A stretch of 63,208 nt of DNA, the filler included, from Octopus bimaculoides (lineage: Eukaryota): assembly GCF_001194135.2 (NCBI RefSeq). It is 4 parts of 4 records of this genome, joined end to end, with 100 filler letters (N's around TTAATTAATTAA, not from the genome) between each part and the next. Parts side by side here need not be neighbours in the genome. Positions count along the whole stretch, not along the records: positions 6,310 to 36,563 come from NC_068985.1; 3 more parts are not named here. One strand, written 5' to 3'. The notes below the pieces were generated by a model. The model searched no databases and was not told where the DNA came from. It was given only the letters and a program-made list of their open reading frames with translations. This document shows positions 1 through 63,208 of the stretch, one piece after another. How positions within the stretch are numbered: the stretch's first letter is position 1; the number at the start of each line of letters is the position of its first letter. Both the position numbers and the translations under genes were made by a program.

Positions 1-111
1 AGTGCCAACAACAATGTATGTATGTATGTATGTATGTATGTATGTATGTAGTTTAGCTGTCACATGAGGGTTATGGCGGTCGGTTCGGCAGTCTGTAATG
101 GGAATCGAAAT

Positions 112-144
112 AACTGGTTTCATTATCATATGACAATTCATCGG
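112..144 (-). ncRNA. Degenerate hammerhead-ribozyme-like core
   Basis: CCGATGA-[ATTGTC ATAT GATAAT hairpin]-GAAAC-CA-GTT. Stem I pairing was not found. Confidence 0.35.
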
Positions 145-440
145 GGGCCGCTTGCCTAATTTTACAGAAATGCTAAATACGTAGAAATAAGATTGATTAT
201 ATTTATTTATGAGTTCATCTGCGATGGGGATGGCTTACCCTAATATTTAGGGCGCTTGCTCTTCGTCTAACACACAAATATATATATATATATAACGTGA
301 GAGAGTTAGGGGTTGGGGGTACAACCCACTAAGGGATAGTATCTATCCAGTATACTGCTGGGAGGGTACCCAATTATTGCTACACTAGTGCTATACTAGG
401 TGCAATCAATGGGAGCGGGTAAAAGTGGAGGTTATATATT

Positions 441-594
441 CACGACAGGCTTCTTTCAGTTTTCGTCTACCAAATCCACTCACAAGGTTTTGGTCAGCCC
501 GAGCAGAAGACTGTTGCCTAAGTTGCCACGCAGTGGGACTGAATCCGGAACCACGTGTCTGGGATGCAAGCTTCTTTCCACACAGCCACGACTG
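441..594 (-). mobile_element. tRNA-derived SINE family C, head half
   Basis: Matches the copies at 11575-12030, 19000-19432 and 54460-54607 (cttctttcagtttccgtctaccaaatccactcacaagg...cacacagcc). Confidence 0.8.
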
Positions 595-1115
595 TATATT
601 TTTTCCTATTATTTTTATAATTTGTATATATTTATTTTATTGTAAATTCAAAACAACACCACGGAGGAATCGACGTAAGCTTAAATGATAAACCGTGATA
701 AGTGAAACGAATAGGTGGAACCGCGATATAGCGTGGGATTATTTCNNNNNNNNNNNNNNNNNNNNNNNNNNNNNNNNNNNNNNNNNNNNNNNNNNNNNNN
801 NNNNNNNNNNNNNNNNNNNNNNNNNNNNNNNNNNNNNNNNNNNNNNNNNNNNNNNNNNNNNNNNNNNNNNNNNNNNNNNNNNNNNNNNNNNNNNNNNNNN
901 NNNNNNNNNNNNNNNNNNNNNNNNNNNNNNNNNNNNNNNNNNNNNNNNNNNNNNNNNNNNNNNNNNNNCCCCCCCCTCTCTCTCTGTATGAATGTATGTG
1001 TGCGTGTGTGTATGCATTTATGTATGTGTAAAGGAAAAAAAAATGTCGGAACGGCGCATACAATAGCAGCTCTGTCTTATGTGAAGTGGAGAATTTGTAA
1101 CTACACATGGCGATT

Positions 1116-1166
<51 letters not shown>

Positions 1167-2085
1167 GTATGGTGGTAATTGTGATGATGATGATAATTAA
1201 GATGACGACGACGATGACAACAACGACCACGAAAATCTGGCGGCGGCGGCGGCGGTGGTGATGTTGGTACTTCTGCTGATGATGATAACGGCGCTAAATA
1301 TCTTCGAGATTCGGTACTTTAGTTCTTGACACTTGTAGTAAATAATTATCGTTATAATAGATATGATAATAAGTAATACTTCTACTTGCCTTCTTTCCTT
1401 CTTCCTCTTTTTCTTTCTAAGTAGCTCTTTTCCTGTATTCGGAAACCCGTTTTATTATTTTTTTTCAAATATTTTTCATCATTTTTTCCTTTGTTTTTCT
1501 TTTTTTCTTTTTTTTTTGGGGGGGGGAAGGAAAACAAGAGTGTATAGCATGATTCTGCGTGTACGTGCGTGTGTGTGTATGTATGTCTGTGTGTATACGT
1601 GCTTGTTTATATGCATGTGTGTATGCGCGAGTGTGTGTCGTCTGTCGACATACAAGACATTTCTGATCTCGTCTGCATTGCCTACTTCGCCGCCAGTCAT
1701 TCTCTCTCCTTCTCTCTCCCTCTCTCTCTCAACTCACTCTCTAGCTCTCATACTCTCTCTCTCCCTTTGCCCACCCCCTCTCTCTCTCTCTCTTTGTCTC
1801 AAACGTCATCTCCAGTCCACTTGGCAACATTTCCGTTTCTCAAACAAAGCACGTGTTTATCCGTGCCACGATTGAACCTACTTAGTGGCAGATATTTTTG
1901 TAATCGCATCTTCATTTTTCGTATTTTTTTGGTTCTTTTTCTTGTTGCATGCTTTTGTATTTATTTTTCTTTTAGTGATTTTGGAGGGGTTTTTTTTTTG
2001 CCCCCGCTCATTTTTTTTCCATGGCGAAGAAGGCAACGAAGACGACGCCTGTGATGATGATGATGAGGAGGAGGAGGCGGAGGAA

Positions 2086-2126
<41 letters not shown>

Positions 2127-3009
2127 TGATGATGATGATGGAAGTGCGACAAAAAGAAATGTCAACTTCTTAAGTAAAAGTGATACTTCAGAATTCCTCA
2201 TTCCATTAATAAGGCCAGAAATTGGTTAGTGTGGTGTCATATTAGTGGTGAGGTAGCAGCGATGGGGGTAGCCTAATCATGGGAGCGATGATTTGGTGGT
2301 GCTGCGTCTTGATAGCCTGTGAGGTGGTAGCGTCGGGTCCTTTTAGTAGTCATATCGTGGTGTAGCGTCTTATTTTTGATGAAGTGGTGATATAGTGTCT
2401 AGTGAGGTAGTTGTTTAGTACCTTGTTAAGGGTGAAGGTCCTCAACCCAAGATCAGGATGAAGTGACCTTATACAGGCACCATGGCTCCAAACAGGTTCA
2501 GCCACCTTACTCTGATACTTCTACCACACCAAACTAGCAAAAGCTCGAGAAGGCAATTATCATTGGATGTGTCGGATTTGAGTATTGAACATGGCATATA
2601 TATTAGCCTATACTCAAAAGGGTGAGTGTCGTGGACTTGAGCAATATTCAACGATCACTGGAGATTTTGCCGAAAATCAGGGTTTTTATAACTACTCATA
2701 CACGAATCATAGAACCGTAACCCCGTGAAAGATTTCTTCAACGAAGTTCCTAATTCGTATATGGGCAGTAATTTTTAACCAATGAGAAATCAATAATTTC
2801 TCATGTTCGGGCAAACGAACTTACGTTCTCTCTCCGTCTCTTATGAGTTTGCTACAGATGTACCATATTGTTGATCCATTTCGTGTTTGCAATGATCGTG
2901 ATCGTAAAGTCGATTAAAGTGCAATGCACAGGGCCGCTCACTTTGTCAAGTGTCCGGCAGCCCATCCCATTACGCTTTTATAATCTTACTGCAACAGCAA
3001 CTTCAGTCT

Positions 3010-3460
3010 TGAGAAACAAGAAGATCATGAGGAATTTATGATTTGGGCTAGCTGGAGTTTCAGCCCAATCAAGTCCAAATTTCTTGTGCTGAAAAAGAGC
3101 AAGGTCGGTAGGAAGTTGTTGGCATACAGATACCATCCGATGCTGAGAATTCAGTGAGAACCAAGTAAGGGTGTTTGATATCAGTCCGAAGGACACAGCA
3201 TCCATTCGTGTGTCCAACCAAGCACTTGAAGATTGGCTATCTACTGCGGACAGGTCAGACGAAGCCGGCAAATTTAAGGTCAGGATTTACAAACATAGAA
3301 GGCTTCCACGGATTCTTTCGGGGACGAATGCTATTTCGCGGTTCTACCATCTTCAGTAGAGGACTTTGAAGGAGAGTCAGCAAGTCCTTACGGAAATGGC
3401 TTGAAATTTTCGTACCCTGAGAACCGACTTTAGTTGTGGGTAGAATAACGAGTTGAGGAT
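3010..3460 (+). mobile_element. Decayed Hero-clade (RLE-type) non-LTR retrotransposon RT C-terminal fragment
   Basis: Frameshifted translation WASWSFSPIKSKFLVLKK...KDT...LEDWLSTADRSDEAGKFKVRIYKHRRLPRIL resembles the WARMxFKPxKSRSLVLKK...GLPGKFKxWIYQHGILPRIL pattern. Confidence 0.65.
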
Positions 3461-3607
3461 CTCCCTTACCAGTCTGAAATAAGAATTTTTGTAACTCGTA
3501 GTGGGAAGGTGCTACAATGCAAATATTTCTGCGACCTCCTGATCTCTTAAGCTGGTAATGAGATCACGATGGCAAGGACTGCTGGGTCTGCAGATACGTG
3601 GAGAAGC

Positions 3608-3800
3608 AGCGTGTCATTTGACTGCGGCCATGATGAAGCACAGCCTTGAAGAGTTTTAGTCAAATAAATCGACACCAGGACATAATTTTGAAGCCTAGAA
3701 CTTATTCTATCGGTCTCGTGTGCCGAACGACTAAGTCATGTAAACACATCAACACCGGTTGTCAAGCGGTAATGGTGGACACAGACACAATGACACACAC
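3608..3800 (-). mobile_element. SINE family C, tail half
   Basis: gtcatttgactgcggccatg...ttctatcggtctc...ctaagt...taaacacatcaacaccggttgtcaagcg matches the other family C tails. Confidence 0.75.
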
Positions 3801-3962
3801 AAAAATACACACAAATACACACACGCATACACACATACACGCACACACAATATTAATTTTATATATACACATTAGCAAATCGCTAAACCATCCATTAATT
3901 TGGTTGACGGAAGCATATATACTAACGGAGATGCAAGTCGAAGAAAGCCGAGATCGAACAGG

Positions 3963-4011
3963 CTTAACTGATGAGGCAATAAAAATTGCTGAAACTGATG
4001 TCAGCATTAAG
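3963..4011 (+). ncRNA. Type I hammerhead ribozyme motif, near canonical (U16.1 to C)
   Basis: Stem I CTTAA/TTAAG, core CTGATGA, stem II GGCAAT-AAAA-ATTGCT, GAAA, near-palindromic stem III ACTGATGTCAGC, H17=A. Confidence 0.75.
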
Positions 4012-4056
4012 AATTCTCTGCATTGGCGAAATAATGCAACCTGCTGTTTATACTAA

Positions 4057-4104
<48 letters not shown>

Positions 4105-4290
4105 TACATGTATATAACATTGATATAAACAGGAGAATTATAATTGTCAATAAATGTGATTAGGGTGTTAGAAACACCTACATTGCTAGAAATAAGAGCT
4201 AAAATGCTTTAATGCTGTAGTCAACGCACATAAATGTAAACATATACACTAACAGGGACCCTAATCGTCCGAAAAATGCCGATCGAGAAT

Positions 4291-4341
4291 TCCTAATACT
4301 GACGTCAGTTTTGGCAATTTCCGTTGCATCATCAGCTAAGA
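4291..4341 (-). ncRNA. Type I hammerhead ribozyme motif, second copy (G12 to A, G10.1 to T)
   Basis: TCTTAG CTGATGA TGCAAC GGAA ATTGCC AAA ACTGACGTCAGT A TTAGGA: perfect palindromic stem III and GUA cleavage triplet. Confidence 0.7.
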
Positions 4342-5045
4342 CTGGCTAAGTTCAGCTCTTTTCGGATTTGCTTCTTTATTAGTATATATGTTTTAGTCAT
4401 CCAAATTAATGGATGGTTTAACGATTTGCTAATGTGTATACATAAAATTAATTTAAACAGCAGTTTACAACGTTTCAAAGAAAAAAGTATGTTTTTGTGT
4501 TTGTGTGTGTGAGTGTGTGTGTGTACATATATATTATATGTATGCATATTACACACGCACACGTAGAATACTCACAGACATGTTCTCAGGATTAATTTTC
4601 GCTGATACATCAGATCAAATTGAGATATATCTCGCCTTATCAGAAAATACCTAATCTTAATTGATGCTGATGAATTACTAGCGAAGCAGAGGAAAACGCC
4701 GTAAAGTTTAAAAGTTCGTTTAAACGCATTCACATTTATAGCAAATTTGTGAGAGAAGACAACGAGAGTTCGTTGAATTGCAAATGGTATGACAATTACG
4801 GAACAAAGAGCTAGATGCAATCGTTCGATTTTGATAGTATCTTTATGAAACTCAAATTGGTGTTTGCGAAGATAAAATCCTTAATGTTGTTCGTATTAAA
4901 TACTTAAGCTGTAATTAAGGCATTATTTAATCATTACTTAATCTTCAATTTGTGCCAACATTGTATTATATATTTTCTTTTACACTTTTTTGACATGTGT
5001 TTATAATTTTAATCAAATGGCTATTCATATTCAGAGGAGTATACA

Positions 5046-5432
5046 GTTGTTGTTGGCAATCCGTCGCTTACGACGTCGAGGGTTCCAGTTGATCCGATCA
5101 ACGGAACAGCCTGCTCATGAAATTAACGTGCAACTGGCTGAGCACACCACAGACACGCGTACCCTTAACGTAGTTCTCGGGGATATTCAGCGTGACACAG
5201 TGTGACAAGGCTGCCCCTTTGAAAATACAGGTACAACAGAAACAGGAAGTAAGAGTGAGAGAAGGTTGTGGTGAAATAGTACAGCAGGGTCCGCCACCAT
5301 CCCCTGCCGGAGCCTCGTGGAGCTTTTAGGTGTTTTTGCTCAATAAACACTCACAATGCCCAGGTCTGGGAATCGAAACCGCGATCCTATGACCATGAGC
5401 CGCTGCCCTAACCACTGGGCCATTGCGCCTCC
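5046..5432 (-). mobile_element. tRNA-derived SINE family B, full length
   Basis: tRNA-like head (tggcccagtggttaggg...gtttcgattccc) and a body shared with 21503-21832 and 36202-36531. Positions 1-14 are a tail of the same family. Confidence 0.85.
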
Positions 5433-5895
5433 ACGTGTACGAACGTACGTACGTACATACATACATGCATGCATGCATGCATACATACATACATACATAC
5501 ATACATACATACATACATACATACGTACGTACGTACGTACATACATACATGCATACATACGTACATACGTACGAGAGTGTACTGAAACGTTCCTGGCTTT
5601 AAGTCTATCGTGAAAGACCTAGCTGGAGACCCAACCTTCCGAGTGCTTTTACAGGGCTTAGAAAAACTGAAGGACTGCTGAAATAATTGTGTGAAACTGA
5701 GACGAGTAATATGTTGAATAAAATCATAATTAACTGATCCTCATGTATTTTCTTTTACCCAAAGTCAAGAACTTTTAAGCACTTTCGCACATACATACAT
5801 AGATACATACATATACATTTATATGTGTGTATGTATGTTTGTATGTATATGTGTATATATGTGTGTATATCTATCTATCTATCTATATATATATG

Positions 5896-6060
5896 GGAGA
5901 ATATACAAATAATAACAACAGACGAGGACAGGTGGTGTAAATAACAAAAGTATATATTAGTATGACGCTCGGGAATACGGAAAGTCTTTGACGTTTCGAG
6001 CTACGCTCTTCAACAGAAAGAATACGGAGACAAGGAGAAAAACACGGAGAAAAAAAATTG
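5896..6060 (-). mobile_element. Penelope-like terminal repeat with a minimal hammerhead-like motif (5985-6021)
   Basis: TCTTT CTGTTGA A GAGC-GTA-GCTC GAAAC GTC AAAGA. Related copies at about 7030-7180 (+), 27990-28160 (-) and 54295-54435 (-). Confidence 0.6.
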
Positions 6061-6253
6061 AATAGTGTTCAGTCAACGGTCAATCATAATAATGGCCGAT
6101 CATAACAATGACTGACCGGAAGTTAGAAAGGGGGAGATAACAAACGGTGATCGGGAACGAGGGGCTGTGTGTGGGAGGTAGAATGCTGGTGATCTTGACG
6201 TATGTAGTGNNNNNNNNNNNNNNNNNNNNNNNNNNNNNNNNNNNNNNNNNNNN

Positions 6254-6265
6254 TTAATTAATTAA
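6254..6265. other. Assembly linker TTAATTAATTAA inside an N gap (also 36608-36619 and 50624-50635)
   Basis: An identical 12-mer with stops in all six frames sits in the middle of three N runs. Confidence 0.95.
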
Positions 6266-6309
6266 NNNNNNNNNNNNNNNNNNNNNNNNNNNNNNNNNNN
6301 NNNNNNNNN

Positions 6310-7020
6310 GATAGGACATCATTTACGAGACACCCATTCAGGCAGCTAAGAAGAATATTTGCCAGAACCTTGCCAGCAGCTGAAAGTAGAGCAATACCTC
6401 TGTAGTTATCACACATTGTCCTGGCTCCTTTACCTTTATAGAGAAGAATAACTGCATTCACCCAGTCCTTAGGCATTGCACCATCTCTCCAGACAGTACT
6501 AATAAGTTCAAAGAGGGACTGTATGATGTAATCACTAACAAATCGCAAGACCTCAGTCCAAATTTCATCTTTTCCAAGTGCCCTACCAAGATTCAATTTA
6601 CTTATTGATGTCATTACTTCATCTATTGAGGGCGTGGAATTTAAGGTGACAATGATAGGTCTTTGTTGCATAGCATCAATCACTGTTTCATCTACAACTG
6701 ACTCATGGTTTAAGAGTTCAGAGAAGTGTTCAATCCAGCGACCTGTGATTTCTGTTGATTTAGTAAATAGAGTGGAAAACTCCTTGGAAAGCAAAGGAGT
6801 TGATGGGGAGCTCTTAGGCCTATAAACTTGCTTCATAAGATGGTAAAGCTTCTTGTTGTCATTTGCGTCAGCAGCAGCCTGAACATCACGAGAAAGATCC
6901 TCCCACCAAGTGTTCTGCATCTTCCTGAGAGATCGCTGCAGTAGTGATTTTACACTGCTATAGAGGGCAAGTGCTAGATTTCGCTGCACAGCTGAAAATC
7001 CTCTGTGCAGCAATACATTG
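6310..7020 (-). mobile_element. RTE-clade LINE fragment (linker plus RT N-terminal region)
   Basis: Translation includes MQNTWWEDLSRDVQAAAD, RWIEHFSELLN, PKDWVNAVILLYKGKG..CDNYRGIALLSAAGKVLANIL. The ORF stop lies in the artificial gap linker. Confidence 0.9.
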
Positions 7021-7029
7021 TGGGCATGG

Positions 7030-7180
7030 CGATTTTCTTCCTCCGTCTTCCTTTCTATTGGATTTCCTCTCTGTTTCCGAGGAAGAGCGTCTGCTCGAAA
7101 CGTTAAAACATCTTTTTTCCTTTCCTGAGCGTCTGCTATTACATTACACGTGCCAACGAATTTGGTCGCAAAAAACGATA
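7030..7180 (+). mobile_element. Penelope-like terminal repeat, same family as 5896-6060, opposite orientation
   Basis: ccgaggaagagcgtctgctcgaaacgttaaaac...tcctgagcgtc. Confidence 0.55.
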
Positions 7181-7514
7181 AAGTATCTCTAAAAGAAATG
7201 AAGAAGAAACCGGAAAAGATTTGGAAACGGAAATAACTAGTTTCGCGACGGAAGAATAGAAGAAAATCTTATAATAACAGATCTTCGATAATGATAAAAC
7301 TTTGTGCTGACAAATACGTAACCAAAGCTTCAAGATTTATAAAAATAGAGAAAACAGTGCCACAAGGCACAGCACGTATTATGTAGTATATAGTTATACA
7401 AAACCAAAGCAAAATCAACAAAAGATATTTCTCTTATCTGAGGCGCACAGAGCTTCGTTCTATAGGCTGGTGAAAGAACGCAATAAAAGCATTACTGAAA
7501 ATATCAATGATGGT

Positions 7515-7737
7515 AGTAATATTGGTTTCAAATTTTAGTATAAGGCCAGCAATTTTAGGATAGAGAGATGATCAATTACATCGCCCCCAGTACTTATCAG
7601 GTATTTATTTAATCAGCACCGAAATGATGAAAAGCGAAATCCACCTTGGCTGAATTTGAACTCAGAACTTAAAAAGAAATGCCGCTAAGTATTTCGTCCA
7701 ATCTGCTAAAACTTCTGCCAGTTCGCTACCTTAATGG
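7515..7737 (-). mobile_element. tRNA-derived SINE family A
   Basis: Reverse complement has ggtagcgaactggcagaag...gagttcaaattc...aaattgctggcctt, matching 31028-31243. Confidence 0.75.
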
Positions 7738-9111
7738 TTGTAGCATTAAGGGGAGCAACTTTGCAGAAATCTTGAAAGTTGAATGGGCATTTCTTGAAAT
7801 CATGAGCATTAAAAATTCCCTTATCCCTGAAAATCTTGGCAAAAAGTGGCTAATTTTGAAGGGTTTACTGGAATTGTTGTCACCTGTAAACACATTGGAA
7901 AATTGAATTCAGAACGCAGTGTGTTAATTATGGAAAGATATATTGTCTCGCATGTTGCCGTGTCACTTGTTATATGTACCAATTATTTTCACAGTTCAAT
8001 GAAAATACAACTTATATAATATTTGTTAACAATACAGTTTCTTCTAGACATATTGGATGTTCTTATTTTATTGCACAATTAGCGAGTAAAATATGAAATT
8101 TAATATGTTCTGATAATATACTTAACCTAGCTTTCATTAAAATAACAACTGTGTTGACAGTTCGGTAGTAATTTCCAAATATACATCATAGCATATTCGG
8201 CGCAGGTGCAATTTAATTGCACAAATAATTAAATTTTGGCCAGTTAATTTCTGCTAGCCTCTTTTATCCGATTACATATTTACCTTGTCTACTGAATACC
8301 AATTAAATCTGAGACCTAAACATGCCCATTTTTCGTTTGATTTTTTTTAATATTCTAAATTGAATACGTTTTATATTTTAAATTATGGCAAGTTAAATTG
8401 TCCGCTGCAATGTCTTGCAGCGTTCGCTCTAGTTATCAATGTTATAAGTTCAAATCCAACCGAGACCTTTGAACGTTATGAGTCGGAAGAAAATGTTGCC
8501 ATTTTGTTCGATGTGCTAGCTATTTTTCTAGCTTACTTCCTTCATTCTACACTAACAATTCAATTGAAAAAAACTTCACTAGATTAAAATATTGATCTGA
8601 AGGTGACAGTAACACACAACATTTGTTCCTCCACAGAGCTGGTCTGATTTCTCGAAGAATACCTATGAGCATTCTTTTATACTTTTGTAGAGTACCGAAG
8701 TGTATATCTCTTGGTTGTAACCATGTTACCTCAGTTAATGTATTCATTTATGTAGGAAATATATATATATATGTCCTAATCTAAAAGTTAAAACTTTACT
8801 CCGACAGTCTACATTCTGCGTAGTTTTAGTTCTTCAACAGATATAACCACTTGGAGTTTTCTGTACTCACGCTGTGTCTCGTTAAATGTAAATTACCTCT
8901 TTCTGTAGTTCTCACAAACTCAAAATAATTTCATCTTTTCATAATCACCTGTAATCAATTAAGACTCTCTTCCTAAACTACTGGCCTTGTGCCGAAATTC
9001 GAAACCAATATTAGATATCAATATGTACTCTAAATGTCCTCAGTAACGAACAAAGGTATTGTTTTGAAATATCAAACGATAGCTTGTCAACAATAAAGGT
9101 GGCCTAATATT

Positions 9112-9400
9112 AATTAATGCTCCAGGAGGGGAGGTAGAACCTTCCTGCTGAACTTATTACTGCCCTGTGCTTGCAAAAAATGGTTTGGATTGCGCTTGCT
9201 ACAGCGTCATCATGCATTGAAGCTACACTACGCAATCTCAAATGGTCTATCCACTCTCGCTTCAAGATTTCCATTCTGATAAAACTTGCATCAGCATGCC
9301 ATATATCTCCCCATAATCTAAATGGTGACCTCCTGTATTCCGCTAAACAATTGTTATGGCATGCCACTCAGCTATCACTGGGTGGGGGGGGGACCATAAA
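9112..9400 (+). mobile_element. Decayed Helitron PIF1-like helicase fragment
   Basis: Frameshifted NAPGG-GRTFLLNLLL (Walker A region), then IALATASSCIEATL...HSRFKISI...SACHIS, as in Helitron helicases (IALATASSGIAATLL..GRTAHSRFKIP). Confidence 0.75.
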
Positions 9401-10055
9401 CCCAAGGCTCCTTCATTGGAGTTTCAAAATCAACAGAGATATTTTCTCGAAGCTTGGAGCAACTTCATCTACGGAAATCCTAATTCTTCAGCAGAAATTC
9501 TTTGAAACTTCTCCCAATAGACCATAGAATCCAACNNNNNNNNNNNNNNNNNNNNNNNNNNNNNNNNNNNNNNNNNNNNNNNNNNNNNNNNNNNNNNNNN
9601 NNNNNNNNNNNNNNNNNNNNNNNNNNNNNNNNNNNNNNNNNNNNNNNNNNNNNNNNNNNNNNNNNNNNNNNNNNNNNNNNNNNNNNNNNNNNNNNNNNNN
9701 NNNNNNNNNNNNNNNNNNNNNNNNNNNNNNNNNNNNNNNNNNNNNNNNNNNNNNNNNNNNNNNNNNNNNNNNNNNNNNNNNNNNNNNNNNNNNNNNNNNN
9801 NNNNNNNNNNNNNNNNNNNNNNNNNNNNNNNNNNNNNNNNNNNNNNNNNNNNNNNNNNNNNNNNNNNNNNNNNNNNNNNNNNNNNNNNNNNNNNNNNNNN
9901 NNNNNNNNNNNNNNNNNNNNNNNNNNNNNNNNNNNNNNNNNNNNNNNNNNNNNNNNNNNNNNNNNNNNNNNNNNNNNNNNNNNNNNNNNNNNNNNNNNNN
10001 NNNNNNNNNNNNNNNNNNNNNNNNNNNNNNNNNNNNNNNNNNNNNNNNNNNNNNN

Positions 10056-10276
10056 GTCTGTGTGTATATGTGTTTGTGTGTCTGTATTTGTTCCTCCGCC
10101 ATCGCTTGGCAACAGATGTTGGTGTGTTTACGTCCCCGTAACTTAGTGGTTCTGCAAAAGAGCCCCATAGAATAAGTACTAGGTTTACAAAGAATAAGTC
10201 CTGGGGTAGATTCATTCGACTAAAGGCGGTGCTCCAGCATGGCCGCGCTCGAATGACTGAAACCAATAAAAGAATA
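10056..10276 (+). mobile_element. SINE family C, tail half
   Basis: gtgtttacgtccccgtaacttag...gactaaaggcggtgctccagcatggcc...tgactgaaac. Confidence 0.85.
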
Positions 10277-10675
10277 TATATATAATTTACTGATTTTATT
10301 TATCAAAATTTTTTGAAGACCCCCTTATACAACAAAGGGAACAGAACATAAGGTAGACTCTGGTGGCATTTGAACGCGGTACGTACACTCGAAATAAATG
10401 CCGCTAAGCATATTTCCTGGTGCGGTAACGATTTTGCCAGCTCGTGGCTTAAATTCGGATAGATATTATGTGGTATTAGCTGAAAACAGGTTAATATGTA
10501 CGTATACAGAGAGAAACAAATAGATAATCACACGCACACGAAATAAACACATTCACACGTATATATGTATGCGTATATACACCTACCCACATACAAGCAT
10601 GTATGCATACAAACACACACATACACGTATATACACACGCACACACTATTTGTGCGTGGAAGAGAGCGAGAGAAA

Positions 10676-10815
10676 GAGAGAGTAAGTAAGAGAGAAAGAG
10701 TGAGTAAGTAAGAGAGAAAGAGAGAGTAAGTAAGAGAGAAAGAGAGAGTACGTAAGAGAGAAAGAGAGAGTAAGTAAGAGAGAAAGAGAGAGTAAGTAAG
10801 AGAGAAAGAGAATGT
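10676..10815. repeat. Purine-rich minisatellite, about 22-bp unit AGTAAGTAAGAGAGAAAGAGAG
   Basis: About six tandem copies are visible. Confidence 0.9.
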
Positions 10816-11574
10816 ATAGTAGAGAGAGAAGGCTACGTTAAGTGTCATATTATAAATGTCTGAAATAAGTCTTCGTTTTTCTTTTCAGCTGAATGTGATT
10901 TACATTTTCACCAAAGGCTGGCGTCGTGTTGTTTATGCATCGGCAGTTTCTGTAGACGTCGGTAACAAATGTGTAAATTACTGCAATTTAAGATTACATT
11001 TGAAAGATAAAATGTTTTCAAATGTAATGTTACATGAAGGTTCTATTGTATATTTTCTTTCATGTAATTAGGAGTGCATTTTTAATGATATCATTAATAT
11101 GTTACCCATGGTGGAATTGAATTCAAGCATGCACATAATAAGAAAGGGATAGAGAGGAGGAGAATAGGGAAAGAAAAAGCGGATGTAAAAGAAAAATAGA
11201 ATAATTTGCAGTTCAAAATATTTTAAACAATAAATAAATCCAGTTTCGATAGCCATCAATATAGAATTAAAGATGATGAAATTTGTGCTTTAAAGCTCTC
11301 TAGGTATGAGGAACGCAACTTTCATCGAAAGTCGACCCTTTGTCATAACTATTTGTATCCTGTGGTTGCTAATTGTATATTCAATTTGAAAGACCCCTTA
11401 TTTTGAAGCTGACGAACATTTTTTTGGCTTTCAAACTTTTCAGTGAAATGAATGAGATAACAAATATTGTCCTCAGAATATACTGGGAAGCAATAAGTAA
11501 CAATTGTAAAACGGGTTATCCATTATATCGAAACGGATTATCCAATATGCGGAAAAGAAGTCAAAATAGATTTT

Positions 11575-12030
11575 TTTTCTATCTTTCATTTGTTTCAGTG
11601 ATTTGGCTGCGGCCATGTTGGGCCACCACCTTGAATAATTTTTGGTCGAAAGAATCGGCCCTAGTACTTATCTCTTGTAAAGCCTGGTACTTATTCTATC
11701 GGTTTCTGTTTTTTGTCGAACCGCTAAGTTACGAAGGCGCAAACACACCAAGACGGGTTTTCAACCGTTGGTGGGGGTCAGAGACACAAATGCGACCCCC
11801 CACGCACACACACACACACACACACCCAACACACACATATACAAACACACAAACACACACACAAACACATACGACGAGTTTCTTTCAGTTTCCGTCTATC
11901 AAATTTGCTTACAAGCTTTGGTCGGCCTGAAGTTATAGTACAAAGCACTTGCCCAAAGTTCCACAGAGTGGAACTGAACCCGGGACCATGTGGTTAGGAA
12001 GCAAGCTTCTTACCACACAGCCACACCTAG
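11575..12030 (-). mobile_element. SINE family C, full length with internal (CA)n
   Basis: Head and tail both match the other copies. Confidence 0.85.
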
Positions 12031-12683
12031 GTTAAGCTTTTTCGTTTTTCTCCCTGATTTTCATATTATCATACGCAAATGTTAGTGAATATGATTAAAT
12101 GCGTTACAATATTACACAGTTTTTGATTTCAATTCCCACAGGGTGCGACTATTGTTTTTATTCTTCCATTTATAATCAGTATTATGTAATATACTATGTA
12201 ATATCCTCAGAAACAACAGGTGGACCTACGCAGTTGCCGAGTGGTATCCAACAGATCGGAAAAAGCTATTTGGAAGGCTTTCACGGCGATAGAAAGACGA
12301 TTTAGTTGAGCGATTTGGGTGAAGATCGAAAAGAATGACACAATCAAGAAACAAATGGACGTGCATTATGCCCAGCGGTGTACAATAGCATCTGATGGCC
12401 TGGTCAATACTGTGATTATATAAATAAGCAGGTCGTTTATGACATTTCTAAAGCAAGGGACGCATATATTGTTCAAAATAGTTTCTGCATACGCCATTCC
12501 AGAGTACCCAATGTAGCTTCTCGGTAGTGTCTCATGCGTAGACTTGCTAGTTCAGATGACGGGTAACACGGTTACAAAATTGTCCTTAATACTTAATTCA
12601 GTTATGATACAAGTATTACTTCACAGTGCTAATTGTCGAGATATTCCAGGTGTCCGACAGCGTGACCATCACGTTCACTTTTC

Positions 12684-13563
12684 TACCAAGTTGAGTCAAA
12701 AGTTTTTTTTTTTCAGATTTTCACTGATGATTTTTGGCAACTCATATCTTCGTGTTATATCATTAATTTGATACAACATATCCAGTTGTAAGTGAAATGT
12801 TTATTCTTCATTTTCATATATAACATGTAAGCATTAATTGTGTATTCATTATTTTATAACTTTAACAATGAGTGGTGAAAACATTGAAATTAGTCATATT
12901 ATGTTACCCATGGAGAAAAGGATTGAGTGCGGAGGCAGCGGCAAAAGAGATTTTCGATGCGGAAGGCCAAGGGACTTTCAACGAACGTGTAGTACAAAAC
13001 TGGTTCACGTGTTGCAAAGAAGGTGGCACCAGCCTCGAGGTCAAACTAAGGTCAGGGAGAGGTTCCCTTGTGGAAGATGAGGCCTTGATTAAATTTGGTT
13101 GAACAGCCAGGCACATTGTCGGCAAAATTTAGTCCTTCACAAAGTACCATCAATCAACATAGCCTTGTGAACAGGAAACTGTCAGAAGCTCGTCTTGAAC
13201 AGACCAATGATTAAGCCCAACAAAGTGTGAACAGTTGCAAGCATCTACCGGCAGATCCTGGAGGTGCCCGTTTTTGGAGTCGAATTGTAACTGCGGATGA
13301 AAAGTGAATCTATTTTTGTAATCCTTATAAGAGAAATCAGTGGTTTCATTCCGGCTAGGCTTCAAACCCTCTTGTCAAACGCTCTTGTCAAACAAGGGCC
13401 GTTCGAACAGAAGGTCATGTGTGATTGGTGGAATTTCGATGGAAACGGACAATAAAATATGGTGGAATATATTTTGATGAATAAGCGATTTTCGCACGTA
13501 ATTTGTTCGAAGTATTAATTATAGTTTGAAATACGAAAAACACTTTTGACTCAAACTAGAATA
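12684..13563 (+). mobile_element. Internally deleted mariner-family DNA transposon
   Basis: Imperfect TIRs (ttgagtcaaaagt at about 12691 / acttttgactcaaa at about 13542) with TA at the ends. Transposase HTH remnant KGLSAEAAAKEIFDAEGQGTFNERVVQNWF...SLEVKLRSGR. Confidence 0.85.
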
Positions 13564-16363
13564 TTCCGTTTTCAGTTGTATAATTCCCAACATAACAAAC
13601 TTTCAAGCAGTTTATCAACACGTCCAAAAGCAAAAGAGCATTCCTTAACGAATTCATCATACGGTTCGAAACGGTTCATATGGCTTGTTACTTCGTCTGT
13701 TGGCTGAATAATTGCTGCTGCTGGTCGGAGTGTTCTAGTTTCCTTGAACAGAATATAACACGAGCGGTGCTTAAACAGTCGCTACGTAGTCATGGCCGGC
13801 CTCATGAAAAGCTTTAAATTTATCAATATTAATCGGTACCCAATTCTTTCTAAACAACAAAACCACTTCTCGGTTCCCATAACTGAGTATACTTTCAAAT
13901 CCGCTCCATTTGCGATATATATTTGCGAATACCATAGTGAAAGTAGCGGAACAATCACACAGGTCGTCTTATATCACGGCTGTCATTTTAGGTTTTTCAC
14001 TTCACATGAAATCTATTGAGAATCATGGTTAGACCTACACCGTCTTACCCAGACTGTTGCAAATAGAGTCGCTAGAAGATTTGACACCGCATTGAATCGA
14101 AAAGCACATATTCATTCTTATCCGTCAAAAATCAAAACCGTGCTTTTTATAGCAAACGGCCACTCGAATGATTTTTCGCTCAGTTGTGTTTCTTGTTACA
14201 GAAATTCGCATTTTCTATGCTAACACGTCAAATATGAATTTCTTAACTCTCCTAACATTCTTACTAGCTATTCTTTAGGATATTGTTGTCTATTGTGCTA
14301 CGCCCTTACTAAACTTAATCAATCATTCCCTTTAAGGAAAATGTACTGCTGTTTGTTGACCACCTCACTCAACTCCCGTCCAACTCATGAATACGAGTAG
14401 TTTAATCTTGCAGTGTGAGTATGAGACAATCAGCTTCTCGTAATCAAGTCTATTTCTTTGTATACTGTAGTTTACAAAATTGTAGTCAGTGTATCCTACC
14501 GTCCGATAATATTGACAAATGATGTTGTTCGTATACTCTGACCCCGCAAAATGCTTTCTTTGTCGATGCGATTTGGATGATTCGATATTTTTCTTCTTAG
14601 TTAATATTAGCATATTCAAGAAATCCAAGTGGTACTTATCAATTCGACAGTTGGAAATGCTTGACAGTTTATGAGTGTTGTCATTAATGTTGTCGTGCTT
14701 GTTGTTGCTGATATTCTCGTTTCTATAGCATTTGCAGTTGCTGTGTAATCCCAGATTGAGAAGGTCAAAGACCAAAGCCTTTCAGCTATAGCCACTCTTT
14801 CTTGTTAACAAGAGAATTTGAGCTTTTTTAAAACTCGCAGTACTGCTTACAAAACATGTGGGCAATACATTCTTCCCGTTCTCTTTCGGAACTCGCTGTC
14901 CCACGTAGGTGGCAAGAGTATGAACTTATCATTCCAACACAGAGTAATTGAGTAAAATTTGTATCCGCATCCAAGTATATTTAAAATGTCGCCGGAATAT
15001 TTCAAACCCAGATGATAAATAATTTAATGGTGAAATCCCATCGAAATAGCCATCTTTTAATTTGTATTCGCATGCATGTATATTTAAAATGTTTCCGGAA
15101 TATTTTAAACCCAGATGATAAATAATTTGATGATCAAATCCAGTCGGAATATCCATCATGTAATAGTGATGGTAATTGTTTTTATGATTCACAATTTTAT
15201 TTGTTTCTGCATAAATGTTTACCGATTATTTATGAAATATTTGATGTATCTCGTACATGCGTTTAGAACTACCTTACATGTGGATAATATTTCAAAATCA
15301 ACAATAGTGGAACATTTTATTGTTATAGTTAAACCATAATACACATCTACTTTGGAAGTAGTAGTGTCAAATGATTGATGAACGGTAGATAGTTCATGTT
15401 GATAGACAAGAATAGATAGTTTATGTAATTTGCGAAACATTATTACACTCAAAATATTTGAGTACTAACAAGGTGAATATGCAATGAAGATATTATATGT
15501 CTCAAGAACATTATTGCTAACCTAACTACTTTAGAAGGAAATCAGAAAGCAATAGTAGCTGTAACACTCTATTCGATTACCATACTAGGGTAACTGATTT
15601 ACCACTATTACTGATATCCAATGTTCCTTTTCTTAATAGAACAATAACTCTTGAGATATATTCATGAAAATCGCGTGGTTATCAACAGCCAGCAACTTAT
15701 ATAGTAATAAATTATAGTTGTATTATTTTGCAATATAAAATAAGAGAACGCACAATATTTCACTCATTATTTTTATTAGCAAAAGAAAAAAGAATACAAT
15801 GCAAAGTTTGTCATTTATCTCATAAATTTGATCAGACAGAGTNNNNNNNNNNNNNNNNNNNNNNNNNNNNNNNNNNNNNNNNNNNNNNNNNNNNNNNNNN
15901 NNNNNNNNNNNNNNNNNNNNNNNNNNNNNNNNNNNNNNNNNNNNNNNNNNNNNNNNATATATATATATATATATATAATTGTTAACATTTACTACTGATG
16001 AAAAATATAAATTAAAAAAACCGCCTACATATGGCATTATAGAAGAGGAAAAGTAATATCGTGACGGTTTTCTTACCCGAAAACATCAAACAATAAAATA
16101 AGAATAAAAAGTCATGAGGAATATGTTTTAAATTCCGTTATCAAAGTGCACTATTAGTATATAGATAAAACAAATGCAAGTATGTAGTAATATTGTAAAA
16201 TATAATCACAATTAAAGTTAGCTGTGTAATTATTAGTTAATTTCTGATCAGTTCTCACAATATACTTTCAATGAAAACATTTCATTTTTAATTACCAAGA
16301 ACAAAAAGAAAAGAAATCGAAATAGTCAGTGGGGTATATCCTTACATCACCCAATTTTGTACT

Positions 16364-17804
16364 CTAAGTTAAACGATTAATCGCTAAATCTTTTGTTGAA
16401 AGTCTGTCAACTTTTCCGTTCCCTAGTTTAGGAAACCTATCAAACTGTATAATACAGTCAGGGGTGGATGTTACATAATCGAAGTAACTTGGCTGAGGCA
16501 TATGCTCATTGCAGAACTTAAGGATTGACTTCTCATCAAATTTTTTCCCAGTTTTCATAATGACACAAGCACAAACTTTTAATTCATGTTCTTCATCCGG
16601 GATAGGAACAACTACAACACAATCAACATCTGGGTGACGCTGTACATGCTGCTCAACAAATTTAGTTGATATTTTTCTAGCTGACTTCTGAATGAAGTCA
16701 ACGTCTCTGCCAAGCATAATTATTTCCTTATTCTCAGTCATTTTACAAATGTCTCTTGTCTTAAACCATCCATTATCTAGAACTGATTTTCCATCAGCTG
16801 AAACCTTCGTACACCACCTACTTCGTGCACATAAATAACCTTCTTTTCCGATATCGACAATATCGTTATGGTCATCAACAATTTTCGCTTCCACATTAGG
16901 TAGTAGTGGACCTATGAGTCCCGGAAAATATTCCCCAATATTATTCTTACTGAATCTCTTCACTGCAATCATTAGGGTTTCGGCAGTTGAAAGAAAGTTG
17001 TCAATAGTTTTTGTCCAAGATAAACCTTGTTTCATAGCATCATAGGTAGGTATATCACCAGCTAACATAACTAAATCTAAAATCGGTTTATCTCCTGTAC
17101 ATAAACGTAAATCAGCTGGAATCATAGATGAAATATTACAGCTCTCCTTCGTTAAGAGATTCTTAAGTTTCTGGAAATCCTTTGGGCAGTTTAAGCTACA
17201 CATATCTGCAGAGACATATTTGCACCCAGTTGCTATAAATGAGAGAGGATATGATCCACCAAAGCCCATATAACGTTCATTAAAAACTACATCATTCGAT
17301 GTTATACCAGCTCCATCACAATAACACTCTGCACAGTTGATGACATCAAAGCTGCTATGAGTAACTCGCTTAGGTTTCCCTGTTGACCCAGATGTTTGCA
17401 CAATGATTGTAACATCTTCGGGTTCCATGTGGGGAAAGTTAAATGTTTGGCAGTTGGTTGAACGTAGAGACTTTATTTCAGAAACGTTTATAGCTAAACG
17501 CAGTTTTGGAAAAGTTTCACTGACCACATTACCGTTTTCGAAAATATCTGCTACCTTAAGTAATTTATTGTAAAAGGCTGGATCTGAATCAAAAACAGCT
17601 GCCACACAATCTTCTAGCATGGGTAAGAAATCCGCTTGTCCTGCCCAGAGTCTCACCGAACATCCTCCAGCCATCATAATGCCGCTGTCATATGCCATCC
17701 ACTCAACACAGTTCGATACACAGAGGGCAATTCGATCACCTTTCTTGATTCCTTTTCCCACAAGAAACTTTGCAAACACTTCAGTACTTTCGTAGAGTTC
17801 TCTC
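16364..17804 (-). CDS. Coding exon 2 of an ANL-superfamily AMP-dependent synthetase/ligase (acyl-CoA synthetase/ACSF2-like or luciferase-like)
   Basis: Uninterrupted 1441-nt frame. Motifs: P-loop QTSGSTGKPK, GWFKTRD (A7 Asp), LGRDVDFI (A8), FPKLGNGKVDR (A10 Lys). The acceptor tttcttttaag|G (AG at 17806-17805) is in frame with the supplied ORF 16364..17779 and adds RELYESTE. Confidence 0.93.
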
Positions 17805-18698
17805 CTTAAAAGAAAGTAATAAAGGAAATGCAGATAATACCTCGGTAAGTTGAATGCATGTTACAAATATATTTAAGTGCTTGAGGATTACGCTACATAC
17901 ATACAACATATATATNNNNNNNNNNNNNNNNNNNNNNNNNNNNNNNNNNNNNNNNNNNNNNNNNNNNNNNNNNNNNNNNNNNNNNNNNNNNNNNNNNNNN
18001 NNNNNNNNNNNNNNNNNNNNNNNNNNNNNNNNNNNNNNNNNNNNNNNNNNNNNNNNNNNNNNNNNNNNNNNNNNNNNNNNNNNNNNNNNNNNNNNNNNNN
18101 NNNNNNNNNNNNNNNNNNNNNNNNNNNNNNNNNNNNNNNNNNNNNNNNNNNNNNNNNNNNNNNNNNNNNNNNNNNNNNNNNNNNNNNNNNNNNNNNNNNN
18201 NNNNNNNNNNNNNNNNNNNNNNNNNNNNNNNNNNNNNNNNNNNNNNNNNNNNNNNNNNNNNNNNNNNNNNNNNNNNNNNNNNNNNNNNNNNNNNNNNNNN
18301 NNNNNNNNNNNNNNNNNNNNNNNNNNNNNNNNNNNNNNNNNNNNNNNNNNNNNNNNNNNNNNNNNNNNNNNNNNNNNNNNNNNNNNNNNNNNNNNNNNNN
18401 NNNNNNNNNNNNNNNNNNNNNNNNNNNNNNNNNNNNNNNNNNNNNNNNNNNNNNNNNNNNNNNNNNNNNNNNNNNNNNNNNNNNNNNNNNNNNNNNNNNN
18501 NNNNNNNNNNNNNNNNNNNNNNNNNNNNNNNNTATATATATATGTATGTATGTATGTATATGTATATGTATGTATGTATGTATGCATGCATGTATGTATG
18601 TATGTATGTATGTATGTATGTATGTATTTATATATACCTCTGGCGAGTTAACGTGAGTCTCTTTTACGACAATATAACCTTCATATAATTAAGGCATC

Positions 18699-18785
18699 TC
18701 CGGCCTGACGAGTAGCTAGCGGAGTACTCCTCGAGTAATTATTATCTCTGAGGATCTGCTAGATAGGAAATTTACGAAGCCTGGA
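18699..18785 (+). ncRNA. Decayed type I hammerhead-like motif with a long stem II, antisense inside the ANL intron
   Basis: TCCGGC CTGACGA G TAGCTAGC...GCTAGATA G GAAA T-TTAC-G A A GCCTGGA. Spacing is exact; C11.1 and U16.1 are substituted. Confidence 0.5.
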
Positions 18786-18999
18786 TTTTACCTGCTCCAC
18801 TCCCTAGGCTGTTATATATATACATATATATTCTTTGGCGGTCAATCAATAAAATAAGAACAAGCTGAGCACTGCGGCCTACGTAATCGAGTTACACCCT
18901 CGCTTGATATTGCTGGCCTTGTACCAAAATTTGAAAGCAATATATACTGAATTAATTTCTCATGAATACATATTGAACCTGATGAAATAGGATACTTTT

Positions 19000-19194
19000 T
19001 ACTCTTTTACTTGTTTCAGTCATTTGACTGTGGCCATGCCGGAGCACCGCCTTTAGTCGAGCAAATCGACCCCAGGACTTATTCTTTGTAAGCCTAGTAC
19101 TTATTCTATCGGTCTCTTTTGCCGAGCCGCTAAGTTACGGGAACGTAAACACACCAGCATCGGTTGTCAAGCGATGTTGGGGGGACAAACACAG

Positions 19195-19246
<52 letters not shown>

Positions 19247-19432
19247 AAACACAAACACACATATATATATACATACATACGACGGGCTTCTTTCAGTTTC
19301 GTCTACCAAATCCACTCACAAGGCTTTGGTTGGCCCGAGGCTATAATAGAAGGCACTTGCCCAAGGTGCCACGCAGTGGGACTGAACCCGGAACCATGTG
19401 GTTGGTAAGCAAGCTGCTTATCACACAGCTAT
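19000..19432 (-). mobile_element. SINE family C, full length, in the ANL intron
   Basis: High similarity to the other family C copies, with an internal (CA)n tract. Confidence 0.88.
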
Positions 19433-19905
19433 GTAGTATCATATATACCACACAGTTCTATGTTGAAGTGCTCCGGTCCTTTATATTGCGTGATTTTCTT
19501 TTTTAGAAATATAGCTTAAGATCCGACGTACACATATCTGATAAACACTAAAAAAAAATCTTTGTTGGATTAAAATGTTAATAGGATATTGTGTTATTTG
19601 TAAGAAGAAAACATGCGCCAAAGTCTAATGTAATTTCATTATATAATTTCTCTCTTTCTATAAATAGATTCATATTGGATGGCATTCTATACTGAAATAT
19701 GGTTAATAAATCACTTTGCAAAATAAGGTTCTTTTTGACTGAATTAATCTTCTCTTTTTTGCAATACATCCAAAAGGGTGTTTGTAAATCGCTATTCTGT
19801 GGAAGGTGTCGCTGAGATACGAAAGGTTCTAAACCCCTGTGTTAAATCTTTCCAATAAGGAAAGTGGAAATATCTCAGAGAAAATATAAAATTGATAGTA
19901 CTTAC

Positions 19906-20051
19906 CTTGTTATCTGTGTTCGTTGCATTTTGTTGTCATAATAAGCAAATGCCACTTTTTCCGGATCTTCAAGCGCAAAACGAAACAATCTTTTTGGAAT
20001 AGTTTCGTAACTTAGCTGACGAATACTTGATGCGTGAGAATAACTCTTCAT
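19906..20051 (-). CDS. Coding exon 1 of the same ANL enzyme (MKSYSHASSIRQLSYETIPKRLFRFALEDPEKVAFAYYDNKMQRTQIT)
   Basis: ATG at 20051 with an in-frame TAA 15 nt upstream. The exon is 146 nt (48 codons + AG) and ends at donor AAG|gtaagt. Phase 2 matches exon 2 (AG+G = Arg). The peptide resembles the SYxH...TI...L...P.K.A N-terminus of ACSF2-like enzymes. Confidence 0.88.
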
Positions 20052-20099
20052 TTTGTCAATATTTTATAATTCAACGAACAGATAATATTCTCTGAGAAG

Positions 20100-20122
20100 C
20101 TTTAAAAAAGAAATAGAAAATG
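20100..20122 (-). promoter_or_regulatory. Probable 3' splice acceptor of a 5'-UTR intron of the ANL gene
   Basis: Minus strand reads cattttctatttcttttttaaag|cttctcag about 48 nt upstream of the ATG. No upstream exon was identified. Confidence 0.5.
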
Positions 20123-20484
20123 TCATTGATAATTGGATAACATTTAATAATTTGTATGGTAGGCTATTATATAATACAGAGAATGGAAACTTCGATTTAA
20201 TGACGAAATCCATTCCAATTTCAATGTAGATTGTCAAAAAATTTCAACTGATCTCACTGATTTTATCTACCTTTTGTATTTCTAACAACAATCATGGTAG
20301 GAGTTTTCGTCCACTAACAGCTTCCAGAAAAACAGTTGATCGGAGCATCTCAGTTAAAAAACTATAATACATATAGGAGACCCTACTATATTACAAGAAC
20401 GCTTCTCGGTGGTATTTTCCACTATCATATATATTCATGATATTCTTGCATATTGTCACAACATAATCTTTCTGTTTATCTATC

Positions 20485-20535
<51 letters not shown>

Positions 20536-20757
20536 TTATCTATCTATCTATCATTCTATCATTCTATCTGTTTGTGTATACATTTACACACACACACACA
20601 CATATGCATGTAGATAAACAATGACACATATACATTCATATATTTCTACATAGGTGCATCTATGTTTACCGACTTATCTACCTTCATACATATATACATG
20701 CATACACGCATACATACATACACACACGCGTAGACACACACGTATACATGTACATAA

Positions 20758-20792
<35 letters not shown>

Positions 20793-20848
20793 CTTACTTA
20801 CTTACTTAGAAATAGATGCGTCGCTTTCAGTTGAATAATATATACACG

Positions 20849-20906
<58 letters not shown>

Positions 20907-21502
20907 CATACATTCATACATACACATACACAGGTAGATACACACGCGCGTGCACGCACGCAGGCACACGCACAAACATACACACACACACACATATATA
21001 CATATAAATTTCGATTTCGTCAGTCTCTTTCTACTTTGAGTTTCCCTTACAGGCTGCACAGAATCTCGAAGCAAGTTATGACTGAAAATTAATAGACTTT
21101 CAACATTTATATTTAATTTTTTTGAGATAGGGTCGGGGATGGAAAGAATGCAGCGGGAGGAAGAGAAAAAGAAGGAACAAAAAGAAGAAAGCAAACACAA
21201 TATGTAGGGAAAGTAATAGACAGAAAATGAAGACAGGGGAAAATAGTGAATAGCTGAACTATCGACGATTCCTCCAAAATGGTATAGTCTTCTCTATAAC
21301 TTCGTTTTCTTTCATTTTAATTATCGTGCTTTTTCAGTAATACTTTATCTACAACTCTCCAAATATTCATTTAATTCTTAAATATTTCCTGTGTTACTCC
21401 ATAATTTGTTTACGACGTTGGTATCTATTCATATTTTGTCTATCACCCAATCAGTAACGCTACTGCTATCCATTTTAACAGTACATATACAGCGTGTTCA
21501 GC

Positions 21503-21832
21503 GGAGGCGTTATGGTCCAGTGGCTAAGGCAGTGGACTTGCAGTCGTAGGATCGTGGTTTCAATTCCCAGACCGGGCGTTGTGAGTGTTTTTTTGAGCGA
21601 AAGCACCTAAAGCTCCACGAGGCTCCGGCAGGGGATGGTGGTGAACCCTGTTGTACTCTTTCACCACAACTTTCTCTCACTCCTACTTCCTGTTTCTGTT
21701 GTGCCTGTAATTCAAAGGGTCAGCCTTGTCACACTGTGTCACGCTGAATATCCCCAAGAACTACGTTAAGAGTACACGTGTCTGTGGAGTGCTCAGCCAC
21801 TTGCACATTAATTTCACGAGCAGGCTGTTCCG
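21503..21832 (+). mobile_element. SINE family B, truncated by an N gap
   Basis: ggaggcgttatggtccagtggctaagg...aaagcacctaaagctccacgaggctccggcagggg. Confidence 0.85.
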
Positions 21833-22713
21833 NNNNNNNNNNNNNNNNNNNNNNNNNNNNNNNNNNNNNNNNNNNNNNNNNNNNNNNNNNNNNNNNNNNN
21901 NNNNNNNNNNNNNNNNNNNNNNNNNNNNNNNNNNNNNNNNNNNNNNNNNNNNNNNNNNNNNNNNNNNNNNNNNNNNNNNNNNNNNNNNNNNNNNNNNNNN
22001 NNNNNNNNNNNNNNNNNNNNNNNNNNNNNNNNNNNNNNNNNNNNNNNNNNNNNNNNNNNNNNNNNNNNNNNNNNNNNNNNNNNNNNNNNNNNNNNNNNNN
22101 NNNNNNNNNNNNNNNNNNNNNNNNNNNNNNNNNNNNNNNNNNNNNNNNNNNNNNNNNNNNNNNNNNNNNNNNNNNNNNNNNNNNNNNNNNNNNNNNNNNN
22201 NNNNNNNNNNNNNNNNNNNNNNNNNNNNNNNNNNNNNNNNNNNNNNNNNNNNNNNNNNNNNNNNNNNNNNNNNNNNNNNNNNNNNNNNNNNNNNNNNNNN
22301 NNNNNNNNNNNNNNNNNNNNNNNNNNNNNNNNNNNNNNNNNNNNNNNNNNNNNNNNNNNNNNNNNNNNNNNNNNNNNNNNNNNNNNNNNNNNNNNNNNNN
22401 NNNNNNNNNNNNNNNNNNNNNNNNNNNNNNNNNNNNNNNNNNNNNNNNNNNNNNNNNNNNNNNNNNNNNNNNNNNNNNNNNNNNNNNNNNNNNNNNNNNN
22501 NNNNNNNNNNNNNNNNNNNNNNNNNNNNNNNNNNNNNNNNNNNNNNNNNNNNNNNNNNNNNNNNNNNNNNNNNNNNNNNNNNNNNNNNNNNNNNNNNNNN
22601 NNNNNNNNNNNNNNAGAAATAGATCACATCTTGTGTCTATTAAGACCTAAATTGTTCTCAACATGAAATATAGTAGCATTAATTTTCCACGTTAGTGGTC
22701 GACGTTATTTAAA

Positions 22714-22744
<31 letters not shown>

Positions 22745-24070
22745 CATACATACACACACACATATGCAGGCACTTAGATAAATTTCGGCCAGAATTGGAC
22801 CAGACCATGATTAAATTTATAGCAACACCTGGAAAAGATATTTTGAATAAGAAATGACCAAGTGTTGTTAGCTAATTGGTCATTGATCTGAGTGGATCGA
22901 ATATTCTCAACTCAATACTAGATATGTGACACTCTGCCGTATTTATAGTTTTACAGGTGTAGCTTCTCTTTGCGGAATATTTCCTGTGTTATAGTGTTTC
23001 TGATATTTTGTAGTTTGAATAAAGGGCGTGAGAGGAATATGAATAATTATATAAGAGAGACAGAGAGAGAGAGGGTGTGTGAGAAAGATAGGAAGAGAGA
23101 ATGAAAGAAAGTTAGAGAGAGATAGGAAGAGAGAAAGAAGGATCGTGAGAGAGAGAGGGGGGAGTGAGAGAGAGAGGGGAGAGAGAGAGGGGGAGAGAGA
23201 GAGGGGGAGAGAGAGAGAATGAGAGATGGTAAAGTGAACATGTCGGTGTGTGTTCAGTACAAATATAACTATTACATAAATGTAATGTCCGCTACGTCCG
23301 CTTATAAAATTTGCAGAAAATTCAAACAAATGTGCAAGATTTCAATGAATTGTTTATATTAAATAAGTGAAGAAAAGACAAATGGTAGTTTCATAAAATT
23401 CTAAGACGCTGCCTACATATTATACTCAGGAATACATTAAAAAGCTCTCATTCTTTTTTCAGGAGTGTCTGAAATTCAATGAAAACTCTGCACTAAATAA
23501 TCGAAAAAGTACATAATACATTGTGCATTTCAAATGTCTAAAAATATCCAATGAAATTCATGAATATTTTGCAAGCTTTTTATTTCATAATCAAATTTCG
23601 TTCCATTCTACGTCTTTCCTTTCACAATAAACATATGATAATATAATTGGCTGCTCTCTTTTGTCTGGGGGATTATTTGCTTCGTTCCATCTCAACACCT
23701 CATTGTAGGTAACTTTAAGTAAGAAGTTTACATTTGTAAGAAGTAGTAGCAGTCAAAATAGAATGAGACTCAACAGTCCACTCTCCATGAATTCTATAAG
23801 TTTAACACCATATATAGTAGCATCTTCTGTAGTGACAAAGTCATGTACGGCACAGTTTACAAAAACTACATAATATTAGAATCTAGAAAAATACCACATC
23901 GATTTCTATATATGATAATACTCCACAAGCTATCATATTCCTTTGTGTTAATAATTCCTCATAAACTATTATTCAAGTTTTGTATCTTGAACGGCAGAAA
24001 AATGAATTCTTTTTTTTTTTAATTTGCTTAACAGTATAAAATCTAATTAAAATACATACAAAAAGGAATG

Positions 24071-24107
<37 letters not shown>

Positions 24108-25089
24108 NNNNNNNNNNNNNNNNNNNNNNNNNNNNNNNNNNNNNNNNNNNNNNNNNNNNNNNNNNNNNNNNNNNNNNNNNNNNNNNNNNNNNNNNNNNNN
24201 NNNNNNNNNNNNNNNNNNNNNNNNNNNNNNNNNNNNNNNNNNNNNNNNNNNNNNNNNNNNNNNNNNNNNNNNNNNNNNNNNNNNNNNNNNNNNNNNNNNN
24301 NNNNNNNNNNNNNNNNNNNNNNNNNNNNNNNNNNNNNNNNNNNNNNNNNNNNNNNNNNNNNNNNNNNNNNNNNNNNNNNNNNNNNNNNNNNNNNNNNNNN
24401 NNNNNNNNNNNNNNNNNNNNNNNNNNNNNNNNNNNNNNNNNNNNNNNNNNNNNNNNNNNNNNNNNNNNNNNNNNNNNNNNNNNNNNNNNNNNNNNNNNNN
24501 NNNNNNNNNNNNNNNNNNNNNNNNNNNNNNNNNNNNNNNNNNNNNNNNNNNNNNNNNNNNNNNNNNNNNNNNNNNNNNNNNNNNNNNNNNNNNNNNNNNN
24601 NNNNNNNNNNNNNNNNNNNNNNNNNNNNNNNNNNNNNNNNNNNNNNNNNNNNNNNNNNNNNNNNNNNNNNNNNNNNNNNNNNNNNNNNNNNNNNNNNNNN
24701 NNNNNNNNNNNNNNNNNNNNNNNNNNNNNNNNNNNNNNNNNNNNNCATATATACGTACAGGTATGTGCATACCGACATCCACCTGTATGTATAGGTGCAT
24801 ATCTGGGTACAGGACATTGCAAACAAACGTAGACGAGAACACACGAGCCACATAGAGAACATTCTACTTCATCAGCTACCCACGTTTTAACACCGGCGTT
24901 TCGACGAGCTTGGGCAGGACGCATCGTTAAAACGGCTCGTCCCATGGATCGCAGATTAAATTTGTATACGCAAATTAAATCTAGCCATGGAGGAATGTAG
25001 TGGCGGACAAAAAACAAGACAGGAAAACAAACAGAAAAGGCTTTACGGCCAGACGAGAAAAATAATGTGTGTATGAACGCGATGAGGCA

Positions 25090-26097
25090 CGAACTTGAGA
25101 AGGACAAAGTGCTGCGTTATTGACCGATATACAAAGTAGTACAAGCGGTCAAGGAACCTTCTGATGCTAATCTTCTGCAGAAAGACCCAGATACCATATG
25201 TAAATGGACTGAAGAGTACTACATAAATTTAACGCAGGCAAATTCCAACCCCTCCGCTACCAGCTATTGGTGCTCAGAAGTCACGAAAACGATATCTGGT
25301 CCGTCCAAAAGGAGCGGCAATCCTAGACTCACATATCGTGTGTGATCTTTGGATTGATATGAGCAACGATGCCTTGTTTCAGATGCATATCACTAATATG
25401 GTGGTAGTGTGCAGGCGAATGGCCGGATGGATTCTGAAAACCTTCAGAACAAGGGACTAGGAAACTATGCTGGTCCTATGGAGGACATTTGTCCTCAGAC
25501 GTCCGGACTACTGTTTTGAACTGTGGCCACCTTACAGTGTAGGATTAATAGCAGAACTTGAGGCGGTTGAGCGATGCTATACGAGGAAGATTGTATCAAT
25601 GGAATAGCTGAGCTACTGGGAGAGATTGAGAGAGCTACGACTCTACTCCCAGGAACGAAGACGAGAGAGGCTGGCAGTGATATATGTGTGTAAGATACTG
25701 GAAAGGCTGGCACCAAACTTTCGAATTGAGAGTTCTACAGGACCTCGAATTGGACGTCACTGCACTGTTCCAAAAGTCACAGTTGTCTCAACTAAAGCGT
25801 TAACCATGTATTGCAACAGCTTGGGATTCAAGGGGCCGCCGCTATTTAACGCCTTGCCAAAGCATCTGAGGGATCTCCATGGAGTTGGGGTAGATGTTTC
25901 CAAGAAACAATTTGACCTCTTGCTATCCAAGATCCCAGATGAACCAATATCAAGACAGCAAACTCAAAAGAGGGCAGCGAAATCGAACTCCCTGCTCCAC
26001 CAAATGCCAATCACATTGAATTGGCCAATTAAAAGGTGATAACACTGGCGGTGCCCAGCATGGCCACAACCTCAGGGCTGAAACATATAAAAGAATA
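25090..26097 (+). mobile_element. CR1-like LINE 3' portion with short 3' tail
   Basis: Translation WILKTFRTRD..MLVLW..FV...DYC..LWPPY...ELEAVERCYTRKI...YWERLRELRLYSQERRRER...NSLGFKGPPLFNALPKHLR...IPDEP, typical of CR1-group ORF2 ends. Confidence 0.85.
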
Positions 26098-26761
26098 TGT
26101 ATCTATATATAGTAAAGTGAGTCCCCACATCTAAGTGGCAGTAGAATGCTACTACTAGTTTAACCGTAGGCAGATTCTCCGCTTTGATGTGGCCACATGC
26201 TTTACTGTTTAGTATATACATTAATACTCTATCTCTTCTTGGGATTTTATAATTAGCTATTTTGCGTATATATATATATATATATANNNNNNNNNNNNNN
26301 NNNNNNNNNNNNNNNNNNNNNNNNNNNNNNNNNNNNNNNNNNNNNNNNNNNNNNNNNNNNNNNNNNNNNNNNNNNNNNNNNNNNNNNNNNNNNNNNNNNN
26401 NNNNNNNNNNNNNNNNNNNNNNNNNNNNNNNNNNNNNNNNNNNNNNNNNNNNNNNNNNNNNNNNNNNNNNNNNNNNNNNNNNNNNNNNNNNNNNNNNNNN
26501 NNNNNNNNNNNNNNNNNNNNNNNNNNNNNNNNNNNNNNNNNNNNNNNNNNNNNNNNNNNNNNNNNNNNNNNNNNNNNNNNNNNNNNNNNNNNNNNNNNNN
26601 NNNNNNNNNNNNNNNNNNNNNNNNNNNNNNNNNNNNNNNNNNNNNNNNNNNNNNNNNNNNNNNNNNNNNNNNNNNNNNNNNNNNNNNNNNNNNNNNNNNN
26701 NNNNNNNNNNNNNNNNNNNNNNNNNNNNNNNNNNNNNNNNNNNNNNNNNNNNNNNNNNNNN

Positions 26762-26801
<40 letters not shown>

Positions 26802-27639
26802 CATGTATGTATGTATGTGCGTGTGTATGTATGCATGTATGTATGTGTGTATATATGCATGTATGTATGTATGTATGTATGTAAGTATGTGTGTATATAT
26901 GTGTGTATGTATGTATGTATGTATGTATGTATGCATGTATGCATGTATATATGTGTGTATGTATGTATACACACACACATACACATATATTACATGGATA
27001 CGAATACGAGCATCTTGTAACAGCCGTACAACCGTAATAAGTTTCGAAATAAGAAAAGTAATGCGTAATCAATTATTAATATTGTATTTTCTAAATATCT
27101 AGAATGACGCTTCAATATATTAAATGTAGAAATGTAATTAAAGTACAAATAAAGTCTACTTTTTCACTTCAAATTCAAACGAAATATTTACAAAATGCTG
27201 GGTTTAAATTAAAAAATGGCAAACATATTTAAATGTGGGGTTAGTTGTTGAATCTATGTAATTCATAACCGTTTTAACACCGATTTTTCTTGAAAATTTT
27301 GAAAAGTTTACTTTTAAAATTAGCTTTGGACATATGTTATCTAATATCTTTAAGAAAAAACGTTGTCTAGATCAGAATTACTGAGATCTATAGTTTTGGA
27401 TACGAAAGACGAAATGAAATGTTGAGTAAATACGATTAGATGCAGATGGTACGCTGCTACTAGCTTCCCAGTTAAATGAGGGAGGAGAGAAGGCTGTAAT
27501 ATCTCAGACGTTAGGAGAAATAGAAGAGCATATTTGAATAATTAAAATCAACGTGTCTGTAATCGAAAATTTTCGGAAGCCACTAGATTTGTTTACCTAT
27601 TCGTTTGCTAATTATCTGGAACGTTCTATTTAACAGCTA

Positions 27640-27970
27640 TAACAAGCTATTTAACAGAGCTGAGCATCAAACTGTTTCTCATCTCCCCTCCAGTCCGGCA
27701 GACCTTGCTCCCTGGGACTTTTGGGTGTTCCATAAACTGAAGGAGAAACTCCGCGGCAGACTTTTTGAGGACGAAGGAGGCTGTGACAAGGGTCCTGCAC
27801 ACCTTCACTTTGGAGAACCTCCATGGGGACCTTCCTTAAGTGACTGGAGCCCTACCAAATGCGCATTGCGGTCAGAGAAACTTGCTTTGATGAAGGCTAG
27901 AGTTTTATACTTCTTTGAAATTATTAAAACGTTCCTTAGAAAGTCTGAAAACCTTTTGAATGGACTTTAT
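27640..27970 (+). mobile_element. Mariner transposase C-terminal remnant
   Basis: HLPSSPADLAPWDFWVFHKLKEKLRGRLFED resembles HPPYSPDLAPxDFxLF..LK..LRG..F. Confidence 0.85.
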
Positions 27971-27989
27971 ATATATAGGGAGAATTCAC

Positions 27990-28160
27990 AAAAAATAACA
28001 AAAAACAAAAAGACGAAGACAGGTGGTATAGACAACAAACACATGTATCAGTTTAACGCTTGGGAAGTGAAAAAGTTTTTAACGTTTCAAGCCTACGCTC
28101 TTTCACAGAAAGGAACACAGAAAGAAACAAGGAGAGAAAATAAAGAGAGAAAATAATATA
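27990..28160 (-). mobile_element. Penelope-like terminal repeat (family of 5896-6060)
   Basis: gacgaagacaggtggt...acgtttcaagcctacgctctttcacagaaagg. Confidence 0.6.
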
Positions 28161-28723
28161 TANNNNNNNNNNNNNNNNNNNNNNNNNNNNNNNNNNNNNN
28201 NNNNNNNNNNNNNNNNNNNNNNNNNNNNNNNNNNNNNNNNNNNNNNNNNNNNNNNNNNNNNNNNNNNNNNNNNNNNNNNNNNNNNNNNNNNNNNNNNNNN
28301 NNNNNNNNNNNNNNNNNNNNNNNNNNNNNNNNNNNNNNNNNNNNNNNNNNNNNNNNNNNNNNNNNNNNNNNNNNNNNNNNNNNNNNNNNNNNNNNNNNNN
28401 NNNNNNNNNNNNNNNNNNNNNNNNNNNNNNNNNNNNNNNNNNNNNNNNNNNNNNNNNNNNNNNNNNNNNNNNNNNNNNNNNNNNNNNNNNNNNNNNNNNN
28501 NNNNNNNNNNNNNNNNNNNNNNNNNNNNNNNNNNNNNNNNNNNNNNNNNNNNNNNNNNNNNNNNNNNNNNNNNNNNNNNNNNNNNNNNNNNNNNNNNNNN
28601 NNNNNNNNNNNNNNNNNNNNNNNNNNNNNNNNNNNNNNNNNNNNNNNNNNNNNNNNNNNNNNNNNNNNNNNNNNNNNNNNNNNNNNNNNNNNNNNNNNNN
28701 NNNTATGTTTATATGAAAAAAAG

Positions 28724-28880
28724 TCAAGGTAGAAAATGCTAAAATAATTTTATAAAAAACATTTCAGTATCGGTTTCGGTCATTGAGACTTTTTCAACTG
28801 TAAGAACAGAAAACAATTAAAGTTTGGAAATATTAAAAGAAAAGTTTTTTTAAAAGAATATTTGCATAGTATTCAAATAC
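28724..28880 (-). mobile_element. Probable Penelope-like terminal remnant with a degenerate hammerhead-like motif (28763-28803)
   Basis: Reverse complement ttacagTTGAAAA AGTC-TCAAT-GACC GAAAC CGAT ACTG. Confidence 0.4.
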
Positions 28881-28942
28881 AAGTGGCATTTTCCTTGATA
28901 CTGCTTGTTTCTGTCTCTCGTGTGTTCCTTTTCAACCTTCTA

Positions 28943-28983
<41 letters not shown>

Positions 28984-31027
28984 ATGTATATGTATGTATG
29001 TAAGATAGATAGATAGATAGATATACATTTTTATATACGTACAGATATGTACGTGTGTAAGAGAGTTGAAGATTAATATAAGCATTTGAAAGAGAAAGAC
29101 AAAGACAAAGTGTATGAACAAATATAAATTTAAATAAAGAAGTTGAAAAATGGAGTTAGTATTGCGAAATATATTTTAGGGCTATGTTCTATTTGTATCA
29201 ACATTGTTAAGAGAAGTTATTTTTATAGTTAGATAATGTAAGAATAAAATTAATTTACAATATATCAGTACTGGATGTGAAGAATTTAAAATGGTTAAAA
29301 TCATACTTCAAAAACTATATATAAAAGAAATCGTGCGTTAGCTTCCAAATTTGGCAAAGAATTTAAGAACAGCATCAGAAAAACAGAATAGTTACCTGAA
29401 GACGCTCTGATTAAACTCTGTTTGTTCCAATGATAAATGTCTTCTATTTATATCATTGAGCCTACATATGACATCCAAATTAAAGTGATGTGTCTCTATG
29501 ACACTAATTGGGATTGCTAAAATAAACTATAAACTATACAAAAGAATATGGGTGTATTAATCTAGTATTAACACTAACTATTTATTTATCAGTCTATTCA
29601 GATATCCATCTATTGAAGTGTCAAATTCTTTACACAATATAATGTTAGTAATTGACACTTTAACTTATTCATTCGTATCTAAAGATGTAAATATGCGTGC
29701 AGTTGTATCTAAGTTTGTGCATGTATGTGCAAATGAGTGCATATACAATATATATGTATTAGTGTGAAAGCTCATGTGTGTGTGTATATATATATCTGTC
29801 TGTTTGTCTTTTGTCTATCTAAGGTGTGATTCCCACTTAATATGCATCAATCTCTTAAGAATATTTATCTGCAACAATTCTTTACAGAACGCAATTATAC
29901 ATAATATACTTCTAAATGTTGCTATGGTCTGTTTTCTTTGACCTCAATCTGATGCTAACCTGTCACTGATCATAACGCCATTCGTATGTCCTTGTTAATG
30001 TCTGAAATGATATATGATTACCATATTTTATTGTAGTATTTCAGAGATTACTATTTCATACAGGGTTTCGAAGATGGTGAAAGAAAATTTTTAAACAGTA
30101 TATATAGTCGTTTATTTAATTAAAATCGGATTTAAGGTTTGAACATTTTCGTAATTAATCTGATATTTAATTATATTACCTATCTTTAAATAATATATCA
30201 CAATACACTAAATACTATAAATGCATCAAAAGATAACGATTAAAATAGGGATTCTCTGAGCAATACATTGACAAGTTGTTTGAGGTGAATGCTTTGCTGA
30301 AGACATCTAAATAAAAATGAAATATGCACAGAATTATGTTTTGCATTTGTCTAAAGGAATAAAATGAGATTAATCAAGGCATTAATGATTATTTTTGTTG
30401 AACACATTTTTTTCTAAATGATCATTTTATGCTCACAATACTGAGAATATTAGAACTAAACTATTGTCTTTCGTGCGGGTGGCATCTCCTAACCCAGGTG
30501 TCTACAAAGTGGTCAATGGGACTATTCATGGGGTCAGTAAATGCACATCTACTTTATTATTATTATTATTTATTTTCTTGGACATAGGTAAATAAATTCA
30601 TTTATTTTCTTGGACATGCCTGGCGGGGTCGATGAGGGATGAATGATTCCACGAAGGGGTAATTATCTAAATAACCAGAGTATTTTATATTTATGAAATG
30701 TTGGGAATCGACCATAGTCGAATCAGTTGCTGTTACTCCCCTCTCGTGTATCGCGTTTCATATCAAGAAGGTATTTAGTGAAAATTACATCTAGTAAAAA
30801 GAACTTTTCAACGTAAATTTATCACGAATTTGAATGAGTCATTGACAAAGCGCGGCCTGTTTGACCTTCGGAATGGCATGCCAACATAAAATCTGCCTTG
30901 AATTTTTGTAGCAGTGCAGCCCACCTGATGATAATTCATGTCTCATCCGGCCCGCATCTCCAGAAAGGTTACACATTTAGATTCTGAATGAATTCTATTT
31001 TTATCATGCAATCAAATTTGTTGTAAA

Positions 31028-31243
31028 GGCGGCGAGCTGGCAGAAACGTTAGCACGCCGGGCGAAATGCTTAGCGGTATTTCGTCTGCCGTTACGTTCTG
31101 AGCTCAAATTCCGCCGAGGTCGATTTAGCCTTCCATCCTTTCGGAGTCGATAAATTAAGTACCAGAGTTACGTACTGTTGTCGATCTAATCGACTGGCCC
31201 CTCCCCCAAAATTTCGGGCCTTGTGCCTACAGTAGAAGAGAAT
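31028..31243 (+). mobile_element. tRNA-derived SINE family A, well preserved
   Basis: A-box-like tggcagaaacgttag and B-box-like gagctcaaattcc; body gtcgataaattaagtacc; tail gggccttgtgcc. Confidence 0.85.
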
Positions 31244-31630
31244 TGAATTTGTTGTAATACAAAATTGTTATTTTAGCTCTCCTTTCTCTACGTGACGTAC
31301 ACTCATTTCCTCTTTCTGTATCTCACTTTCTCTGTCTTTCTAGTTTAAGCTCAGCGCTGCGGCCATGCTGATGCACCAAAAGAAACTTCTATTCAGGTTT
31401 TTCCTCATTTTTGCTAACCTCTTGTTAACCATGAACACATTATTTAACTATTAACTTCGAGTACTGTTGTTCGAGATCTATGTATTCTTATTTGAAGAAA
31501 AATATATTCGATGTACTTCTGAAAACATAGCTAAATGTTTTAATAAAGATAACGAAAAGTCAAAGATAATTATTTTGACATCTTTATTGGCTACATGAGT
31601 GTAAGAATATGATACGCAAAAGTTTGGTCG

Positions 31631-31671
<41 letters not shown>

Positions 31672-32483
31672 NNNNNNNNNNNNNNNNNNNNNNNNNNNNN
31701 NNNNNNNNNNNNNNNNNNNNNNNNNNNNNNNNNNNNNNNNNNNNNNNNNNNNNNNNNNNNNNNNNNNNNNNNNNNNNNNNNNNNNNNNNNNNNNNNNNNN
31801 NNNNNNNNNNNNNNNNNNNNNNNNNNNNNNNNNTATATATATATATATATATATGACAAAAAAGGAAAAGAAAATTAATTGGCATTGCAAAAAATTTACA
31901 ACAGAATTGACAACATGTTAGGAATTTCATAAACAATAGAAGCAACACAAGAAAGAACGAGAACTTACTATCAAGGAATGATTGGAGCACAGTGCGATTC
32001 AGATCACATTCTTATCGGAGCACCCATTGCATTTGCGCAACTAAACCTACCTCTTCCAGATTCAGAGTTTATTAGCATGTTCGATATTGGCCAAACCTTT
32101 AACTCCGAAATATTCTGTGAAGAGTGTGTGATTAAACCAGTTATCATTTCGTAGCTTGAAGCTTTCGTCTACAATCAACTTTGAATCGAGCACGGTAATT
32201 ATCCACTTTCAGCTTTTCCAGCAATTCTACTAGAAATTATTTTTCCTTCGAGGAACCATGGACTTCAACCAGGGTAAGCAGACAGGTGCATTTCTGTACG
32301 TCCTGTTTGTGTTTTTAGTATTCATATCTTTAGTCTGTGTCCATTTTGTATACAACTGTTCTTATTGTTTCTGTTTTCGGTAGATTTCCCCACTATCGCA
32401 AAGCGATGAATTGAAGCTACTGCTGCTGGAAGCCCTCAGCCTATTCATTCCTGGTGGCGTAGATTTTGCTTCGATTTCTCACA

Positions 32484-33215
<732 letters not shown>

Positions 33216-33234
33216 AATAATGATTATCATTCTT

Positions 33235-33428
33235 TCTACTATAGGTACTAGTCCTGAAATTTGGGGAAGGGGGAAGTCGATTACATCGACCTCAGTATCT
33301 CACTGGTACTTAATTTATCGACCCGAATGGATAAAAGGCAAAGTAAAGATCGTCGGAATTTGAATCCAGATTGTAGTGACGGGCGAAATACTGTTAAGCA
33401 TTTTCCCAACGATTCCGCCAGCTAGCTG
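33235..33428 (-). mobile_element. SINE family A
   Basis: ggtactagtcctgaaatttgggg...gtcgattacatcgacc...tactgttaagcatttt. Confidence 0.75.
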
Positions 33429-33432
33429 TCTT

Positions 33433-33451
33433 AATAATAATAATAATAATG

Positions 33452-33527
<76 letters not shown>

Positions 33528-33584
33528 TAATAATAATAATAATGATAATAATAATCCTTTCTACTAAAGGTGTTACTATTATTA

Positions 33585-33648
<64 letters not shown>

Positions 33649-33726
33649 CATTATTGCTGCTGCTGCTGCTGTTGTTGTTGTTGTTGCTGTTGTTGTTGTT
33701 GTTGTTGTTGTTGCTATTGTTGTTGT
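33433..33726. repeat. (AAT)n, 22-bp spacer, (ATT)n, then (GCT)/(GTT)n compound microsatellite
   Basis: Directly visible. Confidence 0.95.
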
Positions 33727-33728
33727 TT

Positions 33729-33903
33729 GGCGAGCTGGCAGAATCGTTAGCATGCCCCGAAAAATGCTTAGTGGCATTTCGTCCGTCTGCACGTTCTGAG
33801 TTCAAATTCTGCCGTGTCGATTTTACTTTTCACCTTTTAGGGGTCGATAAACTAAGAACCAGTGAGGCACTGGATTTGGTGTAATCGACTTACCCCTATC
33901 CCG
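33729..33903 (+). mobile_element. SINE family A
   Basis: ggcgagctggcagaatcgttagc...gagttcaaattctgcc. Confidence 0.8.
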
Positions 33904-33909
33904 AAAGTG

Positions 33910-34865
33910 TTGCATAGAATGTTGAGCGATGGCTTGGAAACAGTATGGCGAAGTGGAGAATGGAACTGACAGCATATGAAACAAGTTTAGGGACAATAGA
34001 AACCTGGACAGGCATCTTCCAAGGGGAGTACCTGTTCCCACTGATCTTTGTACTGTGCTTGATACCACTAACACTGATTCTGAGGAAAGCAAAGGCTGGG
34101 TATGTATTCAAGAGCCGCCATCAAAAAGTCAACCACTTGTTATTCATGAATGACTTCAAACTTTGTGATAAAAAGGAATCCCAAGTCATTTTCCTCGTTG
34201 ATACGGTGTATACTTTCAGTGTTGATGTCAGAATGGAATTCGGACTGAAAAAATGTGGTGTGTTACTCTTGAAGAGACTATGTATGGACGGGCTAGCGAT
34301 ACCGTCGGGGAAAGTTATGAAGTAGATAGAAGAGGCGGGTTATAAGTACTTGAGGATATTGGTAATTAGTGGATAAATTGATGGAGAAAGAAATGACAGG
34401 AAAATTTAAGGTGTAGTACTTGCGCAGATTGAGACTGATCCTCAAGTTGAAATTAAACGACGGAATAAGATTGAAGCTATCAACATCTGGGCGGCTTCAC
34501 TCTTTAGATATGGACCAGGGGTAATCACATTGACAACAGACGAACTAAGCAGCTTAGACAGAAAGACAAGGAAGTTGCTGACTAGATATGGGATACTCCA
34601 CCCAAAACGTGACACAGACAGACTATATGTACCAAGAAAAAGATGGGGAAGAGGACTGATTGGATGCGAACACAGCATTAGGGCAGAAGAAAACAACATA
34701 TCGTGGTATGTAAAAAATGCCACAGAACCACTATTATTGGAAGTAAGAAGTCAGGTTTGAGCAGGATCGAAGATTGCAAAGATAAAGCACTGTACAAGCA
34801 CTTGAAAATGAATGAAACTGAAAATAGGTGGATGAAGAAAAGAATGTATGGACAATTTGCTGGGA
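33910..34865 (+). mobile_element. Decayed R4/Dong-clade non-LTR retrotransposon RT region
   Basis: GIFQGEYLFPLIFVLCLIPL...VNHLLFMNDFKL...MEFGLKKCG, then LDRKTRKLLTRYGILHPKRDTDRLYVPRKRWGRGLI, with stops and frameshifts. Confidence 0.88.
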
Positions 34866-35480
34866 GGTAGCACTTCCCTCTCTACTCTGATTTTCCTATT
34901 CAAATGAAAAAGTTGATGAGGGTTTGGCCAAAGAAGAAAGTGCCTGTCATCAGCCCTTTCAACTTGGTCCACCACACAACCGCTTTCGCTAAGGCTATCG
35001 GACAAAGAAACACTGCCTGCCCTTCCCGGCCAAAAGAAGGTGGCGGGGTGATCTTCACGATGGACTCAGTCGATAGCCGGATTCGTCCTACACGCGACAG
35101 CAGGTGTTCGACATAAATCCACAAGTCAGCAATGGACGAGTGGGTAGTGTGCATCTCGGGCAGGCCCGGCTAACGGCACTTCGTGCCTGTAGAGTTTATT
35201 CCGAAATGGTAATGCCCCTCTCCCCGCCCGGCTAGCACTGCCAGGCCAAGGATTTTTGGTAATTATCCATAGGACCCGGAAGTCCTCCGAAACAGACTAA
35301 CCAGTTCATTCTCGTCGACGCGCAGAAATTCCTTGAGAACGTCGTCGCACTCGCCCGTCACTAGCTCTCTAAGCCTGTGTAGAACTTCCACCAACCACAT
35401 TGTCCGACTGACAGAAGGTTGTCAGGACATGACAACACTGTAAATGCCAGGCGCCCTGTCACGGTCTACGCTTGACCAAG
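34866..35480 (-). mobile_element. Tx1/L1-type LINE ORF2 C-terminal remnant
   Basis: IADLWIYVEHLLSRVGRIRLSTESIVKITPPPSFGREGQAVFLC..ALAKAVVWWTKLKG...LINFF resembles L1/Tx1 C-termini after the zinc knuckle. Confidence 0.65.
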
Positions 35481-36201
35481 TACTGTAGCTCAGTCAAAGA
35501 GATCATTTTGTGTGTAATAGAGTGGACAAAGTTGGTGAATGAATTATTCAAAGCATTATGTTTACAAAATTGAATTTGAATTTATTTTATAATTCTTATT
35601 TCTTTGCATACATCATATATATATATGTATGTATTTATGTATTTATGTATGTATGTATGTATGTATGTATGTATGTATGCGTGTATGTATGCATGTATGT
35701 ATGTATGTATGTATGCATGTATGTGTGTATGAATGTATGTGTGATTCTTCGTGGTTGTGCTTCATCGGTATGGAGTGACAGATAGACAATCCTGGTTATA
35801 GTCTTCATCCTAAATTAAGTAAAAAATAAAAAAAGAGAGAAAGTGAAACTAAAATGGTAAGAGAGAAAAATATACCTTAATATACTAAAGCAATTATTCA
35901 GAGTTAAAATGCAAGTTGGATGAGAGATATCTTGTTTTCTGCTTCTTTTCTGATTTATTTTTATATTTTATATTTTCATTTATTTATTAATTTTTTTTAT
36001 ATGTATGGGTCATATTTGCAAGTCGTTTTGCATGCGTGCTTTGAAATCTATTGTATTCTGCTTTGTCTTTTCGTTAATAAAGAGATTTGGGAAAAATATC
36101 TGCAATAATTTTGTGAGAAATAATTTGGCATTTGTTCGTTGGGGTATTACTGTTTCACTCAGGAGTGTTTGTGAATTGGTTCAACATTGCCATGAGGAAA
36201 T

Positions 36202-36531
36202 GGAGGCGCAATGGCCCAGTGGTTAGGGCAGCGGATTCGCGGCCATAGGATCGTGGTTTCGATTCCCAGACCGGACTTTGTGAGTGTTTATTGAGCGAAA
36301 ACACCTAAAGCTCTACGAGGCTCCGGCAGGGGATGGTGGCGAACCCTGCTGGACTCTTCCACGACAACTTTCTCTCACTCTTCCTGTTTCTGTTGTGCCT
36401 GTAATTTAAAGGGTCAGCCTTGTCACACTGTGTCACGCTGAATATCCCCGAGAACTACGTTAAGGGTACACGTGTTCCGTTGATCCGATCAGCTGGAACC
36501 CTCGACGTCGTAAGCGACGGAGTGCCAACAA
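36202..36531 (+). mobile_element. SINE family B with a roughly 48-bp internal deletion
   Basis: Compared with the 5046-5432 and 21503 copies it lacks ctgtggagtgctcagcc...gcaggctgt. Confidence 0.85.
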
Positions 36532-36663
36532 GAAGCCATGAGGAAACTCGTCTTCAGATGCATNNNNNNNNNNNNNNNNNNNNNNNNNNNNNNNNNNNNN
36601 NNNNNNNTTAATTAATTAANNNNNNNNNNNNNNNNNNNNNNNNNNNNNNNNNNNNNNNNNNNN

Positions 36664-36697
<34 letters not shown>

Positions 36698-37157
36698 TCA
36701 AGTCGTTTCCCGTAAGCAAATATATATATGCATGCATGCGCCCGTGCGTTTATGTAAGATAGTTAGTTGACGGCAGACAAATACACGCGCACACACACGC
36801 ACACACACATTCACGCACGCACATATATATATATGTACGTGTAGGCGGGTGTGCTGTGTGTGTGTTTGTGTTTTGTATGTGTGTCTGTATGGATATGTCT
36901 GTGTGATTTTGCGTATGTGCGTGTGGAAGTGGGTGTGCGAGTTCTTTTGCACGTTTGGGTTTGATTAAGTATGGCTTCTGTTAAGTCGATTTCTATTTTG
37001 TACCAGATTGATAATTCCAAACTGAAGTCTAAAAAGAAATAAATGAATACATATAACAATAACAACAACAACAACAACAACAACAACAATAGCAACTACA
37101 ACAGCAATATCAGCTATACAGATACATTAAAAAAACACAAGCAAATGTATATATATA

Positions 37158-37221
37158 TGTGTGTGTGTGTGTTTGTTTGTGTGTGTGTGTGTGTGTGTGT
37201 GTGAGTGCGCGTGTGTGTGTA

Positions 37222-37298
<77 letters not shown>
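37158..37298. repeat. (TG)n microsatellite
   Basis: Directly visible. Confidence 0.95.
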
Positions 37299-37300
<2 letters not shown>

Positions 37301-38380
37301 TTCAAAAGGAAAGAGTGTATTGAATGAATAAATGTCACGTGCATGCGTGTAAATGCCTCTTCTGCTGAGTGCGGGCGTGCATGGGTGCATGTGTGCGCGT
37401 ATGCAGGCGCGTGTACGTGTGTGTGCGGGTGCGTATGTTTGTGTGTGTGTGTGCGTGCGTGTGTGTGTGTGTGTGTCTTTGTGCTGTATGTGCGCCTGTG
37501 TGTTTGTGGTGTGTGAAAGACAAACAGTCATATAATTGATCTTCCATACAAATTTACTATTGGTGTCGAGGATTTCCAAAAGTTCCATTCTACAAAGACT
37601 GAACTGACTTTTCCCCCCCTCAAGTAAATTGATTGTCAAGCTTGGCACGAACAGTCAATTCAAAATACTGTAAAGGCAATGTCGTTGTGTTGTTGGTGGT
37701 GGTGGTGGGGGTATTGGTAGTGGCTTGATGCGCTGTTGTGGAGCTTTTAATGTTGACAATAGTTGTTGTGATAGTGATGGTCATGGTAGTTCTACAGATT
37801 CTGGTTGTTGTTATGATTATGGTAGCAATATTGTGGTGATGATGGTGACAGTAGTGTCGGTGGCGACAGAGGCAGTTTTGAGTTCAAATCCCGCTGGGAT
37901 GCGCTATGTCTTTCTTTACCATTTTGGTCGATAAAATATATATAAATAAAGTAATGAAATTCATTTTAATCAACTCTGCCCTCTCGATAGACCTTTTTCA
38001 CTTTGTGCCGACATAATAAATCATTATTATATACTTCCTCCCGCTATTTACCCGCTTTGGTTGAATTGCGCTCCCTTGATAGTCTTCGTGGTTTCAGCCC
38101 AGAACACTGGGATAAAATCATGTTGCATCTATGCATGTCGGTCAGCTATGCGACGCGTTGTTTAAATTATAACGAGCCAACAAGGATGCTGCAATATGAT
38201 CGTTGGATCTCCTAGAAAAAGTACACATTCCCACCACCACTCTCTCTCCCCAAAAAGAGAGCCTTCCAGCATGAAAATGGAATGAAACATACGAATATTG
38301 TGGCCAGATAAAAGCAATGTCTGTGTAAAAAAAACGAAGTCATAGACGAAACGCTTTTGACCATAGTTCTACCGTATCAT

Positions 38381-38613
38381 GAAAATTATTCGAAAACAAT
38401 TATTCGAAAAACAGTTATTCGAAATTGATATCAATTGTGAACTTGATTTTTAGTTTTATCATTTTTGTTTAAATAAAATAAGAAATTTAGAATAATTAAC
38501 ATTTCGTATAATTGTCCTTTTGAATAATTTTCTTTCATACAATTTTCCATTCGAATAAATGTTTTTCGAATAATTATTTTCGTATAATTGTTTTCGAATA
38601 ATTATTTTCGAAC
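38381..38613. repeat. Inverted arrays of a 14-16 bp unit (AATTATTCGAAAAC / TTTTCGAATAATT), foldback/MITE-like
   Basis: Three forward units at 38381-38424 and about six reverse units at 38490-38613. Confidence 0.7.
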
Positions 38614-39609
38614 AATGTTCACATAATCAGTTCTATTTAATCGAGGCTGATATAAAGCGAAATCATCCACACAACCTACACCATCACCACCACCACCATC
38701 ACCACCACCACCACCATAACCACCAATAAAACAACAACGACAATGACAAAGACAAAAACAATGTTATTACAGAGAAGCACTTAACAAGGATCATTAGACA
38801 GAGTCGGTAAAACATTGAGCAAAGTTCTGTAAAGTTCAACTTCTGCCAGTGCCATGTTGACTTTTCTCCAGTCTAGTGTTTATAAAACAGGCTTCAGTGA
38901 CCAACCGGAGGACGATTTGATCGACCATACTTCCCCAAAATGTGTGGCCATGTATTAATTTTGGGAAGCATTAAAAAAAATGATAAAATCAGTTAGCACT
39001 ATATGAGTTTAAGTTGCCGAAGTTGTAGAATCGTTAGAACATAAAATAAAGTATCTTGTGGTATTTGTTCCAGCTCTCAATGTTCTGGGCTGAAATCCCG
39101 CCGTAATGACCTTTTCCTTTCATCCTTTCGCGCAGTGAATAGATAGAATTGTTAGAGCAGTAGTTATCATAACTTGCTGTATAATTTATGAGTACAAATT
39201 CTCCATCTACCATCAGTAAAAAGATTTATGCAAAGCGCTTGCATGGAGACCATCGTTAAAAAGAGACTGCCAGCAAAACATCAGTAAACGCATAAGACTA
39301 AAATGGCGTGAGTTCATACGAAACCCAAGCGCTCAGAGTGTACGGCAGAGCTTTCTACTTCCATAATATGCAAAGTTCTTGATAGTTCATCAATATATAA
39401 GTAGTCAAATCATAGTCGTATTCATGAGCTATTCATTAGCTCGCAGAGCTGGATCTAAATATTACATTCATCCCTTCGTCGCCGAACTATTGGAAAAGTA
39501 TGGAGAAGCATGTGCACATGAACAACATAATAGTGACGTCTTGCAATGTCCTCAATAACGTAAAGTTATGGTAAATACATCTTTAAATACATCTGTGTGT
39601 GTGCGTGTG

Positions 39610-39713
39610 TGTGTTTGCCTTAGAACTATAGAGCAGTAATAGCAGCAGCAGCAGCAGAGCAGCAGCAGCAGAGCAGCAGCAGCAGAGCAGCAGCAGCAGC
39701 AATATTAATGATG

Positions 39714-39773
<60 letters not shown>

Positions 39774-39837
39774 GTAATAGTAATAATAATAATAATAATA
39801 ATNNNNNNNNNNAATAATAATAATAATAATAATGGTA

Positions 39838-39905
<68 letters not shown>

Positions 39906-39907
39906 AA
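39610..39907. repeat. (AGC)n-type and (AAT)n microsatellites with a small gap
   Basis: Directly visible. Confidence 0.95.
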
Positions 39908-40670
39908 TGTCTCCCACGATCATTAACAACCAAGTACCAAAACTTATAATGTGCGGAAAGAGACACTGTGAGACCTCTGACAGCAAGCTGCTGTCCGCTC
40001 TCACAGAATCTACCGGAGCAAACAAGACCGAGCGCTCTGAGAAGTAAAGCAAGAAGAAGAACAACAACAACATTTAATAATATAGGCATAAGATTAGAAA
40101 TTTTGGAAGGAGTTAATTATATTGCTCCAATATTTGAGTGCTGCTTATTTTTATGATTTTTATAGAACCCAAAAGTATGAAAGGTAAAGTAAGGCCTCAG
40201 CGATAAGACAAGGAAACAAAGACAAGCTATATTAAAAACATACACAATCACAAACATACACGCACACACACACACACATATATATGCCATATTTTCTATC
40301 TTTACATGTTTTTAGAGGCTCTAAATCCATTGACATATGTTCCTTTGAGACTCCATCAACGAATGGTTGAAAAGTTTGTGTAAGATATGTGGAAAAAAAT
40401 CTGCTTTAATACTCGCTGGCAAATAAGGACGGCAAAGCTGGTAAACATCGCAAACAAAAGAAATATCCATGATTCTAATATGAACTCTTTATATAAAACT
40501 TTTACGTGTGAATGCTTCACTCCCAGCAATTCACATTAAAAATAAAATTTTAAGTCAGAATAAAGATAAAAGCTATTATATTGATTATAGATATAAAATT
40601 ATCTCGCAAATGTAACGAAATATTTTTGTTATATAAGCGAGATATTTCTATAATCAATATGTGTGTGTGT

Positions 40671-40721
<51 letters not shown>

Positions 40722-43045
40722 ACGTACATCTGTGTATATATGTTAGTGTAAGGCAGTTTAAATTTTAGTTCCATCTGTTGTTAGTTAATGGAAATCATAG
40801 AAATGAAATGAAAAAAATAAATATAATGATAGTAAGAAAATATAAAAGAACCTTCGTATCCAAGCAATATGTATTCAAATTTTATACCTTTAGAAATATT
40901 CCTAAATTCTTATCTTGACAGGCCAGAGGTATTTTAGTGAGCGTTAACAAACATTTTATGATTGATGCGCATTTTATAAATTGGAATCTGAGTGGTCAAG
41001 TCATATTTGAATCGATATCTATAAAGATGAAATAGCTTTTAATCATACGGCAAGTATATTTTCTTCCAAAGATATGTTGTCTTTTTTTTTTTACTTCTAC
41101 CATTGAAGAGAAAGCTATACACTTCTAAAACATTAGTCAGTTTTAACTTTGCATATCAGAGAGCAAAAGAGATATAAGCCAACAAGAAAATATTATAAAA
41201 GTATTTAAGAATGTATTTTCATTAGAAGAATTATTCATTTATTTTAAATAAACAGATGTTTATTTTGTATCATAAATCCGGCTTTTTCTTCAAGTTTACC
41301 AATTATATATAACTAGAGATTAAAATGGAAAGATGAGGTTGTTTAGAGTTGTAAGAGTTTCCAGTCACAGAAGAAGAGTTGTAATCTTCCTCTTAAAAAT
41401 GTTGGTTACCTACAATCTTCCTATTTTGATAGCTCTTAGTTTCTTTCCGTCTTTTTTACCCGTTTGCTATCTTTAAACAAAAGCTGAATACATTTATTTG
41501 CGAGCCAAAGAGGACGTTTCTATGTGATCACTGTCTGCTTAAAAAAGCAAACAAATTCCTGTTAAACCACATTATGCCATCTTTAGTAGAGTATGGAACG
41601 ACTCTCTAAAGAAGGTAATCGCGGATACATTATCTAAGATAAGATGCGATGATCATTATAGAAAAGCTTAGGTCATATCTTACCTGAGGCTGAAAAAACG
41701 TAACAACGACGACGATAACTCATATACTTATTTTGAATCGCTTTTGCAGGAGGAGCGGTAGAATTGCGTGAAACTATGAGACTGACAAGTTTATGAGAGG
41801 ACATCTAATGGGCGAAACACTACTTAATTCCATTGTGCCCCTGTTATATCCATCATTACTGCGTTACAGATAGTATCTAGTTCATGTATGAGTATCCAAT
41901 CCTCTTTATTTTTCATTGCACTTGCATAGCAGGTTTTTGACGGAGCTGTTAGGGTGTCAGATAGAATTCATTCCGGTATTTATTTCGACTCTTTGTGCTT
42001 CAGGTTCAAATCTGGCTGATATTGACTTTGCTTTCATCCTTTCGGTGGTCGGTAAATAAACTACCTGTCGAAAACCGAGACCACACCATTCTTCCTGTCT
42101 TTCTATTTTCAGAATTAGATGCATTAAAAGGGACATGAAAAGACCCTTCACATATTGTTTCCACCAATCCTTTCACTGGCACCTTGCATACTCACTGAGA
42201 AAAACAAAAAGCGGTTTCTGCTCTTCGCAACAAGCAGCCTTTGTATTGCTTGATGCGTTAAGCACTCCGCCCTTCATTTCATTTGTATCTCGCTCCACTT
42301 CACTTTGAGTCAAACACCTCACTCAACTTTTCTCATACAGCTCAGAACAAACTCTTTAGGCATTCTTTCTCTCAAGACATTGACGTTCAGAAGTTGCAGT
42401 CAAAAACAACTATATCGCATCTCCTCAATCTAAAAAGGTCAGACTCGATAGTTTTCCTTTGATCAGAAATCCAAAGAAATTTTCTAAAAGAGTAAATAAC
42501 TAACAAAATACTATACGGGTACATATTCTTAAGACCATCTTTTTCTTTTTTTCACTATTTGTAACAGTTTTTACAAACAATCATATTTTATAAAAGGCTT
42601 AGTACTTAATTTCTTTTTATAATGCAATCTAGTCACAATATGGTTAACTTCAATATCTAAAAATTGTTTCCCATCTCTGCTTTACAAGTAAAAATCGACA
42701 GCAACTGAACCAACAACATATTTTAGTATTTTGGCTACGGACTTTGTCGATTGTCATTTCAAATCAGTATCTTTGATATATAAATACGTAGTTTAACAAA
42801 GAAGCCATTTATATTTTCGTAAGGTCGATAGAGACTTTATCCGGAGAGGATATCAGTTTGTGTCACTGATATGTGTGTAGGTCAGCATGTAACACTGTTT
42901 GGTACGCGTCACTGAAGTACTCAGGACGACTGAAAGAAAAAAAATAATTCTCAAAAATTACATTAGTGTTCCAACATGGTCATAGCGTATGGTCTTAGTG
43001 GAATCAGTAAAAGAGTGATATTTTTTTTTTTCATTTAAAGTAGAA

Positions 43046-43550
43046 CGGCGCTTCTCAACCTTTTGTAGTTTGCGCCCTCTTTCACAGAATAGAGTTTCAT
43101 CAACGTGCCCTCCACTTTTTTTTTGTAAAAAAATGTAAACATGATAGTAGATTACCTTAATCATATATAAATAATTTACTCTTATATTATCCGATCATGC
43201 AAGTGCTTATCTTTAGATGTTTGTATCTCTTGTGTTAATTTTTAATAAAAATTAGTGAAAAGGGTAAAAATCTTTATAGCGAAATTATATCGGACTTTGG
43301 TGCATCACTAGTCATATTTCTACTCATTCATAACACGTTGACGTTCTCACACGTAAATTCCGACAAAGATGTTTTTGGAAATGTGTAAAAATATAAGTAT
43401 TTTACCTGGTTTAAATGTTATATTTCAAAGAAAAACTACAACCCCTCTAAATACCTAAGACCTCCTATAGCGTCTCAGTAACATTTGCTGTCCCCTTGTG
43501 AGCTCACATTGCACCCAGTAGGGTGCTACCGCCCAAGTTATGAACCACTA
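43046..43550. mobile_element. hAT/Charlie-like MITE
   Basis: Ends cggcgcttctcaacct / aagttatgaaccacta, flanked by an 8-bp near-TSD AAGTAGAA (43038-45) / ATGTAGAA (43551-58). Confidence 0.6.
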
Positions 43551-46500
43551 ATGTAGAACATGAGGTCAATAAAGGAGCGTTCTATTTGCAGCTCTGTTTC
43601 CATCAATCCTTTACCACCACCCTGTAGGCTCAACAGAGTAGAATATGACAGAAAAATAGCTTTACAAGCCTTCACGAAAAACATTCGTGTGTCAAGCTGG
43701 CTCCTCCTAAGTTTTATAACATTGTCGACAAAACACACTTTCATCTTTCATTAAATATTTTACCATATGTGATTCCGTTAAAATATATTTTTCTTTTTAT
43801 TAATACCAAGAACAAGGTGATTAATGGATTTCAATTAATCACCTTTTTTTTTTCTATTCTGCTAATCAATATTATGCTAGTTAGCAAAATCTTCTGTAAA
43901 AAATCTATATTCAAAATTATTAAAACATTTAATAAATGTATTACAGAAACTATCTTATCGAAATGTTTTTTAAATCTACTTCCTATTAGCTACGAATATA
44001 AACATTATTACAGCTGAATTTCGCTTGGGAAGACGTATTCCGTTAAACAACTAAAACAGATTTTTAGAAATCTTATCAAAACAAAACCTAAATAGAAAAT
44101 TCAAGATTGTTTAAGTAATTAGTCCATTGAAAATTGTTTCAATTATGCATTTCTTAAAAGCATATCCATTTTTGATTGCATCTTGGCATTAACTGACTTG
44201 AAGTCATAGCAACTCAAGGAAGATACAGTGAAGTAGCTTTCTCGTTGACAGTACGAGATAGATATGAAGTATTAAATTTGATTAAGCGGTCAAAAATTGA
44301 GAGAATTGGTGTCGTCAAATGCCTTTCCTTAGAAGAAATAGAAAATAAAAACCCACAGCTGCAATCGTAAATTTAACTGTGGATTCGTTTTATTTTGTAG
44401 TCTTCATTTCGGTTCTAGACATTTGTCTTCGTAACTTAGAAAATAAAACAACTAATTTAAAAAATGAATAAATAAATGCATACTTTTAAAACTTTTGTAT
44501 TCACACAGCATGCTTATGCTAAGAAAAAGAAAGGAGAAAAGCTGTTGAACAAACGAAGAAAGAATGAGAACGTTTTTGATCCGACAGAGAAGAAAAACGT
44601 TTAAATTGAAGTTTCTGTGATAAGACTTACAGTCAATAGGCGGAAATAGAAATCGTTTTATTTTTATCAATTTATTTTAATCAATTCTTTGAACAATATT
44701 CTAAGCTATTCCGGAATTTAGAAAAGAAAATCAAAAAATCAAAAGAAACAGGCAAATATTTTCTGAACAAAGGATATGTCAGTGCTGTAAGCGATTTACT
44801 ATTTTGTTATGTGCATTGACATACTCTATGTTGAATTATTTTCATCTGTCTATTTATATTGTCCGTAAGTTTTTACAGTTTTTGTAACTAGCTGTTAATA
44901 TTGATATGTTCGTGATATTTGTCCAAGAAAGGACGGTGAGTTGGTCGAATCGTTTATTCGACGGCCAAACATGCTCTACATTTTTTTTATTTTCTGAATT
45001 CGAATTCGGCCGTTATCTTCTCCTTTCATTCTTTTCAATTAACATAAGGTTACAATCAAATAACGGAGTTAATCTCACCGGTTACACCCTACCCTAAAAT
45101 GTGTATCCTTTCCATTTTTGAGGGATTCCACTAATGATTAATGGAACATTACTTTTGTAATAACAAATTTCTACTCAGTGAGCAGAACTTGTTATTAGGA
45201 AGCGTGCCAGTCTTGATCATCCCATTTTTCTTTTTCAAACAGTGTAATATTTAAGGATTCTTTCAGCAGATAACGGGGTATTATTTTTGTACCCGATGAT
45301 ATCTAGCCAATTAGTAAATAAATCTTATTATCAATGTTTATCTCAGGTTGAACGATCTAGGTTGAGTGATAGGATTTCCCTCTTTGTTTTTCAGATATGC
45401 TGTATCTAGGTTTACGTTATTTAATGTTACCTTCCTATTTTTAATAAGATTTGGAAGTAATATAAAGATTTGATTACAAGTAGAATGACTGAGCTTGCAG
45501 AGTTGTGATATTCAAGCTCTCCATTACACTATTCAATCACTGGAGCACTGTGAGGGCCTGACTATATTTTGGATGCCAGACAAACTCATCCCCGGTCTCG
45601 TTTGATTTAATACTGATGCTCTTAGCGAAAGAATGTCACAGCAACTTTCCTTCGAGTAACTCATTCAGATACATTAACTGAAGAAATTTATCTGAGTATT
45701 GACAGTGACTCTGGAGAACTTTCAAGTCCAACATTATGGATAATTTTAGATGTTTAGCCTTGCAATGCTACTGAAAGTACCACAGATTTGTGTACTGTCA
45801 AACTGTACAGAAAGGGCGATGGAAACAACAACACATACCCAAGTTGTATTTTATTTATTTTATTTGACAATCGTTGGTTACTAATATGTAACGACCAACC
45901 ACTGATTCACTGTTTTTCTGACGGTAATAACAAGGGCATGTCTGTACAACTTGGCACAAAACAAATATCGCAAAGGACTTCGTTCGATGAGTACTAATTT
46001 ATTAGTTCGTCATTTACATTCTGTGATAATTAAGAAGCGATGGAAAGCGAGCAAGGATGACAAATTTCTGGAGACAGCGGGAAGAGTAAGAATAAAAAAA
46101 AAATAACCAGAAAATCGCTGCAAAGTTGGTAATAGTGGTTGTCAGACTTGGCATGCAGACCACCATATAACTTGTTAGATATTCGCATTCTGTCTTTATT
46201 GTTCTCTTCCATTTTACTTTGACATACGCATTGCGTTTTTATTTTTCTCTTCCGTTTTATGAATCCAGTATGCACATGTGCATTGCGTCTTCATACATCA
46301 CTTTCCGGTTCCCTACTCAAAACAGTTTATATATCGCAACTATCTCACGAACTGACGTTCGTGAGGAAGCGCTTCGCGCACCGATAGTAGTGAAATAGCT
46401 CAAAGAAGAATACACCATACAGTGAGTTTCCACAGAACTAACATACAACTAATTTCAATCCCATAGTTTTTGGAAACCTGTATATGGTAGAAGACAATTA

Positions 46501-46959
46501 ATCGAGGTGCTGTAAAGTGAGGAGAAACCGCAATTACATAGTTATGAAGCAAGCTTTTGAGCTACATAGTCATATGCGAGTCTGAAATTAAACGGTGGTA
46601 TGGTGTGCTCAGAGCTTGAAATCGAAGGATAGCATCTAGTCTCTCGGCCGACTACCTACTCATAACAAATCTCGCTCCGTCAAGACTGTTCTGGACGGAG
46701 TAAAACAATATCAATAACATTACCTTTTTAGTTATTTTCTGGATAGCAGCAATTAAATTGTCAGTATATACGGATTAAGAAACGGTTATCTAAAATACGA
46801 TTTTCTAAAATATTTTATCGTTTTAATTTAATACTTTTCATGGTTTTTGTTCGTTAGTCCGCTTGTTTGTTTTTCTACCTTAATCCAGTGCTATTACTAC
46901 ATACAAACGTATTGTCAAATGTTTGAATCCATGGAAAACTACTACACTGTATTGAGTAT

Positions 46960-47415
46960 TTCCTGGAGGACAGAACACATGTTGTGATCGGTGGAATCCA
47001 CTCAAGCCCAGCATAAGTCACCAGTGATGTCCCTCAGGAGACTGTCTTAGCCCCACTTCTCTTTATCGTCTATATAAATGACCTGTCCAGCGTCATAAAA
47101 CACAGCAAGGTGAAAATATTCGCTGATGACTCTAAGCTCCAAAAAAATTATCAATGAAGAAGACCGAAGTGAACTCCAATCTGATCTACATGCTGTGAGT
47201 CAATGGGCAGACAAAAACAAAATGCAACTAAACGAGGGAAAACTTGAGCTGATGCATTTTGGAAGAATGACTATGCTAAAACAGCCACACTCTCTTCATT
47301 CAGGGGAACCACTCACAGCATCTAGTAACATCAGAGGCCTAGGAGTAATTGATAACAATCTTAGCTGGAGTGCCCACATCAACAATAAGGTCGATACAGC
47401 TCGTAGGATGGAACA
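46960..47415 (+). mobile_element. CR1-like reverse transcriptase remnant
   Basis: VTSDVPQETVLAPLLFIVYINDL..VIKHSKVKIFADDSKL, then a frameshift to DRSELQSDLHAVSQWADKNKMQLNEGK. Confidence 0.88.
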
Positions 47416-48541
47416 AATGTCGGAAAAAGTAACATGATGTAGGACATTCTCTTAACTGAGATATACCTCTATACAACACTTCAGCCACCTAGGTACAACG
47501 CTGTGGACTACAACATGTAATATGCATGCATGACTTCACTCATATATACCAGGTAACAACAATTAAGGAAATATATATATTTCATTCTCTGAAAATCGGC
47601 CAGTATACATAATTTTCACCGCTTCACTGAGTAAACAGACTTAGAATAATGTAGTATACAAATAAGTATTGGTCTTATAGATTTTACAATTTTATATCGA
47701 TTTAGAAGGAAACCGATAGCTTATGAAAGTATCTCAATGCTGATTTAAACAATATCCAATGTAGGTAGCTTAAGCGATTAAAGTTAACACACGCACACGC
47801 ACACGCACACGCAGGCGCGCGCGCGCACATACACGGAACAAAGAATGAGGTTATAACTATCGTAAATATTAATCTAATTTAATCAAAATATATAATCTTA
47901 GATGAAAGAGTACATGTGAATGACAGATGGAGACATACGAATAGATAAGGATTTATGGAAATTTGTATATCCTTTGCTGTCCACATGCAACAGTCATAAA
48001 TTTAATGACCTGGAAAAGTTATGGAAGTGATTTCAGTGATTACTACCGGAAGTACGAGCAGACAGCAAGGAAAGGATGTGTGTGCGTGTTTGTGTATGTG
48101 TGTATGTATGTGTGTGTGTGGGGAGGGGGGGTTGCGCGCACTTATGAGTATATTTGTAAGCTTGTACACAAAATAAATGATGAAAGTTGGCTCAATAATG
48201 CGTAAGACCATTCGTTGTTAATGAGCTGGTAAGCGTACATGATATTTTAGCCCAGCTGGGGGCGATTTAATCGCCTATAATCGTCTACAAATAAAGAAGG
48301 TGATNNNNNNNNNNNNNNNNNNNNNNNNNNNNNNNNNNNNNNNNNNNNNNNNNNNNNNNNNNNNNNNNNNNNNNNNNNNNNNNNNNNNNNNNNNNNNNNN
48401 NNNNNNNNNNNNNNNNNNNNNNNNNNNNNNNNNNNNNNNNNNNNNNNNNNNNNNNNNNNNNNNNNNNNNNNNNNNNNNNNNNNNNNNNNNNNNNNNNNNN
48501 NNNNNNNNNNNNNNNNNNNNNNNNNNNNNNNNNNNNNNNNN

Positions 48542-48587
<46 letters not shown>

Positions 48588-50394
48588 CATACATACGCAC
48601 GCGCACAGACACACACACACATACACATGCATATCTTTTTTCTTATCTCTTATTTCATGCATACGTGTATGAATAGAAACTCACATATAAAGAAACATTA
48701 GGCATACACAATATGCACACGCACGTACACACACACACATGTACACACATAAATGGTAACAAGGAAATGGCACAATGGGAAAGAGATTAAATTACCAAAA
48801 TTTAAGGTCATGGACTCTGTGGGTTCTTTTGCCTTTTTTGCTTTAAATATATTTCACGGAAGGGAAGTTAATTCTGTATCAATTATATCAACGTTTCCCA
48901 CTGGGAAGTGAGGTGCTGATTTTCTTTCGTAAGAAGTTATCTCACAGTGGTAAGTGTGTTATCCACGTATCATGTAAAAATACATATATGTATATATATA
49001 TATATATATATAAATAAAACAAGCAAAAGCCAGAATAAAAAGCTAAACATAGCCCATATGGAAAAGTATGATTCTAGAAAAAATATTTAGCTTTAGATAT
49101 GTAGAGCAACAATTGTTACCCAGCCACACACACACACACACACACTCACGTAGGTACGCGCACACATACTTCAAAACATGTGTATACATTTAGTATGTGT
49201 ATGTGCATTGATACATGCATACATAAATGCATGCATATATACATACATACATACATATATATATANNNNNNNNNNNNNNNNNNNNNNNNNNNNNNNNNNN
49301 NNNNNNNNNNNNNNNNNNNNNNNNNNNNNNNNNNNNNNNNNNNNNNNNNNNNNNNNNNNNNNNNNNNNNNNNNNNNNNNNNNNNNNNNNNNNNNNNNNNN
49401 NNNNNNNNNNNNNNNNNNNNNNNNNNNNNNNNNNNNNNNNNNNNNNNNNNNNNNNNNNNNNNNNNNNNNNNNNNNNNNNNNNNNNNNNNNNNNNNNNNNN
49501 NNNNNNNNNNNNNNNNNNNNNNNNNNNNNNNNNNNNNNNNNNNNNNNNNNNNNNNNNNNNNNNNNNNNNNNNNNNNNNNNNNNNNNNNNNNNNNNNNNNN
49601 NNNNNNNNNNNNNNNNNNNNNNNNNNNNNNNNNNNNNNNNNNNNNNNNNNNNNNNNNNNNNNNNNNNNNNNNNNNNATATATATATATATACATTATATA
49701 TACATGTATGTATATATTTATACACTATATATATATGTACAATATATACATACATTTTTATGCATATATGTATCTATATATACATATGCATATATACATA
49801 CACACACACACACGTATGTATGTATGCATGTATGTATGTATGTATGTATGCATGCATGTATGTATAACTACGGTGAAATATACTGTTACAGTAAAAGTAA
49901 ATATGCACCGAAGGATATTTTCCTATATGTTTTGCAACTTATATGCAACTAAATCCAATAGAAAACTTCTTTGAAAGAATGATAATTGTTTATATAACAG
50001 CGGTGGTCGTTTAATTGAGTTATCTCTTATCTCTCCATACACACACACGTATATGCATTCCTTTGTCTGTATATAAATGTTCGTGAGTATTTATACATAT
50101 ATATAATTTACATACTTAGTATTAAATTGACTGCGCAAAGTTGAGAACTACCGTTGGAGCACCGCCACAGGAAGCCATCTTTTAAAATTATAAAATTTCA
50201 AGTTAGGTTTCTTATTTAGAATTTTCTTCTTTGGTGGCGACCAGTATCTCTGGCCTTTCTTTGCTTATTTTTTATGCTTGTCTGTTTGCGTTAAACGGCA
50301 AAGTGCACATCTCAGTCAGTATACATACATACATACATACATACATACACACATACATACACACACACACACACACAGACACACAGACACACAG

Positions 50395-50461
<67 letters not shown>

Positions 50462-50527
50462 AATATATAAAAATAAAAAGATAAAGAGAGCAATGGTAAG
50501 GTTGGAGAGAAGTATTTTATGGATAGA

Positions 50528-50576
50528 GTCTTACAGCTGTTTCTGGGAAGATCCAGTACTTCCCTTCATCGGAGAC
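50528..50576 (-). ncRNA. Type I hammerhead-like motif at a probable Penelope-like terminus next to a gap
   Basis: GTCT CCGATGA A GGGAAG-TACTGGAT-CTTCCC A GAAAC AGCT GT A AGAC: 4-bp stem I, 6-bp stem II, palindromic stem III, GUA triplet, U4 to C. Confidence 0.6.
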
Positions 50577-50795
50577 AGANNNNNNNNNNNNNNNNNNNNN
50601 NNNNNNNNNNNNNNNNNNNNNNNTTAATTAATTAANNNNNNNNNNNNNNNNNNNNNNNNNNNNNNNNNNNNNNNNNNNNGAGAGAGAGAGAGAGAGGGCT
50701 AGTCGGACTGAGAGATATTACAATTTATTCATTGACCACGATTGTCATAAACACTCTCCTTTTCCTCATACACATAAACATTTTTAGATTTAGAT

Positions 50796-51026
50796 TTAAC
50801 TTTCCTGCATTCAGATTATTTTATCAAATATAAAACATATTTATAGATATTGTTTTGAATTAATCATGCATTATCATGCAGCTTTGAGATTTCGATTAAG
50901 TGAGTGTATATATTTTTTTAGACTAACATTCTAGAGTAAGTGTGAGAGGCTGGATCTGCTCACTTTGAACATAAAGCGAGAAGACCATTTCAGCCAGATA
51001 TGGCCGGTTTAAATGCTAAAGGGTAA
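50796..51026. mobile_element. TTAA-type MITE with one degraded TIR
   Basis: Right end gccggtttaaatgctaaagggtaa; left end tttaactttcctgcattcag is a decayed complement. Confidence 0.55.
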
Positions 51027-51049
51027 ACGTAAATCACGCAGATGCTATA

Positions 51050-51365
51050 CGATGTAACTTCAGGGATATTTCTGGGGTCCCGTGAGATTTCGGGTCGTTC
51101 ACCATCAGACCCCCTCTCCCAGTTGATGCAACAGAGGTTGATCAAGCCCCAGATTGCATCCCAGTGTTACCAAGGCACTGGTCTGTTCTTTTTATCCGAA
51201 AGCCACCTAGTGGCCTTCTCTGCAGTTTCAATGACTTTTTTTTATAGCCCTCCTCTTTGCCGTGCCAGTACCAAGTTCGATCAGAGCTTTGCAGAATAAA
51301 CGCCCCATAGAACTTTGACAGCCCACTTCTATTGCTGCATGGTATGCCGGCAACTATGTTGCGAG
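51050..51365 (-). mobile_element. Hero-clade element C-terminus and 3' UTR
   Basis: Translation AIEVGCQ...LFCKALIELGTGTAKRRAIKK..ETAEKATRWL resembles EVGCRGF...AEKATRWLW of Hero elements. Confidence 0.7.
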
Positions 51366-51883
51366 ACGATAGACAACTATTCTCACAAATATAAACAGAC
51401 AGAAAGGGGGAAGAGAAAGAAGTAGAGAGAGGAATGAAGCGTCAAACGAAAGAAACATTAAAACGGTTGGTGTCAAAGAAGACAGCGTCGAATCACCGGC
51501 GCCAAAACGCCTGTGCCGAAATGTCTTATGCACTCTTTAAGTGGATCCCGTAAACGAAAATAGAGAGCCAGAGGATGATATTAAACAATATATAGATTAT
51601 ATTTATTCTTCAGAATCAGAAATAGCCTCTCTGACGGACATCCATACAACATCTATCGCAATGATTTGATCCAGACAAGATTATGTTATGTTAGGATGCA
51701 CATATGCCCAGCATTGTCACAGAAAGTGAGTGGACTCGAAATCACGAAGTTTTGAAGCAGCGAATATTTTAACCACGCTGCTATGGTTACAATATAGAGT
51801 GAGAGACAGAAGGGGGAAGTGACATAGAAAGAAAGAGAGAGAGAGAGCTACATAGATACAATGATAAATAAATAGATAGAGAA

Positions 51884-51946
<63 letters not shown>

Positions 51947-52441
51947 TGGACGCACCAGAGTGTCTTATATGAATATATATATGTCTATATATGTGTATGT
52001 TAGTCTGAATGTATGAATGTGTTTGTGTATGTGTATGTGGTTGTGTGTATGCGTGCGTGTCTGTGTGTGTGTGAGTTTTGTATGTGTGTGTTTTGCGTGT
52101 GTGCGTAAGAAATGAATTATCTTCGTCAGATTTCCAGCCTTGATTAAAACATCTTAAACAAATAAATCAATTAATACAGCCAGAATGATCGATTAACGTA
52201 TGGCGATCAATGAAACCCAATTAAAGAAGAATAGATAGTGATCGGCCCTAACTTTTGGCCCCGTTCACATTGGTGCTGTTCATCTTGTATTTGTTGCTGT
52301 TGTTGTTGTTGTCGCTGCTGTTGCTGCTGCTGTTGCTGCTGCTGTTGCTGCTGTCGGTGGTGGTGCTACTGTAGCAGACGATGTTGATATTTTGCACTTC
52401 CTGCTGCTAATGATGATGATGATGATGATGATGATATTGGC

Positions 52442-52472
<31 letters not shown>

Positions 52473-52554
52473 TCCTACTGCTGCTGCTTAGAATATTGTT
52501 GATGTTATCTTTAAACTCATCATAATTCTTGTTATTACTTTTTACTGCTCGTAA

Positions 52555-53830
52555 AGGTGGCGTGATAGTAGAATCGTTAACGTGTCTGACAAGATGCTTA
52601 GTGTCATTTCTTCCGGCTCATTAGGTTTCGAGTTCAAATTTCGACCGTAGTCGACTTCGATTTTCATCCCTTTCAGGGTCGATAAAATGTATATCAATTC
52701 AGAACTAGGGTCGAAGTAACTTACACGTCCCCACCCACTCGAAATTGCTGGCTTTGTGTCCAAATTTGAAGCCGATATAAGTAGTAGCAGTAATAAGGCA
52801 GTGAATAGGTAGAGTCGTTAGTAGGTCGGACAAAATGCTCAGCAGCATTTCGTCCGTGATTACGTTCTCAGTTCAAATTTCAGCCGAGGTTGACTTTGTC
52901 TTTTATCTTTTCGGGGTCGATAAAATAAGTACCAGTTGAATACTGGGGTTGATGTAATTGACTACCTCCTTGTCGCAAAATTTCAGGCCTTGTGCCTTTA
53001 TCTGAAAATACGAAGCGAAGTCACAATTTATCTGCACTTTCGCACTAACATATCTTTATTATTGTCACACTGCCTTCTGCGCATGCGTGCTTATAGTTGG
53101 TACTATTGTGGTCACGTGATCGAAGATTGGGCCTGATCGCGCCATTTTTTTCTTTCTGGCTTTACAGCGTAAAGCATTGCCACTCCACTGGCAATGCGCA
53201 CCAAAGAAGAACAAATGGCAGTGATCGAATTTCTCAGGTCGAAAGGTGTGTCAGGTGTTGAAATTCATTGGAGGCTTTTAACACAATACAGGGGCGGTGC
53301 ACAATCGCATAGATGTGTGTTTGAACGGATTCGGGAAGTTTAAAAGCAGCCGGACAAGCATGTCAATTTTTGATTTCTCCTCGTATTATTAGATGTGACG
53401 AGCGAGCAGAATCGTTAGCGCAACGGACTAAGTGCTTAGCAGTATGTCTTCCAACTCTTTACGTCGTGAGTTCGGATTCCCTCGAAGTCTTCTTTTATCG
53501 TTTTAGGGATCGATGGAATAAAGTACCAGTCATGTATTGGGGTAGACAGTGTTGATTAATTATCCCCATTTCCTCAACATTCGTGACTTTGTGTCAGAAT
53601 TAGAAAAGAACATTTATATTGTTTTGTTTAGGTGGCGAGATGGCGAAATAACAAGAACATTAAAAATAATACGTTGCAAAATTTGACCGAATCTTGACGT
53701 TCTTAGTTCGAAACCCATCACGGTCAACTTTGCTTTTTATCCTCCCAATTTCAATATAATACGATAACAGTTATGTACTGGAGTCAATGCAATCGACCAA
53801 ACATTTTACTCTCAACACTAATGGCTCTGC
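52555..53830 (+). mobile_element. Four same-orientation SINE family A copies (about 52555, 52795, 53395, 53630) interrupted by a mariner remnant
   Basis: Repeated ggcg..ctggcagaatcgttag / gagttcaaatt / gtcgataaaataagtacc modules. Confidence 0.75.
53010..53360 (+). mobile_element. Mariner 5' remnant (HTH)
   Basis: MRTKEEQMAVIEFLRSKGVSGVEIHWRLLTQY resembles the EQRAVIxFL..EG....EIHRRL..QYG N-terminus. Confidence 0.75.
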
Positions 53831-53979
53831 ACCTAAATCAGGAGTCATTTATACTGGTGGTGTTTTTTTTATTCTTTCAACCCCAGGTTCAGTTCGTTGG
53901 TGGCACAGCCGTTGTCGTACAGCCTATTTGGTGTCTGATTTGACGCAGACTTATTTGACATAAGCTGTTTTAATGCTTC

Positions 53980-54043
53980 TCTCGTTCTCTCTTTCTCTTT
54001 CTTTCTTTCTCACTCTTTCTTTCTTTCTTTCTCTCTCTTTCTC

Positions 54044-54135
<92 letters not shown>
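53980..54135. repeat. (CT)n microsatellite
   Basis: Directly visible. Confidence 0.95.
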
Positions 54136-54140
<5 letters not shown>

Positions 54141-54294
54141 GTTTATGTATCTAGTTATGCTTCTATGCATAATGTCTCTCCCTCTTTCTCAATATTTTCC
54201 TCTCTCTATCTCTATCTCCTTCTCTTTACATCAGTGAACAGATCTCTCTTTATGTGAATAAGGAAAGGGCAAACATGCATGTGCGTGTAAATTT

Positions 54295-54435
54295 ACAGAA
54301 AAACAAAAAACGAAGACAGGTGTATGAGCAACAAGCAGGTATATTAGTTTGACGCTCGGGAAAGTGAGAAAGTCTTTTACGTTTCAGGCCTACGCTCTTC
54401 AACAGAAAGTATTAAGAGAATATAAACTGAGAGAA
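54295..54435 (-). mobile_element. Penelope-like terminal repeat (family of 5896-6060)
   Basis: cgaagacagg...tttgacgctcggg...acgtttcaggcctacgctcttcaacagaaag. Confidence 0.6.
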
Positions 54436-54459
54436 CATATATATATATATATATATATA

Positions 54460-54607
54460 TATACAACGAGCTTCTTTCAGTTTCCGTCTATCAAATCCAC
54501 TTACGAGGCTATAGTAGGAGATACTTGTCCAAGGTGCCATGAGTGGGACTGAACCAGGAACCATATAGTTGGGAAGCAAGCTTCTTACGACACAGTCACT
54601 CCTGCGC
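54460..54607 (-). mobile_element. SINE family C, head half
   Basis: acgagcttctttcagtttccgtctatcaaatccac...gggactgaacc. Confidence 0.8.
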
Positions 54608-54861
54608 CTAACAGTAGGTTTAGTACTAAGAAATTCTACGAGCAGAAAAATACTTTTTGCGGTATACCTAGTGAAATCCACTAAGCTGATCCGTATTAAG
54701 AAGCTTCGTTTGAAGGCACCGTGAAACACCATTTTTGTTGTTGTAATTGTTGTTGCTGTTGCTGCTGCTGCTGGTGTGTGTTGCCTTCGTCGTCATTGTT
54801 GTTGCTATTGCCGTTGCGGTTGTTACCGACATTCATTTCCTTGTAATATTACAGTTGTAAG

Positions 54862-55075
54862 AGGACGGCGAACATGCAGAACTTTACTGAGGAAAATGCT
54901 TAGCGACATTTCTTCAATCTTCACCTTCTGAGTTCAAATTCCACCGATGTTGACTTTACCGTTCATATTTTCGGTGTCGATAAAATAAGTACGAATGGAG
55001 CACTGGGATCGATGTAATCGACTATTCCCCCTCCCCGAAATTGCTGGCCATGTGCCAAAATTTGAAATCAATATT
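54862..55075 (+). mobile_element. SINE family A
   Basis: gagttcaaattccaccg...gtcgataaaataagt...aaattgctggccatgtgcc. Confidence 0.78.
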
Positions 55076-55089
55076 GCAGTTGTAACGTA

Positions 55090-55370
55090 TGAAGGTGCGT
55101 TGCTTAGTGGTTAGAGTGTTGCACTAACGATCTCTAGTTCATGGGTTCGATTCCCGGACCGGGCGACAGGTAGAAAGAATCCTTGAGTAAAACACTTCCT
55201 TTCACGCTGCGCCAGTCCACTCATCTGTAAATAGGTAACATTCCGATTAGGAAGAATATTGACCGGTTCGCCTATCCAGCAGGGTGGCGGCGTTCGAAAG
55301 CTAAAACCAATGCGAAACGCATTCTGACCACCAGCGATGTATAACAATATCCGATTATCTGGTCGATACC
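55090..55370 (+). mobile_element. tRNA-derived SINE related to family D
   Basis: Head ttagtggttagagtgttgc...gggttcgattcccgg (A/B boxes). Confidence 0.65.
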
Positions 55371-55904
55371 GTCATAACGTTGCAATATGATTACAGTTGT
55401 CAATAGTATAGCCTCGTTTTTCACTGATACATTCATCACTGATCTGGAATAATGCGGTAATCTCAATTGTGAATCATATTACGCTTATCACAGATTGACC
55501 GTGATTGCGCGGGTCGGCAAATCAGTCGAGGATTCTACTTGCATGACAAAAGCGCGTCTCAATGACCACACACAATGCTCAGCTATCCAGAATTCACTGA
55601 CTATTGGTGGAATTTACATGACTATGATGAGAGGCTACGTATTTTTTATATAGATTTATCTATGAAGACACATGGCTCAGTGGTTAGAGCGAAGGGCTCA
55701 CAATCATGAGGTAGTGAGTTTGATTCCAGTACCTGTTTTTTTGCTGAGTTCTTGAGCAAGACACTTGTAATGCGAGGTATGTTCTCCTGTTGGGTATCCG
55801 TCCTGTAGAGTACATGTAGTGGTAGTTTATTTTATTGCATATTTACTGTATAGCATGTGTCTTAGATTTGAGGATTCTTTTATTTGGGTTGTACTATTGA
55901 ATTG

Positions 55905-56240
55905 TGAAGGCGCATGACTCAGTGGTTAGAACGACGAGCTTACGATCGTGAGGTTGTGAGTTCGATTCCCGGACTGCGCTGCGTGTTGTGTTCTTGAGCA
56001 AGACACTTTATTTCACGTCGCTCCAGTTCACTCAGCTCTAGAAATGAGCTGCGACGTCACTGATGCGAAGCTGTCTCGGTCTTTTGCCTTGGATAACATC
56101 GGTGGTGTGGAGAGAGAGAGAGAAGCTGGTATGCATGGGCGACAGCTGGTCTTCTATAAACAACCTTGCCTGAACTAGTGTCTCGTAGGAGAACTTTCTA
56201 AGTTCAATCCCATGGTCATTCATGAATAAAATTGGGGTGG
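55905..56240 (+). mobile_element. tRNA-derived SINE family D
   Basis: gaaggcgcatgactcagtggttag...gagttcgattcccgg; highly similar to 61918-62257. Confidence 0.85.
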
Positions 56241-57102
56241 TCTTTAACCAGCTCGTATCCATCAACATGGTATCAATGAGCAAAAAATATATGAAGACAC
56301 CTGATCCTAACAAAAGATGTAGATGAGAGTGTATTCTCTAGAATAAAAGATAAAGATGATTAAGGAAATACGTGACGTTGAAATCTTCGCTGTTGAGGGC
56401 CGTGAAATTGGTTTTCCATGAATCATATAATTCATTCTAATCCGAAGACGCCTGATTCTAACAAACGGTGCAGATGAGTATATTCTCTACAATAGAAGGT
56501 AGAGACGATCGGGAAAATATGTAACGGTAGAAGCTTCGCTGCTGTGGACCGAGTGTATGGTATTAATAAATCTATCATTCATTCCTATTACAAAGTGCAT
56601 GAAAATTATTAACTTATCACGGATTCACTCATCACGGTGTTTGCTGTTTTATAACCAGTCTCCCTTGATAAACGCGGATGAATGCAGTACAGTAACTGGA
56701 GCATTACACTGGTTAAAAAAGACGTTATTTTTGTTGATATTGTTGTTGTTGTCGTCGTCGTTTTTTGGTTCTTGTTGCTGATGTTTTTTCTCTCACTTTG
56801 CTCAGTCCACGTAGCTGTAAAATAGACGCCACATGGAAGCATACTTAGTAACCCATAGAGTGCGTGGTTATGTGAGTGAAGGGGAGGGGAGGGGATCTAA
56901 GTGCTCATATCGTTGATAGTGATGATGATGACAGCAACAACAGCCAAAGATGGTGGTGGTGATGATGACGACGAATAGGATGAAGATGATATCGATTGCT
57001 ATGTGCCTTGATGAAGGAGGTGATGAAGAAATGGCGTTAATATTTGACGATAATGATCTTAATGAGCGTAAGATTGACGACGATGATAATGATGATGAGG
57101 AC

Positions 57103-57150
<48 letters not shown>

Positions 57151-58380
57151 TATTTTTGTTGTTCTTGTGATTAACATTATGAGTTGTGAAGTGGTGGTGT
57201 TCATGATGATGACGACGAAACATCATCATCATCATCATTGTCAAAATGACGATGACAATGTTGCTGGAGATGATGATTACAACAAGGATGATGATGATTA
57301 TGCTGCTGCTACTGCTGCTGCTGCTACTGGTGATGATGATGATGATGAGGAGGAGGAGGGGCAGGAGGAGGATAAAAAAGGAAGAAGATATAGAGGAAAT
57401 GAAGAAAACATAATGGAAGAGGGTANNNNNNNNNNNNNNNNNNNNNNNNNNNNNNNNNNNNNNNNNNNNNNNNNNNNNNNNNNNNNNNNNNNNNNNNNNN
57501 NNNNNNNNNNNNNNNNNNNNNNNNNNNNNNNNNNNNNNNNNNNNNNNNNNNNNNNNNNNNNNNNNNNNNNNNNNNNNNNNNNNNNNNNNNNNNNNNNNNN
57601 NNNNNNNNNNNNNNNNNNNNNNNNNNNNNNNNNNNNNNNNNNNNNNNNNNNNNNNNNNNNNNNNNNNNNNNNNNNNNNNNNNNNNNNNNNNNNNNNNNNN
57701 NNNNNNNNNNNNNNNNNNNNNNNNNNNNNNNNNNNNNNNNNNNNNNNNNNNNNNNNNNNNNNNNNNNNNNNNNNNNNNNNNNNNNNNNNNNNNNNNNNNN
57801 NNNNNNNNNNNNNNNNNNNNNNNNNNNNNNNNNNNNNNNNNNNNNNNNNNNNNNNNNNNNNNNNNNNNNNNNNNNNNNNNNNNNNNNNNNNNNNNNNNNN
57901 NNNNNNNNNNNNNNNNNNNNNNNNNNNNNNNNNNNNNNNNNNNNNNNNNNNNNNNNNNNNNNNNNNNNNNNNNNNNNNNNNNNNNNNNNNNNNNNNNNNN
58001 NNNNNNNNNNNNNNNNNNNNNNNNNNNNNNNNNNNNNNNNNNNNNNNNNNNNNNNNNNNNNNNNNNNNNNNNNNNNNNNNNNNNNNNNNNNNNNNNNNNN
58101 NNNNNNNNNNNNNNNNNNNNNNNNNNNNNNNNNNNNNNNNNNNNNNNNNNNNNNNNNNNNNNNNNNNNNNNNNNNNNNNNNNNNNNNNNNNNNNNNNNNN
58201 NNNNNNNNNNNNNNNNNNNNNNNNNNNNNNNNNNNNNNNNNNNNNNNNNNNNNNNNNNNNNNNNNNNNNNNNNNNNNNNNNNNNNNNNNNNNNNNNNNNN
58301 NNNNNNNNNNNNNNNNNNNNNNNNNNNNNNNNNNNNNNNNNNNNNNNNNNNNNNNNNNNNNNNNNNNNNNNNNNNNNNNN

Positions 58381-58960
58381 GGTCGACTTTGCCTTTCATC
58401 CTTTCGGGCTCGATAAATTAAGTACCAGTTACGCACTGGTGTCGATGTAATCGACTTAATCCCTTTGTCTGTCCTTGTTTGTCCCCTCTATGTTTAGCTC
58501 CTTGTGGGCAATAAAGAAATAAGAACAGTTCAGCACGCCAGCCATAATCATTAGCGGCAATTCGCCCGTCGTTGCGTTCTGGGTTCAAATTACGCCGGAA
58601 TTGACTTTGCCTTTCATTCTTTGAGGGTCGATGAAATAAGTACCAGTTAATCACTGAGGTCGATGTAATTGACTTACCCTCTCCCCTAAATTTGCTGGCC
58701 ATGTGCCAGAATTTAAAGTCGATATTATTGTTATTATTCACTTCGTCTGAACGGCGAGTTGGCAGAAGTTTAGCACGCCATATAATATGGTTAGCAGTAA
58801 TTCGTCGGTTATTACGTTCTGAGCAAAAATTCCGTCATGGCCGTCTTGGCCTTTCATCCTTTCGATATAGTAAGGATGAAATGCAAAGTAGACCCTGGTG
58901 GCATTGGAACCCAGAACGAAAAGATGGACGAAATACTGCTAAGCATTTTGCTCAAAGAAC
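58381..58960. mobile_element. Cluster of SINE family A copies and fragments
   Basis: Three plus-strand modules and one minus-strand head are visible. Confidence 0.72.
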
Positions 58961-59148
58961 GATGAGAGTAGTTGTTTTACCTTTCGAGCATAGCTCTTCT
59001 TCGGAAACAAGAAAGTCCAAAGGGAAAGATGGAAAAAGGAACGAAAGTATAACCAAGAGTCCACGTACGGTTACATTTCTGAAGTGACCGGAAGTCGAAT
59101 GAATGAAAAGAAAGTGGTTTCTGTGACAGGTAAGTGTGAAGATGGTCG

Positions 59149-59187
<39 letters not shown>

Positions 59188-60671
59188 TGCGTGTGTGTGT
59201 GTGTGCGTGCGTGTGTGTGTGTGTGCGTGCGTGTGGTGATAACTCTGGGTGTGCATTTGTGGTGGATNNNNNNNNNNNNNNNNNNNNNNNNNNNNNNNNN
59301 NNNNNNNNNNNNNNNNNNNNNNNNNNNNNNNNNNNNNNNNNNNNNNNNNNNNNNNNNNNNNNNNNNNNNNNNNNNNNNNNNNNNNNNNNNNNNNNNNNNN
59401 NNNNNNNNNNNNNNNNNNNNNNNNNNNNNNNNNNNNNNNNNNNNNNNNNNNNNNNNNNNNNNNNNNNNNNNNNNNNNNNNNNNNNNNNNNNNNNNNNNNN
59501 NNNNNNNNNNNNNNATATATATATATATATATATATATAGTGTCCGTAGCCTGATCCAGTTTTTTTCTTAATACCTATATTCTGGTTTTCATATCCGCTT
59601 ACTTAATCGTGCTATTCAATCAATAATTGTTTGAAAGAAACATCATATATTCTACTTTCACTTTCGAATGAATGATTTCATGTGAGTGTGTGTGTGTTTG
59701 TGTATGTGTATGTGTGCCTTTCTCTACATCTGTGTGCATCTGTGTTTCTATGTGTTTGTGTGAGTGAATGTGCATGTGTGTGCGTGTGCGCGTTTGTGTT
59801 TATGTTTATATTGTTTCTCATTGTAAAAATGCTTTTTTTTTTTCATTTCGCCTCTTATAATCTATAACGTTTTACGTTTCTCCTTGTTTTGTGGCCGCCA
59901 TGTTTTTGTAGATTTTTTTTTTTTCTTGTGATGTTATTGTTGTTTACGTTGTTGACGTTGATGTTCTTGTTACAGCAGCAAATAAGGATGTGTATAACGA
60001 CGGTTACGATGCGAATGATCATGATAGTGTTACTTATTGAGATTCCGGCATTTTGTGTGTTCTTACGTATCGATTACACACTTCGGGTTGCTTTTGTATT
60101 TGTATTTAGCACTGACAGAGGATTCCTTTGGCGTACTTTGTATCTCAACTGTTACTCTCTCAGTCCCATAAACATCGACGCCACCACCTCCACCACCACC
60201 ACCACCACCACCATCTCCATTACCTTCAGTACCAACAGGCCACCACCACCACCGCCTCAATAACAACAACAACCGCCACCACTACAAACACCACCACAGA
60301 CACCATCACCAGAAACACCACCACAACTACTGTCATCGTCGTTTTGGCTGTCATCATCATCATCATCATCATCATCTTCCTTATCACTCTCCTCTTCATT
60401 CCTCTCTTCCTCATCATCATCACCACAATCTTTTTGCTTATATGTGTGTGTGTGTGTGTGTGTGTGATCTTGAGTGCGTGTTAGTTGAGTGTGGGTGTGC
60501 ATGTGTTTGTATGTATGTATGTATGTATGCATTGTGTGCGCGTGTGTGTGTATGTATGCATAGCTTCTATATTGAGCCCTTGCCTATCTTCATCTCACAC
60601 ACAAATACACAGAGAAATACGTGTACAAACACACACACACATACACACACACACGCGCGCGCGCGCGCGCG

Positions 60672-60746
<75 letters not shown>

Positions 60747-61778
60747 TGAAAGGGGGAGGCATGTAGTCACGTCTGTCGTCAGTGTCTGCATTAACTACAG
60801 TGGCAAAGAAGGCGGTCTCGCTCCTGATGGAGATGACGATGATGACGATGATGACGATTATCACTACGGTGACGACGATGATGATTGATTAACGTTTTTT
60901 TTCTTATTGCGCAATCCAACAATCCATTACCGTAATATAACATTGCATTTTCTAATACAGCAAAAATACTTATTTACTCCCAGTATTATTACATACACAA
61001 ATATGATATAACATAATATAATATAATATAATATAATATGATACAATATAATATAATATAATATGGTATAGTATATATTTGCTCTTATCATTCTCTCCAA
61101 GTGTGATGCTTTTCAATTAAAACATGCTTTCCCTAATACTTCGATAATACGGTTGGATTGCATTTATTTATTCGTTGTCGCTGGCTGCTTATTCATATTA
61201 ATGGATATATTTGTATATATACCACGGATAAACATTGTGTGTGCGTATATATATATATATATATGTGTGTATGTATGTATGTATGTATGTATGTATGTAT
61301 ATTTCTGTGGTATTTCTTATTATAATTGATGATATTATTTCGTAAATTTGCTGCGTTCTTTCCCGCCCTGGTAATAGATATTATCATTTTTAATAACGTT
61401 ATGGCTGTTATTAACTATCATTATTGCTTTTCTTGTCGTTATTATCATCATTATTATTACCATTATTATTGGTGCTGTTGTTATTCTTGTCATTCTTGTT
61501 ATTATTCCCATCCTTATTATCATCACTACGACTTCCACTTTCATCATCGTCATCATCGTCGTCGTCAACATTCGACATCCGATACTTTCAGGCAGATTTC
61601 TACTGCAGCATCTTCTACACCTCCGTGTTGCTGGGGGGTGTGCAGCATTTTGTATTTTTTTTTTTTTTCTGTATGGGGAGTACAATCTTTTCCCGGTGTT
61701 GTATTATATCAATTTGCTTCGTTATGGCGTTTGGTTGTAGTCTTTCGTTGTATTAGTATTTGCAGTGTGTGTTGCGTG

Positions 61779-62420
61779 TGTAATGCGAGGTGTGTTCTCC
61801 TGTTGGGTATCCGTCCTGTAGAGTACATGTTGTGGTAGTTTATTTTATAGCACATTTACTGTATAGCGTGTGCCTTAGATTTGGGGATTCTTTTATTTGG
61901 GTTGTACTATTGAATTGTGAAGGCGCATGGCTCAGAGGTTAGACCGACGTGCTTACGATCGTGAGGTTGTGAGTTCGATTCCCGGACCGGGCTGCGTGTT
62001 GTGTTCTTGAGCAAGACATTTTATTTCACGTTGCTCCAGTTAACTCAGCAGTAGAAATGAGTTGCGACCTCACTGATACCAAGCTGTATTGGCCTTTGCC
62101 TTTCCCTTGGATAACATCAGTGGCGTGGAGAGGGGTGGTCGGTATGCATGGGCAACTGATGGTCTTCCATGAACAACGTTGCCCGGACTTGTGCCTCGGA
62201 GGGTAACTTTGTAGGTGCAATTCCATAATCATTCATGAACAAAAGGAAGGACCTCAAACTATTGAATTGATAGTGCCTTGTGCAGGATGTGGGCTGTTCT
62301 TAGCAGAGCCTATGTTTTGGATAGTGTGTAGTGTTGAGGGTCCAGATATAGCTCCTACGTTTTCGTTCATATGTCTTTTATCATAGGAAATGTTCCCATT
62401 ATCACTGGTATTGCTTCTAC
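61779..62420 (-). mobile_element. 3' end of an R4/Dong-like LINE (host of the SINE D insertion)
   Basis: 62270-62420 translates, with frameshifts, to IPVIMGT...IQNI ALLRTAHILHKALSIQ*, resembling the PVxIGALG...QKxALLGTAxILRKVL RLE C-terminus. The putative 3' UTR continues at 61779-61917. Confidence 0.6.
61918..62257 (+). mobile_element. SINE family D with a 12-bp target-site duplication ACTATTGAATTG
   Basis: TSD at 61906-61917 and 62258-62269. Confidence 0.88.
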
Positions 62421-62427
62421 TAGATGC

Positions 62428-62612
62428 AGCAGGAAAAAGTGAGAGAAAGTCGTGGCGAAACAGTCAGCAGAAGTACGCCATTATCTTCTCGCCGGAACCG
62501 CGTGGAGCTAAGGTATTTCGCTCATAAACACACACATCAGCCGGTCTGAGATTCGAACCCATGATCCCTCGACCACGAGTTCGCTACTCTAACCGCTAGG
62601 TCATGTACCTCC
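62428..62612 (-). mobile_element. SINE head related to family B
   Basis: Reverse complement gaggtacatgacctagcggttagagtagcg...gggttcgaatctcagaccgg. Confidence 0.7.
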
Positions 62613-62639
62613 CCAAATTCTCAATATAGCGGACAATAT

Positions 62640-62687
62640 CATCATCATCATCATCATCATCATCATTATTATTATTATTATTATTAA

Positions 62688-62765
<78 letters not shown>

Positions 62766-62768
62766 CAT
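62640..62768. repeat. (CAT)n/(ATT)n microsatellite
   Basis: Directly visible. Confidence 0.95.
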
Positions 62769-63208
62769 TGTTCAGTAGTTTTATTTTTATAACTTGCTTT
62801 CACTTCACTACCGAGCGCAGCTCTGTGTGCCTTGGGTATGTGCTATGATTATTATTATTATTACCACAACCATCATAATTATCATCATCCTCATCATCAA
62901 CAAGAACAACAACTTTAACACAAGAACTGACGTAACTGCGCCTGTTTTCAACAACAACTTTGATGATTGTCTTCTTTATCGGCCAATATTCTTCCTTGCT
63001 ATTCGCTTTGCTTTTAGTCCTGGCTACTGTAATAGATTTATTTCTTGTTTCGTATATATATATATTTTTTTTCTGTTTAGCATATTTATTTGTCGCTGTT
63101 TATCGCCATTGGTAATGTTCCGTATTACCTTTCATTGTGCTCATAACGACAACGTCTATGCTGAAGACGACTGGGTCGCTAATGATGACGATGATGATGG
63201 TAGTGGTG

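What the first reader, a model, noticed from the sequence alone, without database searches (positions are those of the whole stretch)
16364..20051. Divergent, nearly intronless ANL-superfamily enzyme: candidate member of the cephalopod luciferase-like clade
Seen: an intact 528-aa gene with a single coding intron and a 1441-nt exon. The ATP-binding residues are kept (TSGSTGKPK, A7 Asp, A8 Arg/Asp, A10 Lys). The substrate pocket is unusual: FNERYMGFGGSYP replaces the PLFHxxG region, LSTAET replaces YGxTE, and TRD replaces TGD. There is no mitochondrial presequence and no PTS1-like end (NRLT). Known: vertebrate ACSF2/ACSL genes have many exons, and the firefly squid photophore proteins wsluc1-3 are ANL-superfamily members. 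Inference: this gene belongs to a mollusc/cephalopod-expanded ANL clade of retrocopy or ancient horizontal origin that adenylates a non-standard acid, and may be related to the squid luciferase-like proteins.
Basis: partly seen in the sequence, partly recalled or inferred. Interest (0 to 1): 0.7.

Follow-up and report, generated by a model that had tools for sequence, protein, structure and literature searches.

The report
Octopus paralog of squid luciferase-like enzymes
This is an intact, already annotated two-exon Octopus bimaculoides gene for a fast-evolving ATP-using (adenylate-forming) enzyme on the same cephalopod-only branch as the candidate luciferases of the firefly squid; its substrate and its role in a non-luminous octopus are unknown.

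Summary
On the minus strand, exon 1 (20051-19906, 146 nt) and exon 2 (17804-16364, 1441 nt) splice at consensus sites into a 528-aa ORF. The N gap lies inside the intron. In the gap-free O. vulgaris ortholog its two flanks abut, so no exon is hidden there. The spliced product is identical to RefSeq XP_014780454.1 ("putative acyl-CoA synthetase YngI", Octopus bimaculoides).

It is an ANL-superfamily enzyme (Pfam AMP-binding plus AMP-binding_C; AlphaFold pLDDT 90.9). It is 32-37% identical to Watasenia wsluc1-4 and sits with them in a cephalopod clade with 100% bootstrap, inside a tandemly duplicated, so far octopus-only subclade.

Relatives in chiton, unionid mussel, brachiopod and hemichordate have no introns at all, and all animal members group together apart from bacteria. 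So the intron-poor state and the odd A4 pocket motif are inherited from an old invertebrate family. Cephalopods gained one intron after codon 49. Transfer from bacteria into cephalopods is rejected.

The P-loop, A5 Glu, A7 Asp, A8 Arg and A10 Lys are kept. The A5 Tyr-Gly, the A7 Gly, the A8 hinge and the A8 Gly are not. Adenylation is therefore likely, and CoA ligation is uncertain. Modest novelty.

The parts
19906..20051 (-). Coding exon 1: 146 nt, codons 1-48 plus 2 nt of codon 49, phase-2 end. Encodes MKSYSH...QIT(R).
   Evidence: Translation and GT donor scan. The same 146-nt first exon occurs in O. vulgaris P0001 and P0005 and in O. bimaculoides P0003. The N-terminus MKSY/MASY/MSSY is conserved in wsluc2-4 and in the octopus paralogs.
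17805..19905 (-). The single intron, about 2.1 kb with the gap length only estimated. Donor GTAAGT, acceptor TTTCTTTTAAG.
   Evidence: The intron position (after codon 49) is shared with octopus subclade B (L003) and with Argonauta (L009).
17916..18532 (.). Assembly gap (N) inside the intron, flanked by TA/TATG microsatellite.
   Evidence: Its flanks are adjacent in the gap-free O. vulgaris locus L001 (12103 and 12111), so no exon is hidden.
18993..19431 (.). SINE-like interspersed repeat with a (CA)n tail, inserted in the intron. It is absent at this spot in O. vulgaris.
   Evidence: blastn gives multiple dispersed copies, in the window at 10056-10276 and 11582-12029 and in L001. Inverted pair I22. 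No tRNA or Rfam hit.
16364..17804 (-). Coding exon 2: 1441 nt, codons 49-528 plus the TAG stop.
   Evidence: Pfam AMP-binding covers aa 24-381 and AMP-binding_C covers aa 432-496.
17369..17395 (-). A3 P-loop TSGSTGKPK (aa 186-194). Intact.
   Evidence: T186 and G188 are invariant, and S187, T190, G191, P193 and K194 are at least 90% conserved, in the 89-sequence alignment.
17246..17287 (-). A4 / acyl-pocket region VFNERYMGFGGSYP (aa 222-235), in place of the canonical PLFHxxG.
   Evidence: The pattern N/S-D/x-R-P/Y-M/F-x-W/Y/F-x-G-G-Y/F-P is shared with wsluc1/3, octopus subclade B, chiton, bivalves, Lingula and sea anemones.
16979..16993 (-). A5 LSTAE (aa 320-324) in place of YGxTE. Glu324 is kept. 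The aromatic residue and the Gly are lost in subclade A only.
   Evidence: Among 73 non-cephalopod rows, position 320 is Y/W/F in 67, position 321 is G in 70, and position 323 is T in 68.
16751..16759 (-). A7 TRD (aa 398-400) in place of TGD. Asp400 is invariant and the Gly is replaced.
   Evidence: The Gly is lost in all cephalopod members (R/S/D/T) and in the sister bivalve group (D/N), but kept in chiton, Mya, Lingula, cnidarians and bacteria.
16685..16711 (-). A8 GRDVDFIQK (aa 414-422). Arg415 is kept, the hinge position (Arg+2) is Val instead of D/K, and the downstream Gly-Gly is replaced by Ser-Ala.
16403..16432 (-). A10 PKLGNGKVDR (aa 507-516), carrying the catalytic Lys513.
16287..16292 (-). 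Candidate poly(A) signal ATTAAA, 71 nt after the stop codon.
   Evidence: This is a sequence match only, with no transcript evidence.

Best explanation
The locus is the Octopus bimaculoides gene for XP_014780454.1. It encodes a 528-aa, probably cytosolic, two-domain ANL-superfamily (adenylate-forming) enzyme.

Placement. It belongs to a cephalopod-specific clade that also contains the Watasenia scintillans photophore crystal proteins wsluc1-4. Within that clade it sits in a tandemly duplicated, fast-evolving subclade ('A') so far seen only in Octopus. The cephalopod clade descends vertically from an old, ancestrally intronless invertebrate 'ACSF2-like' family. That family had already replaced the canonical A4 pocket motif and the A8 glycine. 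Cephalopods later gained one intron after codon 49 and lost the A7 glycine.

Mechanism (inferred). The enzyme binds Mg-ATP through the intact P-loop, Glu324, Asp400 and Arg415. It uses Lys513 to adenylate an unidentified substrate, probably a hydrophobic or aromatic carboxylate, held in the remodelled A4 pocket.

Whether the acyl-AMP is then passed to CoA is uncertain, at roughly even odds. The A8 hinge and glycines that serve the thioester-forming conformation are replaced.

Shown: gene structure, identity with the RefSeq model, fold, clade membership, motif states, and purifying but relaxed selection. Inferred: catalytic competence, cellular location, type of substrate.
For: - Gene model and gap. 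Exact match to XP_014780454.1.
- ANL family and fold: Pfam AMP-binding 109 bits (cut-off 29.9) and AMP-binding_C 29 bits (cut-off 24.5). AlphaFold2 gives pLDDT 90.9 and pTM 0.86. Foldseek gives TM 0.77-0.80 to MatB-ATP, firefly luciferase in the adenylate-forming conformation and human ACSM2A.
- Link to wsluc: BLASTP to wsluc2 gives 33% identity over 546 aa at E 2e-89. To wsluc4 it gives 32% at 6e-90, to wsluc3 (first 400 aa) 35%, and to wsluc1 37%. My transcription of the supplement sequences was checked against AXM90650.1. The profile search ranks Watasenia luciferase-like protein 4 third at 524 bits, and the next single-domain hits are molluscs.
- NJ trees: cephalopod clade 100%, subclade A 100%, cephalopods plus a bivalve group 98%, animals against bacteria 100%.
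- Gimenez et al. 2016 (PMC4899746) had already found O. bimaculoides proteins to be the only hits above 30% identity to wsluc.
- Gene structures.
- Catalytic residues: with their roles taken from PMC8388817 Table 2 and PMC3438747.
- Constraint: dN/dS is 0.48 (dS 0.11) against the O. vulgaris ortholog, with no indel or stop in 528 codons. A paralog pair gives 0.38.
Against:
- The A7 Gly is described as almost completely conserved in the superfamily, and Gly-to-Ala cut acetyl-CoA synthetase turnover more than 200-fold (PMC3438747). Here it is Arg.
- The A5 aromatic residue and Gly, which position ATP, are lost in subclade A. A dN/dS near 0.5 is high for a housekeeping enzyme. Together these leave room for a weak or non-catalytic protein.
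- The trees are simple NJ trees on alignments of about 25-40% identity.
- Squid and cuttlefish proteomes are nearly absent from the databases searched, so 'octopus-only subclade' may be a sampling effect.
- wsluc1-4 are themselves only candidate luciferases.
Confidence: 0.8

Rival explanations
1. It is an ordinary medium-chain fatty acyl-CoA synthetase, functionally equivalent to ACSF2 (or bacterial YngI/FadD), that has merely drifted in sequence.
For: - Database names for family members are 'ACSF2-like', 'YngI' and 'oxalate--CoA ligase-like'.
- The best NCBIfam models are fatty-acid CoA ligase subfamilies PRK06187 and PRK12583.
- Human ACSF2 is the closest characterised protein to wsluc, at 24-26% identity (PMC4899746).
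- The adenylation residues are kept.
Against: - Scores are 142 and 131 bits against cut-offs of 476 and 832.
- There is no N-terminal presequence.
- Each octopus genome carries several paralogs in two subclades rather than a one-to-one ortholog.
- The A4 His/aromatic motif, the A7 Gly, the A8 hinge and the A8 Gly are all changed.
- No vertebrate ACSF2 appeared among the best 120 hits of the chiton relative.
Confidence: 0.12
2. It is a catalytically dead or very weak 'pseudoenzyme' kept for a structural, binding or storage role. The homologs wsluc1-3 make up photophore crystals.
For: - A5 has lost its aromatic residue and its Gly, and A7 has Arg in place of the near-universal Gly.
- Gly-to-Ala at that A7 site reduces turnover more than 200-fold in Acs.
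- dN/dS is 0.48.
- wsluc1-3 are the protein constituents of the photophore microcrystals (PMC4899746).
Against: - The P-loop, Glu324, Asp400, Arg415 and Lys513 are all retained across subclade A and between species. That would not be expected without selection on nucleotide chemistry.
- The A5 consensus tolerates Ala before the Glu (PMC8388817 Table 2).
- The model folds as a complete ANL enzyme.
Confidence: 0.15
3. It is a retrocopy made in cephalopods, or a gene acquired by cephalopods from bacteria.
For: - Apart from one intron the gene is a single long exon.
- The first word-indexed search showed a drop from 38% identity (octopods) to 27% (metagenomic and bacterial proteins).
Against: - The exhaustive profile search finds molluscan relatives next.
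- Animals are monophyletic against bacteria at 100%, and cephalopods join a bivalve group at 98%, with a shared loss of the A7 Gly.
- Intronless homologs exist in chiton, unionid mussel, brachiopod and hemichordate. The intron-poor state therefore predates cephalopods.
Confidence: 0.03
4. It is an ATP-dependent oxygenase of the luciferase type, acting on a coelenterazine-like imidazopyrazinone.
For: - It shares a clade with wsluc1-4.
- The A8 region, which serves the second half-reaction, is remodelled in the whole clade.
Against: - Octopus bimaculoides is not known to be luminous (general knowledge).
- In my trees wsluc groups with octopus subclade B rather than with this subclade, though weakly (55-67%).
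- I found no paper reporting recombinant luciferase activity for wsluc itself.
Confidence: 0.05

Closest known systems
Watasenia scintillans wsluc1-4 (photophore crystal proteins / 'luciferase-like proteins'; Gimenez et al. 2016, PMC4899746; AXM90650.1)
   Same: - Same cephalopod-specific ANL clade (100% bootstrap), with 32-37% identity over the full length.
- Shared MKSYxH...ETIPER N-terminus.
- Shared A4 signature NxRxMxYxGGYP (wsluc1/3).
- A7 without Gly, a remodelled A8, an extended A9 loop, and the A10 Lys kept.

   Different: - This gene lies in a separate, Octopus-only subclade. wsluc groups, weakly, with octopus subclade B.
- Its A5 is LSTAE, against Y(A/S)S(T/N/V)E in wsluc.
- It lacks the 105-aa N-terminal extension of wsluc1.
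- It has an 11-residue deletion near aa 163.
- The host is not luminous, and no crystal or photophore context is known.
[quoted passage not shown]
   Same: - It is the closest experimentally characterised relative of the clade (24-26% identity to wsluc, per PMC4899746).
- Database names for many family members derive from it.
- Same two-domain ANL fold.
   Different: - No presequence here.
- One intron here, against many in vertebrate ACSF2 (general knowledge).
- Multiple lineage-specific paralogs.
- The A4, A7 and A8 motifs are altered.
- It is not retrieved as an ortholog.
Firefly luciferase (Photinus pyralis; PDB 4G36, 6Q2M)
   Same: Same superfamily and fold (TM 0.79), and the predicted model resembles the adenylate-forming conformation. 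The analogy is an ANL enzyme recruited for light production.
   Different: Only 16-17% identity. It is no closer than MatB, MenE or ACSM2A. Any luciferase function in cephalopods would be independent.
Invertebrate intronless 'ACSF2-like' family (e.g. Liolophura XP_064601866.1, Sinanodonta KAL3846671.1, Lingula LOC106152043, Ptychodera ACSF2-like)
   Same: - This is the parent family.
- It shares the A4 'DRP..W/Y..GG' motif and the Gly-less A8.
- Its genes are single-exon or nearly so.
   Different: - 23-29% identity.
- Those outside the sister bivalve group keep YGxTE and TGD.
- They lack the cephalopod intron and the longer A9 insertion.

Membership tests
ANL superfamily (acyl-CoA synthetase / NRPS adenylation / luciferase) | AMP-binding N-domain plus AMP-binding_C domain above the Pfam thresholds | tested here: met
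   PF00501 scores 109.4 bits (cut-off 29.9) and PF13193 scores 29 bits (cut-off 24.5).
ANL superfamily (acyl-CoA synthetase / NRPS adenylation / luciferase) | Two-domain ANL fold | tested here: met
   The AF2 model has pLDDT 90.9. Foldseek against PDB gives E about 1e-37 and TM 0.77-0.80 to several ANL enzymes.
ANL superfamily (acyl-CoA synthetase / NRPS adenylation / luciferase) | Core catalytic residues: A3 P-loop, A5 Glu, A7 Asp, A8 Arg, A10 Lys | tested here: met
   TSGSTGKPK, E324, D400, R415 and K513 all sit in invariant or at least 90% conserved columns.
ANL superfamily (acyl-CoA synthetase / NRPS adenylation / luciferase) | Full consensus of A5 (aromatic-G-x-A/T-E), A7 (S/T-G-D) and A8 (R-x-D/K-x6-G) | tested here: not met
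   The gene has LSTAE, TRD and GRDVDFIQKSA. The aromatic residue and Gly of A5, the Gly of A7, and the hinge D/K and Gly of A8 are all replaced. Consensus taken from PMC8388817.
Cephalopod wsluc-containing ANL clade | Groups with wsluc1-4 to the exclusion of all other ANL proteins | tested here: met
   100% bootstrap in two NJ trees. E is 1e-89 to wsluc2/4, against 1e-29 for the best non-cephalopod hit. wsluc4 is the third-best hit of the octopod profile.
Cephalopod wsluc-containing ANL clade | Clade signature motifs (N-terminus MxSYxH..ETIPER, A4 NxRxMxYxGGYP, A7 lacking Gly, long A9 loop) | tested here: met
   Alignments.
Cephalopod wsluc-containing ANL clade | Shared intron after codon 49 (phase 2) | tested here: inconclusive
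   Present in octopus subclades A and B and in Argonauta. No genomic locus for a wsluc gene was available.
Luciferase (functional sense) of the Watasenia type | ATP- and O2-dependent light emission with coelenterazine disulfate; photophore expression; crystal formation | not testable with these tools
   There are no expression or activity data. wsluc1-4 themselves are candidates identified by mass spectrometry (PMC4899746).
ACSF2 orthologs | One-to-one orthology with vertebrate ACSF2 | tested here: not met
   There are at least 3-4 subclade-A and at least 2 subclade-B genes per octopus genome. No vertebrate ACSF2 appears among the top hits of the family.
ACSF2 orthologs | Mitochondrial presequence | tested here: not met
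   The protein starts at the first strand of the fold (residues 4-7, pLDDT 91). There is no N-terminal extension relative to bacterial homologs. No dedicated targeting predictor was run.
Bacterial fatty-acid CoA ligase subfamilies (NCBIfam PRK06187, PRK12583; 'YngI') | Score above the curated cut-off | tested here: not met
   141.6 bits against 476, and 131.4 bits against 832.

The most novel reading that the evidence does not exclude
The Octopus-only subclade A, including this gene, may have left acyl-CoA synthesis altogether. On this reading it keeps ATP-dependent adenylation but carries out a different second step or acts on a different substrate class. That would make it a non-luminous sister of the lineage from which the firefly squid recruited its candidate luciferases. 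More broadly, the whole intronless invertebrate family with its altered A4 and A8 motifs would be a functionally distinct, uncharacterised branch of the ANL superfamily.
Probability: 0.25. Interest if true: 0.55.

Novelty: new member of a known kind. Interest (0 to 1): 0.3.

Why it matters
The firefly-squid light reaction is one of the few ATP-dependent bioluminescence systems outside beetles, and its enzyme has not been reconstituted. Non-luminous octopus relatives such as this gene show what the clade looked like before, or apart from, any recruitment for light. They also mark which motif changes are old and which are lineage-specific:
- family-wide: the A4 pocket and the A8 glycine;
- shared by cephalopods and one bivalve group: the A7 glycine;
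- specific to this octopus subclade: A5.

Such genes are also easy to express, being a two-exon gene with a soluble-looking protein, so they can be used to search for substrates.

The gene itself is already in RefSeq under a generic name, and the octopus-squid relationship of the family was published in 2016. The gain here is therefore refinement, not discovery.

Tried and rejected
The exact-sequence look-up answered the question instead.
- Biopython bootstrapping timed out. I replaced it with my own NJ and bootstrap script. No maximum-likelihood program was available.
- The word-indexed search with wsluc4 returned only 9 proteins. The distribution of the clade in squids and cuttlefish could therefore not be assessed.
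- Amphiura P0025 and Exaiptasia P0284 had no gene on record, so their intron states are unknown.
- The Gulick 2009 ANL review was not held. Motif roles were taken from PMC8388817 and PMC3438747 instead.
- PDB sequence searches, single and profile, found no close solved relative. The best hits were NRPS A-domains and oxalyl-CoA synthetase at E 1e-18 to 1e-44 summed.
- A tblastn of the protein against the rest of the window found no second ANL copy.
- The other long ORFs in the window gave nothing but one weak reverse-transcriptase hit.
- There were no tRNA or Rfam hits.
- The large 'repeats' are mostly artefacts of N runs.
- Literature searches for the octopus paralogs ('octopus' with 'YngI'; luciferase-like with octopus) found nothing beyond Gimenez 2016 and Yoshida 2020.


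Full report

The gene is on the minus strand.
- The ATG is the reverse complement of 20049-20051. It opens a 146-nt exon that ends at a consensus donor, AAG|GTAAGT (exon 1 = 20051..19906).
- A polypyrimidine acceptor, TTTCTTTTAAG|G, opens a 1441-nt exon that runs to a TAG (17804..16364).
- 146 + 1441 = 1587 nt, which is 528 codons plus a stop, with no internal stop.
- An in-frame stop lies five codons upstream of the ATG, and an ATTAAA lies 71 nt after the stop.

I tested the assembly gap (17916-18532) first, as the scan's note asked. It lies entirely inside the intron (17805-19905), 112 nt from the nearest exon edge. The orthologous locus of Octopus vulgaris (L001, OX597818.1) has no N. Against it, window 18557 aligns to L001 12111 and window 17915 aligns to L001 12103. 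The two flanks of the gap are therefore adjacent in the relative. The gap stands for an unresolved TA/TATG microsatellite, and no exon is hidden in it.

The O. vulgaris gene uses the same donor and acceptor, has the same 146-nt first exon, and has the same 528 codons. The exon junction reads ...QITR|RELYEST..., which is the A1 motif of the family. It is colinear in every homolog, including the cDNA-derived squid sequences.

Finally, the spliced product is letter for letter XP_014780454.1 / A0A0L8GJY5, 'putative acyl-CoA synthetase YngI [Octopus bimaculoides]'.

**2. What kind of protein is it?**

- Pfam gives AMP-binding (109 bits, cut-off 29.9) and AMP-binding_C (29 bits, cut-off 24.5).
- An AlphaFold2 model built on an 89-sequence alignment has mean pLDDT 90.9 and pTM 0.86.
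- Foldseek against the PDB returns only ANL enzymes, at E about 1e-37. TM scores of 0.77-0.80 go to ATP-bound MatB, firefly luciferase in the adenylate-forming conformation, and human ACSM2A, all at 16-20% identity.
- No solved structure is a close relative.
- NCBIfam's best models are fatty-acid CoA ligase subfamilies, far below their cut-offs (142 bits against 476; 131 against 832). Scores fall stepwise from hemichordate (335) to chiton (218) to octopus subclade B (175) to wsluc4 (160) to this gene (142).

This is a strongly diverged member of the fatty-acyl-CoA-ligase-like part of the superfamily.

**3. Relatives and the link to the squid proteins**

The first search found three tiers:
- the O. 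vulgaris ortholog, at 89% identity;
- a set of Octopus paralogs at 60-66% ('subclade A');
- a set from Octopus and Argonauta at 38-41% ('subclade B').

After that came a drop to 27% or less.

The supplement of Gimenez et al. 2016 (PMC4899746) holds the full sequences of wsluc2 and wsluc4 and the first 400 residues of wsluc1 and wsluc3. My transcription matches the database entries AXM90650.1 and its paralog. BLASTP of the window protein against them gave:

| Target | Identity | Length | E value |
|---|---|---|---|
| wsluc2 | 33% | 546 aa | 2e-89 |
| wsluc4 | 32% | 546 aa | 6e-90 |
| wsluc3 (first 400 aa) | 35% | 397 aa | 9e-75 |
| wsluc1 (first 400 aa) | 37% | 269 aa | 6e-55 |

The best non-cephalopod protein against wsluc scores only about 1e-29 to 1e-31.

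I then ran an exhaustive HMMER search of 1.84 billion representatives with a profile of the octopod proteins. It ranked 'luciferase-like protein 4 [Watasenia scintillans]' third, at 524 bits over the full length. The next single-domain hits (317-385 bits) are all molluscs: Tegillarca, Sinanodonta, Potamilus, Mya and the chiton Liolophura.

Two NJ trees with bootstrap gave:

| Grouping | Bootstrap |
|---|---|
| Cephalopod clade (subclade A + subclade B + wsluc) | 100% |
| Subclade A | 100% |
| Squid wsluc group | 100% |
| Subclade B | 79-89% |
| Subclade B + wsluc | 55-67% |
| Cephalopods + a bivalve group | 98% |
| All animal sequences against bacterial ones | 100% |

The general point is not new. 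Gimenez et al. reported that O. bimaculoides proteins were the only database hits above 30% identity to wsluc and that they grouped with them. They used other octopus accessions, however, and subclade A is not described in any paper I could find.

**4. Gene structure and origin**

The intron after codon 49 (phase 2, 146-nt first exon) is shared by six genes:
- this gene;
- its O. vulgaris ortholog;
- the O. vulgaris paralog P0005, which lies 66 kb away on the same chromosome, so the genes form a tandem cluster;
- O. bimaculoides P0003;
- the subclade B gene P0009;
- an Argonauta hians gene, whose 8.3-kb intron carries an LTR retroelement.

Outside cephalopods the homologs are single-exon genes:
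- chiton Liolophura (1662 nt for 553 codons);
- unionid mussel Sinanodonta;
- brachiopod Lingula;
- hemichordate Ptychodera.

Mya arenaria has one intron at a different place, near codon 385. The chiton protein's own nearest relatives are from brachiopods, sea anemones, a nemertean and octopus. Bacterial proteins follow at 26-29%.

So the intron-poor state is ancestral to a widespread invertebrate family, and cephalopods gained an intron. A cephalopod-level retrocopy or bacterial transfer is rejected. How the animal family as a whole became intronless (old retrogene, very old transfer, or intron loss) is not resolved here.

**5. Motifs, step by step** (roles from PMC8388817 Table 2 and PMC3438747)

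| Motif | State in this gene | How widely the change is shared |
|---|---|---|
| A3 P-loop | TSGSTGKPK, intact | No change |
| A4 | FNERYMGFGGSYP replaces the PLFHxxG block that carries the pocket aromatic/His | Shared with wsluc1/3 (N-G/S-R-H-M-A-Y-T-x-G-Y-P), octopus subclade B, chiton, bivalves, Lingula and sea anemones. A family trait, not a peculiarity of this gene. |
| A5 | LSTAE replaces YGxTE. Glu324 is invariant, and Ala before Glu lies within the published consensus. | The aromatic residue and the Gly are lost only in subclade A. |
| A7 | TRD. Asp400 is invariant. | The Gly is replaced in every cephalopod member (R, S, D or T) and in the sister bivalve group (D or N). This shared change agrees with the tree. 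|
| A8 | GRDVDFIQKSA. Arg415 and the Asp at Arg+3 are kept. The hinge position Arg+2 is Val (usually K or D), and the downstream Gly-Gly is Ser-Ala. | The Gly loss is family-wide. The hinge change is cephalopod-wide. |
| A10 | Lys513 kept | No change |

The A7 Gly is described as almost completely conserved in the superfamily, and Gly-to-Ala lowered acetyl-CoA synthetase turnover more than 200-fold.

One detail needs correcting: the canonical hinge residue of A8 is not kept.

**6. Is the gene under constraint?**

- Against the O. vulgaris ortholog, dS = 0.11, dN = 0.053 and dN/dS = 0.48. The two domains give similar values, and there is no indel or stop in 528 codons.
- The paralog pair P0003/P0005 gives 0.38.

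The gene is maintained, but it evolves fast for an enzyme.

**7. Most likely working**

Shown: the fold, the intact phosphate loop, the Mg/ribose/phosphate ligands and the catalytic lysine.

Inferred: the protein binds Mg-ATP and adenylates a substrate held in a pocket lined by the remodelled A4 segment. It is probably cytosolic. The chain begins in the first strand of the fold, has no extension, and ends in NRLT. No targeting predictor was run.

The second half-reaction is the weak point. The parts of A8 that serve the thioester-forming conformation are altered in the whole clade, so I put CoA ligation at about even odds.

Rivals, as scored in the report sections:
- an ordinary ACSF2-like fatty acyl-CoA synthetase (0.12);
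- a weak or dead pseudoenzyme with a structural or binding role (0.15);
- a luciferase-type oxygenase (0.05);
- a cephalopod-level retrocopy or transfer (0.03).

**8. Surroundings**

The 30-kb piece is colinear with the O. vulgaris chromosome at 85-93% identity. It contains no second ANL copy. The rest is SINE-like repeats, microsatellites, eight assembly gaps and fragments of retroelements. There are no tRNA or Rfam matches.

**9. Verdict**

- The gene is already annotated under a generic name, and the family's link to the squid proteins has been published.
- What this work adds: the placement of this particular subclade, the order in which the motifs changed, and the finding that the parent family is intronless across several invertebrate phyla, with a single intron gained in cephalopods.
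- Interest is modest.

Noticed in passing
L004 3001-4662; L006 2001-3701; L007 2001-3686; L008 1001-2683: The homologs in a chiton (Liolophura), a unionid mussel (Sinanodonta), a hemichordate (Ptychodera) and a brachiopod (Lingula) are all single-exon genes. An intronless ANL family spread over several invertebrate phyla, with its own A4 ('DRP..W/Y..GG') and Gly-less A8 motifs, does not seem to have been described.
   Followed up: partly
alignment columns at window aa 398-400 (window 16751-16759): Loss of the near-universal Gly of the A7 'TGD' motif is shared by all cephalopod members and by one bivalve group (Sinanodonta, Potamilus, Ruditapes). It is not shared by chiton, Mya, Lingula or cnidarians. 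This single-residue change agrees with the 98% NJ grouping of cephalopods with that bivalve group.
   Followed up: partly
window 18993-19431, 10056-10276, 11582-12029: Copies of a SINE-like repeat of about 440 nt with a (CA)n tail. The one in the intron is absent at the same spot in O. vulgaris, so it was inserted after the two species split or was lost in O. vulgaris. ARAGORN and Rfam do not recognise a tRNA-like head.
   Followed up: partly
window 9536-10055, 15843-15956, 17916-18532, 21833-22614, 24108-24745, 26287-26761, 28163-28703, 31672-31833: There are eight assembly gaps in 30 kb, several of them bordered by TA, TATG or CA microsatellites. The one tested collapses to about zero length in the gap-free O. 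vulgaris assembly, so its estimated length is too large, and the same may hold for the others.
   Followed up: partly
L001 (OX597818.1 98,810,885-98,814,538) and L002 (98,877,215-98,879,768): In O. vulgaris the ortholog and a 62%-identical paralog lie 66 kb apart in the same orientation on one chromosome. The O. bimaculoides paralogs have neighbouring accession numbers (XP_014780442, XP_014780446, XP_014780454). Together these indicate a tandem cluster of subclade A genes.
   Followed up: partly
L009 1150-9490 (Argonauta hians): The homologous intron in Argonauta is about 8.3 kb long. It carries, on the opposite strand, long ORFs that look like retroelement pol pieces (integrase-like and reverse-transcriptase/RNase H-like by eye; no domain search was run).
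   Followed up: no
window aa ~163 (about window 17460-17470): This gene and its O. vulgaris ortholog lack 11 residues that all other cephalopod members have, between ...EIKSL and RSTNC.... The model's confidence dips there (pLDDT about 70).
   Followed up: no
window 33945-34325 (+), 6310-7013 (-): Fragments of retroelement ORFs. The first gives a weak RVT_1 hit (E 9e-5, below the cut-off). The second looks like a LINE reverse transcriptase by eye but has no Pfam hit.
   Followed up: partly
whole protein: The protein has 21 cysteines in 528 residues. Several sit in positions conserved across the cephalopod clade (for example CVSNC, YLCxRSxWC, DIC, VCACV). Their significance is unknown.
   Followed up: no
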